Virus record (IMG/VR): IMGVR_UViG_3300005573_000008
Coordinates: 5,641 to 69,640 of that record
Reading direction: 5' to 3' (one strand)
Source: a virus
Lineage: Duplodnaviria > Caudoviricetes
Length of the DNA: 64,000 nucleotides
Shown: one piece after another, positions 1-64,000 of the stretch
Position numbering within the stretch: the stretch's first letter is position 1
Layout of the letters: every line of letters starts with the position of its first letter
Position numbers and translations under genes: made by a program
The notes under the pieces: model-generated
The model's input: the letters and a program-made list of their open reading frames with translations, nothing else
The model's database searches: none
Told to the model about the DNA's origin: nothing

Positions 1-157
1 GCACGAAACGCGCGCTCATGTGGCCGGACGCGCCGCACCCCGTGCGTTCTGTGCGTGGCATGCCGCCCAATGACTTCGTTACGCCGACCCTTGCCGCCGC
101 ACGTGAGCAGGTGATCGCCAATATCCAGACGGCAATTCAAGAAGCGATGCAGAACGT

Positions 158-670
158 ATGAGTGTACCACGAGCGCCCAATAATCCATTGCCGGCCATCA
201 CCGTCCTGGAGGCCATACGACAGATCATCGTACCCAATACGCGGCTGACGCTGGTCAATCCCAACGATCCAACCGGCCTCTCGCAGGTGTATGTCCGCCG
301 CCGCTACGACCTGATGGGAGGCGCCTTCCCCGCCGTGAATCTCCAGACGGGTCAGCAGCAGTTCAAGATCTGGAGCAACCGCGTCTGGGCCGGTATCCTG
401 CCCGTGCTCATTGAGTATTACGACCGCTGGGACCGGCAGCCCAGCACCATTGATGACATCCGCATTCGCATCGACACCGATATTGAAGCGATCAAGGCCA
501 ATCTCGAAAACAACAATGCCCTTGTGGTCAATGGAACGGCCAACGCCGTCAGCGTTCCGGAAATTCTCATTTCACCTGACCTTGGTGAGATAGAAACCCG
601 CGTGCCCGGTGTGTTCGCGGTCTACCGCACGATCACGGCGCACGTCCAGATGATGCCGTACGACACGTAA
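158..670 (+). CDS. Probable tail terminator / tail-completion protein
   Basis: 170 aa, directly upstream of the tail tube gene; size and position are typical. No diagnostic motif. Confidence 0.55.
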   Translation: MSVPRAPNNPLPAITVLEAIRQIIVPNTRLTLVNPNDPTGLSQVYVRRRYDLMGGAFPAVNLQTGQQQFKIWSNRVWAGILPVLIEYYDRWDRQPSTIDDIRIRIDTDIEAIKANLENNNALVVNGTANAVSVPEILISPDLGEIETRVPGVFAVYRTITAHVQMMPYDT

Positions 671-689
671 GAACACTCAGGAGGGACAG

Positions 690-1193
690 ATGTCCACCCC
701 ACGACTCACGCCAGACCAGCGTGTACCCGCGCGCTATACCGGCTCATACGCGGTTCGTCTGGCGCACCGCGATATCAATGGCGCCATCAAAGACGAGACG
801 GGCGCGCTGCGCAACAACACCAAAGTTCGTCCGGGCGACATCGTGCACCTGCGCGCCCACGAGGTGTACGGCGCGTCGTACTTGTTCGACCCGCGCGGCG
901 AGCGCGATCCGCAGTTCCTGGGTGTGGGTAAGGTCGTCCTCCCTGAACACGCCCAGCTTTCCGATGCTGAACGGGCCGCGCTGGGCTACGAGCATCATGA
1001 GGGACGAAGCGACTTCGAGCCGGTGTACCCGCTGGAAGACGCCACGCGGCGATTTGCCGCGGCAGCTGAGCCCGTTTCGGCCGCGCCTGCGGATTCCGTC
1101 AAACCGGACGTGTCCGTAAAGACGGGGAAAGGCTCACGTGCCGCTACCACGGAATCGACTGCACAGGACGGTTCCGCGTCACACGAGGAATAG
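690..1193 (+). CDS. Hypothetical phage protein
   Basis: RBS GGAGGG upstream; tightly packed in the tail operon; low-complexity C-terminus. Confidence 0.7.
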   Translation: MSTPRLTPDQRVPARYTGSYAVRLAHRDINGAIKDETGALRNNTKVRPGDIVHLRAHEVYGASYLFDPRGERDPQFLGVGKVVLPEHAQLSDAERAALGYEHHEGRSDFEPVYPLEDATRRFAAAAEPVSAAPADSVKPDVSVKTGKGSRAATTESTAQDGSASHEE

Positions 1194-1196
1194 CTC

Positions 1197-2435
1197 ATGG
1201 CCACCCTCATTGTTGCGATTCGCGAAGATAATGCCTATGTCGGCATAGGCAAGCAATCACAGGGTGGGACCGCGATCGCGCCGTCCTACTTTCCCCGCTG
1301 GCTCGATGGCTCCAATATCCAGCTCGACATCAAGGCCGAGGATGTCTGGGAAGGAGACGGCAGCCGGCGCCTGAGCCTGATCATCAAGAACCGGCAGGAA
1401 GTGAAGGGCAAGTTGGTTGTCGCTCCAAGGCCCAATGAACTCGGCTTTCTGGAAGCTGCTGCCCAGGGCGCAGGCAGTGATGCGTTTACGGCTCCAGCAG
1501 CCAGCACGACCCTGGCCGCGGCCGCCACAGCGGGCCAGAACTCCATCAGCCTCACCGCTGATACGGGGCTGACGACCTCAGGGTCAGCGACCGTGATCAT
1601 CGATCCGGGCCTGGCAACCGAGGAAATCGTCACGATCACCACACCGCCGTCCGGCGCAGGGCCGTACACCGCGACGCTTGCCAATGGCGCGACACTGCAG
1701 CAGGCGCATGCCAGCGGTGCGACGGTCGAGACGGCCGCGACGCATGTCATGACTGATCAGAGTGACGGTAACTTCTACTCGTTCGAAGTCAGTCTCGGTG
1801 GAACCGCGGGCATCATCCTGCGAGCGCGTGACTGCAAGATCGAGCAGATCAAGCGCAGCGCGAAGGCCGGCGGTCTGCTGACGTACGAAGTAGACTGGCA
1901 GGGCGTCGCGACGATCGCGCAGCCGTCGGCGAGTACCGTGACGCTGGAGCCACACCCGCCCTTTCTGTACACGCAGGGCGTGTGGACGCTGGATGGCTCG
2001 ACAACGGGCGACGCACTGGCGATCGAGTCGTTTGATATCACCCAGAAGAACAATCTCGATACTACGATTCAGACCGAGCAACTGACCCTCGCGACACTGA
2101 TCTTCGGCAACGTCACGCTGGATGTCGGGCTGAATCTGGTGATGCAGAGCGGTGACCGCATCGCGGAGACCTACTTCGGCGGTGCGAGTGGCACAACAGA
2201 CGCGCAGGCGCTGGCCACGGGCAGCGTGCAACTGGTCTTCACACAGGCCAATGCATTCTTTGTGGTCACGTATGATGTCCCGGCACTGACCTATACCAAG
2301 ACCGAGCCACCTGCCCCCAAGAAGGATGGCAAAGCCTTCCGGCTGGCAGTCGCCGCGAGTTCCACCAGTGACATGGGCGCGAACGCGTTCCTGTTGCAGA
2401 CGACTGTCGCCAATTCGGTGAGTAGCGCGTATTGA
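1197..2435 (+). CDS. Major tail tube protein with inserted beta-rich decoration module
   Basis: 412 aa, upstream of chaperones and tape measure; tube-like N- and C-terminal halves flank an Ala/Thr-rich insert (about 1500-1745). Confidence 0.8.
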   Translation: MATLIVAIREDNAYVGIGKQSQGGTAIAPSYFPRWLDGSNIQLDIKAEDVWEGDGSRRLSLIIKNRQEVKGKLVVAPRPNELGFLEAAAQGAGSDAFTAPAASTTLAAAATAGQNSISLTADTGLTTSGSATVIIDPGLATEEIVTITTPPSGAGPYTATLANGATLQQAHASGATVETAATHVMTDQSDGNFYSFEVSLGGTAGIILRARDCKIEQIKRSAKAGGLLTYEVDWQGVATIAQPSASTVTLEPHPPFLYTQGVWTLDGSTTGDALAIESFDITQKNNLDTTIQTEQLTLATLIFGNVTLDVGLNLVMQSGDRIAETYFGGASGTTDAQALATGSVQLVFTQANAFFVVTYDVPALTYTKTEPPAPKKDGKAFRLAVAASSTSDMGANAFLLQTTVANSVSSAY

Positions 2436-2510
2436 CCTGTCAGGCGCGCCCCATCGCGCCTGTAACAACACAAGCCGTATCTATCGCATGAGCAGCATGA
2501 GGAGTGTCCC

Positions 2511-3035
2511 GTGAGCAGCAAATACGCGGCCCCAGGTGTCAGCGGTGCAGAGCAGTTGCGTCGCGCCAGGCAAAGCGCAAACGATTTGGGCGTGGCGGCC
2601 GGTGAGCAGGATCCACAGTTTGAGGCGATACGCGAGCAGTTGTCGGCGGTCAACCTGGACGAGACCAACCTGTCATTCGTGGACATCGCCTTCATCGAGT
2701 GGAAGGTTGTAGAGGTCGAGGACGAGGAAGGCGTCACGCATGCCACGCGGAAGCCCTACACGCGCAGGGTGACCCTGTGCGTGACACCGAGCACCGAGCA
2801 GCAGCTGGAGGCCATCGAGTTCTCCGTCAAGCGCAAGGAATGGCTGGAAGCCAAAGACGATGGCGATGCAACGGTCAACCGCGAGCAACTGGAGGCGATG
2901 GCGCGGCTATGCCTCAGTGTCTGGCGTATGACCGAGCCAGACATGACGATGGATCGCTTTCTTGCAGGCATCGGCGGGATCTCGCGCATCTCCAAGCTCT
3001 TCACGGTTTTTTTCAACCCAGCGACCCTCCAGTAG
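2511..3035 (+). CDS. Tail assembly chaperone (lambda gpG-like)
   Basis: Between tube and tape measure genes; its 3' end carries the slippery T-TTT-TTC at 3008-3014. Confidence 0.8.
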   Translation: MSSKYAAPGVSGAEQLRRARQSANDLGVAAGEQDPQFEAIREQLSAVNLDETNLSFVDIAFIEWKVVEVEDEEGVTHATRKPYTRRVTLCVTPSTEQQLEAIEFSVKRKEWLEAKDDGDATVNREQLEAMARLCLSVWRMTEPDMTMDRFLAGIGGISRISKLFTVFFNPATLQ

Positions 3036-3550
3036 CTCGCCAGTCCCGCTGGCGGCGTGAGTGGTCGCTCCGCCAACAGGTGCGCCACGGAGCACAGACA
3101 CCCTACGCGTTACCTGACGCTGATGGCCCGCAGGTACAATCGCTGGAATGGGATACTGATGCGCGCGATGAAGCCTGGGAAGAGAGCCGGCGCCTGGCCG
3201 AGCGCGATCCCGAGGCAGCGGCCCTTCTGGTCGCGCACTTGCACGCCGCGACCGCACCCGCGCCGGATCCAGATGCCCTGGACCAGACGCCGGTTCCCAC
3301 GTCTGAGCCGTTCGATCCAATGGTCATGTTCGCGGAACTGGCGGCATTCTACCACTGGACTGATGCGTCGATGCGCCAGATGCCGTGGAAGCGGCTACTG
3401 GCCTACTATCGTGAGGCAGTGCGGATGAAAGAGCGTGACGAGGCGCGCATGCGCACATCCAGCGCGCCGCAGACTGTCTCACAGGAAGAGTTCATGCGGA
3501 ACCTGCGTCGCATGACGACCTATGAAGGTGACGTGGTGCCTGTCAGCTAG
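3008..3550 (+). CDS. -1 frameshift extension of the tail chaperone (gpGT-like C-terminal part)
   Basis: The -1 frame is open from the slippery site to 3550 and contains FYHWTDASMRQMPWKRL, resembling the FHW motif of gpT-like proteins. Confidence 0.75.
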   Translation, partial: FFQPSDPPVARQSRWRREWSLRQQVRHGAQTPYALPDADGPQVQSLEWDTDARDEAWEESRRLAERDPEAAALLVAHLHAATAPAPDPDALDQTPVPTSEPFDPMVMFAELAAFYHWTDASMRQMPWKRLLAYYREAVRMKERDEARMRTSSAPQTVSQEEFMRNLRRMTTYEGDVVPVS

Positions 3551-3840
3551 CTGGTAAACTTGATCGCCGTTCCGAGCAGCGTCGTGATCATCTGGTTGCC
3601 AGATGCGATGCTCGTCGCGAGCTGGATACCAATGACACCATCCGCGCCCATCTTCCGAGCCTGCTCCTCCAGGTCGTGCAGCCGGTCTTCCACTTTGACG
3701 TTTCCAGAGAAAGCTCGTTCCGCCGAAGATACCAGTCCCACCACCTCATAGGTGCGTCCCGGCAGCATCGGCACAGTCGCCATCAGCACCGGCACTTGCA
3801 CGTCCGACTTGTCTGTCTTGTCTGTCTTGCTGCCAAACAT
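3547..3840 (-). CDS. YbjQ/UPF0145-like heavy-metal-binding-fold protein (antisense moron)
   Basis: Motifs YEVVGLV...A.KMGADGVIGIQL...LGTAIK match the YbjQ pattern; own RBS (GGGAGG); opposite strand to the tail operon. Confidence 0.75.
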   Translation of the reverse strand: MFGSKTDKTDKSDVQVPVLMATVPMLPGRTYEVVGLVSSAERAFSGNVKVEDRLHDLEEQARKMGADGVIGIQLATSIASGNQMITTLLGTAIKFTS

Positions 3841-3904
3841 AAGCACCTCCCGCGACTCCTTTTCGCCCGTTCCGAGCCGCTGACCGCACTATAGCGCTGT
3901 TTGC

Positions 3905-6900
3905 TTGCCGCCGCAACGCGAACACATGTTCCATGGAATCACTGCGATGGATGAAAACATCCTGGTCGAGCTGGAAGGTGACGCGGGTCCGGCGACGGCG
4001 GCCATTGACGAGGCCATCGCGTCACTGGACGGGTTGAGCGAGGCGGCACAGGCCGTTGCGGACACGATTGACGCGTCGCTGGGCGGTCTGGAAGATACGT
4101 TCGCCAGCATTTCCAGCTCGGTCGGGGGGTTGGATGCCATCTTTGGTTCTCTACAAGAGAACCTGGCAGCGCTGTCCGACAGTATCGCCGCAGCGAGTGA
4201 CAGTGTGGATGCGCTGGGAAGCTCCGCCGATGCCGCGAGCACGGGCATCGGCGCGCTCGATGCCGCTGCCGCCAGCGCGACCTCGGAACTCACCGGACTG
4301 AGCACGTCAGCGGACACAGCGGCCGGCAGTCTCGACGCGGCCCGAGGGTCCAGCGAAGGGTTCGGCGGCGGCATGGGCAACATGACCATGCCCTTGCTGG
4401 CAGCGGGCGCGGCGGTCGCGGGGGTGGGCATCGGCGCGCTCAAGATGGCCAGCGACTACCAGAGCAGCATGTCGGTCGTGCAGGCGCTCACCGGTCAGAC
4501 CGCGCAGCAGACGCAGGCGTTCAGCCAGCAAGTGCTGGCGATGTCGGGGCAGCTCGGCGTGCCCGCCAAACAACTCAGTGACGGCCTGTACTACGTCCTC
4601 TCGGCGGGCGTCAAAGCCTCGGACGCGATGGGCGTGCTGAAGGTGGTCACCGAGGCCAGCGCGGCTGGCATGGTGGACGCCAGCACCGATGCCGACGCGC
4701 TCACCAGCGCGATCAACGCCTACGGCGCGGGCGCGAGCCAGGCGCAAAACTACCAGGACATGCTGCTGGTCGCGCTGCGCGACGGCAAGACAACGATGCA
4801 GGAGTTGTCGAGCAGCATCGGACGCGCGGCGGTCACGGGCAATGCGGCGGGCTTCAGCTTCAACCAGGTCGCCGCCGCCATGTCCACGATGACCCTGTCC
4901 GGCGCGTCGGCGCACATCGCGGGCATGCAACTCTCCAACCTGATGCGCCAGGTGGGCATCAACGCCAGCACCGTCGCCACCGACGCCAAGAAGATGGGGC
5001 TGTCGTTTGACAGCACCAAGTTCGCCAGCATGAGCCTGTTCCAGCGGCTGCAATACCTGCAAGAGATCACCAAGGGCAACAAGGCCGAGATGCTCAAGCT
5101 CACCGGCGGCGCGGCGGGCTTCCAGGCGGCCATGATGCTGCTCAACCAGGGCGGCGCGCAGTACACCAAAATCCTGGGCGACATGGCCCACAGCCAGGGG
5201 ATGACCGCCAACGCGTTCGCGGTCCACGAGCAGACGATGGCGGCTGAGTGGGACCATCTGAAGGTGGCGGGTGAGAATGCGCTGATCAAATTGGGTGACG
5301 CGCTGGAGCCGCTGGTGAAGGCGATTGGCGACAAGATCCTGCCCGCGCTCAACAAGTTCTCGGCCTGGGCCAGCGCGCATCCCGCCGCCATGCGCACCGC
5401 GTTTCTCGGCATCGCCGCGGCGGTCGCTGCGGTCGCGACCGCCTTCCTGGCCTTCAGACCGGTCGGTGGCATGATCTCAGGCGTCTTCAATGGCATGCTT
5501 GGCAAGGGCTCGACTCTTGGCAAGCTGTTCCTCGGCCTCAAAGGAGGCATGGGCTCGGTCGTTGGCGAGGCGAGCCGGTTCGGGACCGCCTTTGGTGAGG
5601 GCATCTCGACCAACCTGCTCAAGTTTGGGCTGGCGGTGCGACATCCCGGACTGGCGCTGGACGTGCTCAAAGGGAAGCTGGCCGACCTGGCCAAGATTGG
5701 CCCGAACGCGCTGTCCTTCATCGGCAAGGCGGCTGGCCAATTCGGCACGTTCGCGGGCAAGCTGGGCGACATGGCGGGTATGCTGGGCAACCCGGCCCAG
5801 ATGCTCGGCCTGCTCCGTACCGGCTTCATGGGCGCGGCTCAAGGGGCGCTGTCCGCGATACCCGCGCTGGCGGGCATGGCGGCGTCGCTGGGCGCGATCC
5901 TCGTGCCGCTGCTGCTTATCGCTGGCGCGATCGCGCTGGGCATCATCATCTTCACCAGGTTCCACGCGCAGCTGAGCCAGGTCGGTGGGTTCCTGTCGGG
6001 GCAGATGCGCCCGATCTTTACCGATATCCACAACACGGTACAGACCTTCCTGGCGATGGTCCGGCTGCAGTGGCAGGCGACGTGGCCCAGGCTGCGTCCG
6101 GCGGTGCTCGATCTCATCAACGCCTTCAAATCGCTCAGCCCCGTGCTCCAGATCGTCGGTACGGTCATCTCGGTCGTGCTCAAGGTGATTCTGGGGCTGG
6201 TCTCCGGCGTGGTCGGCGGCTTCCTGTCGGCGCTGCCGCAAATCGCCGGATTCTTTGCCGCCGTCTTTCGGCTCATCGGCGACTTTGGCCAGATCATCCA
6301 GGCCATCTTCTCCGGTCAGTGGGGCAAGATTCCCGGCATCATCGGCGACGGACTGCGCCAGATCGGTCTACTCGTCCAAAACGGCCTGGGCTTTGTCCTG
6401 ACCTTCGTCGGCCACACCATTCTCAGCATCGTGCAGTGGTTCGACTCGCTGACCGGCGGCGCGCTGACCGGAGTGGTGAACTTTGTCAAGGGCGTCATCT
6501 CCTTCTTTGAGGGGCTGTTCGACCATCTGGTCGGGCACTCCGTCATTCCTGATCTGGTCAACGGGATCATTCGCTGGCTGACGCAGACCCTGCCAGGCGA
6601 AGTGCTGACTGGCATCTCCAATCTGGTCACACGGGTCATCGCGTGGTTCGCGCAAATGGAAGCCCGCGTGCTCGCGGCCATTACGGCGTTTGTGACAGGT
6701 CTGCTCGATGAAGCCGTGCGCTTAGAGGTGCAGTTCCTCAACACGATCACCCGCATGGTGGACATCGCGCTCGGCTGGTTCGACAGCATGACGAGCGGAG
6801 CCGTCTCCAAGGCAGAAGGGCTCGTCAGTCGGGTCGTGGGCGTCCTGACGGGCCTACCCGGCAAGATCGGGTCGGTCATGCGTGGCCTCATCGCCAACAT

Positions 6901-7483
6901 GCTCGGTTGGGGCGGTGACATGATTCACAATCTAGCATCGGGCATCACGGGCGCGCTGGGCACGGTCACCAATGCCGTCGGGAGCGTTGCCGACAAGATT
7001 AAGTCGTTTCTGCACTTCTCCGTGCCAGACGAGGGGCCACTGGCTGACTTCGACCGCTGGATGCCGGACATGGGCGACAAACTGGTGCAGGGGCTTTCGG
7101 CACAACAGGATCGCGTCAAACAGGCGGCATCCGGACTCGCGCAAGCCATGCAGCAGGGCATGGCCCCCACTGGGGCACTGACCGGCCTCGCGCCTTCCAT
7201 GCCGTCGCTCACCGCAGGTGGGCTGGGCGGAAACACTGGGAATGTTCCGTCGCTCCTGCAGCAGCTGATCACGGAAGTACGTGGGCTGGGTCGCGCCCAG
7301 CCGCTGGGCAGCAACATCACGCCGGCGACACTCGGCACGGTCGTGCAGCAGCAGATCGGCAATGTCAATCTGCAGGGCACGGGCAATGTCGATATCAACA
7401 CGATCTACGCCATCTTTAACGAGCTCGCCGGACTTGCCGTGGAGTACGGCGGCCGCGGCGCGACCGCGGGAATGGGGATCTAA
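3905..7483 (+). CDS. Tape measure protein (TP901-like central domain); likely start 3947
   Basis: 1192 aa Ala/Gly-rich helical protein; TP901-type region (SMSVVQALTG...GLYYVLSAG); hydrophobic periodic repeats; C-terminal HFSVPDEGPL motif. Confidence 0.95.
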   Translation: MPPQREHMFHGITAMDENILVELEGDAGPATAAIDEAIASLDGLSEAAQAVADTIDASLGGLEDTFASISSSVGGLDAIFGSLQENLAALSDSIAAASDSVDALGSSADAASTGIGALDAAAASATSELTGLSTSADTAAGSLDAARGSSEGFGGGMGNMTMPLLAAGAAVAGVGIGALKMASDYQSSMSVVQALTGQTAQQTQAFSQQVLAMSGQLGVPAKQLSDGLYYVLSAGVKASDAMGVLKVVTEASAAGMVDASTDADALTSAINAYGAGASQAQNYQDMLLVALRDGKTTMQELSSSIGRAAVTGNAAGFSFNQVAAAMSTMTLSGASAHIAGMQLSNLMRQVGINASTVATDAKKMGLSFDSTKFASMSLFQRLQYLQEITKGNKAEMLKLTGGAAGFQAAMMLLNQGGAQYTKILGDMAHSQGMTANAFAVHEQTMAAEWDHLKVAGENALIKLGDALEPLVKAIGDKILPALNKFSAWASAHPAAMRTAFLGIAAAVAAVATAFLAFRPVGGMISGVFNGMLGKGSTLGKLFLGLKGGMGSVVGEASRFGTAFGEGISTNLLKFGLAVRHPGLALDVLKGKLADLAKIGPNALSFIGKAAGQFGTFAGKLGDMAGMLGNPAQMLGLLRTGFMGAAQGALSAIPALAGMAASLGAILVPLLLIAGAIALGIIIFTRFHAQLSQVGGFLSGQMRPIFTDIHNTVQTFLAMVRLQWQATWPRLRPAVLDLINAFKSLSPVLQIVGTVISVVLKVILGLVSGVVGGFLSALPQIAGFFAAVFRLIGDFGQIIQAIFSGQWGKIPGIIGDGLRQIGLLVQNGLGFVLTFVGHTILSIVQWFDSLTGGALTGVVNFVKGVISFFEGLFDHLVGHSVIPDLVNGIIRWLTQTLPGEVLTGISNLVTRVIAWFAQMEARVLAAITAFVTGLLDEAVRLEVQFLNTITRMVDIALGWFDSMTSGAVSKAEGLVSRVVGVLTGLPGKIGSVMRGLIANMLGWGGDMIHNLASGITGALGTVTNAVGSVADKIKSFLHFSVPDEGPLADFDRWMPDMGDKLVQGLSAQQDRVKQAASGLAQAMQQGMAPTGALTGLAPSMPSLTAGGLGGNTGNVPSLLQQLITEVRGLGRAQPLGSNITPATLGTVVQQQIGNVNLQGTGNVDINTIYAIFNELAGLAVEYGGRGATAGMGI

Positions 7484-7485
7484 CC

Positions 7486-8307
7486 ATGCCGCTGCCGAAC
7501 TATACATATGGGACGTTCCAACTCAATGACGGCGTAAACTATTTCGTGACGGACAAGAAACTCGGCTTGCCGGAGGTGCAGGAGTCCGTCTTCAAGGTTG
7601 CGCGCTACCCTGGGGTCAAGACGACCGGCACGATTATCAACGAGCGGCGCGCAACGGTGACGGTGGTCGTGGTCGGCAGTTCGCGCACGGATCTCGAAAG
7701 CAAGGTGGATGCGCTGCTCCTGGCGCTCAACCAGCGCCAACAGCAACTGGCCATTCACATGCTGGACGGCCGCTATCTGGTCTGTGACGCCATCAGCGCG
7801 CCGGTCACCTATCGGTCTACGCGCCTCCTGGCGGTCACGATCCAGATCACCTTCCTAGCGGTAGACCCGTACCTGTACGCGGCTAACGCCAGCAGCTATG
7901 ATTCCGGCAGCATCGCCTATACCCTGGTTTCCGGCTCCAACTACACGAGCGGCAATCTGGTGGTGGCGAGCAGTGGGACCGAATATGCCTATCCAACGAT
8001 CGCGCTAACCAACAACAGTGCCGTTACCATCACGGCCTTCACGCTCAGCCAGAACCCGGATGGCACCTCGCTTCAGATCTCCAACCTGTCGTGGACGCAG
8101 GGTGAGACCATCACCATTGGCTGCGACCCGCGCCAGGCCAACGGCTACACCGTCGTCTCCAGCGCCGCGCCCGGGACGCTGCTCGCGTTTTCCGGCACGT
8201 TCCCCGTGATCGAGCCGACCGGCACAGTGCTCACGCTCCAGGTGACCGCATCCGCGCAGCCGACAGTGGACCTGGCCGCGACGTGGACACCACGCTGGCT
8301 GAGTTAG
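7486..8307 (+). CDS. Distal tail protein (Dit)
   Basis: Immediately after the tape measure; 273 aa with the Dit-like FLAVDPYLY motif and a beta-rich C-terminus. Confidence 0.8.
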   Translation: MPLPNYTYGTFQLNDGVNYFVTDKKLGLPEVQESVFKVARYPGVKTTGTIINERRATVTVVVVGSSRTDLESKVDALLLALNQRQQQLAIHMLDGRYLVCDAISAPVTYRSTRLLAVTIQITFLAVDPYLYAANASSYDSGSIAYTLVSGSNYTSGNLVVASSGTEYAYPTIALTNNSAVTITAFTLSQNPDGTSLQISNLSWTQGETITIGCDPRQANGYTVVSSAAPGTLLAFSGTFPVIEPTGTVLTLQVTASAQPTVDLAATWTPRWLS

Positions 8308-8316
8308 AGGTGCGCC

Positions 8317-10293
8317 ATGCCGAACATGCTCACCGCCAACCAGAGCAGCGTGGAGACCGACACCAGCGGCTTCGCGGCCTATGTCGGCGGCGGCGGCAGC
8401 ATTAGCCGCGACACGTCGCAGGCGTGGCAGGGCGCGTCCTCGCTGAAGGTGGTGACCGACGGCTCCGGCACCTACCAGTATGTCGATGCCAGAGTGCCCA
8501 TCGAGTACAACGTGGTGCCGGGCCAGGTGTACACGTTCTCGTTCTACATCCTGGGCGCGTCGGCGGCCGGGACGCTGCGCTACTTCGTCGACAGCGATCA
8601 GGGTGCGGTCTCCAGCGTGCAGACGCTGACGCTCGCCACCAGTTGGACGCGCTACAGCGTCACATTTACCGCCCCGACGAACGTCACGGCGCGCTGGTAC
8701 GCGCCTCGCCTCGATACGGGCGGCACAGCACAGGCGTTGACGTTCTGGCTAGACGGCCTGCAACTGGAACAGAACAGCAGCACGACGCCGTGGACGTTAG
8801 GTGTCGGCTCCAACGCCAACCCGTCCGACAGCTCACCACTGCGCTACAAGCAGCAGATGGTGCTGGTCTACAACGCCAGCGGCACATTTCTTGACGTCTG
8901 GCGCGATGCTCCGCTGCTCTCAGGGGTCAAGTACGCCATCAACAGCGCCACGACGCCGCTGCGGGTGCAACTCCCGCGCCCGTTTGACAACTTCGATGAG
9001 GCGGGCGTGGGCGGCAATCGTGGCACGATCGCGCAGGGCAACATCGTGCAGTACTGGCTCTTCGGGCCCAATCTGCCGGCAGGGGGGCTGCTTAAGTTCC
9101 AGGGTGTCATTGACTCCTACGAGCCACAGATTCTCGATTCCGGCGAAGAGTCGGTGACCGTCACCATCACCCCCTTTGACAGCGTGCTCGCCGATGAGGG
9201 GCTGGTGCTGGGGCAGAGCTTTGGCACACCAGGAGTCTCCAGCACGTACGTCGATCCCGTCGCCATCTTTACCTGGTTCTTCACCAACGACGACAGTCTG
9301 ACCGGCAAACCGTACATGGGTTCCATGACGCAGGATCCGAACAATCCGTCATCCTCAGGGAACCTCGTCGCCTACACGTTCGAGAACCAGTCCATCAAGA
9401 GCATCTTTGACACGCTCGTCACGATGCTGCCGGCCAACTGGTTCTATCGCTGCAATCCCGACAAGACGGTGACGCTCAACGTCGCACCCACGACGGCACA
9501 GCACCAGTTCATCCTGGGCCAGCATATCGCGGTGCCACAGTACCGCAAGGACTGGACAAATCTCAAGAACGTCGTGCGGGTAGTCGGCACCGGCCTGGCG
9601 ACCTCGCTGACCACGGCACTTGCCAGCGGCACGCAGTATACCAGTCTGGCGGTTGCGCCCTTGCCAGTGGGGGTGATCGCGGGCCAGGAACTGGTGATCA
9701 ATGGCAACGGCTCACCGCAGCAAACCGTGACCGTCTCAGCAGATACGGCACAGAATGCGACCAGCGTGCCCGTGAATGCGTTCACGGCCAACAGCAATTA
9801 CGCAGCGCAGACACAGGTGCAGATTCTGGTGCAGGCCACAGCGCAAGGGACGGATCTCTCGACCTTCGGCGCGCGCGTGCTGCAGCTCGCTGACAGCCGT
9901 CTCACCGATCAGCATTCGTGTGAAGTCGTCGCGCAAGGGCTGCTCAACCAGTATGATCGCATGCTGGTGCGCACCAAGCTGCGTATCGTGGACTATCGCG
10001 GCGATGCCAACACGGGGCTGGGATATGACATCGAGAGCATTCAGCCAGGCGATACGTGTCAGATTGTGAACCCATCGGCGAATGCCGCTGACACCCTGTG
10101 GGACGTGTCGCAGTGGGACGTCGGCTACTGGGATTTCTCGCCGGCGGCGGCCCTTGACCAGGTAGCCGTCATCGTGAGCGTGACGTATCGCTGGGACTAT
10201 GTGGATCTTGAAATTGCCTCACTTGCACCATCGCAGGACGTGCAACTGCTCGCCCTGCAGACGATGCTTCAGGATTATACGTTAGGCCGGTGA
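8317..10293 (+). CDS. Tail hub / Tal-like protein with N-terminal carbohydrate-binding-like module
   Basis: The N-terminal ~165 aa resemble CBM4/9-type phage modules (N.S.E...W.RYSVTFTAP...FWLDGLQLEQ); followed by a hub-like region; located after Dit. Confidence 0.7.
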   Translation: MPNMLTANQSSVETDTSGFAAYVGGGGSISRDTSQAWQGASSLKVVTDGSGTYQYVDARVPIEYNVVPGQVYTFSFYILGASAAGTLRYFVDSDQGAVSSVQTLTLATSWTRYSVTFTAPTNVTARWYAPRLDTGGTAQALTFWLDGLQLEQNSSTTPWTLGVGSNANPSDSSPLRYKQQMVLVYNASGTFLDVWRDAPLLSGVKYAINSATTPLRVQLPRPFDNFDEAGVGGNRGTIAQGNIVQYWLFGPNLPAGGLLKFQGVIDSYEPQILDSGEESVTVTITPFDSVLADEGLVLGQSFGTPGVSSTYVDPVAIFTWFFTNDDSLTGKPYMGSMTQDPNNPSSSGNLVAYTFENQSIKSIFDTLVTMLPANWFYRCNPDKTVTLNVAPTTAQHQFILGQHIAVPQYRKDWTNLKNVVRVVGTGLATSLTTALASGTQYTSLAVAPLPVGVIAGQELVINGNGSPQQTVTVSADTAQNATSVPVNAFTANSNYAAQTQVQILVQATAQGTDLSTFGARVLQLADSRLTDQHSCEVVAQGLLNQYDRMLVRTKLRIVDYRGDANTGLGYDIESIQPGDTCQIVNPSANAADTLWDVSQWDVGYWDFSPAAALDQVAVIVSVTYRWDYVDLEIASLAPSQDVQLLALQTMLQDYTLGR

Positions 10294-10901
10294 CCACCAT
10301 GAGCATGCCACGACCCAACTCCATCTCACCTGCCCAGCAGCGTGCAGCACGGGCACGCCAGAACCGGATGATTCGCGAGAGCCAGGCCAAACACCTGCTG
10401 CCCAATCCCGCACCCGCGCCTCAGCCGGGGCGCGCTCCGGCGGGCAAGCGGTTCACATTGGCCGATGTCAGGCGCGTGCAGGTGGACGTGACGGCCGCGG
10501 CACACGGGCGCATCGTGGCCAGCACGCAGCAGGGGCGGCTGTTCCCGCAGGCGCTTGCCGAGCACTTCGGCGCGGCGGGCAACGTGCGCAAGGTGACGAT
10601 TGACGCGCTGCCCAAGAGCGCGTTCTTTCCCATCGCGCCCGATGAGCGCGACCCGCTGACGGGCGGCGAGCCAATGCTGCTGGTCATCACGGTGACACAC
10701 GCCAACCATCCAGACGTGCCGGAGCACACCTGGTACGTCAATGCCGCCGACCTGAGCGACCTGCATCCCAGAACGCACGAGCCGTTGTTCCAGGCCGCGC
10801 AGGCGGCGCAGGAACTGCACCGGCTCTATCCGCACCGCGACATCCCCGCTGACGCTCCCCGCGCGCCGCGCAGGCGCGCGCGCACGAAAGCCAAGGCATA
10901 A
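10290..10901 (+). CDS. Hypothetical tail-operon protein with basic termini
   Basis: GTGA overlap with the upstream stop; 203 aa; Arg-rich ends. Confidence 0.65.
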   Translation: MTTMSMPRPNSISPAQQRAARARQNRMIRESQAKHLLPNPAPAPQPGRAPAGKRFTLADVRRVQVDVTAAAHGRIVASTQQGRLFPQALAEHFGAAGNVRKVTIDALPKSAFFPIAPDERDPLTGGEPMLLVITVTHANHPDVPEHTWYVNAADLSDLHPRTHEPLFQAAQAAQELHRLYPHRDIPADAPRAPRRRARTKAKA

Positions 10902-10904
10902 CGT

Positions 10905-10972
10905 ATGGCAGGCTTGGGCGCATCCCTCATCACGTTCACGCCCTCAACCCTCATCCGCTCGGCGCAGTTAAT
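10905..10972 (+). pseudogene. Orphaned 5' fragment of the small tail-fibre gene (MAGLGASLITFTPSTLIRSAQ)
   Basis: Near-identical peptide to the start at 12154; it runs into insert sequence and stops at TAG 11028-11030. Confidence 0.8.
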
Positions 10973-10980
10973 TACCGAAC

Positions 10981-11008
10981 TTGTGACTACCGCGCGGAAT
11001 TGTATAAT
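10981..11008 (+). promoter_or_regulatory. Sigma70-type promoter of the GIY-YIG cassette
   Basis: TTGTGA (10981-10986), 16 bp spacer, perfect TATAAT (11003-11008), in an AT-rich patch. Confidence 0.7.
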
Positions 11009-11019
11009 GTATAGTGTAA

Positions 11020-11111
11020 GTGCCGTCTAGGTTGGGATTAGCTACCTCAGCCGAAAAAGGGTTTCTCTAGACCCCCTGGCGGTATCGCATTTAGAGACTC
11101 ACACTAGAGAG
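11020..11111 (+). ncRNA. Structured cis-regulatory leader RNA (three-way junction; loop complementary to the RBS)
   Basis: P1 11020-27/11078-85, P2 11030-36/11046-52, P3 11059-62/11071-74; the P3 loop TTCTCTAG (11063-70) can pair with CTAGAGAG (11104-11111) at the start codon. Folded by eye. Confidence 0.6.
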
Positions 11112-12088
11112 TGAGACCAGTGGACAAGCCTGCCCCTTTACCACTGTGCGGTATCTATGCCGCCACGTGTATGCCCACCGGAAAGCAGTACATCGGTCGC
11201 TCCATTGACATTCAACGGCGCTGGAACGATCATCTCAAGCTTCTTCGCGCTAACAAGCACCACAGCCCCCACTTTCAATATGAGTGGAACAAATACGGAG
11301 AGAAAGCCTTCCAGTGGACAGTGCTGGAACAGTGTTCACTCGACCGGCTTACGGAGCGTGAGCAACACTGGATAGACACGCTCGCGCCGCAACTCAATGT
11401 TGCGTTTCAGGTAGACAAGCCATTTGATTTCACGCCAGAGATACGCCAGCGCATGGCTGAGGCGGCACGACGACGCCTTCAACGAGATGGGCATCCTCAC
11501 GTGGGCAAGAAGTTCAGCGCCGAGTACCGCCACAAGCTCGCCATAGCCCATCTCGGACAGGTGCCATCCAATAAAGGTGTGCCGATCAGTGCTGCTACAC
11601 GTCAACGTGTTTCAGAAGCGGTGCGCGCTCATCACAGTTCTGAAGAGTATCGCGCCCGTGTAAGTGCGTGGCAGACTGGCCGCAAGCAATCAGTGAAAAC
11701 GCGCCAGAAACGGTCGGAATCACTCAAACAGGCGTATGCAGAAGGACGACGTATTTCCTTTAATCTAGGCAAGCCTGCATGGAACAAAGGCAAGACGTGG
11801 GGGCCGGAAACACGAGAAAAGTTGCGCCAGATCGGCCTGGAACGCGCCGCCCGTGGCGAAATATCGACTGCCCAACTCATGACATCAGAGGCGCGCTTGA
11901 AAGCGTACGAGACCAGTCGAGCCAATGGCACACTGGCGCGTCATACCATGCCACATTCTGAGGAGACAAAGCGACGCATCGCGGACAAGAAACGCGGCCA
12001 CGTTCAGAGCGCCGAGACCCGCGCCAAACGGAGCGAGTCGCTCAAACGGGCCTACGCGGAAGGGCGTCGCAAGCGGCAAAGTCAGTAA
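11111..12088 (+). CDS. GIY-YIG homing endonuclease with NUMOD3-type DNA-binding repeats
   Basis: CGIYA...QYIGRS...R W..H...EREQHWI...LN catalytic motifs; repeated GKKFSAE / GRKQSVKTRQKRSESLK / HSEETKRRI motifs. Confidence 0.92.
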   Translation: MRPVDKPAPLPLCGIYAATCMPTGKQYIGRSIDIQRRWNDHLKLLRANKHHSPHFQYEWNKYGEKAFQWTVLEQCSLDRLTEREQHWIDTLAPQLNVAFQVDKPFDFTPEIRQRMAEAARRRLQRDGHPHVGKKFSAEYRHKLAIAHLGQVPSNKGVPISAATRQRVSEAVRAHHSSEEYRARVSAWQTGRKQSVKTRQKRSESLKQAYAEGRRISFNLGKPAWNKGKTWGPETREKLRQIGLERAARGEISTAQLMTSEARLKAYETSRANGTLARHTMPHSEETKRRIADKKRGHVQSAETRAKRSESLKRAYAEGRRKRQSQ

Positions 12089-12102
12089 CGGTTCATCAGA
12101 TC

Positions 12103-12133
12103 GAACGGACAGTGTGCGATACGCTGTCCGTTC
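12103..12133 (+). terminator. Hairpin downstream of the endonuclease gene
   Basis: GAACGGACAG (12103-12)/CTGTCCGTTC (12124-33) perfect 10-bp stem; only a short T tail. Confidence 0.45.
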
Positions 12134-12153
12134 TTAGTGCTAGGGGGTAGCGA

Positions 12154-12523
12154 ATGGCCGGTCTCGGCGCAACGCTCATCACGTTTCTCGCCCTCAACAT
12201 TAATCCGCTCGGCTGATGTCAACTCGAATCTCGCGGCGCTCAACGGCGCGAGTGCTCCGTCGTTTACCACGATCACGGTGTCGGGCCTGGCGACGGTGGG
12301 CAAGCTGACGTCGGATGGCGGCAAGATCACCAGCGATGGCGCGGGCAACCTGTCCATCGTGGGACTAACCGCGACCGGCACGATCTCCGGCGCGATTGCT
12401 GCCACGGCACTCACGCTCAACGGCAACCCCGTCCCGATCACCGATACCGCCGGGCAGAAAATCTGGACGGGCACGACCGCGCCGAGCAGTCCAAACATCG
12501 GCGACATCTGGATTAAAGCGTAG
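12154..12523 (+). CDS. Small tail-fibre/adaptor protein with an apparent +1 frameshift at 12184-12186
   Basis: RBS GGGGG then ATG 12154 MAGLGATLIT; an extra T shifts the frame; the +1 frame continues FSPSTLIRSADVNSNL... to the C-terminal TAPSSPNIGDIWIKA. Confidence 0.7.
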
Positions 12524-12532
12524 GCGGTATAC

Positions 12533-13876
12533 ATGGGCACGAAGACATTCGGCAACACCAGCGCGCAGGCCGGTGACACCTACTACTCCACCGCCAACGG
12601 CACCTCGTGGGCCTCCGGTTCGACGGGCACCGCGCCGGAGGAGATGTACATCGACAACATCTACATCTACTGCGGCTCACACGATGGCGGCGCGAGTTCC
12701 TTCACCTTCGGCGTCTTCGACGGCAGCCTGAACCTGCTCTCCTCCACCGGCAGCTATTCGTACGGCACCGGCTACGGCTGGAATCATGGCTCGCTCGGCG
12801 CTGGCTCCTACTGCCATATCGCGTCCGGCGCGCTGTTCAAGGCCGGGTTCTTCGCCACGGGGCAGGGGTCGCAAATTCAGTGCGACACGAACACGACCAA
12901 CGGCAGTTTCTACATCCAACTCAACACCAGCAGCCTGGGCAGCATGGGCGGGGCGATGCACGACACCGGCTCCGGCAACCTCCAGTGGTATGTCACGTAT
13001 TTCCCGCACGCCACGATCTCCGGCCTGTCTTCGTCGAGCGGTACCGTTGGCCAGAACATCGCCGTCTACGGGCAAAGCTTCTCGGCGGGCATCGCGTCCG
13101 TCACGCTCTCCGGCGTCGGCTGCTCCTACTCGGTGCAGAGCGATAGCCAGTTGACCTTCACCGTGCCAGCGGGCGCGAACAGCGGCACGCTGACGGTCAC
13201 GACCTACGCCGGTCAGGCGAGTTACAGCACGTTCTACGTCGTGCCGACCTTCAGCAGTCTGTCGGCGTCCAGCGGGCACACGGGCGATACCGTCTCGATC
13301 TACGGCACGGGCTTCGTCCAGGTCAACGGCGTCTATTTCAACGGCGTCGCTGCCAACTACAGCGTCATCAGCGACACGCAGATCAACGCCACCGTGCCTG
13401 CCGCCGCCACGACCGGCCCGATCCATATTGCCACGGCGGGCGGCAACGCCTACAGCGGCACGTTTAGCATCCTGCCCACCATCAGCGGCTTCAGTCCGAC
13501 CAGCGGCGGCGTCGGCACGGCGGTGACGATCAACGGGTCGGGCTTCGCGGACGCCACGGGCGTGCAGTTTAACGGCACCGCCGCAGGCAGCGTGACGGTC
13601 AATTCGGACACCCAGATCACCGCCAGCGTGCCGTCGGGGGCCACCACTGGCCCGATCACGGTCACCGGCAATGGCGGCAGCGTCGCCAGCGGCACCAACT
13701 TCACCGTTGCCAGCGCCTACGTCTATCGCAACGTCAGCGGCACGAACGAGTGGGTGGACGCGTCCGAGGTCGCTGTCTACCGCAACGTCAGCGGCACGGA
13801 CGAGATGGTCATCGCCACCGGCACGTACGTCTACCGCGATGTCAACGGCACGCCGCAATGGGTGATCGCATCATGA
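12533..13876 (+). CDS. Tail fibre / receptor-binding protein with tandem IPT/TIG-like domains
   Basis: Three repeats of P.I..LS.SSG..G..V.I.G..F....V.F.G.....V.SD.QI...VP.GA.TG.I.V; C-terminal triple YRNVSGT repeat. Confidence 0.8.
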   Translation: MGTKTFGNTSAQAGDTYYSTANGTSWASGSTGTAPEEMYIDNIYIYCGSHDGGASSFTFGVFDGSLNLLSSTGSYSYGTGYGWNHGSLGAGSYCHIASGALFKAGFFATGQGSQIQCDTNTTNGSFYIQLNTSSLGSMGGAMHDTGSGNLQWYVTYFPHATISGLSSSSGTVGQNIAVYGQSFSAGIASVTLSGVGCSYSVQSDSQLTFTVPAGANSGTLTVTTYAGQASYSTFYVVPTFSSLSASSGHTGDTVSIYGTGFVQVNGVYFNGVAANYSVISDTQINATVPAAATTGPIHIATAGGNAYSGTFSILPTISGFSPTSGGVGTAVTINGSGFADATGVQFNGTAAGSVTVNSDTQITASVPSGATTGPITVTGNGGSVASGTNFTVASAYVYRNVSGTNEWVDASEVAVYRNVSGTDEMVIATGTYVYRDVNGTPQWVIAS

Positions 13877-13885
13877 GGAGAGTGT

Positions 13886-14254
13886 ATGGCTACCCAGCGT
13901 TCGCGTGGCCCGCGTCCACGCCCCACGCGCATCGCGTTTCAGCAGCGGCACCTGGCCGACGCCCGCGCGCGGCTGACGGTCATCGCCCTGACCGAGGACG
14001 CGTGGCAGCGCAGCGAGGAGGAGCGCGTGCAGGCTACCCTGCGCTCGCGTCAACTGGAACTGACCCACGAGTACCTGCTCAGTGACCTGACCTGGTGGCT
14101 GGCGCGCCAGTACCGGCTACATCCCGAACGGGGCGAGCAGTGGGAACTGGATCTGGAACACATGGAGCTGCGGCGTGTGGATGCGCCCGATCACCACGTG
14201 GATGCCGATGCAATGGCACCCAGTATCCGGCAGGACGCCCAGCAAAGTGAGTAG
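13886..14254 (+). CDS. Hypothetical protein (possible fibre assembly factor)
   Basis: RBS GAGGAG; directly follows the fibre gene. Confidence 0.6.
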   Translation: MATQRSRGPRPRPTRIAFQQRHLADARARLTVIALTEDAWQRSEEERVQATLRSRQLELTHEYLLSDLTWWLARQYRLHPERGEQWELDLEHMELRRVDAPDHHVDADAMAPSIRQDAQQSE

Positions 14255-14335
14255 TGTATGTCTAGTACTCGCACGAGTAACCGGTCTGGTGCCTCTCCAC
14301 CGGAACACTCGCTTGACCCGCATGAGGAGAGAGAC

Positions 14336-14800
14336 ATGCAGCCGGTCGCCACTATGTCCGATGTTATCGCCGCTATTGACCGCCTGGAGACCAAGCTCAC
14401 GACCCGCCTAGACGCGATGGAACGCGCCTTTGACCAGCATCGGGAAAACCTGCCTGAGATGTACATGCCGCGCCGTGAGCTTGCCGCCATTCTGGACGGC
14501 ATAAAAGACCAGAACGCTGCCAACGCCGTGCGCATTACCGCGCTGGAGGGGCATGTCGGATCGTTGCAGAAGGATACCGACACGCTCAGCATCACGCTGG
14601 CAAAAGATGTGGCCTCGTCCCGCCTGCAAGCCGTGCAGGAAAACAACGCCACGGCCAGGGAGGCGACCAGCCTCACCAACGCGCTGCGCGAACATTTCGA
14701 TGCCCGTACGATTGCCATGTACTCGCTACTGGCGATTGTCCTGCTGCAAATCCTGCTCAGTTCCTTCGGCATCCCGCTCCACGTCAGCGTTAAGCCCTAG
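14336..14800 (+). CDS. Coiled-coil protein with a C-terminal transmembrane helix (holin-like)
   Basis: RBS GAGGAG then ATG 14336; heptad-like body; hydrophobic IAMYSLLAIVLLQILLSSFGI. Confidence 0.5.
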   Translation: MQPVATMSDVIAAIDRLETKLTTRLDAMERAFDQHRENLPEMYMPRRELAAILDGIKDQNAANAVRITALEGHVGSLQKDTDTLSITLAKDVASSRLQAVQENNATAREATSLTNALREHFDARTIAMYSLLAIVLLQILLSSFGIPLHVSVKP

Positions 14801-14865
14801 TCTGTTCGCATCGTGTAGTGTTCCCCGATATCTGCCCGCTAGTGCGCGGGCGAGGAGGCATGTCC

Positions 14866-15702
14866 ATGTCTACGGCAACAGCCAGGGGCGCGGAGAAGGT
14901 CGCCGTGGTTCCGGCGCACCTCTACACGCCTGGCGGCATCTTCGATCACACTGGCTTTCACCTGCCGCTGGCGGTCTGGCAACCCCTGGCGCACCGGCTG
15001 CTCTCGCCCGCGCTGGTGAAGCTCATCAAGCACCTTGGCCCCGCGCACCCCGACGTGCAGGAGGCCGTCCACGCGCGGCTGCATGGCATCTGGCGCATTG
15101 ACCGCTTTGACGCGCCGATTGAATACTATGCCGCCAAGGCGCTCGGCGTCGCGCAAGCCGACATCCAGGACTTCGCCGCGCTGCCCGCTGCCATCCGCGA
15201 GCAGGCCGACGCGCTCTTGAAGCGCAATCACCGGCCCGAAAGCAGCGCCTTTGAGGAAACGTTTGAGAACATCTTCCTGATCGTCGGTGTCCAGGCGCTC
15301 TGGAATCAGGCGGTCGGCTCCGGCACGGCCAACAGCAGCAGCGCGGCGGCGGGCGCGGACGCCTACTACAACAACGCCCAGGCGATGATCGGCGTGGGCG
15401 ACAGCACGACGGCGGCGGCCAATACCGACACCGATCTGGACGCGACCACCAACAAGACCTACGTCGGCATGGACGCGTCCTACCCGTCGATCACCGGCGG
15501 CAGTTCGGAGAACATCGTCTTCCGCGCCACCTTCGGCACCTCCGCCGCGAACTACGGCTGGAACGAGTTCGTGGTCAACAACCGCAACGGCAGCAACAGC
15601 ACCACCAGCGGCGGCTCGACGCTCGACCGCGTGGTCAGCAGTCAGGGCACGAAAGCGGTGGGTCAAACCTGGCAGCCGTCGCTGACCCTGACGATCAGTT
15701 AG
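14866..15702 (+). CDS. Probable virion structural (minor tail) protein
   Basis: RBS GAGGAGG; C-terminal IGVGD...ATFG...AN..WNEF motif of the kind seen in minor tail proteins. Confidence 0.6.
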   Translation: MSTATARGAEKVAVVPAHLYTPGGIFDHTGFHLPLAVWQPLAHRLLSPALVKLIKHLGPAHPDVQEAVHARLHGIWRIDRFDAPIEYYAAKALGVAQADIQDFAALPAAIREQADALLKRNHRPESSAFEETFENIFLIVGVQALWNQAVGSGTANSSSAAAGADAYYNNAQAMIGVGDSTTAAANTDTDLDATTNKTYVGMDASYPSITGGSSENIVFRATFGTSAANYGWNEFVVNNRNGSNSTTSGGSTLDRVVSSQGTKAVGQTWQPSLTLTIS

Positions 15703-15753
15703 TCCTCGGAGCATGTTCCCCGACCACTCGGCTCACGCAGCCAGGAGCAGCAT

Positions 15754-16047
15754 ATGGCTGGCAACGCGATTACCCCCGCCCAGATCGACCAGATGGCCGC
15801 GCAGGACGCCAACTGGCTCGGTCAAGTGCTGGCGCAGGTCGAGCGCCGCATCTACCAGTGGCAGACCAACTGCGGCACGGCGGCGCAACTCACCGCGCTG
15901 AACTACACCAACGCCGGCGACCAGACGCAAATTCTGCAACTCCTCGCCAACCTTCAGGCGATCAATGCGTGCATGACCGGCACGCAGACTGCCGCCAACA
16001 CGCACGACATGCGCGTCGATTTCGCACAGCTTCAGGGCATCAGTTAG
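15754..16047 (+). CDS. Hypothetical protein
   Basis: RBS GGAG; 97 aa, in operon. Confidence 0.65.
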   Translation: MAGNAITPAQIDQMAAQDANWLGQVLAQVERRIYQWQTNCGTAAQLTALNYTNAGDQTQILQLLANLQAINACMTGTQTAANTHDMRVDFAQLQGIS

Positions 16048-16058
16048 GATAGACCGGT

Positions 16059-18344
16059 ATGGCCGAGACCACCATCGTCAGCGGGTCAGCGTGGAAGACG
16101 GGCATGCCCTCTTCCAACCAGACCTTCTACGCAGTCAACAGCGGGCGGTGGTGGACGTTCCAGGTCGGCGTGACCTCCAACACCATCACCACGTCCTACT
16201 ACTGGAACGGCAGTTCGTGGGTCGCCAGCACCTCGCTGACGGACGCGACATGGGCACCTGGCAGCAACAATGACTGGTGCGCCGCGTATCTCAACATCGC
16301 CTCGACGGATGTGGTCTATCTCGTCGCCTACAGCGGCTACGTGATTCGCGCCGTCATCAGCGGGACGGCGGTCTCCTACGGCACGCGCGTCCAGTTTGCA
16401 GCCATCAATACTGGTACCGAGCCAAACGGGGTCGCGGCGGCGTTCGACAGCAGCAACAAGCTCTGGATAGTGTACGACGACTCTGGTGATTCGTACTACA
16501 CTGTCTCCTCGACGGCGGAGACGGGCAGCAGCGGCATTACCGGCTATTCGGGCACATACAGTGCGTGGCCGTCCTACTCGAACTACGTCCACTCGCACGT
16601 GCTGCTGCCTATCAGCACCGGCATGCTGTTGCTCTCGGACGACTCGCAAAGCCCGCCGACCGGCGTCAACTACAACTACATCACCGCACCAGGCAACGTC
16701 ACGCCAAGCGAGGTGTTCGCGACTGCGGTCACGATGCAGCCGGAGGACTGGGCGGCATGCAAGGTCTCCGATAGCGATGTCCACTGCGTGCGCATCACCG
16801 GTAGCAACACGTTTGAGCATCGCCGCTGGAACGGCACGTCGTGGAACGCGGGCCAGACCATCCCGACCCAGGCCGTGCTGGCGGGCGCGAACATCAACCT
16901 GGTCTCCGACGGCACGAATGTCTGGCTCATCTGCCTCAGTTCCGCCGCGGGCAATCCGGTCGTCTATGTCGAGTGGAGCGGCGGGGCGTGGGGCAGTTGG
17001 CAGACGCTTGAATCAACCAGTGCCACGCGGGACGGCGTTGTCTCCAGCCCGCAGGTCGCCAGCAACGCCATTCAGGTCGTCTGGACGGAAGGCAGCGCCA
17101 GCCCGTTCAGCGTCGCGGGCGAGCAGTTGCTCCTCAGCAACGGCCCGACCACGGTCACCGTTGCCGATAGCGCGGCGGGTGCGCAGAGCGTCACGCTGGC
17201 GACGGTCACGCTCAGTCTGGCGGACAGCGCGGCGGGAGCCGAGAGCAGCCTGGTCATCGGCCTGCCGCTGCCGGACGCAGGCACGGGCACGGAGCACCTG
17301 ACGCTGGCTCCGGTCGCCATCGCGCTCGGTGACACGGCCTCCGGCTCCACCACGCCCAGCATCGCGGTCTCCGCGCCGGTCAGCGACAGCGCGGCGGGCA
17401 GCGCGTCCGTCGGCCTGGCCACGATCTCCGTGCCGCTCGGCGACGCGGCGGCGGGCAGCGACGCCATCACTGTCACGGCGACCATGTCCGTCGTGGATCG
17501 TGCCACGAGCAGCGATGCCGTGAGCCTTAACCTGATCACCTTCACCGTCGCCGATGCCGCGACGGGCCACGAGGTGCAGACGATCACCGTCACGCTCGCA
17601 CCCCGTGACACGGCAGCGGGCAGCGAGGGCGTGAGCGTCCAGCAATCCGGCGTCACGACCGTCTCCGTCAGCGACAGCGCCAGCGAGCAGACCGTCGTGG
17701 CACTTGGCCCGATCACGCCTGGCGTGAGTGACAGCGCGACGGGTATGCAGGCGCTCGCGGTCTTCGTGCCGCTGGTGCTCAATGACACGGCCTCTGGCAT
17801 GGATGTGATCGCACCGCTGGTGCGGACGACCGTCGCGGACAGCGCCACGGGCACCGACCAGCCCAGCATCACCGCCAGCGTGCCACTGTCACCCGACGCG
17901 GCGACCGGCACGCAGGGCGTCGTGCTGGCCACCGTCAATATCCCGCTCAGCGACCGTGCCGCTAGCGCGGAGGCGTTGACCGTCCAGATCGAGCCAGCAG
18001 CAGGCGATGCCGCTAGTGGCACGGAGCAGGTCAGTCTCGCGCCCGTCGCCATCGCGCTGGTGGAGAGCGCGACCGGCGCGACGCTGCAAGCCGTCACGGT
18101 CACGCCCAGCGTGCCCGCCGACGTGGCGAGCGGCACCGACCTCGTGTCCGTCATCCAGTTGAGCGTTGTACTGGTGCCCGTCAGCGACACGGCAACCGGC
18201 GCGGAAGCGGTGGTCTACACGCCGGTCACCTATGTCGCCGTGACGTTTGTCGCGCTCGACGGCAGCGCCACCTTTACCTGCGTCGATGGCCGCGCGACGT
18301 TTGCCGCGCTCGACGGCAGCGCGGTGTTCTACGCGTTAGATTAA
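16059..18344 (+). CDS. Large virion protein: propeller-like N-domain plus ~19-aa V.V.DSA.G repeats
   Basis: Trp/Tyr-rich N-terminal half; the C-terminal half is built from repeated DSA(A/T)G units; ends with ALDGSA-like repeats. Confidence 0.65.
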   Translation: MAETTIVSGSAWKTGMPSSNQTFYAVNSGRWWTFQVGVTSNTITTSYYWNGSSWVASTSLTDATWAPGSNNDWCAAYLNIASTDVVYLVAYSGYVIRAVISGTAVSYGTRVQFAAINTGTEPNGVAAAFDSSNKLWIVYDDSGDSYYTVSSTAETGSSGITGYSGTYSAWPSYSNYVHSHVLLPISTGMLLLSDDSQSPPTGVNYNYITAPGNVTPSEVFATAVTMQPEDWAACKVSDSDVHCVRITGSNTFEHRRWNGTSWNAGQTIPTQAVLAGANINLVSDGTNVWLICLSSAAGNPVVYVEWSGGAWGSWQTLESTSATRDGVVSSPQVASNAIQVVWTEGSASPFSVAGEQLLLSNGPTTVTVADSAAGAQSVTLATVTLSLADSAAGAESSLVIGLPLPDAGTGTEHLTLAPVAIALGDTASGSTTPSIAVSAPVSDSAAGSASVGLATISVPLGDAAAGSDAITVTATMSVVDRATSSDAVSLNLITFTVADAATGHEVQTITVTLAPRDTAAGSEGVSVQQSGVTTVSVSDSASEQTVVALGPITPGVSDSATGMQALAVFVPLVLNDTASGMDVIAPLVRTTVADSATGTDQPSITASVPLSPDAATGTQGVVLATVNIPLSDRAASAEALTVQIEPAAGDAASGTEQVSLAPVAIALVESATGATLQAVTVTPSVPADVASGTDLVSVIQLSVVLVPVSDTATGAEAVVYTPVTYVAVTFVALDGSATFTCVDGRATFAALDGSAVFYALD

Positions 18345-18378
18345 CTGTCGCTTCCGCGTAGCGCCTCCGGAGGCCCCT

Positions 18379-18687
18379 ATGGCGATATCACCCTGGCCGG
18401 CTGGCCAGACGCAGCCACTGCAAGCGACGCTGGCCAATCAGGATGGCACGATTCCAAATCTCACCAATGGTGTGCCGTCGCTGCTGATCGTCAATGCGCG
18501 TACACGCGAGCAGACTATGGGAACGGGCACCTTCGGCGCGATCAACACCACGACCGGTACCGTGACCTACACATGGGGCGCGGGTGAGACGGCCACTGTC
18601 GGCGCGTACCGCCTGTACATCGTTGTGACGTTCCCCAATGGCTCCAACATCCTGTTTGGTCCCGTGATCTGGGACGTCACCTTGTGA
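18379..18687 (+). CDS. BppU N-terminal-like baseplate/fibre attachment protein
   Basis: G.V.Y.W....T...G.Y...I.V.FP.G pattern typical of BppU-like domains. Confidence 0.55.
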   Translation: MAISPWPAGQTQPLQATLANQDGTIPNLTNGVPSLLIVNARTREQTMGTGTFGAINTTTGTVTYTWGAGETATVGAYRLYIVVTFPNGSNILFGPVIWDVTL

Positions 18688-19331
18688 CGAGGTCATCCAT
18701 GCAACCTCTGACGTACACCGTCGGCGCGCCCTACACGCTTGCGTCGGCCCAACTGGCCAGCAGCGGCTATGCCGACACGGCCAACGCCACCAGCATCGGC
18801 GTCGCCAGCGTGCCCACTGCGGCTCCAGCCCCGCTCACGCGCATCCTGCACGGCAGGCCACAGGCGGGCGACCTGCTCTTCTACAGCGGGCGCGGCTCCC
18901 TCGTCTCGCGGCTCATCCAGTGGTGGACGCACGGGCCGTATGTGCACTGCGAGGTCGCTCTGTCGGCGACCGAGGCGATTGGCGCGCTCACGTCCGGCAT
19001 TGACCGGCACGCCATTCAGCCAGGGTTCGTCCTCGTGCGGACCAGCAGCGTGCTCCAGAGCATTGCATTACAAACCGCGCTGGGCTGGCTGGAGCGGCAG
19101 GTCGGACTGCGCTACGGTTGGCCGGATATTGGCGATAACATCATCAAGCGGCTGCTGCCGACGCACGGCCTGTTCTTGGTAGACCCCCACGCCTTTGACT
19201 GCTCGCACCTGTGTGCCGACTTCCTGGTCGAGGCCGCGTATCCCGACGCGCCGACGCTGTTTGCCAACCCCGAAGCTATTTCGCCCAACGGCCTGATGCG
19301 GGCGCTGGTGGACGAGGAGACACGCGCATGA
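18684..19331 (+). CDS. Permuted papain-like (NlpC/P60 superfamily, YaeF/YiiX-type) amidase
   Basis: GDLLF...LIQWWT.GPYVH (His first)...GLRYG...FDCSHL (Cys later)...ISPNGL order is the circularly permuted arrangement. Confidence 0.8.
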   Translation: MTRSSMQPLTYTVGAPYTLASAQLASSGYADTANATSIGVASVPTAAPAPLTRILHGRPQAGDLLFYSGRGSLVSRLIQWWTHGPYVHCEVALSATEAIGALTSGIDRHAIQPGFVLVRTSSVLQSIALQTALGWLERQVGLRYGWPDIGDNIIKRLLPTHGLFLVDPHAFDCSHLCADFLVEAAYPDAPTLFANPEAISPNGLMRALVDEETRA

Positions 19332-19936
19332 GTACGGTACTCGCCCATGTCCACGAGACCACGGAAGGCGTCGCCACGGCAGAGTACACGCCACCCCATC
19401 CGCCGCGCAGCGAAACGCCGGAGTACGCCAAGGCGCACCGCTTTCTGGTCTATACCAAGAACAAGCCCTGCGAGGTGTGCGGCGTCACCCAGCGGACGTT
19501 GAAGAACCCCAAACGCAACCCGTTCGGGGCGACTGCTGTCGAGACCCACCATTTCCCCATAGAACGGTCGCTGGCCGACGCCTGCGATCCCGCCAAGGTA
19601 CACGAGGACTTCCCGCAGGTCTACGACCGCGCGACGCTGATGGCGTTTGTGGACAGTCCGGCCAATCTGAAAGTGTTGTGCTCAGTCCATCATCGCAGTC
19701 CGGAGCACGGCATTCACCATCTGTTGCCGCAGGACTTTGCCGTGCAGCGGTACCTGCTGGACGGCTACGTCATCGCGGGCAAGCCCGCAGACGCCGCCAC
19801 CATCGAAGCCACTGACGAACGAATCATGCAGGCCGACGGATTGGAGAACCCACCTGTCGCACCCACGCGTGCCCGCACGCCGCGCAGAGCATCCAGAGCA
19901 CGCCGAGCGGCCAAGGCGAAAGGCGTGGGCGCATGA
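19328..19936 (+). CDS. HNH-like zinc-binding protein
   Basis: CEVCG...ETHH...NLKVLCSVHH...GIH motifs; ATGA overlap with the upstream gene. Confidence 0.6.
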   Translation: MSTVLAHVHETTEGVATAEYTPPHPPRSETPEYAKAHRFLVYTKNKPCEVCGVTQRTLKNPKRNPFGATAVETHHFPIERSLADACDPAKVHEDFPQVYDRATLMAFVDSPANLKVLCSVHHRSPEHGIHHLLPQDFAVQRYLLDGYVIAGKPADAATIEATDERIMQADGLENPPVAPTRARTPRRASRARRAAKAKGVGA

Positions 19937-20262
19937 TCGTGCCCGGCACCGCAGTGCGGCTAGCGCTGGTGCCGGTGGAGCAGATCGTCATCACCGAGCA
20001 TCAGGCGCGCTACCCCGACCGTGTCCAGCATTACGTGCGATTGCTCTCCGATCCGGCAAATGTCGAGAACCATCCGGGCTTCATTCACCTGACGCCATAT
20101 CGGGACGATCTGTTCACCATCCTCGATGGTCACCACCGCTATCTGGCAAGCATCATCTGCGGCCGGGCTGAAGTCCTCGCACTCATTCTCGTCGAGCCCG
20201 AGCACATCGTTCCGTCGACACTCAAGACAGGAGACCAGGTACCTGGTCCAAGCCCTGTCTGA
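19933..20262 (+). CDS. ParB/Srx N-terminal-like domain protein
   Basis: FTILDGHHRY motif (I.DGHHR); stand-alone 109 aa. Confidence 0.7.
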   Translation: MIVPGTAVRLALVPVEQIVITEHQARYPDRVQHYVRLLSDPANVENHPGFIHLTPYRDDLFTILDGHHRYLASIICGRAEVLALILVEPEHIVPSTLKTGDQVPGPSPV

Positions 20263-20372
20263 CCCAGCGCTACCCGACTCGCGCTCACCGGTGGCTACTC
20301 CTCCCTACCGGTGAGCAACCGTGCCCCACCACGGTTTCCGTGCGAGCCGGGTTTTCGTGCTGATGAAAGGAT

Positions 20373-21155
20373 ATGCGCATGGCGACCATCCTGCTCGTGC
20401 TGACCAGTCTGCTCGCGATCGTCGCGTGGGTGCTCTTCCTCAGGACACGCTTTCCAGCCCTGCGATACCGGGCGACACAGCTCTTCCTCGGATCGACGCC
20501 CAGTACACCGCAGCAGCCGGAGCCGGCAGAGTCATCGCCCGCGCCATCATCGCCACTGTTCACGCACATCCGCCATCCATACGTGCCGCGCAATGTCAAC
20601 CACGTGCACGCGGCCGAGCGCCAGTCATTTAATCAGCGGCTGGCCGTCATCATCACCCGCGGCTTCGGCACGATGTGGGCCTTTTACGCGCTGGTCGCGT
20701 GGATGCTGGTCTGGATGACCCTCGCCACGGTCGGCATCTGGGTCTTTCGCAATGACCGCTACCCGTTCCCATTCCTGCTCTTCTGCTCGAACCTGATCCA
20801 ACTCTGGGCTTTGCCGGTGCTCGCGGTAGGGCAAGCGGTCCTTGGACGTAAGGCCGAGCTCCAGGCGGATGAAACCTACCAGTCTACGCTGCGGATCCTG
20901 CACGACAGCGAGCAGATCATGCATCACCTGGCAGCACAGGACGTCGAAGCAGTTGCGCAACGAGAATTGCTCAAAAGCATCCAGACATATTTGCAATCAT
21001 TACAGATACCACCCTCTGTCTCAGTGTCCGGCGTTGCAGATGCCAACTCGACATCGGCACCGACGGCCATGATCATCGCTGATCCCACTCTGCCTCTCGC
21101 TCGCTCTACCACCACGCGGAAGCGGCGGCGTAGAGTGGCCGCTGCTCAGACGTGA
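20373..21155 (+). CDS. DUF1003-like membrane protein
   Basis: F.QRLA..IT..FGTMW...DRYPFPFLLFCSN...PVL..GQ pattern with an extra N-terminal TM helix. Confidence 0.7.
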   Translation: MRMATILLVLTSLLAIVAWVLFLRTRFPALRYRATQLFLGSTPSTPQQPEPAESSPAPSSPLFTHIRHPYVPRNVNHVHAAERQSFNQRLAVIITRGFGTMWAFYALVAWMLVWMTLATVGIWVFRNDRYPFPFLLFCSNLIQLWALPVLAVGQAVLGRKAELQADETYQSTLRILHDSEQIMHHLAAQDVEAVAQRELLKSIQTYLQSLQIPPSVSVSGVADANSTSAPTAMIIADPTLPLARSTTTRKRRRRVAAAQT

Positions 21156-21175
21156 TTGCCGGAAAGGACCCAAGC

Positions 21176-22429
21176 ATGGCTCGTACGGTTGGTTTGTTCC
21201 TAGGTGCGGAAACGGCGAACTGGTCGCTTGCGCAATTCACCGATGCGGCACGACTCGCGCGGAGCCTCGGCTGCACGGAGCTGGCAGTCAAATGCGCTGA
21301 CGGCTCTATCGTCTGGTACGCGTCGCAAGGAGGTCTCAGCGCCGTGCGTGCGGCCTGCCTCACCGGCGGGCTCGACATGATCCCCTACCTGTATAGCTAC
21401 GGTGACAAGTTTGGTGCGCTGTCACAGGAAATCGCAGTCTGCAAGGAACTGATGCAGCTTCGGCCAGATCACGCGGCGATGGTGGATATGGAAGTCGAGT
21501 GGGACGGGCATGGCGACTGGGCAAAGGTGTGGAAGGATGCCATCGAGCCGGTGCCGAACAGCATCCTCTACCTTACGACCTGGGCCAACCCGGCAGCGCA
21601 GAACTGGCTCGACGTGATCGCTGCGATTCGTGATTGTGTGAACGTCTGGGTGCCGCAGGAATATGACACGTCCCTGGTCAGTGACGAAAGTCAGTACCCT
21701 TCCGGCCTCCATATGCAGCCTGCACTCAACTTGCCTGAGAGCTGGCCCGGCCCAAATGACCCAGTGGCAGCAGCCAAGACAGCCGTCGGCCGTGGCCACG
21801 ACGGCGTGTGGCTGTGGGAGTACGGCCTCGCCGTCAGCAATGAGAATATCGTCCGGCAGATCGCCGCGGTACTCGGCAGTAGCGGGGCCGTGGCGAGTGG
21901 AAACAGCGGAAGCGAAGGGACAAACGCAGTGATCACGATCGACAGAGACGCGCAGGGCAACGTCATCGGCGCGCACGACGGTACGAAACACGTCGGGGAA
22001 GGGTTTGCCAATCTCATCCTCAACAAATGGGAGTCGGCCAGCATCGCCCTGCCGGAAACCTATCTGCCCGGAGGCAATGCGTCGATTGCGGCTCTCGGCG
22101 GTACGGAGATCCAGACGCTGGTCTGGAGCACCACTGATGGGGCACACGCCTATGGCGGCAATCCCCTGCGCAACGCCGTGATGAGCCTGGTAACTGCCTG
22201 GAACACGGCGCAGGCCAGCGCCAAGAGCGCGCAGGATGCCAACGCCTCACTTGCCGCGGCGCGCAACAACCTGGATGCGCAGCTCGCCGCGACCCAGCAG
22301 CAAATCGCGACGCTGCAACAGCAGCTCACTACCGCTCAGAGCGCTGCCACTCCTCCGGCGGATCCGAATGCGACGGCAGCGCTCAAAATCATTCAGGCGC
22401 TCAAAGCGCTAGAAAGTCAGATCGCATGA
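21176..22429 (+). CDS. Endolysin, GH25-like TIM-barrel muramidase with C-terminal coiled coil
   Basis: Directly before the holin; LAVKCADG resembles the GH25 (F)IKATEG motif and VDMEVE contains the DxE catalytic motif. Confidence 0.6.
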   Translation: MARTVGLFLGAETANWSLAQFTDAARLARSLGCTELAVKCADGSIVWYASQGGLSAVRAACLTGGLDMIPYLYSYGDKFGALSQEIAVCKELMQLRPDHAAMVDMEVEWDGHGDWAKVWKDAIEPVPNSILYLTTWANPAAQNWLDVIAAIRDCVNVWVPQEYDTSLVSDESQYPSGLHMQPALNLPESWPGPNDPVAAAKTAVGRGHDGVWLWEYGLAVSNENIVRQIAAVLGSSGAVASGNSGSEGTNAVITIDRDAQGNVIGAHDGTKHVGEGFANLILNKWESASIALPETYLPGGNASIAALGGTEIQTLVWSTTDGAHAYGGNPLRNAVMSLVTAWNTAQASAKSAQDANASLAAARNNLDAQLAATQQQIATLQQQLTTAQSAATPPADPNATAALKIIQALKALESQIA

Positions 22430-22830
22430 CCATCACATCGCTTTCGGGCCTGCAGGATGCGCTCAGCACAGGAGCGCTCAGTGCAGGTGTCTCCGGCCTC
22501 CTGGTGCTCCTCGCGCCGCTCATCAACACGATCCCGGGCTTCCGCTCGAATGACAGTACACGCACCGTGCTCATGCGGATCCTGCTCTATGTACTGACGG
22601 TGGCAGCAATGCTCGCGCTGGCCTGGACGCAGAACATCGTCATTCCAAAGAGTACACTCCCGACCCTGCTGGGCGCGGCCGCCATCGGCGCGGGGGCGAT
22701 GCACCTGTTCTACACGTCGATCAAGCAGCAGGGAGCAACGAGCACAGCCACATCACAGCCCGATGCGCTGACGCTCGCGCAGGACGCGGTGCAGACAGCA
22801 CAGGCACTCGGCACACCCGCAAGCAAGTAG
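22426..22830 (+). CDS. Holin
   Basis: 134 aa with 3-4 hydrophobic segments; ATGA overlap with the endolysin; last gene before the terminator. Confidence 0.7.
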   Translation: MTITSLSGLQDALSTGALSAGVSGLLVLLAPLINTIPGFRSNDSTRTVLMRILLYVLTVAAMLALAWTQNIVIPKSTLPTLLGAAAIGAGAMHLFYTSIKQQGATSTATSQPDALTLAQDAVQTAQALGTPASK

Positions 22831-22871
22831 TCGCTTCTGGTAAAACGCGTCGAAAATATTCCGAGTACACG

Positions 22872-22906
22872 CCGCCCCGTGGGATCACTACCCATGGGGC
22901 GGTTTT
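22872..22906 (+). terminator. Rho-independent terminator of the late operon
   Basis: CCGCCCCGTGGG-7 nt loop-CCCATGGGGCGG followed by TTTT. Confidence 0.8.
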
Positions 22907-23007
22907 GTCGTTCGGGCGAAGACCGGTCATAGTATGTGTGATTCGGCGACGGCGCAGCCCACCTGGCTGCCTATACTCTCTAATCGCTATACCAGAGTCC
23001 ACCCTAG

Positions 23008-23529
23008 TCAGAACTCGTAGCGTTCAAGCGTTACTTCCCCGTTTTGCGCGATTAGGCGATGCCCGCCACCACAGTACAGGCAGCTAAACAGGTATTCCAT
23101 GCGCTCGCTATGCGCGAACATGCCGCGCTTCTCCGGTCCTTTGCGCGGACCATCGAAGAGCACACGCTCTGCCGCCTCTACAAAGTCCTGCTTGAATTGC
23201 ATCAGTCGTTCTTGGGTCTCTAGCTTGCACCGTGCGGGATCTATGCGACTGATCCAGAGCGCACATTCGCCCGTGCGCATCCAGAGCGCAGGGCGGACTC
23301 CTGTGGTTGTTTCCAATGGCAGTGAGCGCAACGCGCCACGATACTCTTTCTTGACGATGGAGAGCTGTCGTGTCCGCTCGACACCAATCACGCCGCACAT
23401 GGTGCGGAACGGCACATACCGCTCTTTCCGGTTGCCCTTTGGATAGGCAACCGGCACGACCGCATTCCAACGCGGCAGAGTCAATTCTCCATACACGAAC
23501 GTCTGTGCTGCAACTGCCATCAGGTACAC
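23008..23529 (-). CDS. Phage antirepressor N-terminal (P22 AR-N-like) protein with C-terminal Zn ribbon
   Basis: YVPFRTMCGVIGV...Q...W.....P.......L..F pattern; C-terminal CLYCGGGH. Confidence 0.6.
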   Translation of the reverse strand: MYLMAVAAQTFVYGELTLPRWNAVVPVAYPKGNRKERYVPFRTMCGVIGVERTRQLSIVKKEYRGALRSLPLETTTGVRPALWMRTGECALWISRIDPARCKLETQERLMQFKQDFVEAAERVLFDGPRKGPEKRGMFAHSERMEYLFSCLYCGGGHRLIAQNGEVTLERYEF

Positions 23530-23588
23530 CGGTTCCCTTCACTCATACAGATGCTATGCGGCTTTCTCCACACGCCGATGTACACCGG

Positions 23589-23801
23589 TTACCCCGCCGA
23601 CTGATCGCGTTCGATGGGCTTGGGCTTGAGATATTCTTCTACTTCCTCGTCCCGCAGGTATGTGCCACGGAATCCCGGGATAGTGTAACCCGTAAGCCTG
23701 CCCTCTTTCACCTGCTCATACCACCAGTTGCGTTTGCCCCTGTCCCACTTAGCCGGCGCCTCCTCAATATGCGTATAGCCCGCTGGTACTGTCGGCATCA
23801 T
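23589..23801 (-). CDS. Small winged-helix/excisionase-like DNA-binding protein
   Basis: WYEQVKEGRL.GY.IPG..GTYLRDEEVE resembles the Xis/MerR-type wing; RBS GAGGTG. Confidence 0.55.
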   Translation of the reverse strand: MMPTVPAGYTHIEEAPAKWDRGKRNWWYEQVKEGRLTGYTIPGFRGTYLRDEEVEEYLKPKPIERDQSAG

Positions 23802-23911
23802 CGCACCTCTCACAACTGCACGCGAATGTACGCCAGTGTTTGACATTGTATGTAGTCATATGGCATTATCTGTCACAAGCCGGTTATTTGTCAATGAGTG
23901 AGAGGTGCGTC

Positions 23912-24898
23912 ATGAGCGAAGCGGAGGCGGCACACGCGCCGTTACCTCCATGGTTCGAGAAGCTCCAGGATACCGTCTTTCTGAGCGCACTCATCCTGGC
24001 AGAGATGTTCGTCAATGGCCTGATGATGACTTACGGCATCGTGCCCAACATTAACGATCCGCGAAGCTGGGGAATCTTCGGCACCGTAGGCGTGGTGGTC
24101 ATGTTCGCGGCGGGCATGCTGATGGGCGGTATGTCGGTGCGGTGCAGTAGCGCGTTCTTCCTGGCGGCAAAAGACCATGATTGGGGGTTCGCCGCGGCCA
24201 ACCTGATTGGGCTTTTCATCTTCGGTATGCCGGAGATCTGGGCATCGCTGGTCGAGCGGTCAACTCACCTGCAGGTGAACGCGCCTGACCGGCTGGCGAT
24301 GTCGGTCTTTGGCGCCACCAATTGGGCCGTCACTCCTACAACGGTTTTCATCTCCGTGGCCCTGCCATTCGCCGCGGCATACTGGGGCATCTCGTCGCGC
24401 AAAGCCCCGACAAAGACCATCGAGGAGATCGAGGCCGAGCGCGAGCGCAAGCTCGCGGAACAGCGGGCAAGGAACGACATCAATGCGCTCAAGATGGCGG
24501 GCAAACGACGTGCGGAGGAAGCGTATCAGCACCCCGAAATGGTGGATGCATCCCCCGTCATTGAGCAGGCCAATGCGATGACTGGTACACCGGATAGTCA
24601 GCCCGATACTGCGCCCGATACTACGCCCGATATGCCGCCGGATGGGAGCGACGATCCCACCGGCAAGCGTCGCCTCAAAGCCGTGGCAGGCAGCCAGTGG
24701 ACACGCCACGAGCTGCAGGAGTATGCGCAGCGCAAATACGCGCAGAACATCAGTGACGAACAGGCGGTCGCTATGGTGCGGATGCTGGGCAATGGCCGGC
24801 GTATGGGCCGTGCTTATGTGGCGCATAAGAAGTCGGTGATGGCCGCGATCGACCGCCAGTATGCCCGTGCAACGGTAGAGGCCAATGCGGCGGGATAG
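23912..24898 (+). CDS. Multi-pass membrane protein with C-terminal helical DNA-binding-like domain
   Basis: About 4 TM helices, a coiled coil, PDT repeats and a C-terminal helical domain; TTGACA at 23840 upstream. Confidence 0.65.
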   Translation: MSEAEAAHAPLPPWFEKLQDTVFLSALILAEMFVNGLMMTYGIVPNINDPRSWGIFGTVGVVVMFAAGMLMGGMSVRCSSAFFLAAKDHDWGFAAANLIGLFIFGMPEIWASLVERSTHLQVNAPDRLAMSVFGATNWAVTPTTVFISVALPFAAAYWGISSRKAPTKTIEEIEAERERKLAEQRARNDINALKMAGKRRAEEAYQHPEMVDASPVIEQANAMTGTPDSQPDTAPDTTPDMPPDGSDDPTGKRRLKAVAGSQWTRHELQEYAQRKYAQNISDEQAVAMVRMLGNGRRMGRAYVAHKKSVMAAIDRQYARATVEANAAG

Positions 24899-24967
24899 TG
24901 TAACCGCATAGCGTAGTGATCGGCGACGGGCCCATGCGGCCGGATTGCCTCGCATGGGCCTCGTTGC

Positions 24968-25171
24968 TTAGTCCTCATCGGGCTTGGGTACCAGCCCCCA
25001 AGGCACCGTATCGTCCGACCCACAGCGGGGGCATTGTGTCGGGTCCACCTCGTCGATCGGGCCAAGATCAATCACCCCTTTGCCCCGGCTCTGCCCCACG
25101 CGACCGAACAGGTTCAGGCAGGACACGCACTTGAAGAGTATGGCGACCTTGTCGCCGGATTGCGCCGTCAT
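24968..25171 (-). CDS. Small zinc-ribbon protein
   Basis: CVSC...CPRC; RBS GAGGGG. Confidence 0.55.
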   Translation of the reverse strand: MTAQSGDKVAILFKCVSCLNLFGRVGQSRGKGVIDLGPIDEVDPTQCPRCGSDDTVPWGLVPKPDED

Positions 25172-25190
25172 CTTCCCCTCCCGTGCCGGA

Positions 25191-25505
25191 CTAGTCAAAC
25201 CGGCAATCCGTATCCATAACGTAGAGCTCACAGCCGTCATCGAAGCGCACCAGAAGCGTCGCGTGCGGCCCGTCATCCGGAAACATGCCGACGGCAGTAC
25301 ACCGCTGACCCAGATGGTCAAGTACGGCGCACAGGGTATCGAAGTCGTAATCGCCCCACGTCGTCATCGGGCAGCCAGCCAGCGCCACATCAAAGTCTTC
25401 CGGTGTGGTCAGCACGCGCCCGTCATCGAGCGTCCATTGGGTGAGCACACCCTGCGCGCCCTGCACGCGTTTCGTCTGTATCCCGTCGTTCGGACCGAAC
25501 GTCAT
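25191..25505 (-). CDS. Hypothetical protein
   Basis: RBS GGGAGG before ATG 25505; in operon with the SWIM gene. Confidence 0.55.
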   Translation of the reverse strand: MTFGPNDGIQTKRVQGAQGVLTQWTLDDGRVLTTPEDFDVALAGCPMTTWGDYDFDTLCAVLDHLGQRCTAVGMFPDDGPHATLLVRFDDGCELYVMDTDCRFD

Positions 25506-25551
25506 GGCCGTACCCTCCCGCAGTGGGGGGGATCCCCCCCACCGGCTCTCT

Positions 25552-25827
25552 CTAGAAGATCGTGTGCTCGGATGCGAGCGTCGCATGCACCAGTGCACGA
25601 TGCTTGCACATGAGGTCATGCTCGCCAGCAGGGCACGAGCAGAACAGCCGCTCACCTGTCACCAGTACGATGTACTGCTTGCCGTGGCCCGAGGCCGAAT
25701 TGACGAAGAAGAACTGGTTGCCCGTCTCGCGGATGTAGCCGCGACCGGCGATCGTGACATTCTGCTCAATGGCGCGATAGAGCGCGCGAGCGAGTTGGCG
25801 TTTGACCTCTGGCGTCAGTTCTTTCAT
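25552..25827 (-). CDS. SWIM zinc-finger protein
   Basis: Y.V......CSCPA......CKH matches the SWIM CxC...CxH signature. Confidence 0.8.
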   Translation of the reverse strand: MKELTPEVKRQLARALYRAIEQNVTIAGRGYIRETGNQFFFVNSASGHGKQYIVLVTGERLFCSCPAGEHDLMCKHRALVHATLASEHTIF

Positions 25828-26000
25828 GTTGTCCTCATACCTGCCATTGCAAGTTAACTACTATCAGTTCTTACATATAACTATTCCGGCAGTCCCACCC
25901 AAAACCGGAAAGTAAACTTGTGGTAAGATAGCGGGATAAGAAAACTGCGTTATCTGTGCGTCCGCCGCATGGGTTACGAGATGGGCGGGAGGGCATCCAA

Positions 26001-26225
26001 GTGGCACGACAGCGTAAGACGCTCAAAGAACTGCGTATCGAACGAGGCTGGTCACGGGAGAAGGTGGCCGCGTCAGTGCATGTGAGTCTCACGACGATCG
26101 CGAGCCTGGAGACGGGCAAGCATGAGCCGCGGATGGGCTTGGCCTGTGAGCTGGCCGAGCTCTTCGGAGTGGGCCTGGATGATGTGGCGTGGCCGGTTCA
26201 GCAACGGGGAAAACGTGAGGAATAG
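26001..26225 (+). CDS. XRE/Cro-family HTH regulator
   Basis: LKELRIERGWSREKVAASVHVSLTTIASLETGKHEP; divergent from the SWIM operon. Confidence 0.85.
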   Translation: MARQRKTLKELRIERGWSREKVAASVHVSLTTIASLETGKHEPRMGLACELAELFGVGLDDVAWPVQQRGKREE

Positions 26226-26369
26226 GTGGGGCGCACAACCACAGAGCACCAATGAATTGCCGAGCTGACTGTCCGCCACTGCAGGGGTAGGACTACGTGT
26301 TCTGTGGTAGCCGCCATACTGGGCAGTAAGCACACCGAAAGCAGGGCACATGGCGGCTACCAGGCTGAT

Positions 26370-27023
26370 TTATCTCTCTACTCGGGACAGCTGGACGAGC
26401 AATTCGAGTGAGCGGGCGATCGCCCGCTGGTGCTTGACTTCTACACGTGCTTGTACCATCTGAGCTTCCGCTTTCGCCAGCTCCCGTTCCAGCCGAGCAA
26501 CGTCTGCTGACCCTACAACCGGTTTGCTGGCGCTCTCTGGCAATTCTCGCTCTTGTGTAGATTCATGCTGTTCGTTGTCTTCAGCGCGCTCCAGTTCGTC
26601 TCGTGCGAGTTGCAGAGCTTCTCGCTTTGCCTTCACCCCGGGTTCATCTTCGGCAAGCGCACGTAAAGTGCCCTGAGCTGGTGGTTTCTGACCTCTACTC
26701 TCGTAGCTCTTTACCAATCGCGCTGTTGCCTCTGTGCGTGCCTGCCGATAATCCTCATCTGCTCGCTCGACTTTTCTTTCGGCGTGAGCGATGGCCGCAC
26801 TGCTTGGAGCGCCGAAGCGACGATATGCAAGGAATCTGCTCGAATGGGAGTTGGTGACATCATTTGCCGCGCTGGACGCGAGTTCTCTCTGTTGTTCAAG
26901 CCGTGATTCGAGATCGTCAACCGTTGCTCGCGCTTGCTCTAACACTAAAAGCGCCTGCTTGTATGCGACTGGCCATGCTTCGATACGACGCCATAATTCT
27001 GCGAACCGTTCGTTCTCTGCCAT
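26370..27023 (-). CDS. Hypothetical coiled-coil protein
   Basis: RBS GGAGGA; charged helical sequence; lower GC. Confidence 0.65.
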   Translation of the reverse strand: MAENERFAELWRRIEAWPVAYKQALLVLEQARATVDDLESRLEQQRELASSAANDVTNSHSSRFLAYRRFGAPSSAAIAHAERKVERADEDYRQARTEATARLVKSYESRGQKPPAQGTLRALAEDEPGVKAKREALQLARDELERAEDNEQHESTQERELPESASKPVVGSADVARLERELAKAEAQMVQARVEVKHQRAIARSLELLVQLSRVER

Positions 27024-27377
27024 AGTTATTTGTCCTCCGCTGTGGATGGCGCGTTCATTGTAGCATACATGCAGCAAAATGATGACTCAGAGGAAATGCC
27101 TGCATCGTGAGGCACGTCGAGTGGCGCCTACAGCAGTTTTTATCGATTGCTGGATGTAGACAGTCAAATGGCCCCTTCGCCATTACCACGTCGCTTCCCC
27201 GCTCTCTAATCGCCTATTTTGCTGCGTGCTCATGATGTACGAGTCGTTACCATCTGCCAGCTTGTGAAATATTTGTGATATTTGTGTTGCATTTTGCAGA
27301 AACATGCGGTACAGTTGTTCTATCGCTGGTGACCAGCGCGCCGCAAGGTCGACCGTGTGAAATGAGGTACAGGCTGC

Positions 27378-28070
27378 ATGGTTATGACTCGCGAAGAGTT
27401 CATCGCACTCCTGACTCCGAGGCAAATCAGCTTCTTCTCCTCTGCCATTCGTGGCGGATTGGCGGTCTACGCCAATCCGAACAACTATAGTCCAGAGGCA
27501 TTGCGTGACCACAGCAAGTCAGTGCGCGCTCAGGTCCGCAACGCGCACATCGTCAGCGAGGCACGGCGCCTCATTGCGGCCGAACCGGATCTGGGCATAC
27601 AGGAGCGCAAGATCCATCTTCGGACACTCTTCCAGGTTAGTTCGCAGGCTTTTGTTTCCTTCAAGCGACTTGATGAAGCGCTGCGTGGTCACAACTACCA
27701 GACATACCAGGCCAAGCAGTTCAACCGTCAGCTGTGGCCAGCTGACGCGCAGACAATCAAGTCCGGTGGGAATGGTGCCGGAGATGTCCTGCTGCGCCCC
27801 TCTCTGTGGACTCGCAGCGTCCTTCCCGATATGATCAACGTTTGGGCTGGTTACCGACCAGATTCCACAGAGACCCGGTTCGACTACTACATTGTGTGTC
27901 CAGATGGCGAAGCAAACGCCTGGGAGTGGCAGCTTTCGGAGGCGGATATCGCGGAACTGACAGCTGCGTCGCGTCCCGGAGAGACAGAAGCGGCGAAGAA
28001 GATACGCCGCAGAGTCATTCCACGCAAAGATGCAACAAAGAAGCAGGCGACAGATGGATCTTTGGAGTAA
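27378..28070 (+). CDS. Putative toxin of toxin/XRE-metallopeptidase pair 1 (RmrT-like)
   Basis: 230 aa, overlaps the start of the HTH-ImmA gene; assignment is from architecture only. Confidence 0.5.
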   Translation: MVMTREEFIALLTPRQISFFSSAIRGGLAVYANPNNYSPEALRDHSKSVRAQVRNAHIVSEARRLIAAEPDLGIQERKIHLRTLFQVSSQAFVSFKRLDEALRGHNYQTYQAKQFNRQLWPADAQTIKSGGNGAGDVLLRPSLWTRSVLPDMINVWAGYRPDSTETRFDYYIVCPDGEANAWEWQLSEADIAELTAASRPGETEAAKKIRRRVIPRKDATKKQATDGSLE

Positions 28071-29130
28071 CCAAGAAGCAAAATTCAACGGGCGCATGCT
28101 GGTGCTTGCTCGCGAGTCGCGGGGCATATCCCAGAAGCAGCTCGCGGATGCGCTTGGGGTGCCACAGAGCCGTATCTCAATGATTGAAATGGAACTGCGA
28201 CCTGTCCCTAACGAGCTTCTGGATCAGTTCTGCGAAAGGCTGCACTATCCGCGGGAGTTCTTCTTTCAACACAGTAGCCTCGCCGGCGTGGGGATCGCGG
28301 AAGTATTTCACCGTAAGCGCGCTCGTGTGTCCAGACCGGTACTCGCGCAGATCTATGCGCAGATCGAGATTCGCTTCCTGCATCTCGACGTACTGCTCAG
28401 GTCTGTGGATATTGAGTGCAGTGTGCCGCATCTCGACATTCAGGACTTCCAGGGGTACGCGGATGAGGCTGCGCGCGTAGTGCGTACCAAATTGGGCCTG
28501 CCACGCGGGCCCATCGCCAATTTGACCGAAGTACTCGAGGACGCTGGGATCATCGTGATTCCGTTCGACTTTGGCACCAGAGAAGTGGATGCCATCAGTC
28601 GATGGGTTACGACGTTGTCACCGGTGGTGTTCGTGAATACGGAGAGCCCTACGGATCGGCTTCGCTTTTCACTGGCGCACGAACTTGGGCACCTGGTCAT
28701 GCACGATCTGCCGACTCCGGAAATGGAGGAGGAAGCCGACGCATTTGCGGAGGAGTTTCTTATGCCAGAGCGAGATATTCGGCATGAATTGCAAGATCTA
28801 GATCTCGCACGGTTGGCGATACTGAAGAAGTATTGGCGCGTATCCATGGCTGCACTCCTCGTAAGAGCGCGTACGCTTGAAACCATTACGGCCAATCAGG
28901 CTCGCTATCTATGGCAGAAGATGAGTCAGGCAGGCTATAGACTGCGCGAGCCGGTCGAGCTCGATGCCGCAACCGAGGTGCCGAGTCTGCTACGCGAGCT
29001 GGTTCAGGTCTACCTGCGGGACCTGGGCTATACAACGGATGATTTGGGTCGAGTTGTAAAATTGTTCCCTGATGAGTTGAAAGACACATACCTCCGAGTA
29101 CCGGGCAACAAGTCATTGCACGTGGTATAG
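28030..29130 (+). CDS. XRE-HTH + ImmA/IrrE zinc metallopeptidase (RmrA-like)
   Basis: N-terminal LARESRGISQKQLA HTH; RFSLAHELGH (HExxH) and EEEADAFAEEFLMP. Confidence 0.9.
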   Translation: MQQRSRRQMDLWSNQEAKFNGRMLVLARESRGISQKQLADALGVPQSRISMIEMELRPVPNELLDQFCERLHYPREFFFQHSSLAGVGIAEVFHRKRARVSRPVLAQIYAQIEIRFLHLDVLLRSVDIECSVPHLDIQDFQGYADEAARVVRTKLGLPRGPIANLTEVLEDAGIIVIPFDFGTREVDAISRWVTTLSPVVFVNTESPTDRLRFSLAHELGHLVMHDLPTPEMEEEADAFAEEFLMPERDIRHELQDLDLARLAILKKYWRVSMAALLVRARTLETITANQARYLWQKMSQAGYRLREPVELDAATEVPSLLRELVQVYLRDLGYTTDDLGRVVKLFPDELKDTYLRVPGNKSLHVV

Positions 29131-29147
29131 GACCAAGGAGATCAGGC

Positions 29148-29903
29148 GTGACTGATCCGTTTCAGGAACTTGCTAATGCTGCCGTCTCTGCTGCCATCGG
29201 TGCGGTGGCAAAGGAGGTTATATCTCCAGGTGTATCTTGGGTCCGAGGACGATTCGGTAAACAGTCCAATATCGCCAAACGTGAGGCCGCATCCAATGTA
29301 GACGACTTCTTGCATGAGCTGGTTCCGCGCATACAGGCACTTGAAGACTCAAGTCAGGAACTCAAGAAGCGTGTCGACACGGTAGCAACTCATCCCGACT
29401 TCATCGTCCTCATGCAGCGCACGTTTGAAAGTGCCGCACAGACCAATAGGCACGAGAAGCACGTGCTTCTCGCCGAGTTAGTATCCGCTCGCCTGCAAGT
29501 AACTGACGAAGACATGACGATTGCTCGGACGTGTGATATCGCTTGTGAGGCTATCGCTCACCTTACCAGTAAACAGATTAAACTACTGGGACTACTATAC
29601 ACACTGAACCATATGCAATTCATCCCGCCTCATCAGGACATGGGAGAGGAACTGATAAGAAGTCTCGAACTCAGCTGGGTGGACGCAGTGCTTGGGCCGT
29701 ATAGTGATGTTCATTGCACTCCGTTGGATCGCATGCATCTTGACTCGGTGGGCTGCCTTAGCGCTCAGCACGGCATGATTCTATCGCATAGCCTTCAGTC
29801 CAGAATTGCATCGGCAACGTCACCAGAATTCCTGTACGACCAGTTTCGACAAACACCACTAGGTATTTGGTTGTTCGAGACTTATGAGGGGCAGCGCCAG
29901 TAG
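29148..29903 (+). CDS. Hypothetical island protein, possibly truncated by a premature TAG
   Basis: 251 aa; the same frame stays open after the stop to about 30060. Confidence 0.55.
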   Translation: MTDPFQELANAAVSAAIGAVAKEVISPGVSWVRGRFGKQSNIAKREAASNVDDFLHELVPRIQALEDSSQELKKRVDTVATHPDFIVLMQRTFESAAQTNRHEKHVLLAELVSARLQVTDEDMTIARTCDIACEAIAHLTSKQIKLLGLLYTLNHMQFIPPHQDMGEELIRSLELSWVDAVLGPYSDVHCTPLDRMHLDSVGCLSAQHGMILSHSLQSRIASATSPEFLYDQFRQTPLGIWLFETYEGQRQ

Positions 29904-30448
29904 AAGATACCAAAGAGCCAGGTGAAGAGGACAAAACGGAGGAGCTTATTATCCGACTGCTCCTTGATGATGATAACCGTAGGTTTGCTCTCATTATCCG
30001 CCACAGTAGCCTCCACTTCACTAGCAAATTATCATATTGCTAGTGTATCACAGCAGTAAAGCAACACCACTGCAACTCTCGGACCGGCCGGGGTATCTCA
30101 TAAATCGCTGGTGAGAAACGTCAAGTGTGCACTCCAGCGAAGGCTGGAGTGACCGGACCTGCTACCACATACTGTATTCCCCCGACCTGATCGCGGGGTT
30201 GTACTTCGACAGCAAAAAAACGTGTAGATGCTAGACGCATCATAGATTGATCTCATGAGCGCGGTCAGGATAGAGTGTCCGACCTGTGGGCGGGTGAGCC
30301 GAATCGTCATCCCGCGTTAGAGCGGGTGGGTGATGAATGGTCGCAATCTTGCGATACATCGCAGCGATGTGATAGCGCGTTGCTGTTGACGCGTCGTGAT
30401 AGTATGAAGCGACACCAGTGATTGGCGAGACGATAGAGGAGAGTCGAT

Positions 30449-30670
30449 ATGGCGAGGCTGCGTGAGCGCGAAAACCAACTCCTGCGCTCTTCCAAGGGCG
30501 GCACTGGCCACGCGACCAAGGGCACACAGAAGCATGAGGTACGAGCTGGTCACGTTGGGGTGTCTTCCATGACCTATGCTCGCATGTCCAAGAATGCCCA
30601 GGCATTCCTCCTGCAGATGGACGCTAATCCGCACATCAAGGCTGTGATGCGCGACCTGGCTGATAAGTAG
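30449..30670 (+). CDS. Putative antitoxin for Doc
   Basis: 73 aa, 2 bp upstream of the Doc-type toxin; C-terminal MRDLADK resembles Phd-like neutralising tails. Confidence 0.6.
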   Translation: MARLRERENQLLRSSKGGTGHATKGTQKHEVRAGHVGVSSMTYARMSKNAQAFLLQMDANPHIKAVMRDLADK

Positions 30671-30672
30671 TC

Positions 30673-31287
30673 ATGTCTTCAGGTCGTTTTAGCCGCCAGG
30701 GGCGCCGTACGTTTTCACGTGTGGCGCCCTTTCCGTTGCCGCTCGATGTATCGTATGCCGATGCGTGCGAGGATGTCATGGGCCAACTCTGTCACGACAT
30801 CGAAGGCTTCCACGAGTTCATTGTGGACCAATTTGGTGGCGTGCCTGGAATACGGTCACAAAGCCAACTGGAGGCAGCCATAGCGCGACCGTTTGTGAGT
30901 TTCGGGCTGCAAAGTGTCTATTCTACTGGCGTCGAGCAGGCCAGCGCGCTTGCATATGCACTCGTCCAGAATCATCCGTTTGTCGACGGCAACAAACGCA
31001 CGGCTCTCTACAGTTGTCTCTATTTTCTCCAGCAGTGCGGGTACTGGCGGCATGAACTCTATCTCACTCGGCACGAGTCCCAGTCTCTAGAGAAGCTTAT
31101 CCTCATGATTGCGCGCGAGGGCGAGGACATCCAAAAGCGGCGCATCCATGCACGATACGAAAATCATGATCTTGCCGTGGCACTAGACCAAATCCTTGCC
31201 GGATCGCGCAATCGTCGACCCGTCAACAGACGTCTACGCAATGGAATATTCAGGCCGCTTCTGCATATTTTTCGCTCGCATGAATAA
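30673..31287 (+). CDS. doc: Doc-type Fic-domain toxin (death-on-curing)
   Basis: FGGVPGIRS...LEAAIARP and HPFVDGNKRTA (K-containing Doc variant of the Fic motif). Confidence 0.88.
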   Translation: MSSGRFSRQGRRTFSRVAPFPLPLDVSYADACEDVMGQLCHDIEGFHEFIVDQFGGVPGIRSQSQLEAAIARPFVSFGLQSVYSTGVEQASALAYALVQNHPFVDGNKRTALYSCLYFLQQCGYWRHELYLTRHESQSLEKLILMIAREGEDIQKRRIHARYENHDLAVALDQILAGSRNRRPVNRRLRNGIFRPLLHIFRSHE

Positions 31288-31304
31288 AAGCGAATAAAAT
31301 GCGG

Positions 31305-31334
31305 CCGCGGCTGATTCTGCAGAATCAGCCGCGG
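31305..31334. repeat. Perfect 30-bp palindrome between convergent genes
   Basis: CCGCGGCTGATTCTG|CAGAATCAGCCGCGG. Confidence 0.9.
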
Positions 31335-31425
31335 ATATCACAGATATTTTACATGGCGCCAAGCAAGGCTCATCTAGAACACGCTGGATGGCTGGCTCCT
31401 TCATCTGCCCCCGGCGCAATGATCG

Positions 31426-32562
31426 CTAACTCAGCTTGCGCGGGAACTGGAGAGGAACAGTGTGCTCCCGCTCACTATCGCTGATGACATCACCGCCGCC
31501 ATTTCCTGGCCGTCCGGCATGTCGTTCAAGAATTTGCCGAACGCGCACTACTGACAGACAGTACTCTGCAGCGATCTTCTGGTAGTCAATATCTTTCTTA
31601 TCTGGCGTCGGGAACAGCAGCTCAGCCATCTTCCTCACCGCTCGTGGCTTCTCGACAGGCACCTCGATTGGCTCATGCTTTCTCCATCCCTTGAGGCTGA
31701 GCTGTTCAAAAAGGTAACGGTACTGTCGATCAGTGATGAGGCTAAGGTCGTCATCGTGCGCACGATGAATGAGTGCTTGGATGGATACTCCCCAGCGCAA
31801 CTTTAGGGATGCTATTCCCGTTAGAGTGATCGGTGATATCAACTCCTCGCGCATCGCTTCTGCCGGTAGTAGGAGCTCAGCAGCGAACCTGTTTGCTTCA
31901 GTGTTAAACGCGTGCCACTGTCCTCTGACTGCTTGGTGCAATACTAGATGTCCCAACTCGTGCGCAATTGTGTACCGCAATCGATCGCCAGAAACATTGC
32001 CGAACACCACCACGACGGGCCGGCGCGTCTCTGTGCCGGCCCATGCAGAATATGCATCAAGCTCAGGATGTGAAAACGGCGCAGCCAGCACCAGCACGCC
32101 AGCTCGCTCCGCAGCATGAATCAAGTTGGTAATCGGCGCTCCTGGAGAAATCCCCATGACGTTGCGTGTGAAGTGTGCTGCAGTAACGATATCCACCGAC
32201 TCCTCGGCAAATTGCGGTAGGCGCGGCGGAATCACGCGGAGCTTCGATGCCATGCGTTCAGCCATCTCAAAGAGCACTTCGCCGTATCGAAATGCCTGAG
32301 ATCGAAGCGTGGAGGGCATGGATGTGCGAGCGCGAAACAGAAGCGAGCCCTCCGGAAAGTCGGGAGGATTCCCTTGGCTAAAGAAGGGAGGCGGGAATCC
32401 TGTCGCTAAAGCAATCTTGCCCAACAGCTCATCAGATGGCTCAAACCGTCCCATTTCGATGTATGCTATGGTGGACTGACTTACCTGTACGATATCAGCC
32501 AACACCGATTGTGTAAGCCCGCAAAACTCGCGGGCCTGTTTGACCCTGCTGCCATTAATCAT
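31426..32562 (-). CDS. XRE-HTH + ImmA/IrrE zinc metallopeptidase (second RmrA-like)
   Basis: RVKQAREFCGLTQSVLA HTH; RYTIAHELGH; EANRFAAELLLP. Confidence 0.9.
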   Translation of the reverse strand: MINGSRVKQAREFCGLTQSVLADIVQVSQSTIAYIEMGRFEPSDELLGKIALATGFPPPFFSQGNPPDFPEGSLLFRARTSMPSTLRSQAFRYGEVLFEMAERMASKLRVIPPRLPQFAEESVDIVTAAHFTRNVMGISPGAPITNLIHAAERAGVLVLAAPFSHPELDAYSAWAGTETRRPVVVVFGNVSGDRLRYTIAHELGHLVLHQAVRGQWHAFNTEANRFAAELLLPAEAMREELISPITLTGIASLKLRWGVSIQALIHRAHDDDLSLITDRQYRYLFEQLSLKGWRKHEPIEVPVEKPRAVRKMAELLFPTPDKKDIDYQKIAAEYCLSVVRVRQILERHAGRPGNGGGDVISDSEREHTVPLQFPRKLS

Positions 32563-33271
32563 CCTGGTCGCTCTGTAAATGTTCAGAGGCTACGTCAGGC
32601 ATGTTCGACTCTGGTAAGCCAATCCCTTCGAGGTCGTCTTGATCGTCAACAATATCTGACTGGACTGGCATTTGCGACGTGAATATATCTGGTAGCCTGA
32701 CGCGCCATATCCAATACTGCTCTCCCTTGCGCACGTCGCCTGTCTTTGGCTTCAGCATTTCGATCGACGACAGGTTCTGCTTGCCGTCGAGTTGCCACAA
32801 CAACGCCACATTGCGCAGAACTGGTCCCATTTTGTCGAGGTCTGGGAACTGAAGTCTCAGCTGGATGATTTGACGACAGAAGACTTTGCGTCTGAGCGTT
32901 TGAGCACGTGGCATCTCGCCGTCAACCGCTTTCCATGATTTCATGTGTGCCCCAGCAACAAGGAAGCTGAGACCACTGCCATTCACTTTCTCTTGCACAA
33001 AGTCTATCAGGTCATGACCTTTGGCATGGAGATATTCATTTGCGCTCCAACGCAATATGTGAGCAAACAGACCGTGATCACTTGCTCCGTGGTGAGTTTC
33101 GAAGAATTCGCGTGCGACGTGCGCACCATATTCCAGTGCTTCGCGGAACAGTTGCAAAAATTCCTGATACTGTTCCAGCGTGGCTTGTGCGTCTGGGATC
33201 TCATCCGGCAGACTCGCGAGACTCATGGGCGGGGTGGGTCCTGCTGAGTGGTACGGTAAATCAGTAGTCAT
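32555..33271 (-). CDS. Putative toxin of toxin/XRE-metallopeptidase pair 2 (RmrT-like)
   Basis: 238 aa, overlaps the start of the second HTH-ImmA gene; acidic C-terminus. Confidence 0.5.
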   Translation of the reverse strand: MTTDLPYHSAGPTPPMSLASLPDEIPDAQATLEQYQEFLQLFREALEYGAHVAREFFETHHGASDHGLFAHILRWSANEYLHAKGHDLIDFVQEKVNGSGLSFLVAGAHMKSWKAVDGEMPRAQTLRRKVFCRQIIQLRLQFPDLDKMGPVLRNVALLWQLDGKQNLSSIEMLKPKTGDVRKGEQYWIWRVRLPDIFTSQMPVQSDIVDDQDDLEGIGLPESNMPDVASEHLQSDQDD

Positions 33272-33457
33272 ATTATGACAGCCTGATTACCACCAGTCAA
33301 GGGGCAACGACGGCACAGTGAGCCGGCTTGGGAACATTGGTACGAAAATCCTATCCTGAGTACTCATGCTGAACTCGTCGTCTCACGTCGTCTCTCCTCA
33401 TCACGCGGCCATCATCCGGCGCGCCCCGGCAGGAGTCCCACCGGGGCACACTATGCC

Positions 33458-33742
33458 TCACCCTGCAATCATCCGTCGCAGCCGTTCCACCTCGGCCAGC
33501 AGAAACGGCACATCATCGCGGGCACAGGCGATGAACTCAGCGTTGGCAACGTGCTGAGCCAAGGAACGGTCTAGACACATTTCGGCAATCGTGTAGCCAG
33601 TGCTGCCAATCAGATATTGCGGGTACCCCCACTGGGATATGGCATGGAATATCCACGGTCCCGGCGTCGCCTTCTCCGCGCGTTCCCGTATCTCCGCCAG
33701 ACGTTCATCGCTCATCGGCTCAGTCATCGCTCGCCTCGTCAT
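33458..33742 (-). CDS. Ead/Ea22-like phage protein
   Basis: L.EIRERAEKATPGPW...ANAEFIA.AR.DVP.LLAEVERL motif. Confidence 0.7.
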   Translation of the reverse strand: MTRRAMTEPMSDERLAEIRERAEKATPGPWIFHAISQWGYPQYLIGSTGYTIAEMCLDRSLAQHVANAEFIACARDDVPFLLAEVERLRRMIAG

Positions 33743-33813
33743 CCTCTAGCATCGCAAAGGTGCCAGCTTCCAGATCGGCAATCATCCGGTCTCGCCGCTC
33801 ATCGGTATACCCT

Positions 33814-34083
33814 TCAGACCTCAGCGTCAGAACCTTCAGAGTGACGCTGAAGGTTACATTCAACCAGGCTTACGTGTCCGGCGACGGAGATCCAGGCGGG
33901 TTGCGTTCCTGCCGCATAATCGTCTGCCGCCTGCTGTGCCTCGCGTTCGCTCGTGTAGTAGATGCCAAACCCATCAGCATTCGTCACCACACGCGGCGTA
34001 TTGGGATCGCCATAGTACGCAACGCACCAGTTTGAGCCCCGTGTCCCAAAGCGATAGCTCGCGAAAAGTCTTTGCTCAGGCAT
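33814..34083 (-). CDS. Hypothetical early protein
   Basis: In the leftward early operon. Confidence 0.5.
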   Translation of the reverse strand: MPEQRLFASYRFGTRGSNWCVAYYGDPNTPRVVTNADGFGIYYTSEREAQQAADDYAAGTQPAWISVAGHVSLVECNLQRHSEGSDAEV

Positions 34084-34105
34084 CTTGAAAGCCCGCTTGG
34101 CCTTT

Positions 34106-34330
34106 CTATCGATAGCTCACGCTATTGCGTGCCAGCAGTTCGTGACGGACGAGGCAGCAGACGGTCACACGACGTCCATCACGCAGTGTCAGCACACGTA
34201 CCAAGCGCCCTGGCCCCGCGTGGCAGTGCTTACAGCACGTGGTGCGGGGTCCGACGAGCCCTTCACGAATGAGCCTCTGACAGTCGGTCTGCTGCGGCTG
34301 TTCGAGGTTGCCTTCGCTCGCGTCGCTCAC
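34106..34330 (-). CDS. Small Cys-rich hypothetical protein
   Basis: RBS GGGGAG; CCKHCH...CC. Confidence 0.5.
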   Translation of the reverse strand: MSDASEGNLEQPQQTDCQRLIREGLVGPRTTCCKHCHAGPGRLVRVLTLRDGRRVTVCCLVRHELLARNSVSYR

Positions 34331-34357
34331 GCTCTCCCCCTTGTGATCCGTAGCGTG

Positions 34358-34633
34358 CTACGGCTTGCCGTTTACCTGATAGGCTCCGTGGCTGTAGCCG
34401 TTCACCGTCGCCTGCTGAACGCTGGATGAATCGTTGGCGTCCGGCACGATGGTCATGAGCACGTCCCGTTCGCCGGCTGGCAGAGTCGCCACCTCACGAG
34501 CGGGAATCACCCGTTGCTGCTGACCTGTCAGCGGGCAGACGAGCACATACTGCTGGAGGGAGTGGTTGAATGTGCCGACATATCTGCGGCCACAATGCTC
34601 GCAATACAGATAGCGTCTGAGACTGTCTTTCAT
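34358..34633 (-). CDS. Zinc-ribbon hypothetical protein
   Basis: CEHC...CP; ATGA coupling to the upstream gene. Confidence 0.55.
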   Translation of the reverse strand: MKDSLRRYLYCEHCGRRYVGTFNHSLQQYVLVCPLTGQQQRVIPAREVATLPAGERDVLMTIVPDANDSSSVQQATVNGYSHGAYQVNGKP

Positions 34634-34956
34634 CGTGTCTGCTCTCTTTGCCACTGACGTTCGAAGCGTAGACGCGCCTTGTAGATCCGATTGGCGATTC
34701 GCCGATGTGCACGTCGGCGCGCGGGGTACCTGGCCGCCCATGCCCGCGCTCGTGCCAAGTCCTGCTCTGGATGCGCGTGGTAGCGTTCACGGACATACGC
34801 TTTACGACATTCACGGCACCAGTTGTCGTAACCGTCTCCCTGTTTGCTGGGGTAGAACTGTTCCAGTGGCATGAACAGGCAACAGTGCCCGCACCAGCGC
34901 TCGCCTTCCGCATTGAAGCGTGCCAATGGGTTACGCGGTCTGCCCATCTGTGCCAT
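34630..34956 (-). CDS. Zinc-finger protein (C..C...F.......C..C) without a nuclease domain
   Basis: RWCGHC..FMPLEQFY...DGYDNWCREC resembles the N-terminal finger of endonuclease-VII/HNH homing enzymes. Confidence 0.6.
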   Translation of the reverse strand: MAQMGRPRNPLARFNAEGERWCGHCCLFMPLEQFYPSKQGDGYDNWCRECRKAYVRERYHAHPEQDLARARAWAARYPARRRAHRRIANRIYKARLRFERQWQREQTR

Positions 34957-34959
34957 CCG

Positions 34960-35229
34960 TTATCCCTCCACCACCCGTACCTGGTCGATATCCACCCAGT
35001 GACGGGAAGCCAGTGCATCCGTGCGCTCGCTCCACTCAACCAACAGCACGCCCTCGCGTGCTCGCCCGCAATCCATCCGGCCCACATATGCCCAGATCCC
35101 GTCACGGCCCATCACCAGTAGCTGCGCATCTGGTGATGGCACTCCACGCAGCGGCTTGGTCTTGCGCGTCGTGGGTGTCACCCAGAGCGGCGGCTGGACG
35201 GTGTGACTGAAAGGATTGCGCCGCCTCAT
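34960..35229 (-). CDS. Hypothetical protein
   Basis: TGATG coupling to the upstream gene. Confidence 0.5.
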   Translation of the reverse strand: MRRRNPFSHTVQPPLWVTPTTRKTKPLRGVPSPDAQLLVMGRDGIWAYVGRMDCGRAREGVLLVEWSERTDALASRHWVDIDQVRVVEG

Positions 35230-35624
35230 CAGTGCTGCTCCACCGGAATGGGCAGCCAGCGCAGCTGGAGTCGCTTCAGTGCCGCCACTTCCGCCGCCAG
35301 GAGAATCGTGCCGTCCGCCATTTCGCACAACGTGTCGGGCGGCAAATCTTCAACCTGCAGGACGGGTATCTGCGCACATGGTGGCTCTGGCTCGGCCCCT
35401 GACTCGGAGGCCAGTTCAGGTGCGGGCTCAGCAATCAGTTCGGCGCATGGTGCCGGATCCGGCTCGGAAACGGACGCTGGCGCAGGTTCCACGTCGGGTT
35501 GTGGCGCGGACTTCGCCGGGCGTTCACGCCACACCAGCCACGCAAACCACATGGTCACCAGGAACACCTCACCGAAGAAGAACACCGTCACCACCCGCCC
35601 GACAGCCAACAGGGAATCCAGCAT
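35229..35624 (-). CDS. Membrane-anchored Pro/Glu-rich protein
   Basis: RBS GGAGG; N-terminal TM segment; EP-rich linker. Confidence 0.55.
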   Translation of the reverse strand: MLDSLLAVGRVVTVFFFGEVFLVTMWFAWLVWRERPAKSAPQPDVEPAPASVSEPDPAPCAELIAEPAPELASESGAEPEPPCAQIPVLQVEDLPPDTLCEMADGTILLAAEVAALKRLQLRWLPIPVEQH

Positions 35625-35673
35625 GAAGCACCTCCGTGTACGCGATGTCCTCCTACGGGACAGCACGAGCGGC

Positions 35674-36462
35674 TTAAAATGGCGGCTCATCGTCGTTAGC
35701 CACCGACCGTGCGGCCTGTTCGGCTTGCCACTGCTCGAGCGCCACGAGCAGCTTCTGGAAGTTGTTTTTGCTCAGATGGAGAGCGACTTCCGGGCACTCG
35801 CTGTCGTTGGTCAGGCGCCAGATCTCAACGCTGCCATTAGCATCGAAACTGACCGCCAGGATCGTGCGGTTATAGCTGGCCCCGCTGCAGTCGAGCAGGA
35901 TCGTGCGGCGAGATGAGTAGTCCTCAATGACGGTGAACTGCGGCGCTGGTTCCAGAGCCGGTCCCACTTCAGGCGCAAATGCGATCGCGGCTTCTACACG
36001 CTCGACCGCTTCGCCTGCGCTTGCGGTCGCGTTATCTGCCTGCAGCTCATCCCATTCGGCGATCATCTCCAGCAGCACTTGCTGCAGATTGCCGTTGTCG
36101 ATGTCACTGCGAGCCCACACGTCATCGGGCCGCTGGATGCGCCAGTCGCCAAGGTTGCGCAGCTGCCAGCGACCGCCACGGTCGAACGTGGCCACAGCGC
36201 CGACACCTGGGCCGACGAATTCGAGAGTGATGCCCAGCGCATTCCAGATCTCGCTCTGCAGCGCCTCACTGAGTTGCACGTTGAGGTTATCGATGGCCTC
36301 TGTCTGCACTCGCTTGTACGCTTCTTCACGCTCACGCTTGTACGCCTCTTCACGTTCGCGCTTGGCAGCCGCGGCGTTGGCGATCGCGCTCTCCAGGTCG
36401 AATGAGGTCTCGGTGGTTTCTGTGCTCACGGTACTCGTCTCCTCGTCTCGCTGATACTTCAT
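35674..36462 (-). CDS. Hypothetical protein with tandem KREREEAY repeat
   Basis: 262 aa; 24-bp tandem repeat near 36310-36364; acidic DDEPPF tail resembling SSB-type tails. Confidence 0.65.
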   Translation of the reverse strand: MKYQRDEETSTVSTETTETSFDLESAIANAAAAKREREEAYKREREEAYKRVQTEAIDNLNVQLSEALQSEIWNALGITLEFVGPGVGAVATFDRGGRWQLRNLGDWRIQRPDDVWARSDIDNGNLQQVLLEMIAEWDELQADNATASAGEAVERVEAAIAFAPEVGPALEPAPQFTVIEDYSSRRTILLDCSGASYNRTILAVSFDANGSVEIWRLTNDSECPEVALHLSKNNFQKLLVALEQWQAEQAARSVANDDEPPF

Positions 36463-36499
36463 CCCTGCCGGCCATCGTGCCGGCTTGACGCGTGTGTAG

Positions 36500-36877
36500 T
36501 CAGATCGCGTATCCGGCGTTGTATTCGGAGAAGCGCGTGTGTGCAGGCTTGTGTCGAGTGCGGCGGGGCGCTGCAGATCGCTTCGACACTGGAGGATGAG
36601 TCATCTGCTGGATGGGCTTTGGGAACGGCACCGCGGCGTAGTGACATGGGCGGCCGAAGCGATCACGCGTCACCTCTATGGTGTAGCCGGCCTCAGCGAT
36701 CCGGCAGCGCACCTCCGCCGCGAAGATCTCCGCCTCGCGTGCGAGCACGTCTGGATCGTGTCGTCGCGCGCTACGACGCGCACGCCAGGCATGAACGCGT
36801 GCCATGAAACGTGCGATCGCCAGGTCGACTGCTGCACCGGCCCCCAGTACCAGCGCCGCACTCATGACCGTCTGCAT
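36500..36877 (-). CDS. Hypothetical protein with N-terminal hydrophobic segment
   Basis: RBS GGAGG before ATG 36877. Confidence 0.55.
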   Translation of the reverse strand: MQTVMSAALVLGAGAAVDLAIARFMARVHAWRARRSARRHDPDVLAREAEIFAAEVRCRIAEAGYTIEVTRDRFGRPCHYAAVPFPKPIQQMTHPPVSKRSAAPRRTRHKPAHTRFSEYNAGYAI

Positions 36878-37000
36878 ATTGGCCTCCTTTCGCCAGTTTA
36901 TTCCTCTGACGTTATCACACATTCCTTCAGGGGAAAGCACAAGGAGTAAAAAAAGGCGCATCGCGCTGTTGACTCCACTATAGCCCGCCTGGCAATCCCC

Positions 37001-37480
37001 TTAAGCACTCCGCGCCGTCTGCCGCCGGCGCAAGGCTTCGCGCAGCTTGGCGAGCATCTCCTCGGGGATGTTTCCGTTCGCATCCAGCGTGCAACCAACC
37101 TGCGGAAGGTCGCGCAGATATCTTCCGACGCCCCAGAGGACCGCGCAGCGCTTCAATGTATCGGACACACATCCCTTGCTCGGCTCCCAGTTGGACGCGG
37201 TACCGATGTCTGACTTGCTCACATGAAAGATGGTGAGCGTACCCTTCGCGACACGTACCTCTGTGTCTACCACGAGTGGCTGCCAGTCAAAGGACCAATT
37301 GCCAGCGCCAACCGCCTGGTCGAGACGGTCCATCACGGCCGCAGCGGAGATGTAGGCAACGAGCTGCACGTGCTTATTCGCACCACCCTTGCCCGTGGCT
37401 GCGCGCCACTCGACTTCCGCTGGCTCAAACGGCGCCGCCAGTGCGCCCTGTATAGCTGTCCAGTCGACTACTTGATCCAC
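37001..37480 (-). CDS. Rad52/Rad22-family (Sak-like) ssDNA annealing protein
   Basis: L.APFE...VEWR...AYI.A..VMDRLD..VG.GNW...KG.VSDTLKRCAVLWGVGRYL. Confidence 0.88.
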   Translation of the reverse strand: MDQVVDWTAIQGALAAPFEPAEVEWRAATGKGGANKHVQLVAYISAAAVMDRLDQAVGAGNWSFDWQPLVVDTEVRVAKGTLTIFHVSKSDIGTASNWEPSKGCVSDTLKRCAVLWGVGRYLRDLPQVGCTLDANGNIPEEMLAKLREALRRRQTARSA

Positions 37481-37604
37481 CGTCCGTCCTCCAATCAGAA
37501 CCACCAGAACCACCAGCGGCGCGCTCGCGGATACGCGTGGCGGACCGCATAACGGGTGCTGGCTCGCAACAGATAACGTCCAAGGCCCATCTCATTCAGC
37601 CTTT

Positions 37605-37937
37605 CTACGCTGCTCGATGAAGCAGGCGCCGTGCGTGCTGCTCCATGCGCTGAGCCCGCGCGTACCAGTGGGAAATGAGGCTCTTCAACCACGCTGCCTC
37701 AGCACGCTCAGTCGCTGTCCCTTCCGCCCTGGCCCACACGTCATAGGCGTTCGCTTGCGCCAGCATGCCAGCCAGTTTCTCAAGACCACGCAGGATGCGG
37801 TCGTAGCGATCACGAGGATACACCGCAGTGCGATCGTCGGCCTGTCGCGCGGCTTTAGCGGCACATACCGGCCCCATGCCAGCGGCAATGTGATCAGGAT
37901 TGCTCATGGGCCGGTGACAAATCCTACAGCGTGCCAT
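37605..37937 (-). CDS. DUF6011-like zinc-binding protein
   Basis: RCRICHRPM...SI..GMGPVCA-type motif (here PDHIAAGMGPVCA). Confidence 0.65.
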   Translation of the reverse strand: MARCRICHRPMSNPDHIAAGMGPVCAAKAARQADDRTAVYPRDRYDRILRGLEKLAGMLAQANAYDVWARAEGTATERAEAAWLKSLISHWYARAQRMEQHARRLLHRAA

Positions 37938-37976
37938 CTCGATCGCCTCCGTTCTCTAACGCCCTTCATCCTCCTT

Positions 37977-38006
37977 ATTGTACACTATTGAGCAAATAAC
38001 TGTCAA
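37977..38006 (-). promoter_or_regulatory. Leftward early promoter
   Basis: Minus strand TTGACA (38006-38001), 18 bp, TACAAT (37982-37977), then AAGGAGG. Confidence 0.65.
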
Positions 38007-38045
38007 GTATTTGTCAATATAACATGATTATTTCGTGCAAGTCCG

Positions 38046-38054
38046 TGTTATACT
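38046..38054 (+). promoter_or_regulatory. Extended -10 promoter for the Cro-like gene
   Basis: TGtTATACT at 38046-38054, upstream of the RBS GGAGG. Confidence 0.55.
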
Positions 38055-38092
38055 TGCGTCAAGTGTAACGCAACCGCCGAATGGAGGAATAG

Positions 38093-38332
38093 ATGCCGCG
38101 ATCGAGGGGATTCGAGCTGCCGCTCTTGAGCAAATGGCGCACATACCGCGTGATGAGCATGACCGAGCTGGCAGAGCGCAGCGGACTGGCGCTGAGCGTG
38201 ATCTCTCGCCTGGAGCATGGCGCCCGGGCCAGCACACCAACGATTGACAAGCTTTGCCAGGCGCTCGACATCAACCGCCAGCAGCTGCTCCATGAGGATC
38301 CCACCACCCCAAAACCTGAAGCCGCGGCCTAG
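38093..38332 (+). CDS. XRE/Cro-like HTH regulator
   Basis: LSKWRTYRVMSMTELAERSGLALSVISRLEHG...TIDKLCQAL. Confidence 0.85.
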   Translation: MPRSRGFELPLLSKWRTYRVMSMTELAERSGLALSVISRLEHGARASTPTIDKLCQALDINRQQLLHEDPTTPKPEAAA

Positions 38333-38940
38333 CGTCGCGGCATTCCGCCCGAAGCGTCAACGAACACCCTCCGGTTCTCCTGGAGCGCGTGCTCGATCTC
38401 ACGCCGGCGCTGCCCTCGGCCAATGAGTGCGTGTCGGACCTCCTCAGTCTCTTGACAGATGCGGCACGTAGGCTCATGTGCGAGCTGGCGCACGACGATC
38501 GTCCCGCCCGCCGCCTCACCCACGAAACGCGCAGACCGCCAGTGCACATGCTGCGGGGCGAGCGAAGCTGCTACACCCAATAGGCAGCCGCGCAACTGCT
38601 CGCCCCGCAGCAGATCCACCGGGCGCACATCCGGCGCGGCGAGCCGCTCGAGCACACGCAAGGCGAGGAGCACTCGCGGTGGTGTGTTCGGGCTATGGTT
38701 CATGCAGCCCACGACCAGCAACTGCCGGTCGGCGTGCGGCTCGATTCCTCCGTAGTGCCACAGCTCGGCATCACTGGCGAACTGCAGATACACCTGGTAT
38801 GTTCTGCGAGCAATGCTCAGCGCGAGGTCGAGCGCATCGAGTGTTGTTTCTGCTTCCGCCTGCAGGTCCCGCATGAGGTGCGCGGGCTGCCGCCCACGTC
38901 TGTCTCCACCTGGATGATGACGCCGTCTCTTTCTCGTCAT
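38329..38940 (-). CDS. Hypothetical protein
   Basis: RBS AAGGGTGAGG; 203 aa; C-terminal HEPTCRIC possible metal site. Confidence 0.6.
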   Translation of the reverse strand: MTRKRRRHHPGGDRRGRQPAHLMRDLQAEAETTLDALDLALSIARRTYQVYLQFASDAELWHYGGIEPHADRQLLVVGCMNHSPNTPPRVLLALRVLERLAAPDVRPVDLLRGEQLRGCLLGVAASLAPQHVHWRSARFVGEAAGGTIVVRQLAHEPTCRICQETEEVRHALIGRGQRRREIEHALQENRRVFVDASGGMPRR

Positions 38941-38980
38941 CGCCTCACCCTTGCCGCTATGCGTGTCATGCTCTACTGCG

Positions 38981-39046
38981 TCATGTTACGCGTAACATGA
39001 TAAGAACGCAACAGATAGCCCGAATGTCATGTCATGCGTAACATGG
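38981..39046. promoter_or_regulatory. Tandem palindromic operators
   Basis: Perfect TCATGTTACGCGTAACATGA (38981-39000) and a 17/20 copy (39027-39046) between divergent genes. Confidence 0.7.
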
Positions 39047-39121
39047 TCGTGTCATCCGTCACACCATGGTGTAGACTGACACACAACGGACACATCCGTA
39101 CAAGTATAGAAGAGGGATCTC

Positions 39122-39850
39122 ATGCCCGACATGCCTACAGCGGTTGACCAACAAGCGATGGACCAGCACGTGCCGGCGCGTCATCTCTCGGAGGAGCAGA
39201 TGCAGTTGTGGCGGGCGTGGTTGCGCGCGCAACTCATCCGCCACCAGTACGCCGCGCTCGGACCTGGCAACAAAGTCCGCTACTACCTGAGCGCGCTCGC
39301 GCGTGACATCCCCGAAGCGCTGCGACGCAGGGGCGAGGAGAATCCCACGCCGGTCTCGATCGAGACACTGCGCAATGTGATCTATCGCTCGGCGATTCCG
39401 ACACACAATACCGCGCGAGGTCTGGCCGCGGTCTTCGGCATATCTGAGATCGCGATCCTGCTGCGCTCAGGCCAGCTCGACTGGGACGCTGTTACGCCAC
39501 TGCTGGGACCCGCACCAGCACTCCTGCGTTCCGAAGAAGAACATCAGCGTACACTGGAACGCTTGCAGACGGACATGCCGGACCCGGCCTTCCGCGCGCA
39601 AATTGCCAATCTCCTCGATCGCGAGTGGCGCTTCAGCCAGTGGCTCGCGGCCAAGCTCAGATGGTTGGGGATCTCCGAGGCGGAGTGGGAGGCAATCCGG
39701 CAGGACTTGAACAGCCCGGCCGGCAGGCGGCGCCTTAGCCGGGCTCTCTTCGCCCCAGACGCCGCCACCGACCATGAGGACAATGAGAACGATGAGGATG
39801 ACCCAGCCCTGCCGGACGAGTTTTTTGATCGGTCTAAAAATACTAGGTAA
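39122..39850 (+). CDS. Divergent XRE-like HTH regulator
   Basis: VSIETLRNVIYRSAIPTHNTARGLAAVFGISEIAILLRSG resembles XRE helices 3-5; acidic tail. Confidence 0.6.
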   Translation: MPDMPTAVDQQAMDQHVPARHLSEEQMQLWRAWLRAQLIRHQYAALGPGNKVRYYLSALARDIPEALRRRGEENPTPVSIETLRNVIYRSAIPTHNTARGLAAVFGISEIAILLRSGQLDWDAVTPLLGPAPALLRSEEEHQRTLERLQTDMPDPAFRAQIANLLDREWRFSQWLAAKLRWLGISEAEWEAIRQDLNSPAGRRRLSRALFAPDAATDHEDNENDEDDPALPDEFFDRSKNTR

Positions 39851-39974
39851 AACTACGTAGCAGCCGGCCCTACCGGGAATGCACGAACTTTGTCCACTTG
39901 CCCGTACACAGGCAGTGTGCTATTGTGCCGCCATCAGGATTTGATGAGCTCACTACGGGAAGGAGACGAGCGCA

Positions 39975-41297
39975 ATGGCAACATTGCACGCGTGGCCCGG
40001 TGGCGATGACTTCGACGACGGCAAGGACGACCCACACAACCAGCATTCCCTTGAAAGCGGCCCACTTGGCCCAATCGATCAGGCTACCGGGGAGCTGGAC
40101 AGAAGACTCACTCGCCGCTGGTCTGAACCGCTGCAACGACAGACCGACGAAGTGGAAGTACTCTCAGCGCTAGATGCCGATCTTGTCCGCCGTTTTCTGG
40201 CGCCACCTCCTCAAGAGCCTGAGTTTTTGGGCACGCGCCAGCTGCCACCGCTGCCAGCTCTGCCAGACCTGCCGCCTGCCCCGGTTGCTGCTGTGCCGCA
40301 CCTGCACGCGCTACGTGTGACCCACGAGCCCTCAGGCCAACGCGCACAGCCAGCCATTGCCGTCGCAACGCCACCTCCGAGCGCCCGGCCACGCCTGCGC
40401 GCTGTTCCGCTCACTGCCGCGCCGCCCCCAGCCACAGCGCCGCTCAATGTCACGCGTCTGGTGACGCACAGCTTTCACATTGCCATGCGTGCTGACTTTC
40501 TGCCGCCGTCCGTTCTGGCCATGATGGATATCCCGCACCGGCGTATCTGGCTGGCGCCGGCGCTCGCACCTGTCCAGTCGACAGGCAGTGAGTGGGGTGA
40601 TTACGCGACCCGACTTGAGCGGGCCATCGAGGCGCGTCCCTTCACCCGTTATTTGCTGGCGACGCTCTGGACGCGCTGGTACTGCGAGCCGCCCGCGGAG
40701 GCACCACACGCACAGACGCTGATCGCGACGTTCGCGCCCGCCGATGGGCTGACGCAACACACGTGGCAGCGCTGGCACGGCGACTATTACACGTGGCTCT
40801 GGAACCGGACCAATACGCTGGTCGCCACGCATGACAGGCTCGACCTGCTCACCATGAGCTATCTCTCGCTCGGTGATGTGCTGCCCTACGAGGTTCCCAC
40901 CCTTGGGCCCGCGCGTGTTCACGCGGTACAACGCCACGCGCTGCGTGTCCTGCCGGCGCTACGGGCAGCGTGCCACACTCCGGATGAGTTCCTGCGCGCG
41001 GCGTGGAACCACTACGGCGATTACCTGGCGCGGTCGATGGCTCTACCGCGCGCAATCGTCACGGGTCGCCTGGAGCAGGATACGCTGCGGATCCGCACCA
41101 GCACGGATCTGTGTGACCTTACCGATGCACTCCTCGCGGAATCGCCCGAACTGGGGGCATGGCGCGACCAGGTGGCACGCTCCGCGGGGCTTTATGGGGA
41201 AACTTCACCGCACGGCGTCTATCGCACCGCCGCTCAGCGCGTGGCGCTCTGGCTCGCGGAGCCGTCGTACCTGCTGCACTATCCACGCTTCCCATAG
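39975..41297 (+). CDS. Uncharacterised 440-aa protein (Pro-rich N-terminus, Trp/Tyr-rich globular C-domain)
   Basis: RBS GGAG; long ORF with phage-like codon use; no motif recognised with confidence. Confidence 0.65.
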   Translation: MATLHAWPGGDDFDDGKDDPHNQHSLESGPLGPIDQATGELDRRLTRRWSEPLQRQTDEVEVLSALDADLVRRFLAPPPQEPEFLGTRQLPPLPALPDLPPAPVAAVPHLHALRVTHEPSGQRAQPAIAVATPPPSARPRLRAVPLTAAPPPATAPLNVTRLVTHSFHIAMRADFLPPSVLAMMDIPHRRIWLAPALAPVQSTGSEWGDYATRLERAIEARPFTRYLLATLWTRWYCEPPAEAPHAQTLIATFAPADGLTQHTWQRWHGDYYTWLWNRTNTLVATHDRLDLLTMSYLSLGDVLPYEVPTLGPARVHAVQRHALRVLPALRAACHTPDEFLRAAWNHYGDYLARSMALPRAIVTGRLEQDTLRIRTSTDLCDLTDALLAESPELGAWRDQVARSAGLYGETSPHGVYRTAAQRVALWLAEPSYLLHYPRFP

Positions 41298-41920
41298 AAG
41301 CGACGCGTGCCCTTGCCCGTTTCCGGTGTCCGTCGTCGCTTCCGTATCTCTTCGCGCGCCGCCTCAACCTCGGTCTGCGCCTCATGCAATGACTGGTCCA
41401 GGGCGATCTCATCTTCAGCGCTGCGCTCGCGTTGCGGCAGTTCGCGCACGTTTCCAGGCAGCGCTTCAGCAAAAACTCCATGGGCCATGTAGCCGCTGTA
41501 GCGCACGATCTCACCACGCGTCGAAGGTGGCGCCGCGCGGTAGTTCCGAAGGAGAATCTGCTCGTCCTCCGTGAGGTCAGTACCGCCGGCCGGTGGATAG
41601 ACGTCCGGGAGCTCGTACCCACCACGCAGGAGGATGTAGAGCAACGCGATGGCATCCACCTCATTGCGTTCGGTCCGCGTCTCCAGCCGCGAAATGCGCC
41701 CGACGGACAGCTTGATACCATCGGCTTCCGCCGCATGCACGAGCGCCATCATGCTCTCGTGATTGGCCTGCCGTGCCGCCCGCGTCATGCGGTTCCAGCG
41801 GCGCAGGAGCGACCCGTCGTTGACGGCCTGGGCAAATGCGCGCGCCGCCAGAGGATGGGGAGCGGCAGGTGGGATTTCATCAAGACCGTGCCGTTGCGGT
41901 CGTGTCGACTGATCGGACAT
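41279..41920 (-). CDS. CI-like XRE repressor
   Basis: RBS GGGAG before ATG 41920; LSVGRISRLET HTH and LTEDEQILLRNYR C-terminal motif; divergent from the early right operon. Confidence 0.65.
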   Translation of the reverse strand: MSDQSTRPQRHGLDEIPPAAPHPLAARAFAQAVNDGSLLRRWNRMTRAARQANHESMMALVHAAEADGIKLSVGRISRLETRTERNEVDAIALLYILLRGGYELPDVYPPAGGTDLTEDEQILLRNYRAAPPSTRGEIVRYSGYMAHGVFAEALPGNVRELPQRERSAEDEIALDQSLHEAQTEVEAAREEIRKRRRTPETGKGTRRFYGKRG

Positions 41921-42114
41921 GATGGTCTGCTCCCTCGCTTCCGTCTGGTCGCTATTGATACCGCTGGTACTATACCAGTTTTCGCTGGTAGTAACAAGTA
42001 CCATGCCGCACACACACATTACGGGAATACGTCTTGCCATTAAGGGAATGCAGTGATATACTTCAGTGGACGCCTGCATCTTCAGGTGCATTCGGATGGT
42101 AGGAGGCAAGGCTC

Positions 42115-42303
42115 ATGCGAAAGGTAGAGGCGAAGAAGGCGAAGAAGGCAGGACAAAAGCCGGTTTCGGGCACGTTTCCCGTTGCGCTCTATGACCGGCT
42201 CAGGGCCACCGCCAAGCGTGAAAATCGGTCGATCATCGGCCAGCTGCGGCACATTGTCGAGCAGTATTACGAGCACGAGGACGCGGCCCGCAACATCGCC
42301 TAG
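42115..42303 (+). CDS. Arc-like ribbon-helix-helix regulator
   Basis: GTFPVALYDRLRATAKRENRSIIGQLRHIVE. Confidence 0.75.
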   Translation: MRKVEAKKAKKAGQKPVSGTFPVALYDRLRATAKRENRSIIGQLRHIVEQYYEHEDAARNIA

Positions 42304-42363
42304 TAGCGTGCCGCCGTCGTTCCCCTGAGGGATCAATTCACACCCACAAAGAAGGAGGAGGTC

Positions 42364-42603
42364 ATGGCCCACGTTACACCGATCGCGGAGACCGGTCGAA
42401 GGGACGCGATCGAGACGCTTGAGCGCTCGATCAAGCAGGCCGAACAGATCCGCCGCGATCTCGCGTCCACCTACGCGTTCGCCGACGGTGGCTCCGATGA
42501 GGAGCACGAGCTCGGTGAATGCCTGACGAAGATCCGCGCCGCGCTTCGGCAGATGCGTAAGTCCACCGGCGAGCTGGCGCAGGGCAAGTTAGGGCTGGAG
42601 TAG
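42364..42603 (+). CDS. Hypothetical protein
   Basis: RBS AGGAGG; 79 aa helical. Confidence 0.65.
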   Translation: MAHVTPIAETGRRDAIETLERSIKQAEQIRRDLASTYAFADGGSDEEHELGECLTKIRAALRQMRKSTGELAQGKLGLE

Positions 42604-42656
42604 TCGACAAACACCCAGTGCAGTTCGTGCTCGCAAGAGCAAGGGGGAGCATCGCC

Positions 42657-43352
42657 ATGTCCACAGCGCAACTCGCGGGCCGCCCGATACAGGGCCGCCC
42701 ATCTGGCAACCCCCGCATCAGTCTGGTCGTGAAGGGCCACCCGGTCTCCGTGAACCGCGCATATGGCAATGTGCGCACATATGGGCGCAAGCGGTTGACC
42801 GAGGAGGCCGCGATCTGGCGCGATTTCGTGCGGTCGGCGGTCATGACCTGGCGCGAAGATCACGGCTATCCGGTGGCCGGGCCACTGGAGCTGCGCACGC
42901 CCCTCACAGTGAAGTGCATCTTTGTCGGCGTGCGTGGCGACGCCGACAACTACCTCAAGCTGACTCTCGATGGTCTCAAGATGGGTCTCGCGATCGACGA
43001 CCGCGAGTTCGCCCACGTCGAAGCGGAGATGTTCCGCCGTTCCAGGAATTCGGTCATGCAGGGCTGCCTCATCGACATCTGGGAGCACACAGAGCCGGCT
43101 GACGACCATCCTGATCACGCGTTTGATGACGAGCCGCTCCAGCAGGTCACGGTCTTCTCGGCGTTAGCATACGACTCCGTGGTGATCGCCGTGCCCGCAG
43201 TGCCTCGCCTCGCGACGCGGCAATACGGCCTCTTCATCACCATTGAACACGCGCGTGACCTCTACGCGGCGCTCGGTAACATGCTTCAGGATCTGGATCG
43301 CCCGGGTGGGCTTACGACGGACAAGACATGGGTGAAGGATGGTGCGGCATGA
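42657..43352 (+). CDS. rusA: RusA-family Holliday junction resolvase with C-terminal extension
   Basis: P.SVNRAY...GDADNYLKLTLDGL...IDDREF (D.DN..K...D.L...DD motif). Confidence 0.8.
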   Translation: MSTAQLAGRPIQGRPSGNPRISLVVKGHPVSVNRAYGNVRTYGRKRLTEEAAIWRDFVRSAVMTWREDHGYPVAGPLELRTPLTVKCIFVGVRGDADNYLKLTLDGLKMGLAIDDREFAHVEAEMFRRSRNSVMQGCLIDIWEHTEPADDHPDHAFDDEPLQQVTVFSALAYDSVVIAVPAVPRLATRQYGLFITIEHARDLYAALGNMLQDLDRPGGLTTDKTWVKDGAA

Positions 43353-43552
43353 AGGCATGGTATGTCTGGCTGCTGACGACGCTGGGTTTCGTCGGCGATT
43401 ACGTCGTCGGCCGTGTCGGCATCGGCTACAAACTGGACGGCCCGACCGGATTCGGCCTGCTCGCCACGCAGGCGATATTCCTGTGCGGCGCGTGGCTCTG
43501 GCGCACCTATCGCGTTCGGATTGAGCGAAAAGAGGCGAGCCGTGGCTGGTAA
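43349..43552 (+). CDS. Small two-TM membrane protein
   Basis: Two hydrophobic segments; ATGA coupling. Confidence 0.55.
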   Translation: MKAWYVWLLTTLGFVGDYVVGRVGIGYKLDGPTGFGLLATQAIFLCGAWLWRTYRVRIERKEASRGW

Positions 43553-44450
43553 GACTGGTATCCAATGGACGGCGGCTGATGATGGCACACCGGGGATGAC
43601 GTGGAATCCTGTGGTGGGCTGCAAGCGGGTCAGTGCGGGCTGTGATCATTGTTACGCGTTCGATCTGCACGACAAGCGGCACATCGCGTGGAAGCGGGGC
43701 CGCTGGGATAGCGCGCCCGTCCAATATCACCAGCCGTTTAGCACCGTCCAACTCATGCCGGCGCGGCTGGCAGACCCGCTGCACTGGCGCATGCCGAAGC
43801 GCGTCTTCGTCAACTCGATGAGCGATCTCTTCCATGAGAGTGTGCCGGAGGAGTTCATCTGGCGTGTCTGGGAGGTGATGCTGCGTACACCGCAGCACAC
43901 CTATCAGATTCTGACGAAGCGGCCAGAGCGGATGCGCGACCTGCTCACGCGCAGGGAGCCGCTGCCGAATGTCTGGCTGGGCGTCTCCGTCGAGAACCAG
44001 CAGACGGCAGATGAGCGCATTCCGCTGTTGCTCCAGACACCCGCCGCAGTGCGCTTCCTCAGTTGCGAGCCATTGCTGGGGCCGGTGGACATTGAGCGCT
44101 ATCTCGTGAAGTCACGGCCATATGCGCCTGCATTCGGCTGTGACGCACAGGCGGTGGCGCCTCATGATGCGCCACGACTGCACTGGGTCATCATCGGTGG
44201 TGAGTCAGGATCTCACGCCCGACCGATGGATCTGGAATGGGCACGGTCGCTGATTCGGCAGTGTCGCAGCCCGATGGTGAGCGCATTTGTTTCGCCCTTC
44301 GTGAAGCAACTCGGCACCGTCTGGGCGCGTGAGCACCATGCGCACGATCATCACGGCGGCGACTTGTCAGAGTGGCCGGTGGATCTGCGTATCCGGGAAT
44401 TTCCGGCCAACACGAAGGGTTGGCTGGTGGTGAAAGGATACGAGCAATGA
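43542..44450 (+). CDS. DUF5131 / Gp37Gp68-family protein (radical-SAM-like)
   Basis: TWNPVVGCKRVSAGCDHCYA, VFVNSMSDLFH, QILTKRPER, WLGVSVENQ, FLSCEPLLG, WVIIGGESG. Confidence 0.9.
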   Translation: MAGKTGIQWTAADDGTPGMTWNPVVGCKRVSAGCDHCYAFDLHDKRHIAWKRGRWDSAPVQYHQPFSTVQLMPARLADPLHWRMPKRVFVNSMSDLFHESVPEEFIWRVWEVMLRTPQHTYQILTKRPERMRDLLTRREPLPNVWLGVSVENQQTADERIPLLLQTPAAVRFLSCEPLLGPVDIERYLVKSRPYAPAFGCDAQAVAPHDAPRLHWVIIGGESGSHARPMDLEWARSLIRQCRSPMVSAFVSPFVKQLGTVWAREHHAHDHHGGDLSEWPVDLRIREFPANTKGWLVVKGYEQ

Positions 44451-44668
44451 GTGAGTTCGCTATTGGAGAACATGTGCGCGTCGTCGGCGATGACCTCCAT
44501 CGGCGCCGCACCGGCGTCATCGTCGATCAGGTCAGCGTGGGCAAGCTGGCGGACGATCCACGGTTTTACGTCCAGTTCGACGGTGGTTTTGGCCGCGGCT
44601 GGGTGCGTGGCGTCCACCTGGAGCGCGTCGAGGTGCGCGTGTGGACAGGTGCGCAGGGCCGGAAGTGA
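44447..44668 (+). CDS. Small SH3/KOW-like hypothetical protein
   Basis: F.IGEHVRV...G.I...Y.V.FD...W pattern. Confidence 0.5.
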   Translation: MSEFAIGEHVRVVGDDLHRRRTGVIVDQVSVGKLADDPRFYVQFDGGFGRGWVRGVHLERVEVRVWTGAQGRK

Positions 44669-44676
44669 GGTGCGCG

Positions 44677-45252
44677 ATGAGGATTGAGACGACATCACCG
44701 GTGATGAGGACGTTTGCCCGCCAGTGGCAGGGTGCGCTGGACGAGGAGCAGCGGCGGGCGCTAGATGCGGTGATCGCTCAGGCGCCCGTGCGCGTGGACG
44801 AAGAGACAGAGCGGCTCCGCGGGTTGATGGCGCTCGACTGGCTGGTACGCACAGCGGCGCCCGCGTGGTTGCGGCTGGTGCCATCACTGGTGCCCCATGC
44901 CGAGCAGTTGGAGCAATTGCCCGATCTGACCGGCGCGGCGGTGAGCGCGGTGGTGAGCGCGGTGGTGCGAGATGCCAATGATGCCGCCAGAAATGCGGCG
45001 ATGGCTGCCGCCAGAGCTGCGGCCTGGGCTGCCGCCAGAGCTGCGGCCTGGGCTGCCACGTGGGATGCGGCGGTGGCTGCCGCCAGAGCTGCGGCGTGGA
45101 ATGCCGCCTGGGCTGCCGCGTGGGATGCGACGTTGGCTGCCGCGTGGGCGGCCGCCAGAGCTGTCGCCAAAGATGCCGCGGCGCTGGCGCCGACGGTGGC
45201 GACGTTGCAAGCGTCGGCGCTAGACCTGCTCCGGCGGATGAGCGCCGCGTGA
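44677..45252 (+). CDS. Hypothetical protein with Ala/Trp/Arg (AAARAAAW) repeats
   Basis: 24-bp tandem GCTGCCGCCAGAGCTGCGGCCTGG-like units at about 45003-45160. Confidence 0.65.
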   Translation: MRIETTSPVMRTFARQWQGALDEEQRRALDAVIAQAPVRVDEETERLRGLMALDWLVRTAAPAWLRLVPSLVPHAEQLEQLPDLTGAAVSAVVSAVVRDANDAARNAAMAAARAAAWAAARAAAWAATWDAAVAAARAAAWNAAWAAAWDATLAAAWAAARAVAKDAAALAPTVATLQASALDLLRRMSAA

Positions 45253-45271
45253 GATGCGGAAGGGGTGCGCG

Positions 45272-46000
45272 ATGAGCACGAACGTTCCCACGATATCCAA
45301 TCCCTACGCCAGGATTGCGCCCGCGCCGTCCGCGCGCCATGTGTGGACCGAGGATGAAGACTCCTATCTACGTGAGCACTGGGATGGCACGACGGCACAC
45401 ATGCGACTGGTAGGCGACGCGCTCAACATTCCGTGGTACGAGGTGCGCGATCACGCGTTGGAGCTGGGTCTTACCAATCCCATCGATAAGCAGCCAGTGC
45501 CGAAAGGTCACTCTCGCCGCAAGCCGTCGGCTTCCGCCAGCGATCCTGGCGACGACGACGCGGCGCTACGTGCCCTCGATGAAAGCCAGCCGCCGCTTGC
45601 GGCTACCGTCGATGCGACCATGCCAGCGCATGTCTGTCAGGAATGCAGCAACGCGTTCATTCCACGGACCATAGGCCAGCGGTTCTGCTCGCGAGCGTGC
45701 GCCGGCAAGTACGTCGGTAAGCAGCGCCGGTATCACCAGAGCCGGAGCGCGTGCAAGGGCAAGCCAGCGGCACCAACTGCTCCTGCCATGAATGCCAGTC
45801 GTGCAAAGATCCGACGAGCCACCCACATGTGCGGCTTTCGCACGTCAATTCCGACGGCGCTCACAGACCTGCTGCAGATGATGCCCGTAGAGCGGTCGTG
45901 GACACGGCTTCAGCGGCGTCACTGGAAGCGGGCGTTTATGGCGATGGTGGATCTGTTGTGGACGGTGCGCGACGTGCCAGAAGACGAGGTGCTGCCATGA
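45272..46000 (+). CDS. Hypothetical DNA-binding protein (Myb-like WT.EED motif plus C4 finger)
   Basis: WTEDEDSYLREHW; CQECSNAF...RFCSRAC. Confidence 0.55.
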   Translation: MSTNVPTISNPYARIAPAPSARHVWTEDEDSYLREHWDGTTAHMRLVGDALNIPWYEVRDHALELGLTNPIDKQPVPKGHSRRKPSASASDPGDDDAALRALDESQPPLAATVDATMPAHVCQECSNAFIPRTIGQRFCSRACAGKYVGKQRRYHQSRSACKGKPAAPTAPAMNASRAKIRRATHMCGFRTSIPTALTDLLQMMPVERSWTRLQRRHWKRAFMAMVDLLWTVRDVPEDEVLP

Positions 46001-46164
46001 AAGAGCAGGACAGTCCCTATCTGAAGTGTGCGCAGCCGGGCTGCTTGCGGCCGGGCATGGTCATCTGCGAAGAACGACAGCGCAAGCGGGTGCTGCGCGC
46101 GGTCTATTGTGCCAAGCACGCAGCGAGCCGGATGCCGAAGGACGAACAGGAGCAAACGTCATGA
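45997..46164 (+). CDS. Small Cys-rich hypothetical protein
   Basis: CAQPGC...YCAKH; ATGA coupling. Confidence 0.5.
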   Translation: MKEQDSPYLKCAQPGCLRPGMVICEERQRKRVLRAVYCAKHAASRMPKDEQEQTS

Positions 46165-46385
46165 CAGTGCCCTCTGTACGACTGAAGTCGCGCAAAACGG
46201 TCGGCTGCTATTTTCTTGATGATGACGGATATGTGTGGGCAGCGTTTCGAGCGGTCAACCACACGGTGACCTGTGACTGGTGCGGCGCGACCATCACAAG
46301 CGGCTACTGGCGGGGAGACAAGCGGCTACTGGCGGAGCAGCAAGTGTCTGTCTGCGCGACGCATGTGATGCGAGACGATGATTGA
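46161..46385 (+). CDS. Small zinc-binding hypothetical protein
   Basis: CDWC...CATH; ATGA coupling. Confidence 0.5.
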   Translation: MTVPSVRLKSRKTVGCYFLDDDGYVWAAFRAVNHTVTCDWCGATITSGYWRGDKRLLAEQQVSVCATHVMRDDD

Positions 46386-46424
46386 CACGCGGCTCCCAGC
46401 AGCACGCCAAAACGAGGTGAGATC

Positions 46425-46772
46425 ATGAGTGCCAGAACAGCCCCCGCACGTACGGCGACATCCCGTCCGAAACGCGTGGCAGGTGTCACCTGCCGGCGAC
46501 GTGCCGCTCCGGAGGTCGATATTTCGGTCCCGCAGACGCTTCAGGAGATCGAGTATCTGAGCCACCAGCCGATGAAGCTCGGCTCGGCCGTCGTGGATCC
46601 CGCAGCGCAACTGCTGACCGTGCCGGAGGTGGCGAAGCTGTTGCGTCTCTCGCGCGCAACGGTCTACAAGCTGCTGCAGCGCGGTGAGCTGTCATCCTAC
46701 AAGATCGGGGTCGCGCGCCGCATTTCGCTCGCCGCCTTGCAGGCGTATATTAGCTCAACCGGCATCGCTTAA
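46425..46772 (+). CDS. xis: Excisionase-family HTH protein
   Basis: LLTVPEVAKLLRLSRATVYKLLQRGEL.SYKIG..RRI; immediately upstream of the integrase. Confidence 0.85.
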   Translation: MSARTAPARTATSRPKRVAGVTCRRRAAPEVDISVPQTLQEIEYLSHQPMKLGSAVVDPAAQLLTVPEVAKLLRLSRATVYKLLQRGELSSYKIGVARRISLAALQAYISSTGIA

Positions 46773-46828
46773 GTCCCCACTGGTTTCCGCCCTGACTGTT
46801 CTAGTGGATGCCGGCGTAAGGAGTTTGA

Positions 46829-47965
46829 ATGGCAGGCAAACGCAGGGGCCGCGGCGAAGGCAGCATCCGCCTGCGCGCAGATGGCCGCTGGGAAGCGAGC
46901 GTCTCGCGGGGTGACGGCACACGCAAGTCGCACTACACCCGGACGCGTCAGGAGGCACAGCGCTGGCTCGCCCAGGCGGTCCGGGCGCGTGACCAGGGGA
47001 TCGTGCTGCCAGATGAGCGGCTGACGGTCGCGGCGTATCTTGAGCAGTGGCTCATGACTGTCGCGCACGAACTCAAAGCGGGCACCTTACAGCGGCATGC
47101 AGAGATCGCTCGTCTGCATATCGCGCCGCGCATCGGCAGCAAGAAGCTCGCGCAACTGACGCCATTGCAAGTACAGGCGCTCTACACGGACCTACTCAGT
47201 AGTGGACTGGCGGCAGGCACGGTCGAGCGTGTCCACGCGGTCCTCCATAAGGCGCTGGAGGACGGGGTCCGCCTGGACCTCTTGCCGCGCAACGTGTGTG
47301 ACCGGGTACGTGTGCCGCGGCCACGACAGCGAGAAAAGCGTGTCTTTACACGCGAGCAGGCCCATACGTTTCTGCTGGCGGTCGAAGGCGACCGGCTGGA
47401 AGCGCTCTACGTGCTAGCGGTGTCGAGCGGGATGCGCCTGGGTGAGCTGCTCGGCCTCACCTGGCGCGATGTGGACCTGTCCTGTGGTCGCCTACAGGTC
47501 CGCCAGAATCTGCAGCGCGATCGGACGACCAATGTGCTGTATGTGGAGACACCGAAAACGGAGCGCAGCCGGCGCGAGATCGTGCTTACGCCGCAGGCGG
47601 TAGAGGCATTGCGTCAGCATCGCAACCGGCAGCGTCAAGAACGTCTGCGGGCCGGTCCGTTGTGGCAACCAGCACGTGACGGCGATCTCGTCTTCACGAG
47701 TGAGGTCGGGCTGCCACTTCACCCCAATTTCGTCTACAATCGGTTCCTGCGCATCTGTAGGCACGCGGATCTGCCGCGTATCGCGTTCCACGACCTGCGG
47801 CACACCTGCGCGACGCTCTTGCGTGAGGCGGGCGTCAACGCGGAAGTCGTACAGGCGGTGCTCGGGCACAGCGACATACGCACGACGCTCGGCATCTACT
47901 CGCACGTGCTACCGGCGATGCTCGACGATGCCGCCGCGACCATGGCGAAGGTGCTCGCGGGATAA
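46829..47965 (+). CDS. int: Tyrosine integrase
   Basis: Arm-binding N-terminus (RGEGSIR..DGRW), catalytic R (GMRLGEL), HDLRH and LGHS...T..IYSH. Confidence 0.95.
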   Translation: MAGKRRGRGEGSIRLRADGRWEASVSRGDGTRKSHYTRTRQEAQRWLAQAVRARDQGIVLPDERLTVAAYLEQWLMTVAHELKAGTLQRHAEIARLHIAPRIGSKKLAQLTPLQVQALYTDLLSSGLAAGTVERVHAVLHKALEDGVRLDLLPRNVCDRVRVPRPRQREKRVFTREQAHTFLLAVEGDRLEALYVLAVSSGMRLGELLGLTWRDVDLSCGRLQVRQNLQRDRTTNVLYVETPKTERSRREIVLTPQAVEALRQHRNRQRQERLRAGPLWQPARDGDLVFTSEVGLPLHPNFVYNRFLRICRHADLPRIAFHDLRHTCATLLREAGVNAEVVQAVLGHSDIRTTLGIYSHVLPAMLDDAAATMAKVLAG

Positions 47966-47994
47966 AGACCCAGCGAGAGGATGGACTGAGGAGA

Positions 47995-48024
47995 TTGACA
48001 ATGAGGACATCATGGCAGTACAAT
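47995..48024 (+). promoter_or_regulatory. Sigma70 promoter for a probably leaderless Arc-like gene
   Basis: TTGACA (47995-48000), 18 bp, TACAAT (48019-24); ATG at 48031 lies 7 nt downstream with no SD. Confidence 0.65.
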
Positions 48025-48030
48025 GGCAGC

Positions 48031-48234
48031 ATGCCAAGACAACACCAGCCGATACAACAAGAGCGGACCAACATCCGGCTGCCGCAGGAGCTGCTCGACG
48101 AGATGCGAGCACTGGCCGTGGCAGACGACCGTTCACTCAACGCCGAGATCGTACGCGCGTTGCGTGAGTTCGTGGAGCGCCGCCGGCACGGCCACCAGGA
48201 CGCGGATCAACAGACGTCACAGGTGGCGTGTTAG
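48031..48234 (+). CDS. Arc-family ribbon-helix-helix protein
   Basis: RTNIRLPQELLDEMRALAVADDRSLNAEIVRAL. Confidence 0.85.
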   Translation: MPRQHQPIQQERTNIRLPQELLDEMRALAVADDRSLNAEIVRALREFVERRRHGHQDADQQTSQVAC

Positions 48235-48281
48235 GACGCTGATGGACGTCGTTCGCAGTCGTCGTTCATGTACGGCGATCC

Positions 48282-48563
48282 TGACCCAGTAATCCGTACT
48301 AGGTCAGATCATAGGTCAAAGCACGAGATGGTTGAGAGGCAAGACGAACGCACAGAGGCCAGGAAGCCCCATGGCAAGCGCACGTACCAGACTCACGAGA
48401 GAGCGACCGATGTCGCATCTTCTGTGCCGACGTGCGTGTCTGCCGGTGTCGCGCTGGTCGCTTCTCAGCCACCTCCATGCCCTGTTTTTGTCGGTTTGGC
48501 GCCACAACAGTCGCCAAACCTGTCTACCGGCATCTACCGGCTAGTAGGTCACAACATGGGTCA
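48282..48563. other. attP-like site with integrase arm-type repeats
   Basis: T(A/G)GGTCA pairs 12 bp apart at 48300/48312 and 48545/48557, an inverted copy at 48282, a 9-bp inverted repeat (48493-48520) and TCTACCGG x2, all just downstream of int. Confidence 0.6.
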
Positions 48564-48759
48564 AATCTATGTGGCTGCGATGTTCCATCAGGGGAAAGGA
48601 GAGTGATACTGACATGCATTGTAGCGGGCAGGGCAAAAGGAAAACTTCGCGCTGATCATCAGGTGGAACGCGCAACAGATGCGTGAGGTGCTCAGAGGCA
48701 TACAGGCAGTGGATTTCAGGTGATCTGCGTGAGCGTGACATGCGGGGAGAGGTAGTCAC

Positions 48760-48924
48760 ATGATTTGGAACCACTTTCAGCCATGCGTTATTCATGGCGG
48801 AGATTGCGATCATATAGAGCCACTGAGCCGTGGTGGAACAAATCACCCCGACAATCTCGCGACAGCATGTGAAGCATGCAATCGTGCCAAGCGAGATAAA
48901 ACCCTGGAAGAGTGGCGACGATGA
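48760..48924 (+). CDS. Minimal 54-aa HNH domain protein (below the ORF-track cutoff)
   Basis: RBS GGAGAGG; MIWNHFQPCVIHGGDCDHIEPLSRGGTNHPDNLATACEACNRAKRDKTLEEWRR; TGA overlaps the rep ATG. Confidence 0.6.
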   Translation: MIWNHFQPCVIHGGDCDHIEPLSRGGTNHPDNLATACEACNRAKRDKTLEEWRR

Positions 48925-50198
48925 GCGCTGTGGCAATTCGGTACGATGAGGCATATGAGTGGGCGAGGCGGACTATGGAAACACCAGGTGTCTATCAGAA
49001 AGATGAAGCGGACCCGCACGCCGATGTTTCCAATGATTCCGATTCCAATACCCTGCCGTTTAGCTGCAGCACGAATATCTCCAACGACGTGCTAGAGCAC
49101 CTTCGCCGCGCTAAGCTCGGCAGCGCCGCGATGGAGTTCTGCCTGTATATGCACCGCCGAACCTTTGGAGACGCGGGGTTTCACCGCAAGCACGGACGCA
49201 AAGAGACAACCTGTGTCTTTGATCTAGCACGCTGGGCGGGCGAGATACCAAACGACAAGAGCAACGTGCGGCGTATCCGCGCGGATCTCGTTGCCTGCCA
49301 CATCATTACCTTCACAGAAACCGGCGAACCAGGGCGCGGCATCATTGCCTGGAACACCGCCTATGACGAGTGGCTCCCCTACGATGGGCGACGCCGCTCA
49401 AAGCGAGCGGGCGTGGTTATTTTACCAGATGTGAGCAAAATAACTACGGACGGTTCCTGCAATATAACCACGCCCGCTCGGTTAAATGATGCAAAACAAC
49501 CACGCACGCTTGTTAAAACCGACGACAATATAACCACGCTCGCCAGCTTCAACAGCGCTGCTGAAGAGGTGTCAGCGCAAGTGCTAATAAAGGGGACGGA
49601 AGAAAGAGTTACGAAAGAAAAAGATGCTTACGCATCCAGCGATCGCGCTCCGCGCTCCGTCTGGCGTGTGGATCTCACGGAACCTTCAAGAACTTCGACG
49701 CCAGCGACACCGCTCGTAGCGGCGAGCGCGGATACGGCCCCACCCCCTGGCAGCGCTCGCTCCCCCGCCCCGCAGGCGAGCAAGCCGCGCAGACCACGCA
49801 AGCTGACTGACGAGCAGCTTGCGGCCCATCGAGCGGAGCAGGGCTGGTGCGCGGAGGTGCTCACGGAACTCTGCCGGCGGCTGGACGTCCACACGCCGCC
49901 CAGAGCCGGTCAGCAGAAGGCCGCGGCGAAGTGGTTCTATCGGGAGTTGCACGACGTACCTGACGGGCAGAAACGCCTCTGGCAGTGTTACGACCTCACC
50001 AAGCAATCGCGCTTCTGGCAACACCAAACGTTGCTGCTCTCGGACCTCGTCCGGCCATTCCCCGAATATCGGGCCGATCCCAAAGGCTACCGCGAACGCA
50101 TTGCGCAGGCGAACCGCGCGCCGACCCACAGTGCGCGCGCAGCTCCGGCGGAGCCGCCGGACTATAGTCCGTCGAGCGCTAACGATATCTGGAAATGA
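48921..50198 (+). CDS. Phage replication initiator (O-like)
   Basis: N-terminal wHTH-like region, low-complexity linker, directly upstream of DnaB. Confidence 0.7.
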   Translation: MSAVAIRYDEAYEWARRTMETPGVYQKDEADPHADVSNDSDSNTLPFSCSTNISNDVLEHLRRAKLGSAAMEFCLYMHRRTFGDAGFHRKHGRKETTCVFDLARWAGEIPNDKSNVRRIRADLVACHIITFTETGEPGRGIIAWNTAYDEWLPYDGRRRSKRAGVVILPDVSKITTDGSCNITTPARLNDAKQPRTLVKTDDNITTLASFNSAAEEVSAQVLIKGTEERVTKEKDAYASSDRAPRSVWRVDLTEPSRTSTPATPLVAASADTAPPPGSARSPAPQASKPRRPRKLTDEQLAAHRAEQGWCAEVLTELCRRLDVHTPPRAGQQKAAAKWFYRELHDVPDGQKRLWQCYDLTKQSRFWQHQTLLLSDLVRPFPEYRADPKGYRERIAQANRAPTHSARAAPAEPPDYSPSSANDIWK

Positions 50199-50220
50199 CT
50201 GGAAATGGGAGGACATCACA

Positions 50221-51642
50221 GTGACAACAGACGAGCGAACCGAACGACTCCTGCCGCAGAATGTGGAGATCGAGCGGTGTGTACTGGGTAGCATCCTCAT
50301 CGACTCGATGGAGCTGCACACGGTGATGCAGATCCTGAGACCCAGTGACTTCTACCGCGAGGCGCACCGGCTGATCTATGCCGCGATGGTGGACATGACA
50401 CACCAGCGCGTTCCAGTGGATGTCATGACGCTCTATGACGAGCTGGCGCGGCGCGGCCAACTGGACGAGGTTGGAGGCATCAGCTACGTGACGAGCCTGC
50501 CGAACATGGTGCCAACCTCCAGCCGGGCGGCAGAGTACGCGCGGATCGTGGAGGCGAAGGCGTTGCAGCGCCGTGTCATCAAGGCAGCGGCGGATATCGC
50601 CAGTGTCGCGTACCAGGAGCCGGATAGTCACGAGCTCATCGAGACCACCAACACGATCCTGCAGACCGCGATCCTGCGCCACGCTGTCAGTGACAGCACC
50701 GATATCGCCGATGCCATTGACGCCTTCCTGGCCGAGATTGATCAGTCCATCGACGAAGGTGTCGTGCCCGGCATCACGACGGGCTTCCGGGATCTCGACA
50801 AGCACTTGCTGGGCATCAAGCCGGGCGAGCTCGTCTACCTCTGCGGACGGCCCGGATCCGGCAAGAGCGCTATCGCCGCAGCCGCCGCTGAGTATGTCGC
50901 GCGCACTCACGGCCGTGTCGAGTGGGTCAGCCTGGAGATGAGCCACGTCCAGCAGGTAAAGCGTCTCATCGCGTCGTGGGCCAGTGTCAACGGCCGTGTC
51001 CTGCGCGCGGCATTCCGGCGCCCGGACGGCACCATCTGGGAAGAAAAGCTCGCCGAGGTGCGCGCGCTCGCTCTGGCTGCGCGTGAGGAGCTGCGTGGAA
51101 AGCTCGGTATCTACGATCACCCGTTGACGATGTCGCAGTTGCGCCAGCACGCGACACGTGCCGCCTATTCACGCGGCCTGGACTTGCTCGTGGTCGATTA
51201 TCTTGGCCTGGTGGACGGCGACGATGATCGCCAGTCGGAGTACCAGCGCATCTCACAGATCAGTCGCGCGCTAAAACAACTCGCGCTCGATCTGAAATTG
51301 CCGATCCTCTGCCTCGTGCAGATGAATCGCGAGAGCGAAAAACGTCACAACAAGCGGCCGGTGCTGTCCGATCTGAGAGACAGCGGCGGTCTGGAGCAGG
51401 ACGCCGATTTTGTTCTCGGTGTCTACCGTGGCGCGTACTACAACCGGAAGCTGGCGAAGCTGGACCCGACGTTTGCCCAACTGTGCGAGGTGATCGTGCT
51501 CAAGGCACGTGACGGTCAGTCCAACGAGACGATCCCCCTGCGTTTTGAGGCGGAATATACCAGGCCATCCGACTGGCCGGAAGATTGGCCCTGGGAAGTG
51601 TATCTCAAGAGTGACGCCGACAATGATGGCGACGCGGCCTGA
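50221..51642 (+). CDS. dnaB: Replicative DNA helicase DnaB
   Basis: LPQNVEIERCVLGSIL, Walker A GRPGSGKS, SLEM, VVDYLGL, SRALKQLA, SDLRDSGGLEQDAD, KARDG; no intein. Confidence 0.95.
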   Translation: MTTDERTERLLPQNVEIERCVLGSILIDSMELHTVMQILRPSDFYREAHRLIYAAMVDMTHQRVPVDVMTLYDELARRGQLDEVGGISYVTSLPNMVPTSSRAAEYARIVEAKALQRRVIKAAADIASVAYQEPDSHELIETTNTILQTAILRHAVSDSTDIADAIDAFLAEIDQSIDEGVVPGITTGFRDLDKHLLGIKPGELVYLCGRPGSGKSAIAAAAAEYVARTHGRVEWVSLEMSHVQQVKRLIASWASVNGRVLRAAFRRPDGTIWEEKLAEVRALALAAREELRGKLGIYDHPLTMSQLRQHATRAAYSRGLDLLVVDYLGLVDGDDDRQSEYQRISQISRALKQLALDLKLPILCLVQMNRESEKRHNKRPVLSDLRDSGGLEQDADFVLGVYRGAYYNRKLAKLDPTFAQLCEVIVLKARDGQSNETIPLRFEAEYTRPSDWPEDWPWEVYLKSDADNDGDAA

Positions 51643-51669
51643 CCATCATGCAGACACAGGAGACAGACC

Positions 51670-52167
51670 ATGACGATCGCGCTCGCAACACCGGCGACAC
51701 ACCATCCGACGGTGAACGCGCGTGTCCGTCGATATGCACGAGACCTGGCGGCCGCTCTCGGACCCGTATGGCAGGTTCAGACGGGCCATCCGCATCTCCT
51801 GCTGGATGACATGGGTCAGCAGATCGCCGTCAACTCGCAGGGCGTGGGTGTCCTGCAACTGGTGTTCATCTCGCCCAACAGTAGCCAGCAACCGGCGCCG
51901 CTCAATATCGTCTGCGGCGCGAGCGTGGCAGCCGTCGCAGCCTGCATCCGGGCGGAATGGCTGACGCCCAAGAGCATGGCGCCGCTCCCACACTGGGATG
52001 ATGTCGCCGCTGGCGCGCTTAGGATCCTCGGTGAGCGTATCGCGCACGCGGCAACACTCACCCCGTATGAACCCGGCGCCAATCCATGGGTTCGCTACCA
52101 GCTGGGCGAGCTTGAGCGCGTCGGTCGTTACCTGCTCACACGTGCTCAGCGTCACTCTCATGCGTGA
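51670..52167 (+). CDS. Hypothetical protein
   Basis: RBS AGGAG; 165 aa. Confidence 0.6.
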   Translation: MTIALATPATHHPTVNARVRRYARDLAAALGPVWQVQTGHPHLLLDDMGQQIAVNSQGVGVLQLVFISPNSSQQPAPLNIVCGASVAAVAACIRAEWLTPKSMAPLPHWDDVAAGALRILGERIAHAATLTPYEPGANPWVRYQLGELERVGRYLLTRAQRHSHA

Positions 52168-52194
52168 CCCGATGTTCCCATAAAGGAACTATAC

Positions 52195-52223
52195 TTGTCA
52201 TTGATGCGATATTTGTGTATACT
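52195..52223 (+). promoter_or_regulatory. Sigma70 promoter
   Basis: TTGTCA (52195-200), 17 bp, TATACT (52218-23). Confidence 0.7.
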
Positions 52224-52276
52224 CTGCTTGAGCTTAGCGGCACGCCTGGTATCGACGATTACGCTCAGGAGCACAG

Positions 52277-52948
52277 ATGGGGCAGAAAGGACGGGCGAAA
52301 GCGCAGCGGTGGCAGACGGCACATACGTCTCCGGACGGCAGTCACCCGGCCCGCTGGCAGCGCTCCCGTTCCCGCCGCCCTATCCTCGCGAGTCGTGAAC
52401 GTGACTCGGTGACAGGTGAGCCGCTTCGAGCGGAGACACTCAAGCTACGTGTACGCGATTACGATCGCGCACGTGATCCAGACACGCGCGTGCCCATACC
52501 GCTCAGCATCAACACGCATCAGGACGAGCGGTTTGGTAGTCACCCGGCGCGTCTGGGCCACTATGCCGGCGGACTCACTTGGAGTCCGGCGTTCCGCGAG
52601 TACATCGCGCCCGTGCTGCCCGCATCGATTCGTGAAGAGCGGCTGGCGTGCTGGCGCTGGTGGGACTCCGAGTACGTGACGCAGGGTGTGCTGCGCGCCT
52701 TCGCCGGACAACGGGATCGTGAGGCGATCGCGGCCATTCTGGCGGTGCACCGTCAGCATCGTGATCCGAAGCGAGCCGCCGCCGAGTACGGGCACACCGT
52801 CGCCTGGCTCGTGCGGATGGAGCAGCGGATCGCACGCTACGTACGCGAGACGTATGGCCTGGGTGGGCAGCTCGTACCGGCAGATCGTCGGCCGGTGACC
52901 AGAGCGGCGGGAGATCAGCCGCATACAATCGCAGACCGTGGTGGGTAG
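52277..52948 (+). CDS. Candidate late-gene transcriptional regulator
   Basis: Last gene before the terminase operon, the usual position of Q/ArpU-type activators; C-terminal HTH-like AAAEYGHTVAWL. Function inferred from position. Confidence 0.4.
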   Translation: MGQKGRAKAQRWQTAHTSPDGSHPARWQRSRSRRPILASRERDSVTGEPLRAETLKLRVRDYDRARDPDTRVPIPLSINTHQDERFGSHPARLGHYAGGLTWSPAFREYIAPVLPASIREERLACWRWWDSEYVTQGVLRAFAGQRDREAIAAILAVHRQHRDPKRAAAEYGHTVAWLVRMEQRIARYVRETYGLGGQLVPADRRPVTRAAGDQPHTIADRGG

Positions 52949-53215
52949 CAGCCCGCACGTGCGCAGGTGGCAACACTGTAAGGCGGAACGTGCAGATGCC
53001 CGCGACGCTGCTCTATGCCCTGTAAACTGCTCTTTGAATGCCTTTTAAACGATGAAATGACTTGTCCAGTACTCAGTGGTCTCTAACCCACGACTGATAA
53101 TCCGGTGATAAGCTGGCAGGGCCGGGTACGAGCGGCTTCGGCGCTCGTGGCAGGGTCACGTCAGTAAATGGGGATAGGCGCCTTCCCGGCAGACCGTGGC
53201 TGACGCACTGGAACG

Positions 53216-53539
53216 ATGGCAAGCGCGCGAGGCCGTCATCTGGCGACAGGTGGCGGCTTTCGTGTTACCGAGGCGCCGATTATGAGCCTACTCTCACCGT
53301 TTGCTGGTCCAGATCCCGATCATCCACGCTGCTGGCACTGTCTGCAGACGATCGACCGCTGCCTGTGCGCGAGTCAGCCTGGAGCACTCAACGCCATTGG
53401 GGCGCTGCACCCGCGGCTCGCGACGATGCGCGCGGCCATCCAGTCCGGCGCCTATGCCGATGATACAGGCAACGTCGCCTCACGCAAACTGGAATTTCTC
53501 CGCTGGCTCGTGCAACATGGCAAACTCGGCGGCGAGTGA
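53216..53539 (+). CDS. Hypothetical protein with CxxC..C motif
   Basis: CWHCLQTIDRCLC; LEFLRWLVQHG tail. Confidence 0.55.
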   Translation: MASARGRHLATGGGFRVTEAPIMSLLSPFAGPDPDHPRCWHCLQTIDRCLCASQPGALNAIGALHPRLATMRAAIQSGAYADDTGNVASRKLEFLRWLVQHGKLGGE

Positions 53540-53545
53540 TCACAT

Positions 53546-54163
53546 ATGGCTACCTCCATGATAAAACGCCACCGGCCGCTCAATCTGCGTGACGCACGCA
53601 TCCTGCAGGCCATCGCTTTGGTCTTCGAGGGACGGCTCTCACAGATGAAAGTGGCAGAAAATGTCCAGGTCTCCGCGCGCACGCTCGCGCGATGGATCGA
53701 CCATCCGGACTTCCAGGCCAAGCTGGATGAGATGCGCGAGCACCTGATTGAGTCACTGACAGCTCAAGGCATCCCGTATGTCCGCAAAGAGCAGCGCATC
53801 ATCGGTCTCGCCCAGATGGCGGAAAGCGCGCGACTTGAGTATGAAGAGCGGCCGCGGCTTCAGGAAGTACGTCAGATCGGGCGTGATCCCGAAAGCGGCG
53901 AAATGCTGACCATGAGTAATGAGCATTTCAATCGCGACGCGCACCAGGCGTTTCGTGACGCGCTCGACGATATCGCCAAGGAGCTCGGGCATCGTCGGCC
54001 ACAACCGGACAGGGAGAATGGGTCGAGCATTCGCATCACGATCGAAACCGACGGAAACACGCCGATCGGGGCGCTGATCAGCAACGGACCCAGCTCAACC
54101 ATCCAGGCGGCTCCAGGTATAGAACTGGTGACGGACGCAGATGACCATCGCGCAGCCAAGTGA
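53546..54163 (+). CDS. terS: Terminase small subunit (N-terminal HTH)
   Basis: QMKVAENVQVSARTLARW...PDF HTH; DIAKELG; directly upstream of TerL. Confidence 0.75.
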   Translation: MATSMIKRHRPLNLRDARILQAIALVFEGRLSQMKVAENVQVSARTLARWIDHPDFQAKLDEMREHLIESLTAQGIPYVRKEQRIIGLAQMAESARLEYEERPRLQEVRQIGRDPESGEMLTMSNEHFNRDAHQAFRDALDDIAKELGHRRPQPDRENGSSIRITIETDGNTPIGALISNGPSSTIQAAPGIELVTDADDHRAAK

Positions 54164-55580
54164 GACCGAACGCCGGTTTGTACTCAAGCCGAAGCAGCGT
54201 GCATTCGTGGAGTCCAGCGCACAGTACAGCTTCTACGTCGGCGGGATCGGCGCCGGCAAGACCTACGCTGGCGCCGTCCGCTCGATCATCTTCGCGCTTG
54301 CCCACGATGGTTCACTGGGCTTGATTGGCGCTCCGACCTATACGATGCTGCGTGACATCACGCAGCGCACATTCTTTTCACTGCTGCCGCGCGCAGCCAT
54401 TCGCAGCTACAACCGCAATGACCAGCATCTCGTGCTGGCGAACGGCTCTGAGATCCTCTTTCGCTCCATGGATCAACCGGACCGCTCACGTGGCATCAAT
54501 ATCGCTTGGTTCTGGCTGGATGAGGCGCCGCTCTGCGGCTACTATGCCTGGCAGATCCTCAAGGGCCGCCTGAGACAGCAGGGCTATCCCACAGCCGGCT
54601 GGGCGACGGGCACGCCGCACGGCAAGGACGGGTACTGGCGCGATTTCGAGGGCAAACCGCAACCGGGTCACCGGCTTTTCCGTGCGAGCACGCTAGAGAA
54701 CGCGAGCAACCTCCCGCCAGGATACGTCGAGAGCCTGGGCTATACGGGCGCTTTTTACGAGCAGGAAGTGCTCGGCCTGTTCACCGCGTTCGAGGGCCTG
54801 GTCTACACCTTCGAGTCCGATCCAAATGCACCGGCTTCGCATGTGCGTGCCACCCCGGAGGGCAAGAGATTCACCCAGGTCGTCGGCGGTGTGGACTGGG
54901 GCTACACCAATCCCGCCGTCGCGCTGGTCTTTGGCCTTGACGGCGACGAGCGCGCGTGGCAGCTCGCCGAGTTCTACCAACGGCGCGCGAGCCTCGAAGA
55001 GGACGTCATCCCGGCAATCATCCAGTTCACCCGCGACTATGGCGTTACTGACTGGTACTGCGGCCCGGACGAGCCCGAGCATATCGACCAGCTCAACCGT
55101 GCGCTCGACGGCGCGATGCTCGACAGCCGTGCCAGGCCCGCGGACAATCGCATCGTTGCCGGCATCCAGACGGTCTCGTCAGTGCTGGCCCTGCGCGGCG
55201 ACGGCACACGCGGGCTCTACGTCGATCCCAGTTGCGTCAACACCATTGCGGAATATGGCAGCTACCAGTACGCAACCAAAGAAGCAGACCAGCGCAACGC
55301 GGACGAGAAGCCGCTCAAGCAGAACGATCACGCGCTCGACGCCACGCGCTATGCCCTGCACACTGCGCTCACGCGCTTGCATACCGGCGCCGTCGCCTAT
55401 GCATCCGCTCATTCGATCACGGATCCCGCCGCACACATGATCGCGCGTGCCGCTGAGAAGCAGCCGGACGCGTTCCATCCCGATGACGATGACGCCAGTC
55501 GGCAGCACCAAGCGGATCTGGCACGTATGCTCCGCCGCCTGCAGCGTGGCGGCGACTTCGGCTTTACGCCGCGCGAATGA
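54141..55580 (+). CDS. terL: Terminase large subunit (PBSX-like)
   Basis: Walker A GGIGAGKT, Walker B FWLDEA, nuclease GGVDWGY and NDHALDATRYA. Confidence 0.93.
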   Translation: MTIAQPSETERRFVLKPKQRAFVESSAQYSFYVGGIGAGKTYAGAVRSIIFALAHDGSLGLIGAPTYTMLRDITQRTFFSLLPRAAIRSYNRNDQHLVLANGSEILFRSMDQPDRSRGINIAWFWLDEAPLCGYYAWQILKGRLRQQGYPTAGWATGTPHGKDGYWRDFEGKPQPGHRLFRASTLENASNLPPGYVESLGYTGAFYEQEVLGLFTAFEGLVYTFESDPNAPASHVRATPEGKRFTQVVGGVDWGYTNPAVALVFGLDGDERAWQLAEFYQRRASLEEDVIPAIIQFTRDYGVTDWYCGPDEPEHIDQLNRALDGAMLDSRARPADNRIVAGIQTVSSVLALRGDGTRGLYVDPSCVNTIAEYGSYQYATKEADQRNADEKPLKQNDHALDATRYALHTALTRLHTGAVAYASAHSITDPAAHMIARAAEKQPDAFHPDDDDASRQHQADLARMLRRLQRGGDFGFTPRE

Positions 55581-55610
55581 GTTCACTGAGGTCATTGAGG
55601 TCATTGCACC

Positions 55611-57647
55611 ATGAGCCGACGTCGTAAGCGCACAACCAGTACCCGCGCCGCCCGGCCCGACGCCACTGTGGTGCTGGCCGCGATCCGCGATGCGCTCGAC
55701 ACGAATGCTGTGTCCGGCGGCGAGTTCACGGCGGACGCCGCCAGAGCAGCGCGTACGGCCGTGCTGCAGCTGCGCCAGCTCGCGCCGCAGTTGCACGCCT
55801 TCCCTGATCTGCTGGGTGAGATGCGACATGTGCTGGCACAGGCGGAATCACGCGCCCTCGCATTTGCCAGCGCGCGTCCGGAATTGCTCAAGTCCGCTCC
55901 GACCGGTAGCTCGCCAATCGCGGCGGGTGGAGCGGCAGGCGCGTGGGCGGGCATGCACGCGCAGCGGACCGATGCGGTTGGCGTGCCCAACGCCGACTTT
56001 CTGCGCCGGCTCGCCAGCAAGAACCCATGGGTGAGTGCCGCTATCACGACGCGCAAGCAGCAGATCGGGCGCGCCGACATCGCGGTCGTTCCGGCAGATG
56101 AGACGAAGCCATTCAATGCGAAGGTTCAGCGCACCGTTGAGCGACTGCTCAATTTCCCGAATGAGTATCGTGACTCCTACCGCTCGCTCATGGAGCCCGT
56201 GCTCGATGACATCCTGGTGCTCGATCGCGGGTGCATCAGCAAGTCCATGGATGCCCGCCGAATCCCCCACGGCCTCTACTACGAAGACGGCAGCACGATC
56301 AAGATCGTCGCGGACTGGAACGGCGATCCCGCTCTACCACGGTATGTCTACGCCGCGCCGGACGGCATACGTCTCGTGCCGCTGCGCAATGACGAGCTGA
56401 TCTGCATCATGGCCAATGCCGCGAGTTACCGCTTCGGCCTGTCTCCGGTGCAGGTGCTGCTCGACACCATTCGCGCCGACCTCGCCGCAACCGACAAAGC
56501 GGCCAACCTCGTGCGTGACGTGCCGCCTCCGCATCTGGTGCATCTGAAGAACGCGACACAGAACCAGGTCAACGCGCTGCGCAGCGCGTACGAGATGGAT
56601 GTGGCGGGCAAACGGGAACTGATGTTTATGGGCACGGATGGCGACATCTCCGTCTATCCCATGATGTTCAGTCTCAAAGACAACCAGTTCCTGGAGTGGC
56701 AGACGTATCTGGCGCGCAAGATTTGCGCGGTCTTTCAGATCAGCCCACAGCAGATCGGCATCACGTTCGACATCAACAAAGCGACGGCTGAGGTGCAGCA
56801 GGACATCACCGAAGACGCTGGGCTCATCCCGCTGTTGCTGCTGCTCGAAGAGTTTTTGAATCGTGAACTGCTGGCCGACTTCGCGCCCGTCGACAAAGAC
56901 GGCCGGCCGAACATAGACGCGCTGAATCTGCGGATCATCTATCCCGAGGTGTCCGAAATCAGCCGGATGCTGCATGCCGAACGTGTGCTCAAGATGGCGC
57001 TCGGCGGCCTGTCCGGCTTGCCGCTCCTCACGCCAAACATGGCGCTCAAGATGCTCGGTGAGGAGCCGGTACCTGGCGGCAACACCTTCTGGGTGGACAC
57101 GAAGAACGGCCCGATGCCCTGGCTTTCGTATGACGGCGAGACCGGTGACTACGGCCGGTTCGCCACCGCCGGCGACCTGGGTGCGCAGGACCCGGAAGGC
57201 GGGATCGACGAGGACGAAGCGACACCCAGGGACACGACGCAGGAAAAGCCGGACCGTGGCCGCCCCACGGATGCGCCCGGTGGACCAGCGGATCAAAGCG
57301 CGACAACGACGGACGACGCACCGAGCGTGACGCCTCCCACGACCGCGGCCAATGATGCAACCGCCAGTGCACCTGCCACGGCAGCCGCCAAACAGGTGCG
57401 TCGTGTCATCCGCCGGGACACACGCAAGCCCGGCCAGCACTGGCGACCCGAACATGAGCGGACGGTGCCACTCATGCTGACGGGCATGTCAGGCGACAGG
57501 AAGCCGCGCAAGCTCGGCAAAGTGCGGCCTGAGGTGGCAGCCGCCCATCACAAGACGGTCGATGAGGTGACCGCCGCCGCCCAGCTGGCAACAGATCTCC
57601 GGGCCATCTTCGAGGAGGCGCAGCAGCGCGGCACACTGGCTGGATAA
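55611..57647 (+). CDS. Portal protein with N- and C-terminal extensions
   Basis: Follows TerL; DGSTIK, YRFGLSPV, FLEWQTYLARKICAVFQISPQQIG portal motifs. Confidence 0.88.
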   Translation: MSRRRKRTTSTRAARPDATVVLAAIRDALDTNAVSGGEFTADAARAARTAVLQLRQLAPQLHAFPDLLGEMRHVLAQAESRALAFASARPELLKSAPTGSSPIAAGGAAGAWAGMHAQRTDAVGVPNADFLRRLASKNPWVSAAITTRKQQIGRADIAVVPADETKPFNAKVQRTVERLLNFPNEYRDSYRSLMEPVLDDILVLDRGCISKSMDARRIPHGLYYEDGSTIKIVADWNGDPALPRYVYAAPDGIRLVPLRNDELICIMANAASYRFGLSPVQVLLDTIRADLAATDKAANLVRDVPPPHLVHLKNATQNQVNALRSAYEMDVAGKRELMFMGTDGDISVYPMMFSLKDNQFLEWQTYLARKICAVFQISPQQIGITFDINKATAEVQQDITEDAGLIPLLLLLEEFLNRELLADFAPVDKDGRPNIDALNLRIIYPEVSEISRMLHAERVLKMALGGLSGLPLLTPNMALKMLGEEPVPGGNTFWVDTKNGPMPWLSYDGETGDYGRFATAGDLGAQDPEGGIDEDEATPRDTTQEKPDRGRPTDAPGGPADQSATTTDDAPSVTPPTTAANDATASAPATAAAKQVRRVIRRDTRKPGQHWRPEHERTVPLMLTGMSGDRKPRKLGKVRPEVAAAHHKTVDEVTAAAQLATDLRAIFEEAQQRGTLAG

Positions 57648-57698
57648 AAGCTCACGAAAGAGGTGGAACCTTGCTGCATTTGGGCGCCCGCTGCAAGA

Positions 57699-58802
57699 TC
57701 ATACGAGAGGTGCGCCACCTTCGTACAGATCCTGAATACGTTGCAATCCATCCCTGAGCAATTGCTCTGCAGCTTGGGTGCGACTCAGAAGGTCTTGCAG
57801 AGCCTCTCGTGCCTTGGCGTATGCAGGACTTGTGTCCAGTTCAGGCCATGCTGCTTCAAAGATCGCTCTAAGCCACTCAAGTGGAGGGGGAGGGTTCTGG
57901 AGCTCGGTATGATATCCACTTTGCACGTAAGCCACCGCTAGTTCTACCTTCCCGGCTAAGAGCCACAATACAGCCAAGCGCGGCCCGTTAGGAGCATTCT
58001 GCGACGTGAGCCACCACTCGGTAAGGGCTGCACCAGGCGTTTTCATTGATGACAAATTCGCCGTTATGTCGTTCTCAACTAACGAAATTGCGTGCTCTAC
58101 GGCGCCGTACCATTTGCGCTCGCCTGGTGATACCCATGACTGGCCAGAGGTGCGGCGCGCTGCTTCATCCTGTTGCCACGCTATGTATTCGGGTGACTTA
58201 CGCAGACGAGCCACTGCCTGATCAACATATGGGATGAGAAGAGAGTGTGTGTACTCTTCAGCCGCAGTACGAGCTTGGGTATAGGTTTCCGCTCCTTGCT
58301 GGACGAGGTCGAACAGCACTTTAGCTTTCTCAGTGAACTCGTCTGCCCGATAATCTTGCCGATATTGCGACCACTGTACAAGCGGGATAGCAATGGAGTC
58401 CAGCGCTATCATAACGTGCGGATTTGGAGAGGCAGTCACTTCCAGAGGATAGGGATTACTACCATCCAGGGACTTCGTTAGCTGTTCGCGCAAGTACTTA
58501 AGTTCAGCGTGAAGAGGCGCGTAGTATTCTCGTTTCCTCACGAGGTTAGCCTCTTTGGCATATTGCTGACGCACAGCTTCGCGTGCGGTAACAGTGGCGA
58601 CTAGCGCCGAGAGGCCAGCTCCGAGCACACCACCGCCAAGCACTTGAAACACGCTGGTAGCCTTGATCCCCCGCTCCACGAGTGGCAAGGCGAGAAGCAG
58701 AATGCCGATTATGATCAATAGAAATGTGACCAACAGAAGATTCACGCGTTCTTCAATTGCCCTCGACCAATCCGGTAACACAGCCCGCTTCTTGGTGTTC
58801 AC
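57699..58802 (-). CDS. Antisense moron: two N-terminal TM helices plus a soluble helical domain
   Basis: Lower GC, opposite strand, inserted between portal and head genes. Confidence 0.75.
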   Translation of the reverse strand: MNTKKRAVLPDWSRAIEERVNLLLVTFLLIIIGILLLALPLVERGIKATSVFQVLGGGVLGAGLSALVATVTAREAVRQQYAKEANLVRKREYYAPLHAELKYLREQLTKSLDGSNPYPLEVTASPNPHVMIALDSIAIPLVQWSQYRQDYRADEFTEKAKVLFDLVQQGAETYTQARTAAEEYTHSLLIPYVDQAVARLRKSPEYIAWQQDEAARRTSGQSWVSPGERKWYGAVEHAISLVENDITANLSSMKTPGAALTEWWLTSQNAPNGPRLAVLWLLAGKVELAVAYVQSGYHTELQNPPPPLEWLRAIFEAAWPELDTSPAYAKAREALQDLLSRTQAAEQLLRDGLQRIQDLYEGGAPLV

Positions 58803-58916
58803 TCGACATACCTCGTTCGCAATGCAGTACAAGACTGAAGATTCATCGGCAGCTAGCGCATGTGACAGGCCCCTTGGTTATCGTATACCACAGCATCCCA
58901 CACGGCGGATCAGTGG

Positions 58917-59603
58917 GTGAAGCGCGCTATGTCTGATTCACAGAATGCCCGCGAGCGTGATGCCATCATCGCCGGCGTCACCGTCGCGTTCCTGCTGCGA
59001 GAGAGCGAGATCAGCCAGATGGTGGCCGCCATTCTTGCCGCCCGCATGGCGGCTCTCACCGCGTCCTACACGGACGCAGCTGCCACGATGGGAGTTGATG
59101 TACCCGATGACTGGGAGCCGCCGGACGAGCTGGTCAGCCGGATGCGGTCGGCGTCGGAGCGGAACGCAAAAAGCATCGCCGAGACCTACCGGAGCGACCT
59201 GGAAGCGACGGCGCTTGCGTTCTTGCTGGCCTGGGAGGGGCAGCACGGCGGCAGTCTGGATGGCGCGCGTGACGCCCTGCGCGAGCATCTGGCAGACTGG
59301 TGCGCGACCCGCGCAGCGTGGAAGGCGAGCCAGGTGAGCCAGTATGAGACGGCCAGCGGGTCGGACAGTGGCACCGAGCAGTTCATTCAGGAGCTCCTGG
59401 ACGGCACCGCCACGGACAGCAATGGCGACCCGATTGACAGTACGGGCGCAGTCGTCGCGGTTCTGCCCGACTATTCATCGCCCGACGGCATCTGTAGTGA
59501 TTATGCCGGTGAGACGTTCCCACTCGCCGACTATGATCTGCTGCCCGACTACCCCGTCCATCTGAACTGTATCCACGAGAAGACGATCATTCTGGCCAGC
59601 TAA
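58917..59603 (+). CDS. Head morphogenesis (MuF/gp7-like) minor capsid protein
   Basis: C-terminal C......P.HLNC.H motif; located after the portal. Confidence 0.65.
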   Translation: MKRAMSDSQNARERDAIIAGVTVAFLLRESEISQMVAAILAARMAALTASYTDAAATMGVDVPDDWEPPDELVSRMRSASERNAKSIAETYRSDLEATALAFLLAWEGQHGGSLDGARDALREHLADWCATRAAWKASQVSQYETASGSDSGTEQFIQELLDGTATDSNGDPIDSTGAVVAVLPDYSSPDGICSDYAGETFPLADYDLLPDYPVHLNCIHEKTIILAS

Positions 59604-59711
59604 GCGAGCCTACAGGCATGCAGCTTATGTCCATAGCATCATCGTGCGCAAACTGAGATTTGCGCATGGTTAACCATAAAAGACGACATAAGGCTTCTCG
59701 GAGAACACCCC

Positions 59712-60086
59712 ATGTACTACAAGAATAATCCTGCCGTCCTCGAATCCGACGACCTTGGTGAACTGCGCTCGCTTGAAACGAGCCAGGGATCCGACGGCAC
59801 GCAACTCGTCACGATGACATTCACGGTCAATGGCAAAACGTATCCCGTAGGCGAAAAGCCACAGCACGTGGCACTCACCAATGGCGTCTCGCATCGCTTG
59901 CTCCCGGTTCCTCCGCATATGCCGGCGGCCTCCGAGCTCACCATCGCATCAGCCCCGGAAGCAGCATCACAGGAGACTGCGCCAGCTGAGAGCGTGCCCA
60001 CACTGGCGGCTGACAAAGCGAGCGAACCGGCATCTGAGATTGTCACCCCTGAAATCAGCGATGACGCGGCTGGTACCGTGTCCTAA
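59712..60086 (+). CDS. Hypothetical head-region protein
   Basis: RBS GGAG; acidic low-complexity tail. Confidence 0.6.
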   Translation: MYYKNNPAVLESDDLGELRSLETSQGSDGTQLVTMTFTVNGKTYPVGEKPQHVALTNGVSHRLLPVPPHMPAASELTIASAPEAASQETAPAESVPTLAADKASEPASEIVTPEISDDAAGTVS

Positions 60087-60106
60087 TCGTACGGAGGGCC
60101 CGCCAC

Positions 60107-63100
60107 ATGGCTGAGCCACATTCGCCGTCTTCGGCCACGTTGGCGGCATCTCCTCAGGAATCTATCGACTTCACGGTATTTACCGGAGCGATGGAACTCG
60201 CGGAGTACAGCGCGACCGATGAGCTCATCAACCTCGTCGGCAAACCCGAGCTGCAAACACGTCTTGCCGAACTGCCTCGTCCGCTCGTGCATATGGTCGG
60301 TAGCAGCACGGAGCGTGACCTGCAGGGCGATCGCATGACGGTGACGGCGCTGCAGGACATGACGCAGTGCGATCCCAACCTGACCATCTTCCTCAATCAC
60401 GACTACACGCTGCCCGACAGCGTTTTCGGCAGTTTGCAGGGACAGCCCAGTATCGTCATGAGCGGCGGCATCGCTGACCTGCACTTCACCGCGGACGTCG
60501 AGATCATCAATCCCAACGCGCTGCAGACCTGGCTGTACGTCCAGCGCGGCCGGCGCATGGGTGTCTCAGGCGGCTTCATGGTGACGGGCTACCAGTGGGT
60601 AGACCCGCTGTCGGAAGAGCCGGTGGACGAGGACGACCTCGATTTCTGGGACATCATCGAAGGCAAGGTGGTGGTTGACATCACCCACGTCAAGATGGTT
60701 GAACAGTCCGTCGTGGGCGTACCCGCCAATCAGCGGTCGTGGGTCGAGTACGCCATCAAGGGACTGTTCACACGCACTCACAATCCCAAACTGGCGCCCG
60801 TGGTCCGCAGCCTCTGGCCAGAGAAATGGCGGAACCTGCTTGCCGGCGTCGAGAGTCGCGAGTTGACTCAGACGCTTGCGGAAACCCTGCCGCGCAAGAC
60901 AAAGAGCGTGCCACGCCTCTTCTGGCTGCCAGAGACGCGTTCGTTCGTGCTCGAATCCGGCACACGGCAGCGCCAGGTGCCACGCTCCCAGGTCAAGGAC
61001 CTGCTGGCATCCATCACTCCATCTGCCAATCGAACTGCAGCCCCGGCCGTGCCCATCACGACACCAGACGGGCTGAAAGGAGCGTCTATGAACGACGATA
61101 CAGGCTCCACGCCCGACATCATCAAGGGCGCGACCGGCAAGTCTGACTGGCCACTCGCTGACCGTGATCGCGCGTGGGACGGAGGCGCGGCGCACAAGCG
61201 TCTGCTTGAGTGGGCGGGCGGCAAGGAGGATCTCGACAAGGCGAAGTTCCGCTCGGTCCACTTCTGGTCGCCTGAGGGCGATGCGGCGGAGAACGTGAGC
61301 GACTACAAACTGGCCTTCTGCGACGTCATTGGCGGCGAGGTGAAGGCGGTCCCGCGCGGGATCTTCGCCTGCGCCGGTGCGCACGGCGTGGATGCCGCTG
61401 ACATCCCTCAGGCCGACAAGGAGAAGGTGCGCGGGCGCATCGAGGGCTACTACAGGCGCATGGCGAAAGAGTTTGATGATGACACGATTGTCGTGCCATG
61501 GGCCGATGAGAAGAGTCTGCCCGACGGATTCGCCATCGTGAAGGCGGAAGATGGTGACGTTGCGGTGAGCGCCGATGGTCGCCACGCGCCGTTTACTGGC
61601 GAGCACACCCACCGACACAAGGCGATGGGCAGCCAGGGCAATGACGAAACTCATGAGCATACACATCGCCACAATGGAGATGCTCGCCACGATCACGCGC
61701 ACGAGAAAGCGGCCGGTGACATCGCGCAGAAAGGCGAAGGCGATGGCGTCAGCATCCAGGTGCCCGAAGGAATACCGGACCAGGCCACAGACCAGCGCCC
61801 AGATCAGACAAAAGCCGGCGACGGTAGCGTCATCATTCTCGAAGACGGAACGCATGCGCCGTTCACCGGCACGCACACCCACGACCACCAGGATGGCCAT
61901 GGCGGCCATCACGCGCACGAGCACGCCCACCATGGTGATGCGGATCACGGCCACAGCCATGATGACCTTCGGGAGGAAAAAGCACTTGATGCGCATACGC
62001 TCGCGCTGCTCAAAGCCTACAATGACCTTGGCGCGGCACTCGGGTTTGCGGCGGTAGACGGCAAAGGGATGCGTGCCGACGGCATCGTCATGAAGGGCCT
62101 GCTCAAGGATGATGACGACAGCCAGGAAGTCATCACGCTCGTCTCGCAGATCGACACGATGACTGATACACTGTGTGACGCGCTCGCCGAGGTCAGCCCA
62201 TGGCAGCTCGACTCGCGTGTGGATCGCCTGATGCAGTTGCTCGGCATTCCCGACATCGATGACGATGGCGCGTCAGACGATGATGACAGCGACACACCGC
62301 CACCCGCCGCTACGATATCTGGCGGCCCGATCTACAGCTCGCGCAGCGCACATCGTCTGGCACGCAAGGCGGGCAAGCGCCACAGTCAGACTGATCTGGA
62401 TCTCATCCAGTCGATCCACGATGCCTGCATGTCGCTCACCGACGGTCGGTGCTGCGAGAACGCGGCGGCTAGTGCCGCGGAAGATCAGACCAGCGCGGAC
62501 GATGATGCCGCTGGCGATCAGATGCAGGATGTCCGCGACACCCTTGCCGGCAGCAAGGAGACGAAGGCGCAACTGGGTGAGTTGACGGCAGCGGTGAGCA
62601 TGCTCACGAAGGCCATGAGTGGCCTTGGCATTGCCGCGCTCATGGAGCAGGTACAACTGGTCGAACATGCACTCGCATCGGCTTCCGCCGAACAGCAGCA
62701 GCTCGCCGCACAGACCACCGCGCTTGCGGAGCAGGTAGGCGAACTCGCGCATGTTCCCCTGGGACGGCCGACACGGCTCGCGCGCGCCATGACTGGTGCC
62801 CCCACCAAAGCGCTTGACGAGTCGGGCGCGATCACGACAGACCAGCTCATGACGTTACTGTCGGCTTCGACGTCGGCTGACGACGACCTGTCGCCAGAGC
62901 AGCGGCTTGCGCGCGCCTACGAGCGCACGACCAAACAGTATGTGCAGGGGGTCGGACTCTGCCGGCACTGGCCGGCTGGCGTTGGCAAGGGCATCCGGCC
63001 CGAGCTCAGCAAAGAGCAGCGTGTGGCCGTGATGGGCTTGCCGGATGGCGTGAGTCACATTATGCGCTATGAGGAGGGCGGAGACGCCCTGATCCCGATC

Positions 63101-63118
63101 ATCGGCCACGATGATTGA
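60107..63118 (+). CDS. Prohead maturation protease fused to scaffold-like and His-rich domains
   Basis: N-terminal SSTERDLQGDRM...LNHDY...GVSGGF...EQSVVGVPAN (HK97-type protease); two His-rich units; helical C-terminus. Confidence 0.8.
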   Translation: MAEPHSPSSATLAASPQESIDFTVFTGAMELAEYSATDELINLVGKPELQTRLAELPRPLVHMVGSSTERDLQGDRMTVTALQDMTQCDPNLTIFLNHDYTLPDSVFGSLQGQPSIVMSGGIADLHFTADVEIINPNALQTWLYVQRGRRMGVSGGFMVTGYQWVDPLSEEPVDEDDLDFWDIIEGKVVVDITHVKMVEQSVVGVPANQRSWVEYAIKGLFTRTHNPKLAPVVRSLWPEKWRNLLAGVESRELTQTLAETLPRKTKSVPRLFWLPETRSFVLESGTRQRQVPRSQVKDLLASITPSANRTAAPAVPITTPDGLKGASMNDDTGSTPDIIKGATGKSDWPLADRDRAWDGGAAHKRLLEWAGGKEDLDKAKFRSVHFWSPEGDAAENVSDYKLAFCDVIGGEVKAVPRGIFACAGAHGVDAADIPQADKEKVRGRIEGYYRRMAKEFDDDTIVVPWADEKSLPDGFAIVKAEDGDVAVSADGRHAPFTGEHTHRHKAMGSQGNDETHEHTHRHNGDARHDHAHEKAAGDIAQKGEGDGVSIQVPEGIPDQATDQRPDQTKAGDGSVIILEDGTHAPFTGTHTHDHQDGHGGHHAHEHAHHGDADHGHSHDDLREEKALDAHTLALLKAYNDLGAALGFAAVDGKGMRADGIVMKGLLKDDDDSQEVITLVSQIDTMTDTLCDALAEVSPWQLDSRVDRLMQLLGIPDIDDDGASDDDDSDTPPPAATISGGPIYSSRSAHRLARKAGKRHSQTDLDLIQSIHDACMSLTDGRCCENAAASAAEDQTSADDDAAGDQMQDVRDTLAGSKETKAQLGELTAAVSMLTKAMSGLGIAALMEQVQLVEHALASASAEQQQLAAQTTALAEQVGELAHVPLGRPTRLARAMTGAPTKALDESGAITTDQLMTLLSASTSADDDLSPEQRLARAYERTTKQYVQGVGLCRHWPAGVGKGIRPELSKEQRVAVMGLPDGVSHIMRYEEGGDALIPIIGHDD

Positions 63119-63253
63119 TTATTTCTCACCGCCGATTGCTTTCGCCGCAGTATGCAGCTCCCTCGTGCGTGGGTGCCAAGGTGCGCGGCGTGGCATAGAA
63201 ACCTGGTGTTGCACCCTATGATCGCCACGTGCGCACGTGGCAAAGGAGCTAGA

Positions 63254-63581
63254 ATGCCTACTGCCGTTCAGGACAGCCCGCTGGAGTTTCGCTCCACGCT
63301 GGCCCATCCACAGGACGTGACGTATCAACTGGAGCGCCGCAAGAAGATCAACACGCTGATGCGCTACTCCGTGGATGAACTCAAACAGATGCTGCGCGTT
63401 GCGCAAATGCAGCCCGCGCCGCGCGACGAAAATGGCGTGCGGCAGACCATGGCGCGCGAACTGCGCAGCGCGTCGTTTATCCCCGACACGGTCAAGGACA
63501 TCCTTGGCACAGCAGCCGGCACGGGTGAAGCCGACGGCTCCGCTCTGGTCCGGCAGGACCTGGAACCCATTATTTACGCGT
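63254..63581 (+). CDS. Major capsid protein, exon 1 (interrupted by an intron)
   Basis: SD AAAGGAG; ends GSALVRQDLEPIIYA; the in-frame TAA coincides with the intron start. Confidence 0.7.
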
Positions 63582-64000
63582 AAATGAACTGCGCCCTCAT
63601 CGCGTAAGCGGTGTTGAATAACCACCCTGGAAACGGTGAAACTCCCAACGCTGACGGGAATGGCAGTGGACAACGCCGTGGCAAGCAAGGGCGACCGACC
63701 CTGTGCAGCCGTAACGACTAAGTGGGTGGCTCCTGATGATGGGAGGCAACGATAGACTGAAACAGTGGGGCGAAGTCCTTTTCCTTTCGCAACGTGAGCA
63801 TGTGGCAGGCCTCACAGAGCGTGATGCCATTGTCCAGCAGATTCCGACCGCCAAGACGGCGTGGCACGATGTGATGCACATGCAGCCGTTCAGTCGCGCC
63901 GCAGTTAGGCATCTGGCACTGGTACCCATCTCGCTCGTAGATGCGCGCCCGCTTTTGTGGCGAAAATGCGGGACGATATGCCGCGCCACCCCGCAAGCAC
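63582..64000 (+). ncRNA. Group I intron in the capsid gene (3' end probably beyond the window)
   Basis: P1 GCGU/GCGC with a U.G pair at 63581; P2 with a GTAA loop; P3 CCACCC/GGGTGG; P element GGAAACGGTGAAACTCC; Q GACAACGCCGTGGCAAG; R GTAACGACTA. Confidence 0.82.
63718..64000 (-). CDS. HNH endonuclease, antisense within the intron (5' end off-window)
   Basis: RIYERDGYQCQ..CG...LHVHHIVP..LGG.N..DNGITLCEACH; the frame stays open to the window edge. Confidence 0.88.
   Translation of the reverse strand, partial: CLRGGAAYRPAFSPQKRARIYERDGYQCQMPNCGATERLHVHHIVPRRLGGRNLLDNGITLCEACHMLTLRKEKDFAPLFQSIVASHHQEPPT

Follow-up and report, generated by a model that had tools for sequence, protein, structure and literature searches.

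A GIY-YIG homing-endonuclease cassette inside a phage tail-module gene carries a replacement gene start that is one base out of frame

We analysed a 64,000-nt stretch of DNA (the window) from a temperate phage, W, probably of a Ktedonobacterales host of hot springs. The 5' end of a small tail-module gene is present twice in the window (10905-10963 and 12154-12213), on either side of a gene for a GIY-YIG/NUMOD3 endonuclease (Table 1), as the initial annotation had recognized from the same N-terminus at 10905 and 12154. A second prophage, L, carries the same cassette at the same site, and W and L lie ~130 kb apart on one 384-kb contig. A repeat search resolved the duplication in W into two blocks, 10890-10936/12139-12185 with a spacing of 1249 and 10935-10963/12185-12213 with a spacing of 1250, so that the register shifts by one base at TT/TTC. 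The duplication begins 15 nt 5' of the ATG and takes in the stop codon of the upstream gene. Copies 1 and 2 of W differ by seven synonymous and two conservative changes in 20 codons (here and below, substitutions were counted by eye on the printed sequences), in agreement with the mainly synonymous divergence first described. From its ATG (MAGLGASLITFTPSTLIRSAQ...) the reading frame of copy 1 runs on into the cassette to a stop at 11028-11030, matching the earlier account of an orphaned copy that ends at 11030. Beyond 10963 the copy 1 tail differs between the two prophages, with a 41-aa ORF in W and an 18-aa ORF in L.

Table 1 Features of the interrupted tail-module gene and its cassette in phage W
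Feature	Position	Strand	Evidence or remarks
Upstream neighbour gene, 203 aa, conserved left flank	10290..10901	+	72% identity in phage L; homologues in L009, L010, L011, L012, L019 and L024
Copy 1: native start and codons 1-20, orphaned	10905..10963	+	Gap-free alignment to cassette-less homologues
Filler GCAG, 4 bases, from end of native homology to cassette	10964..10967	.	8 different bases in L, with a shorter copy 1
Cassette: block shared by W and L, TTAATTACCG at start, extra T at end	10968..12186	+	Sliding W/L identity
Sigma-70-like promoter, TTGTGA-16-TATAAT	10981..11008	+	10/12 positions; kept in L
Three-way-junction leader RNA, Rfam int-alpA-like	11020..11097	+	RF02996, sub-threshold
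GIY-YIG/NUMOD3 homing endonuclease gene; start GTG 11120, possibly GTG 11111	11120..12088	+	
12-bp hairpin 3' of endonuclease stop, without U tract	12103..12133	+	Read from W and L sequences
Relic of an upstream-gene homologue: last codons and stop TAG 12148-12150, now bearing the copy 2 SD GGGGG 12143-12147	12139..12153	+	Like the L009 junction AAGGGGTAGCG
Copy 2, zero frame: ATG supplied by the cassette, 11 correct codons, 9 unrelated ones, TGA	12154..12216	+	Tails after F11 differ between W and L
T_TTC: extra base and candidate +1 shift site (UUU_C)	12184..12187	+	Extra base seen only in the two copy 2 sequences
Tail-module gene body, +1 frame, 112 codons and stop	12185..12523	+	Homologous to L009, L010, L011 and L019 proteins and 133 representative proteins

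The interrupted gene follows those for the tape measure, a Dit-like protein and a fibre-like protein and precedes one for a TIG-domain protein. Its product matched no Pfam or PHROG family, and a Foldseek search against the PDB was without a match, so that its designation as a tail gene rests on position. Among 133 representative homologues the N-terminal module begins at residue 1 nearly always, and the first 10 residues are conserved across the whole tail-module protein family. The AlphaFold2 model was confident only over residues 1-40 (pLDDT 84-97).

The endonuclease is free-standing, lies in no intron or intein, and has a promoter-like site, a leader RNA and an RBS of its own. It carries a GIY-YIG domain (Pfam PF01541, 1.1e-9, 38.9 bits against a cut-off of 22.6) and a DNA-binding-type NUMOD3 extension (PF07460, 5.9e-8, 33 bits against a cut-off of 20.4), and it matched PHROG 314 'homing endonuclease' (1.9e-32) as well as the I-TevI catalytic domain in 1mk0/1ln0 (~7e-8; 1mk0 6.7e-8). 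The earlier statement that no intron is present held: neither group I or II introns nor other ribozymes were found with Rfam at E<=10 over 10000-13500 or at gathering score across the whole window, and the non-coding sequence beside the endonuclease ORF amounts to only ~150 nt and ~65 nt. The leader RNA scored 31.5 (W), 27.7 (L) and 29.1 (in a related phage, L012) bits against RF02996, all below the gathering score of 35.8, and we therefore describe it as int-alpA-like and do not file it as a member, though its fold is backed by three compensatory pairs across W, L and L012. A hairpin at ~11084-11116, 3' of the leader junction, covers the endonuclease RBS. In the hairpin 3' of the endonuclease stop, W and L differ at three pairs, of which two are changed on both sides (A-T to G-C, C-G to T-A) and the third on one side; a terminator scan gave no match there.

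We compared the locus with relatives to assess how the cassette is distributed. In the five cassette-less relatives (L009, L010, L011, L019, which is a Ktedonobacterales MAG, and L024), a single uninterrupted gene lies directly 3' of the same upstream gene, and both copies of the gene start without the endonuclease were found in none of the relatives examined, an arrangement that had been named as a refutation of the homing interpretation. Sliding identity between W and L was 93-97% at 10966-11560 and 92-95% at 11942-12060 within the cassette, as against ~70-80% (about 75%) in the flanks and ~60% in copy 1, and the endonuclease gene itself is a mosaic of 95%, 55-80% and 93% identity. A sister cassette with the same leader RNA is present in L012, whose twin L011 lacks the homing endonuclease gene; the two are 100% identical on both sides of the insert except for a recoded tract of ~145 nt upstream of it. 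On this sequence comparison the L012 cassette shows a clean homing footprint with a co-converted recoded flank. The domains, the presence and absence among relatives, the excess of identity over the flanks and the L012 footprint support the initial view of a non-splicing, free-standing homing-type GIY-YIG element with a promoter-like site and a leader RNA.

Cassette carriers are two lineages only, in one host genome, with a cassette recently shared. No further cassette-bearing lineages were detected among viral contigs (searched by DNA pattern and protein), metagenome and genome contigs (by protein), in a search of 5.8 billion proteins or in cluster look-ups, and blastn gave no match among phage GenBank records. 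A profile search with the N-terminal module (133 hits) confirmed no other off-frame family member; one candidate, P0028, proved to be an alternative start call in an intact gene.

Copy 2 (MAGLGATLITF) contains one additional T, in the context ACG_TTT_C. Read from its ATG it reaches a stop after 20 codons, at TGA 12214-12216; the body of the gene is in the +1 frame. The RBS originally assigned to copy 2 is there, but the copy does not run on into the body as was also claimed. The extra T occurs in two of the eight aligned gene starts, both of them cassette-linked copy 2 sequences, and neither in copy 1 nor in the cassette-less homologues. It is found in all six assemblies (W, n = 2, with 0 mismatches in 2800 nt; L, n = 4), and is both real and linked to the cassette. 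As had been suggested, the cassette in W and L supplies the interrupted gene with a fresh RBS and 5' end, but in both this new start is offset from the gene body by one base, so that the gene is not repaired in the simple sense: it needs a +1 frameshift or is broken.

Several features of the frames bear on this choice. When TTTC is decoded as one step, the family consensus N-terminus results. In L the body frame has a TAA just 5' of the shift site and no start codon for ~67 codons, yet it is open for 486 codons, and no other start can rescue the conserved N-terminus. Upstream of the shift site W and L differ twice, both times synonymously in the ATG frame, and one of these changes creates the TAA of L in the other frame. 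Downstream of the site it is the +1 frame that is conserved (SPSTLIRSA versus TPSTVIRSS) and the zero frame that is not, a comparison of two lineages with two upstream substitutions; this conservation could be older than the insertion. W has a GTG at 12137 from which the body frame is open with no shift; it has no SD and is not kept in L, which cannot use such a start because of the TAA in its body frame. The endonuclease ORF of W is in the same frame, but read-through from it was ruled out by in-frame TAG and TAA codons in L, and reinitiation at the TGATG overlap was ruled out because that ATG is in the third frame.

UUU_Ynn is a +1-prone site in bacteria (PMC5009743), and both W and L read ACG_UUU_C, with a P-site codon of the UUU_Y type that re-pairs in +1. 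No frameshift stimulator (slow A-site codon or stop, upstream SD-like element or structure) was evident at the W and L site. The codons that follow UUU in the zero frame, CUC and CAC, are common ones, and the sole pairing predicted by RNAalifold on W and L, between the initiation SD and a CCCUC 3' of the site, was not counted as a stimulator. No phage-encoded suppressor tRNA was found, ARAGORN giving only one odd 98-nt tRNA-Pro(cgg) within an ORF. In-frame TTT_C occurs ~50 times in the ORFs of this phage and once more within the L gene itself, at F281, a place where a shift would be undesirable. Shifting, if it occurs, must therefore be of low efficiency.

The explanation that we favour, and to which we give an even chance, is a homing cassette with a replacement RBS and 11 codons that is read via low-level +1 slippage at UUU_C. 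A free-standing GIY-YIG cassette is lodged at about codon 20 of the small tail-module gene, with a promoter-like site and a structured leader RNA ahead of the endonuclease gene and a hairpin behind it. Its right arm combines the end of an upstream-gene homologue (last codons and stop) with an SD and with the ATG and initial 11 codons of the target. The resident copy 1 would then be a relic, untranslated in any meaningful sense, and the gene would restart from copy 2. We infer that the majority of ribosomes would yield a 20-residue peptide, and that in a minority the peptidyl-tRNA-Phe would slip from UUU to UUC (+1) to give the full protein with the conserved N-terminus of the family. Such frameshifting, deduced from the site and the frames, predicts a trans-frame product that spans ...LITFSPSTLIR (...GATLITFSPSTLIR) at the shift site.

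A further step would give the extra T a function within the element. I-TevI cuts ~23-25 bp upstream of its insertion site, and the extra T lies ~27 bp upstream of the insertion site of the W and L cassette, a geometry that we liken to that of I-TevI. Purely as conjecture, the extra T might mark the cleavage position of the enzyme, in which case it would shield the reconstituted copy 2 target from self-cleavage. The element would then hold a one-nucleotide coding gap at the cut position of its endonuclease, which would keep copy 2 from being cut and would be passed by +1 slippage at UUU_C, a minimal and independently evolved counterpart of the T4 gene 60 bypass. We regard this extension as rather unlikely. 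Against the favoured explanation as a whole, the two co-resident lineages share the cassette recently, so that the extra T they have in common may reflect descent from one source and not selective maintenance.

The main rival, which we consider possible though short of probable, holds that the extra T is a lesion, such as a junction repair scar, that travels with a selfish cassette, that the full-length protein is not made, and that the gene is dispensable or expressed in truncated form, in W possibly from GTG 12137. A frameshifted and dispensable structural gene has a precedent in the side-tail-fibre gene stf of laboratory lambda. The missing stimulator, the frequency of in-frame TTT_C, the confinement to two co-resident lineages with a recently exchanged cassette and the open GTG start in the body frame of W all fit a lesion, and homing elements can spread despite a cost (discussed for MobA in bioRxiv 10.1101/2022.08.31.505936). 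Against this, neither W nor L shows damage to the SD, the ATG or the 11 correct codons, the sole two differences there being synonymous, the first 10 residues they encode are conserved family-wide, and the 486-codon body of L is still open. The TAA in L also bars it from the GTG route. A complete record of W, with terminal repeats, was recovered as well and suggests that the phage replicates.

The history does not sit well with simple homing: codons 12-20 differ between W and L in both copies, though the intervening cassette is ~95% identical. A further rival is an ancient, vertically inherited insertion with a continuing role for copy 1, whether as a short N-terminal peptide or as an exon that some RNA or DNA rearrangement joins, and with the identity of the cassettes produced by gene conversion between the co-resident prophages. 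Copy 1 of W and L differs by ~9 synonymous and two conservative changes and one in-frame codon indel, as under coding constraint, a pattern that divergence of the genes ahead of separate invasions would produce equally well. Joining copy 1 to copy 2 at any point 3' of the extra T would keep the frame, and the mosaic endonuclease gene is what recombination would give; no ribozyme was found, however, and the copy 1 tails of W and L differ in length and sequence. Contigs joining across the cassette were absent from the Logan contigs of two hot-spring metagenome runs, a weak point against such a rearrangement since contigs may miss rare forms. Taken together, we find an ancient insertion improbable. 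An assembly or sequencing artefact is refuted as the source of the extra base or duplication, as W is identical in two assemblies and L in four, and metagenome contigs carry both forms.

Homing endonuclease genes normally spare the host gene by sitting between genes or inside introns or inteins. The W and L cassette represents a third route in phage, by which an element enters a coding sequence and brings a new RBS and first codons with it. If the offset is read by frameshifting and is protective, recoding coupled to endonuclease immunity would extend beyond its single known case, T4 gene 60, and the locus would provide a very small and readily testable +1 frameshift cassette from a thermophile. 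If the offset is a scar, the locus would still record a selfish element passing between two co-resident prophages, with a structural gene bearing the cost.

Parallels to individual parts of this arrangement exist in several known systems. Older literature describes elements that supply a gene with a new end while the resident one persists as a relic. In fungal mitochondria, C-terminal duplications of atp6 and cob lie beside GIY-YIG/LAGLIDADG ORFs (PMC6279837), and as in these cases the endonuclease ORF in W and L adjoins a duplicated gene terminus; in W and L the duplicated parts have diverged. The mitochondrial cases concern the 3' end of a gene, with no frame offset reported in PMC6279837, whereas in W and L the 5' end of a phage gene is involved, together with an RBS of its own and a +1 offset. 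'Savior indel' frameshifting, reviewed together with UUU_Y +1-prone sites (PMC5009743), involves the same UUU_C tetranucleotide and an indel, useful at the DNA level, that is offset by low-level frameshifting, as we propose for W and L; a difference is that no stimulatory element was found at the W and L site. Another parallel is with the free-standing GIY-YIG endonucleases related to I-TevI and the T4 Seg proteins ('intronless homing'), in that the W and L enzyme has a catalytic domain homologous to that of I-TevI, NUMOD3 motifs, presence and absence among relatives, an RBS in a hairpin and, in the L012 sister cassette, a co-converted recoded flank. To our knowledge Seg and Mob genes usually lie between genes, in contrast to the W and L endonuclease, which lies inside a coding sequence and compensates with a new RBS and 11 codons.

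A close counterpart in organization is the mobile MobA/gene 60 cassette of T4 (Bonocora et al. 2011, as cited in PMC5009743), in which a recoded target segment is combined with an insert that blocks self-cleavage (Manning & Atkins, bioRxiv 10.1101/2022.08.31.505936). Both arrangements have a free-standing homing endonuclease within an ORF, a recoded target-homologous segment and a non-coding insertion in the target frame, and the extra T of W and L has the strict linkage of a frame-breaking insertion to the cassette that marks the MobA/gene 60 type. In T4 the insertion requires translational recoding and blocks self-cleavage, both of which are only proposed for W and L. The T4 enzyme is an HNH-type nickase without sequence homology to the GIY-YIG enzyme described here, and the 50-nt insert of T4 is bypassed at ~50% with take-off and landing codons, as compared with a 1-nt insert at UUU_C. 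The T4 gene is split into two working ORFs, whereas in W and L the first 20 codons are duplicated and the old copy is abandoned.

The 5' end of a small tail-module gene occurs twice in the 69.6-kb IMG/VR virus record, which has direct terminal repeats and most of which the window covers. A repeat search recovered the duplication as two blocks (10890-10936/12139-12185, spacing 1249; 10935-10963/12185-12213, spacing 1250), and together with the two ATGs this bears out the initial annotation; the repeat is therefore real, and the step in spacing places one extra base, a T, in copy 2, the cassette-borne gene start, at TT/TTC. The duplication begins 15 nt 5' of the ATG and takes in the stop codon of the preceding gene, and comparison of copy 2 with copy 1, the resident gene start, confirmed that the differences are mostly synonymous. 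Copy 2 does have its own Shine-Dalgarno (SD) sequence as first described, but it does not run on into the gene body: its ATG frame ends after 20 codons at a TGA (12214-12216), and the body lies in the +1 frame.

Features of the duplicated gene start and the endonuclease cassette.
Feature	Coordinates	Strand	Basis or remarks
Copy 1	ATG 10905, stop 11030	+	translation; opens MAGLGASLITFTPSTLIRSAQ...
Sigma-70-like promoter	10981-11008	+	motif match; TTGTGA-16-TATAAT
Three-way-junction leader RNA	11020-11097	+	int-alpA-like, sub-threshold
Leader RNA locations	window 11020-11116; L002 4706-4800; L012 324-420		three-way junction and following hairpin region
Endonuclease ORF	11120-12088	+	GIY-YIG domain and NUMOD3 motif
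12-bp hairpin without U tract	12103-12133	+	between endonuclease stop and copy 2 SD
Copy 2	ATG 12154	+	translation; opens MAGLGATLITF; SD GGGGG before ATG
Target gene body	12185-12523	+	+1 frame relative to copy 2 ATG

Copy 1 matches the native gene as far as 10963, which sets the insertion site; four filler bases separate this point from the cassette, whose first bases are TTAATTACCG (10968). Homologues of the cassette ORF include the I-TevI catalytic domain and a PHROG family of homing endonucleases, and the ribosome-binding site of the ORF is covered by a hairpin 3' of the leader RNA. The leader scored 31.5 bits against Rfam int-alpA in W, the phage of the window, under the family threshold of 35.8, and 27.7-31.5 bits, all under the gathering score, across W, a second prophage L and a sister cassette on contig L012; three compensatory pairs were found among these three sequences. 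The hairpin preceding copy 2 lacks a U tract and is thus probably not a simple terminator; two double changes that separate W from L leave its pairing intact. Neither the locus nor the window gave a match to an intron or another ribozyme family, in agreement with the initial annotation. The endonuclease is not intron-encoded, and by every feature testable here the element is a free-standing GIY-YIG homing endonuclease.

Relatives without the cassette were found through homologues of the 203-aa neighbouring protein (L009, L010, L011, L024) or by genome scan (L019, on a Ktedonobacterales MAG). In all five, the 203-aa neighbour is followed directly by one uninterrupted gene beginning M..GLGA.LITF.P.T.I(K/R)SADVN.N. 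None of these relatives carries both gene starts in the absence of the endonuclease. In the sister cassette of L012, one gene upstream of the W/L insertion site, the same leader RNA precedes a related GIY-YIG gene, and its helices show compensatory changes; because the leader also lies 5' of this different gene, it goes with the endonuclease family rather than with the insertion site. Compared with endonuclease-less L011 (L012 1-1600 vs. L011 1800-2125), identity is 100% on both sides of the insert, except in a tract of about 145 nt at about 72% identity directly upstream. The pattern is the classic one left by intron-less homing with co-conversion, which indicates that the cassette family is mobile. 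The L012 cassette ends exactly at the next gene's start codon, giving it a new SD, and its endonuclease ORF is frameshifted between the GIY-YIG and NUMOD3 parts.

Phage L, recovered in four assemblies (L002, L003, L013, L016), has the same cassette at the same site. A 384-kb ENA contig, k141_947251 (L013, L015), carries W and L in the same orientation with ~130 kb between them; they are thus two related prophages in a single host genome, where the cassette has the opportunity to move from one to the other; contigs of both also occur in one hot-spring metagenome run, and parts in a second. In a sliding comparison of W with L, the flanks were about 70-80% identical and copy 1 about 60%, compared with 93-97% at 10966-11560 and 92-95% at 11942-12060; the shared block stops abruptly at either edge of the cassette, with identity dropping off past the extra T. 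Synonymous sites in the N-terminal part of the endonuclease, read from the printed sequences, are only about 10% diverged. High cassette identity and low synonymous divergence together indicate that the cassette was common to W and L far more recently than the phage backbones. The middle of the endonuclease gene, the region of the DNA-binding repeats (window 11566-11940), is only 55-80% identical, with indels, between ends of about 95%, which suggests that the endonuclease is a mosaic formed by a swap of this region.

Enzymes of the I-TevI type cleave about 23-25 bp upstream of the insertion site, at which they bind. The extra T of copy 2 corresponds to a position about 27 bp upstream of the insertion site, and the converted tract of the sister cassette is likewise on the upstream side. 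Copy 1 would keep the putative cut position and have lost the binding site to the cassette, while copy 2 would regenerate the whole target and hence need protection from cleavage, which the one-base insertion at the putative cut position and synonymous recoding could provide. In both copy 1 and copy 2, codons 12-20 are not alike in W and L, and within each genome the two copies differ there mostly at synonymous sites. Simple homing from a donor in which the duplication already existed would leave one of these segments donor-like and alike in W and L, and neither is; separate donors, accelerated target recoding or gene conversion limited to the cassette are possible explanations.

The extra T is present in every W and L assembly, and in an alignment of eight gene starts a base is added after ACGTT only in the two cassette-linked copies. 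The two W/L differences upstream of it are synonymous in the ATG frame, and past the site conservation is seen in the +1 frame and not in the zero frame. When TTTC is read in one step, the product matches the family consensus from residue 1, as would result if peptidyl-tRNA-Phe shifted +1 from UUU to UUC. A GTG at 12137, which lacks an SD, is a possible start for the body frame in W; in L a TAA falls in that frame shortly before the site and about 67 codons pass without a start, yet the frame stays open for 486 codons. On these sequences, the shift at UUU is the only full-length route that would work in both phages, and UUU_Ynn has been documented as prone to +1 shifts in bacteria (PMC5009743). 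Counting against an efficient programmed shift, the zero-frame codons after UUU are common ones, in-frame TTT_C occurs ~50 times in the ORFs of W and once more inside L's own target gene, and RNA folding of both sites found no stimulator, such that any shifting would be low-level, comparable to 'savior indel' cases (PMC5009743). In the main rival explanation, a selfish element carries the extra T as a scar, and the protein is lost or truncated and dispensable; with two lineages that came to share the cassette recently, such a scar is inseparable from recoding. We consider the chances that the target gene is decoded by recoding to be roughly even. RNAalifold on W and L also paired the copy 2 SD GGGGGU (12143-12148) with (G/A)CCCUC (12190-12195), just past the shift site, a predicted pairing that could occlude initiation.

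The target gene is assigned to the tail module by position only, because the surrounding genes encode a tape measure, a Dit-like protein and a 658-aa fibre-like protein, along with the 203-aa protein of no known function; a TIG-domain protein gene lies 3'. AlphaFold2 modelled residues 1-40 of the target protein confidently, and a profile of the N-terminal module found 133 representative proteins, nearly all of which have the module at residue 1. It is fused to a body of >400 aa in L (L002 5825-7313; about 496 aa in total), whereas W, L009 and L011 encode it as a protein of its own, about 83-122 aa long; it thus seems to serve as a portable adaptor at the N-terminus. Elsewhere in the window, ARAGORN called a 98-nt tRNA-Pro(cgg) (56301-56398, - strand; anticodon position 39) within a long ORF, probably a false call or an interrupted tRNA.

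A limited literature search found no description of a phage 5'-end version with replacement ribosome-binding site and start. In fungal mitochondria, endonuclease ORFs lie beside duplicated, diverged gene ends (PMC6279837), at 3' ends, whereas the W/L cassette acts on a 5' end. The W/L element would work like the MobA/gene 60 cassette of T4, without homology to it; there, the protection logic of the 50-nt bypass insert was shown experimentally (bioRxiv 10.1101/2022.08.31.505936).

Follow-up and report, generated by a model that had tools for sequence, protein, structure and literature searches.

A divergent int-alpA-class leader RNA precedes a phage homing endonuclease gene and carries a loop complementary to two boxes ahead of the start codon

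The window, a stretch of 64,000 nucleotides, covers the greater part of a complete viral contig (69.6 kb; terminal repeats; about 65% G+C). Its siphovirus-type tail module includes the tape measure (3905-7483), a Dit-like gene (7486-8307) and a fiber-like gene (8317-10293). Between 10900 and 12100 the G+C content falls to about 52%, and this segment holds a promoter, a structured RNA and a gene for a homing endonuclease with GIY-YIG and NUMOD3 domains (11120-12088, plus strand; Pfam and PHROG matches). The probable start codon of the endonuclease is the GTG at 11120, and a database gene call of 322 residues is identical to the open reading frame (ORF) that begins there. Public sequencing runs containing 10900-12200 amounted to two DNA entries and no RNA entry; both are hot-spring metagenomes, and one of them has 96% of the sampled words and may be the sample from which the sequence came. 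Elsewhere in the window, ARAGORN called an unusually long tRNA-Pro (CGG; 98 nt; 56301-56398, minus strand) amid long ORFs on both strands, which may be a false call, a tRNA with an intron or what is left of an attachment site.

The endonuclease gene is part of a mobile cassette, on either side of which lies a copy of the 5' end of the downstream tail gene, one orphaned at 10905-10966 and the other at about 12152-12215; the two copies differ mainly at silent positions, as expected for a recoded homing site. The orphaned copy has a 1-nt deletion, reads into the leader and stops at the UAG of a CUAG junction within the RNA (11028-30). Rfam scans gave no match to any intron family, and the flanking gene is not split but has its 5' end duplicated on both sides, so we found no indication of a group I intron.

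The left arm of the cassette (10967-11019, plus strand) includes a sigma-70-like promoter, with 10 of 12 matches in a promoter scan. The TATAAT that the sequence-only reading had recognized at this position proved to be the -10 element (11003-08) of a near-consensus promoter whose -35 element, TTGTGA, lies at 10981-86 across a 16-nt spacer. The predicted transcript start is at about 11015, 4-5 nt ahead of the first helix of the RNA. No terminator-like site was predicted at the window leader.

The RNA is a three-way junction on the plus strand (11020-11085), and this structure is both the minimum free energy and the centroid fold, at -23.4 kcal/mol. Its closing helix P1 (11020-27/11078-85) has 8 bp, some of them G-U; P2 (11030-36/11046-52) has 7 bp, two of them G-U, and a loop of AUUAGCUAC; P3 (11059-62/11071-74) has the stem GGGU/ACCC. 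The helices are joined by CUAG (11027-30), GAAAAA (11053-58) and CU (11076-77). The three helices and the GAAAAA junction had all been proposed beforehand, and each is present as described. The z-score of the fold against shuffled sequence is only -1.7, and -0.3 with the tail included, so folding energy alone is insufficient to establish the junction; it is further marked by covariance-model matches and by family-wide covariation of P1-P3, described below.

The loop of P3, UUCUCUAG (11063-11070), is complementary to two downstream boxes and can be described as an anti-box, or anti-Shine-Dalgarno, loop. A short linker (11086-11090) leads from P1 to box 1, UUAGAGA (11091-11097), an upstream copy of the Shine-Dalgarno (SD) box and a candidate pseudoknot partner of the P3 loop, to which it is complementary over six Watson-Crick pairs and one G-U pair. 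Box 2, CUAGAGA (11104-10), is the SD region itself and sits in the 8-nt loop of a further hairpin, P4 (11098-11115; stem CUCAC/GUGAG, 11098-102/11111-15), found in the minimum free energy fold of 11012-11130. Here the P3 loop can pair with CUAGAGAG (11104-11) through seven Watson-Crick pairs and one G-U pair. Both complementarities, over 7 and 8 nt, had been pointed out from the sequence and are indeed there. As isolated duplexes, the loop:box1 and loop:box2 pairings have energies of -9.0 and -10.1 kcal/mol, respectively.

Two details of that earlier description need revision. It had assigned the box to the ribosome-binding site of a GTG at 11111, but this codon lies within the 3' strand of P4, and 11104-10 is more probably the SD region of GTG 11120, which follows P4 by 4 nt. 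The SD of the window (GAGAG/GUGAG) is weak, and therefore the boxes are not simply SD copies. An alternative helix, GUCUAG (11025-30) with CUAGAC (11067-72), had been suggested to mask the loop; the two strands are complementary, but the helix is not conserved in the wider family. It is probably incidental, because the window loop happens to contain CUAG and other members do not form the helix.

Two IMG/VR contigs and a related prophage, the latter on the same 384-kb metagenome contig, have a sister of this cassette at the identical site. On the ENA contig (k141_947251), the two related prophages lie about 130 kb apart, and both cassettes follow a tail gene of about 200 codons, with different genes downstream (128 versus 418 aa); the arrangement looks like homing between co-resident prophages. 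The sister endonuclease is 80% identical at the protein level. At the nucleotide level, identity between the cassette variants leaps from 60% to 94% at about 10967: the promoter and leader are 94% identical, the coding sequence 84% and the flanks 60-71%. Because the leader is more similar than the coding sequence, and the coding sequence more than the flanks, we conclude that the promoter and the RNA travel with the endonuclease and are constrained more tightly than the protein.

Six changes in or near the RNA distinguish the two variants, and the P3 loop is identical in both. In the sister, A11058>G gives P3 a G-C pair at its base, A11071>G leaves a U-G pair in place, and U11091>C turns a loop:box1 G-U pair into G-C, so that box 1 reads CUAGAGA; U11021>G weakens the end of P1 by breaking its second pair, and the remaining two changes are at unpaired positions. 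Close homologs of the endonuclease yield just this one other leader variant, and covariation was therefore drawn from the wider family. A more distant GIY-YIG gene (L136; 28% identical) has the same type of leader with another code, a loop of GCCCUCCA and boxes UGGAGGG and GGGAGGG. A nucleotide search with the leader against GenBank phages returned only chance 20-nt matches.

The wider family is one that Rfam already holds. Positions 11020-11097 match the int-alpA model (RF02996) over its full length (model positions 1-71) with 31.5 bits, below the gathering cut-off of 35.8, and Rfam at gathering thresholds accordingly gives no match in the window. The E-value is 4e-4 in a multi-family scan of 2 kb (10600-12600) and 3.6e-6 over the 69.6-kb genome, in which this is the sole match to RF02996. 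The junction nucleotides C-UAG, CGAAAA and CU-G are present at 11027-30, 11052-58 and 11076-78, and box 1 aligns to the conserved 3' end of the model (positions 66-71). Genuine int-alpA members from E. coli score 60-70 bits. They lie between a satellite-type integrase, which they directly follow, and a variable ORF of about 300 aa that starts about 20 nt further on and has an AlpA-type regulator behind it. A box that follows P1 (UAAGGC) complements their P3 loop (for example GCCUUA), and so does the SD region AAGGU, which sits in a small hairpin loop before the AUG, a plan that goes beyond the content of the Rfam model.

The window RNA shares with these members the order of helices, the junction nucleotides, the full-model match, the post-P1 box that pairs with the P3 loop, and the SD box in a small hairpin before a same-strand ORF. 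It differs in having a longer P2 (7 bp and a 9-nt loop versus about 4 bp and 5 nt), a P3 of GGGU/ACCC rather than GCGG/CCGC, and a sigma-70-like promoter of its own. The setting is also different: int-alpA follows an integrase in a satellite island, whereas the window element lies between tail genes, before a GIY-YIG gene, with no integrase/alpA context. As judged from sequence, the window element is a divergent int-alpA-class member. The motif is catalogued, and the window RNA is therefore not a new kind of element; what is new here is an int-alpA-type element that falls below the Rfam cut-off and lies in a different context. Rfam types int-alpA as an sRNA without a stated mechanism. It is reportedly among the candidate RNAs of Weinberg and colleagues from 2017. 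The main text of that article (PMC5737381) does not mention int-alpA, and a full-text search found no paper on its mechanism; papers that name it merely list it.

We scanned one-genome-per-species bacteria with an exact pattern that specified only the junction core and nothing downstream of it, which gave at least 120 loci, and a relaxed-P3 pattern found 18 viral contigs. Together the scans give at least about 140 instances, from viral contigs and from many bacterial phyla, and the listed bacterial loci come from Proteobacteria, Planctomycetota, Acidobacteriota, Bacillota and other phyla. R1, a covariance model made from 108 instances with the window and its sister left out, gives a single match when both strands of the 64 kb are searched, at 11019-11119 on the plus strand (E = 1.3e-6).

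The family has a fixed layout relative to the gene that follows. Among the matches listed, 129 of 139 distinct instances have a same-strand ORF with its start close by, for the most part 36-48 nt past the core, and 108 of these 129 ORFs begin with ATG. A hairpin of 4-6 bp with a loop of 6-9 nt ends 0-5 nt before the start codon in these listed matches, and such start-proximal hairpins score far above shuffled sequence. Box 1 follows P1 after a linker with a modal length of 5-7 nt, which is G-poor and pyrimidine-rich (6% G and 44% U among the listed matches). The window leader matches this plan, with its loop UCUCUAG, box 1, a P4 of fitting stem, loop and spacing that carries box 2, and GTG 11120 four bases on. 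Other general features did not hold up. A promoter directly upstream of P1 was found in only 7 of 114 listed instances, the window and its sister being two of them, and the linker is not a general terminator U-tract, as runs of four or more U occur in only 20 of 96 listed cases. We also rejected a CsrA site, suggested by GGA in the boxes, since many boxes, including those of the window, lack GGA, and a hammerhead-type ribozyme, since by eye the junction lacks the CUGANGA core.

The pairings are maintained across the family. Among the listed matches, 94.6% of the alignment cells in P1-P3 are paired, versus 69% in shuffles, and the covariation score is 0.60, versus 0.13 in shuffles and about 0.07 with slid partners. 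Loops and boxes vary in length and fall out of register in the alignment, and we therefore compared each leader's own P3 loop with swapped loops in a register-free manner. In 117 leaders among the listed matches, 82% of own loops can form at least five contiguous Watson-Crick pairs with the box-1 region, versus 12% of swapped loops; for the hairpin-loop/SD region the values are 58% and 13%. None of 5000 permutations reached the observed loop-box sums, and the result stands in 98 non-redundant representatives of the listed matches. A column-based count on the model-made alignment, in which loops and boxes are out of register, gave about 60% pairing in the best 5-bp register among the listed matches. 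The position of the loop covaries with both boxes family-wide, and the family contains at least 63 distinct box sequences. These analyses carry out the model search and the loop-RBS covariation check that the sequence-only reading had proposed, and both came out in favor of a conserved element.

They also bear on the simplest alternative, a functionless chance structure in an AT-richer intergenic spacer. The modest energy z-score is what such a structure would show, but the element matches two covariance models at E-values near 1e-6, its leader is conserved above the coding sequence and it has every family feature that lies outside the models. The R1 match, the loop-box covariation and the conservation between cassette variants effectively refute this explanation, and we consider it extremely improbable.

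Building on the observed fold, homology, two complementary boxes, covariation and fixed geometry to the start codon, we propose that the element is a divergent int-alpA-class leader whose P3 loop pairs alternatively with box 1 or with the SD-overlapping box 2, the balance between the two setting endonuclease translation. We hold this reading to be probable, with room for doubt. The element would be the 5' untranslated leader of a free-standing GIY-YIG endonuclease cassette with its own promoter, and the junction, with its invariant C-UAG, CGAAAA and CU-G nucleotides, would present the P3 loop as an anti-Shine-Dalgarno sequence with two mutually exclusive partners on the same transcript. Pairing with box 1, a single-stranded box 5 nt past P1, would form a pseudoknot that leaves the ribosome-binding site free, whereas pairing with box 2, in the P4 loop 4 nt before GTG 11120, would form a loop-loop kiss that hides it. 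The balance of these states would then keep endonuclease expression low or conditional.

We infer three further steps: repression of translation by the box-2 pairing, a decoy role for box 1 and regulation of the balance. Translational repression through RNA structures that sequester the ribosome-binding site is established for homing endonucleases of phage T4 (PMC2988022), and this precedent makes repression the natural reading. One P3 loop cannot block both boxes simultaneously. The isolated-duplex energies of the two pairings are similar, so neither state is predicted to be obviously dominant: the family means are -9.0 kcal/mol for loop:box1 and -8.1 kcal/mol for loop:box2, and box 1 is the stronger partner in 76 of 117 leaders (both among the listed matches). 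Because box 1 is on average slightly stronger, the element might be ON by default, and it could just as well serve as a tuner, an insulator or an activator.

The genes behind the leader indicate that its role is general. Among the listed matches, the 129 downstream proteins fall into 102 clusters, most without a Pfam domain, and nucleases make up roughly a tenth of these clusters. The domains found include GIY-YIG, HNH/AP2, PDDEXK, DUF559, primases, Rha, a tail tube protein and DUF6387. On the upstream side, a same-strand tyrosine integrase is present in 39 of 116 listed cases, and otherwise an HTH protein or a phage structural or regulatory gene; the integrase context is typical of core-pattern instances, not universal. 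With 102 unrelated cargo clusters and varied upstream contexts, we conclude that the leader is a portable module and is not specific to nucleases. The initial idea of a translational switch or pseudoknot limiting a toxic nuclease is thus supported by comparison in its first part, as the loop, box 1 and the SD box covary in 117 leaders among the listed matches, but not in tying the element to nucleases. The int-alpA motif, these comparisons suggest, may control the translation of whichever gene follows it.

Such diverse cargo (102 unrelated families among the listed matches) is also what a generic expression module would have, and the leader might be static. The junction and the loop:box1 pseudoknot would then be constitutive, stabilizing the 5' end or insulating the cargo gene from what lies upstream, with the SD displayed by P4; nothing would switch, and box 2 would match the loop simply because the box had been duplicated. 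Of the two boxes, box 1 usually pairs better, and the length of the linker suits a compact pseudoknot. We nevertheless consider a static leader unlikely, as box 2 changes with the loop over 63 codes among the listed matches, at a level well in excess of swapped loops, and drift would erase this agreement unless the loop:box2 pairing were selected.

If the loop does move between box 1 and box 2, the junction itself might be what moves it, by binding a small molecule, an ion or a protein. CUAG, CGAAAA and CUG are invariant or nearly so across phyla among the listed matches while the helices and the loop vary freely, a pattern typical of binding pockets. This invariance is partly built in, because the scan pattern required the junction nucleotides; such conservation can moreover be purely architectural, and the cargo genes share no pathway that would point to an obvious ligand. 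We regard a sensor as quite improbable.

A different possibility is that the junction acts in trans, as a processed antisense RNA in the manner of P1 C4 or P4 CI. It would be cut from the leader, for instance in the G-poor linker, accumulate, and pair with the two boxes of further transcripts from the same cassette or a sister, giving negative feedback and an element-specific 'immunity' encoded in the loop and box sequences. Rfam files int-alpA as an sRNA gene, the layout of C4 is comparable (a closing stem and two hairpins, one with a long antisense loop), and two boxes per loop suit an excess of free repressor RNA better than a one-to-one cis switch. The multitude of box codes (at least 63), the two sister prophages whose same-loop cassettes share one 384-kb contig, and the two or three copies at some loci would also fit. 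On the other hand, a cis element needs a fixed site directly before the start codon and a trans regulator does not require one, and we judge a trans-acting RNA rather unlikely.

Two or three int-alpA-type leaders lie within a few kb of one another at several loci, namely L042 (5588-5679, 3147-3241 and 782-871), L051 (1640-1730 and 2051-2145) and L106 (3576-3668 and 4251-4347); the tandem copies of L051 have the same loop/box code (CCUGG / CCAGGA). A stronger form of the trans proposal is that loop and box constitute an address code, with the freed junction RNA as a programmable repressor of any transcript that has matching boxes. We give this idea similarly little credence. If it were true, cassettes with the same code, such as those of two sister prophages on one chromosome, would throttle each other while those with different codes would be blind to one another. 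The family would then amount to an RNA-based immunity or copy control that is widespread among bacterial phyla and acts on the cargo genes of mobile elements, an analog of P1 C4 and P4 CI without being related to them.

Under the cis reading that we favor, int-alpA, catalogued as an orphan sRNA, would have a role: the comparative data point to a cis-acting, portable module of translational control. Its design combines a conserved scaffold, a freely re-codable anti-SD loop and two matching boxes. Satellites, prophages and phages of Proteobacteria, Planctomycetota, Acidobacteriota, Bacillota and other phyla have it ahead of more than 100 unrelated cargo genes, among them nuclease, primase and structural genes. 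For the phage studied here, it would offer an account of how a free-standing homing endonuclease with a strong promoter in a tail operon could stay tolerable. The arrangement of scaffold, loop, decoy and SD box could also serve as a programmable expression part.

The proposed control is reminiscent of two known systems. Hairpins that sequester the ribosome-binding site precede the T4 genes for I-TevI, I-TevII, I-TevIII, segB and mobE (reviewed in PMC2988022), and, as we propose for the window, a structure in the leader RNA of a phage homing endonuclease gene there occludes the SD and restricts translation. The T4-type element is a simple local hairpin that is bypassed by a late promoter inside it (PMC2988022), whereas in the window the anti-SD is a distal loop on a conserved junction that faces a competing, putative decoy box, and the promoter lies upstream of the whole structure.

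The second system comprises the P1 C4 and P4 CI RNAs (RF01695, clan CL00128), to which the sequence-only reading had loosely linked the element. That family link did not hold: the element belongs with int-alpA, and a local Rfam scan of 10600-12600 gave no match to C4, CI or isrK at E ≤ 10, whereas in an E. coli satellite that search does recover C4, at 74-82 bits. In that P4-like satellite (L009; NZ_CP027586.1, 2133667-2138712), an int-alpA RNA follows int, and an isrK RNA and two C4 antisense RNAs inside Icd-like genes lie 1.5-2 kb beyond it, so both kinds of loop-antisense RNA coexist in one element. The likeness to C4 and CI is thus a functional analogy only, in that the hairpin loop of a structured RNA encoded in the leader is complementary to sites on that transcript and, in the case of C4, a layout of a closing stem and two hairpins. 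One of the C4 target sites covers a ribosome-binding site. C4 and CI have no sequence or model similarity to the window RNA; they are processed and act in trans, in P4 on transcription termination.

Follow-up and report, generated by a model that had tools for sequence, protein, structure and literature searches.

How a phage can keep an essential capsid gene in use when its frame is broken by an insertion carrying an endonuclease gene on the opposite strand is the question raised by a 69,640-bp viral contig (C1) of hot-spring metagenome origin, of which the window analysed here, a stretch of 64,000 nt, covers C1:5641-69640. A preliminary description of this DNA had proposed that the capsid gene is interrupted by a group I intron and that an antisense HNH gene ends inside the ribozyme core. 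Only the first 419 nt of the 1,121-nt intron lie inside the window (63582-64000). Window 63880-64000 repeats C1:1-121 exactly; with this direct terminal repeat of 121 bp the contig is taken as circular, so that the element continues at the contig start (L003, corresponding to C1:1-6000); the contig is rated 100% complete. Intron (IVS) numbering starts at the first intron base (window 63582), position i being window 63581+i for i up to 419 and L003 i-298 beyond. An assembly artefact is excluded because the same layout occurs in four other contigs of other samples and because the source run's second assembly gives the same arrangement of exon 1, intron and HNH gene. The proposal is supported by the boundaries, the restoration of the exons and the helices, and the locus is very probably a mobile, self-splicing group I intron in an SU10-type capsid gene, the intron's P8 loop carrying an HTH-HNH homing endonuclease gene on the antisense strand.

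Exon 1 is preceded by an AAGGAG ribosome-binding site (63243-48), and its frame reads ...IIYA up to 63580, as described before; the TAA that follows (63581-83) is formed across the splice site. A continuation of the capsid after ...IIYA, which the preliminary description asked for, exists: exon 2 (L003:824-1761) directly follows the terminal G of the intron (L003:823) and resumes the capsid frame exactly. The interrupted gene is an SU10-type major capsid gene, the 311-codon frame in L003 (826-1758) matching Pfam SU10_MCP. The closest of 95 capsid homologues, P0001 (421 aa), is uninterrupted and reads ...DLEPIIYALFVKQFP..., i.e. IIYALFVKQ over the junction; the lengths add up to the same 421 codons (109 + 1 for the Leu codon split U/UG + 311), and both exons are open and 88-96% identical to this intact homologue. 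Relative to the intron-less loci L004 and L005 (capsid identity 96%, neither intron nor HNH gene present), the insertion is exactly 1,121 nt, TACGCGT being followed by AAATGAAC at the 5' boundary and AAGTGTG by TGTTCGTG at the 3' boundary. It is preceded by U and its last base is G, and its excision restores ...IIYA-L-FVKQ... as in the intron-less relatives. Precise interruption with a restored frame (against L004/L005, X2 and P0001) and a U·G pair in P1 together with a terminal G (exon GCGU facing GCGC; intron end ...GUGUG) are what is expected of a group I intron.

The X2 contig, from an independent 2024 metagenome, has an exon 1 of 97-99% DNA identity, is likewise intron-less and is without the HNH gene: at window position 63579 it passes directly into ATTATTCGTGAAGCAGTTTCCATTGTGGGA, the intron-less allele reading YALFVKQFPLWE. 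With L004/L005 it documents the presence/absence polymorphism among close relatives that is typical of homing endonuclease elements. At the insertion site (window 63579-63583), two synonymous differences distinguish the X2 allele, GCA TTA versus GCG T/TG (the slash marks the splice site), and could reflect a co-conversion tract or a cleavage-resistant variant. A tblastn search of cultured phages with both capsid exons gave no match.

The boundaries also bear on a simpler view, according to which a free-standing endonuclease cassette would have cut the capsid gene in two, each part being translated into its own polypeptide without any splicing of RNA. Exon 1 does end in a stop codon, and a GTG is available at L003:823-825, but this GTG has no Shine-Dalgarno sequence before it, the boundaries obey the U...G rule and re-create a conserved Leu codon, and the 260 nt flanking the ORF constitute a covarying group I core that a simple cassette would not need; this view is hardly credible. 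The coordinates of the features are collected in Table 1.

Table 1. Features of the intron-containing capsid locus; positions without prefix refer to the window, and a slash separates the two strands of a helix.
Feature	Position	Strand	Sequence or remark
Major capsid protein exon 1	63254-63581	+	109 codons and first base (U) of Leu codon; 88% identical to P0001 residues 1-109
Group I intron	63582-64000, then C1:122-823 (= L003:122-823)	+	Exact insertion versus intron-less L004/L005 and X2 contig
P1	63578-81 / 63591-94	+	Exon GCGU / internal guide GCGC; U·G at splice site
Candidate P10	63585-89	+	UGAAC, can pair with GUUCG of exon 2; read from sequence only
P2	63598-63613	+	Hairpin CAUCGC-GUAA-GCGGUG, GNRA tetraloop
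P3	63622-27 / 63724-29	+	CCACCC / GGGUGG
P4	63633-38 / 63674-79	+	ACGGUG / CGCCGU
P5	63643-45 / 63668-70	+	UCC / GGA, extended; P4-P5 domain 63633-63679
P6	63680-82 / 63708-10	+	GGC / GCC, extended stem, 63680-63710
P7	63716-20 / L003:741-745 (= C1:741-745)	+	GACUA (R element) / UAGUC
P8	63731-36 / L003:727-732	+	UCCUGA / UCAGGA, pairs across HNH gene
Inverted repeat, left arm	63751-63760	+	GAUAGACUGA, perfect 10-bp repeat; partner L003:689-698; contains UAGAC
HNH gene, 3' part	63718-64000	-	93 codons and stop; HTH-HNH homing endonuclease gene, 249 aa in all
P9	L003:750-755 / 762-767		6 bp
P9.1	L003:769-774 / 784-789		Loop CAGAAAUGA
P9.2	L003:792-798 / 803-809		7 bp
Intron tail	Ends at L003:823		GAGUAACAAGUGUG, ending at terminal G

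All group I helices are present in this copy. The plus-strand P1, P2, P3, P/Q (P4) and R elements of the preliminary description are all seen again, the three stems of the 3' domain can all be drawn at L003:733-824, and the P8 loop (869 nt, IVS 156-1024) holds the minus-strand HNH gene. Where that description hesitated was P7: it took UAGAC (63753-57) as the nearest candidate for the 3' strand, and considered either a variant or degenerate core or a true 3' strand beyond the HNH gene, off-window. The UAGAC is there, but as part of the P8 loop and of the HNH codons, and it is rejected as P7 3' strand because a canonical UAGUC is found ~900 nt downstream, past the HNH gene; it is the second option that holds, and the idea of a variant or degenerate core falls. 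The canonical S element (AUAGUC, L003:740-745) stands at the family-typical 34 nt from the P9.1 loop. Both P7 strands match the Rfam consensus (RF00028: AGACUA for the 5' strand) and do not vary within the family, the 5' strand being invariant in 19/19 aligned cores, an invariance owing to which P7 yields no covariation evidence. P7.1 and P7.2, which mark the IA2 introns of T4 and SPO1, are absent; the core may be IC3-like (compare the Azoarcus core), no subgroup being claimed.

The remaining helices are supported by covariation, strongly and family-wide for P3-P6 and P9-P9.2, and among the capsid introns for P1 and P8. P1 tracks its exon context over three insertion sites (GCGU/GCGC, GCCU/GGGC and GGGU/GCCC), P3 covaries (CCGCUC/GAGCGG, CCACUC/GAGUGG and CUUCUC/GAGAAG) and P8 does so across the ORF (UCCUG/CAGGA in L007, UCCCGAUUACC/GGUAAUCUGGA in L009 and UCCUGGA/UCCAGGA in L059), being a plain hairpin in L132 (CCCAGAC/GUCUGGG). 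P2 is a GNRA-capped hairpin in the present intron, L006, L007, L009 and L132, with a different stem sequence in each, and has another loop in L010. Because the length of J3/4 varies by 1 nt, P3 was out of register in MAFFT alignments of the 5' core; the register was resolved by a covariance model of the P3-P3' core (R1), which found 64 cores. In the 64-hit alignment P4 is paired at 98.6%, P5 at 95.1% and P6 at 96.7% (with GC to CG swaps and the reverse), compensatory changes occur in every P4/P5 pair and double changes in 18/18 pairs; over P3-P6, 93% of cells are paired, versus 65% in shuffles and 35-52% with slid partners, and 0/500 shuffles reach the observed values. For the 3' domain, a 71-sequence alignment shows compensatory changes in 14/18 predicted pairs. 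At least 120 IMG/VR contigs contain the 3' motif CAGAAATGA-N15-35-GAGTAACAA, its loop being closed by a stem of at least 5/6 bp in 117/124 occurrences.

A conserved core with covariation, as expected of group I introns, is what these alignments display. The LittleE-type family is defined by the R1 core and a tail of S-P9-P9.1 (CAGAAAUGA)-P9.2-GAGUAACAA, with 34-50 nt from S to the loop, and the present intron has both the core and the 3' domain. Its R1 score of 65.8 bits is that of a seed member and is circular because the models were built from this same intron family, the independent scores being those of non-seed hits and LittleE only. As a side observation, one IMG/VR contig (L103:2345-5958, minus strand) holds eight core-model matches within 3.6 kb; four of them lie ~216-227 nt apart and are therefore read as back-to-back ORF-less introns with very short exons between.

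The curated Rfam model of group I introns (RF00028, Intron_gpI), of the kind suggested as a check in the preliminary description, gave no match for this copy: cmscan of window 60000-64000, of 63450-64000 and of L002 returned no match at E<=10 for either intron half. The copy, split by the contig end and by the 869-nt P8 loop, stays below the gathering threshold of 50 bits, and the compact 225-nt intron of the ORF-less relative L010 (L010:3267-3491) is not matched by RF00028 either. Relatives sharing the 3' domain or the core are matched over a range of 27.6-111 bits, among them L014 (111 bits), L036 (108), L026 (61.5), L049 (49.9), L019 (49.2) and also L030, while the LittleE intron (L133:2859-3062) reaches 30.7 bits, under the 50-bit threshold. 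In its R (..GACUA..) and S (..AUAGUC..) elements, and in P3-P9 topology, the intron agrees with RF00028. Two further stems, P9.1 and P9.2, with a conserved 9-nt loop, are added in the present family; in L014 and L036 they lie past the point at which the Rfam alignments stop on the 3' side. RF00028 under-detects this phage intron family, which it mostly misses.

An experimental reference point is provided by mycobacteriophage LittleE (Cluster J), in which the capsid gene is interrupted by an intron with an endonuclease gene, gene 14, 'transcribed in the leftwards direction' (Pope et al. 2013, PMC3706429). Its splicing was established by RT-PCR and N-terminal sequencing, and its type was given by the authors as 'unclear, but most likely a group I' (PMC3706429). 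The LittleE locus (JF937101), outside the R1 seed, scores 69.9 bits (E 2e-22) and has the complete S-P9-P9.1-P9.2 domain with both family signatures, gene 14 residing in the P9.2 loop; this score and the shared 3' domain place the present intron in the RNA family of a proven splicer. Common to both are an interrupted major capsid gene, an exon 1 ending in U, an intron ending in G and an antisense endonuclease gene, so that the layout is already published and is no novelty here. The two differ in the endonuclease, LAGLIDADG-like and in the P9.2 loop of LittleE, HTH-HNH, in the P8 loop and overlapping P7, P3' and P8 here; they differ also in capsid family, insertion site and host lineage, and in that splicing is experimental for LittleE, whereas self-splicing of the present copy is predicted from its sequence. 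No direct account of an antisense endonuclease gene in a bacterial or phage intron came out of the literature searches, LittleE being the precedent.

These comparisons make it very improbable that the element is defective, with an intron that no longer splices and a capsid pseudogene. Such a loss would agree with the failure of Rfam to match this copy, but none of the core helices is damaged and all agree with the covariation of the family, the genome is complete with its terminal repeats, both exons have stayed open and close to the intact homologue, and a member of the family is proven to splice (PMC3706429).

The HNH gene itself has the parts expected of a homing endonuclease gene. It starts on the minus strand with an ATG at L003:588, 7 nt after a GGAGGTG Shine-Dalgarno sequence, and the ORF is intact. 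The translation contains an HNH domain (Pfam PF01844, E 7.8e-11) with the catalytic His/Asn/His and the zinc-binding cysteines (CQMPNC...HVHH...N...CEACH), N-terminal HTH repeats as a DNA-binding region (Sigma70_r4_2, E 8e-9; HTH_23, E 9e-7) and a match to PHROG 8446 'HNH endonuclease' (E 2.8e-28). The protein ends in ...FQSIVASHHQEPPT, and its TAG (63718-63720, minus strand) is, as first noticed, the complement of the CUA in the P7 5' strand GACUA. Of the ribozyme segments that the preliminary description placed under the last codons, P3' and the P8 5' strand do lie there, but J8/7 is ~900 nt downstream, off-window; the last eight codons and the stop overlie the P8 5', P3' and P7 5' strands, the strand opposite P3' (GGGUGG) encoding the Pro-Pro-Thr end of the protein. 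The P8 loops of L007, L009 and L059 contain antisense HNH genes 46-48% identical to this one; the stop of L009 falls on the same CUA, and the ORF of L007 extends 39 nt more, into P6. Among cultured phages, tblastn with the N-terminal part of the HNH protein found only distant HNH genes of 24-30% identity (PhiCh1, HJTV-4 and PBC2), and blastn with the 5' core and the 3' domain found no match.

Altogether, the intron is genuine and probably active and mobile. In the mechanism proposed here, the late capsid pre-mRNA would fold into P1-P2-P3-P4-P5-P6-P7-P8-P9-P9.1-P9.2, the intron splitting the Leu codon between bases 1 and 2 (Leu between ...IIYA and FVKQ...). Guanosine would attack after U63581, the U of the U·G pair in P1, and the exons would be joined after the terminal G (L003:823), creating the junction GCGU-UGUUC (GCGUUGUUC) and a 421-aa capsid protein. 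The 249-aa HTH-HNH protein would be made from its own Shine-Dalgarno sequence, and probably from its own promoter. It would cut or nick the intron-less capsid alleles of co-infecting relatives at the presumed target TACGCATTATTCGTGAAG, and repair would copy the intron in.

Related introns occupy this capsid gene in other contigs too, at three sites, and four contigs have orthologous antisense HNH genes. Site A follows DLEP (L006 and L132), site B lies at the Leu between IIYA and F (the present intron, L007/L008 and L009) and site C separates NGL from VHA (L010, ORF-less and ~225 nt, and L131); L059, grouped here by its intron, has an L007-type core and an antisense HNH gene in P8. Related HTH-HNH genes (~30% identity) are antisense in the P9.2 loop in L132 and sense upstream of P3 in L131, and L006 has an antisense LAGLIDADG gene. 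Elsewhere in the RNA family P8 holds sense-strand LAGLIDADG, EndoVII-type or GIY-YIG genes; sense orientation is therefore the rule, and antisense orientation a recurrent feature of these capsid introns. In L007 and L008, a GIY-YIG endonuclease gene (L007:4608-5297 and L008:2546-3235) lies directly downstream of the intron-containing capsid gene, a capsid locus that has in this way a second homing-type gene.

Such diversity invites a different account of the association, in which the HNH gene is an independent invader of an ORF-less intron and may not drive mobility, because it cuts elsewhere, needs neighbouring sequence or is decaying; intron and endonuclease would then be two selfish units merely sharing a locus. 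The distribution of homologous genes over three loops and both orientations, the existence of an ORF-less version (L010) and the other gene types found in the P8 of family members speak in its favour. Yet the P8-antisense HNH genes have co-diverged with the intron at the same site (46-48% identity, with capsids at ~50%) and are still intact, as if maintaining the intron, and intron-less alleles lack both intron and HNH gene. This account is considered unlikely, and a homing endonuclease that would propagate its own intron remains the preferred interpretation.

As to expression, the minus strand upstream of the HNH gene has three features common to the four P8-antisense loci (the present one, L007, L009 and L059): an extended -10-like box (TGCTATAAT, TGATAGAAT or TGATAGACT), a nearly invariant 26-nt leader block GACGAGCGGTTtTCCGAGCCGCGCCC (L003:620-660, minus strand; IVS ~920-960) and an identical Shine-Dalgarno region. 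The leader block is nearly invariant though the HNH proteins are only ~47% identical, and since it is out of frame with the ATG in L009, the constraint must act on RNA or DNA. An N-terminal extension of the HNH protein through the leader, open in the present locus, L007 and L059, is ruled out by this L009 frame, and also by conservation at the nucleotide level and by the conserved Shine-Dalgarno sequence before the ATG. A generic sigma-70 promoter scan, run with a terminator scan, found no consensus promoter for the antisense gene, the candidate TTGAAG-17-TAGACT having 8/12 matches. Because this generic scan finds nothing, independent antisense transcription is here something we infer, but a transcript of its own would fit the conserved Shine-Dalgarno sequence and the promoter-like box.

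An inverted repeat brackets the HNH gene, its left arm lying in the C-terminal codons and its right arm being the -10-like box, and contains a nested 7-bp repeat (UGGGGCG/CGCCCCA). It measures 10 bp here, 8 bp in L007 and 10 bp in L009, with conserved sequence and no covariation, and could either lengthen P8 across the ORF or be a repeat or promoter element at the level of DNA.

The HNH mRNA would be fully complementary to the P8 loop and to the P8 5', P3' and P7 5' strands, and this, together with its nearly invariant leader block, raises the idea that the antisense layout is a working regulatory design, a temporal switch between homing and virion production, instead of an accident of invasion. 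If so, HNH transcription at the early stage would keep stray capsid pre-mRNA from splicing, and heavy late capsid transcription would silence the endonuclease via transcriptional interference and duplex degradation; this idea is regarded as quite doubtful, more so than the invasion of an ORF-less intron discussed above.

Antisense endonuclease genes are also found in nuclear rDNA group I introns, such as those of I-DirII of Didymium and of the L2066 introns (PMC3073962, PMC9548176), where the gene runs against the host transcript, as it does here, and is expressed by means of a separate promoter, as is probable here. However, the rDNA systems have eukaryotic His-Cys box genes using Pol II, spliceosomal introns and polyadenylation, whereas the present gene is of bacterial type, has a Shine-Dalgarno sequence and lies within a late phage gene that codes for protein. 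The classical phage group I introns, T4 td/I-TevI and SPO1/I-HmuI, have sense-strand endonuclease genes (PMC2988022, PMC3984707). They resemble the capsid intron in interrupting an essential phage gene, in an ORF looped from a peripheral helix with an end reaching the core, and in presence/absence polymorphism; they differ from it in the sense orientation of the endonuclease gene and in P7.1/P7.2.

The known picture of group I introns is unchanged by this finding, which adds a new example and not a new layout. What it brings is the placement of the LittleE intron in a large covariation-supported group I family with a signature 3' domain, represented in at least 117 IMG/VR contigs. One capsid family with three insertion sites and HTH-HNH genes in three loops and both orientations offers a compact set of natural cases in which the association of introns with endonuclease genes can be studied. 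On the practical side, annotation pipelines will wrongly split such a capsid into two genes and report an unconnected HNH gene beside them.

A last observation concerns the capsid leader, where contigs of two other metagenomes (X2 and X3) have a 4-nt insertion (CGTG) at window position 63227; it falls inside a palindrome proposed in another preliminary note as a late-gene control element.
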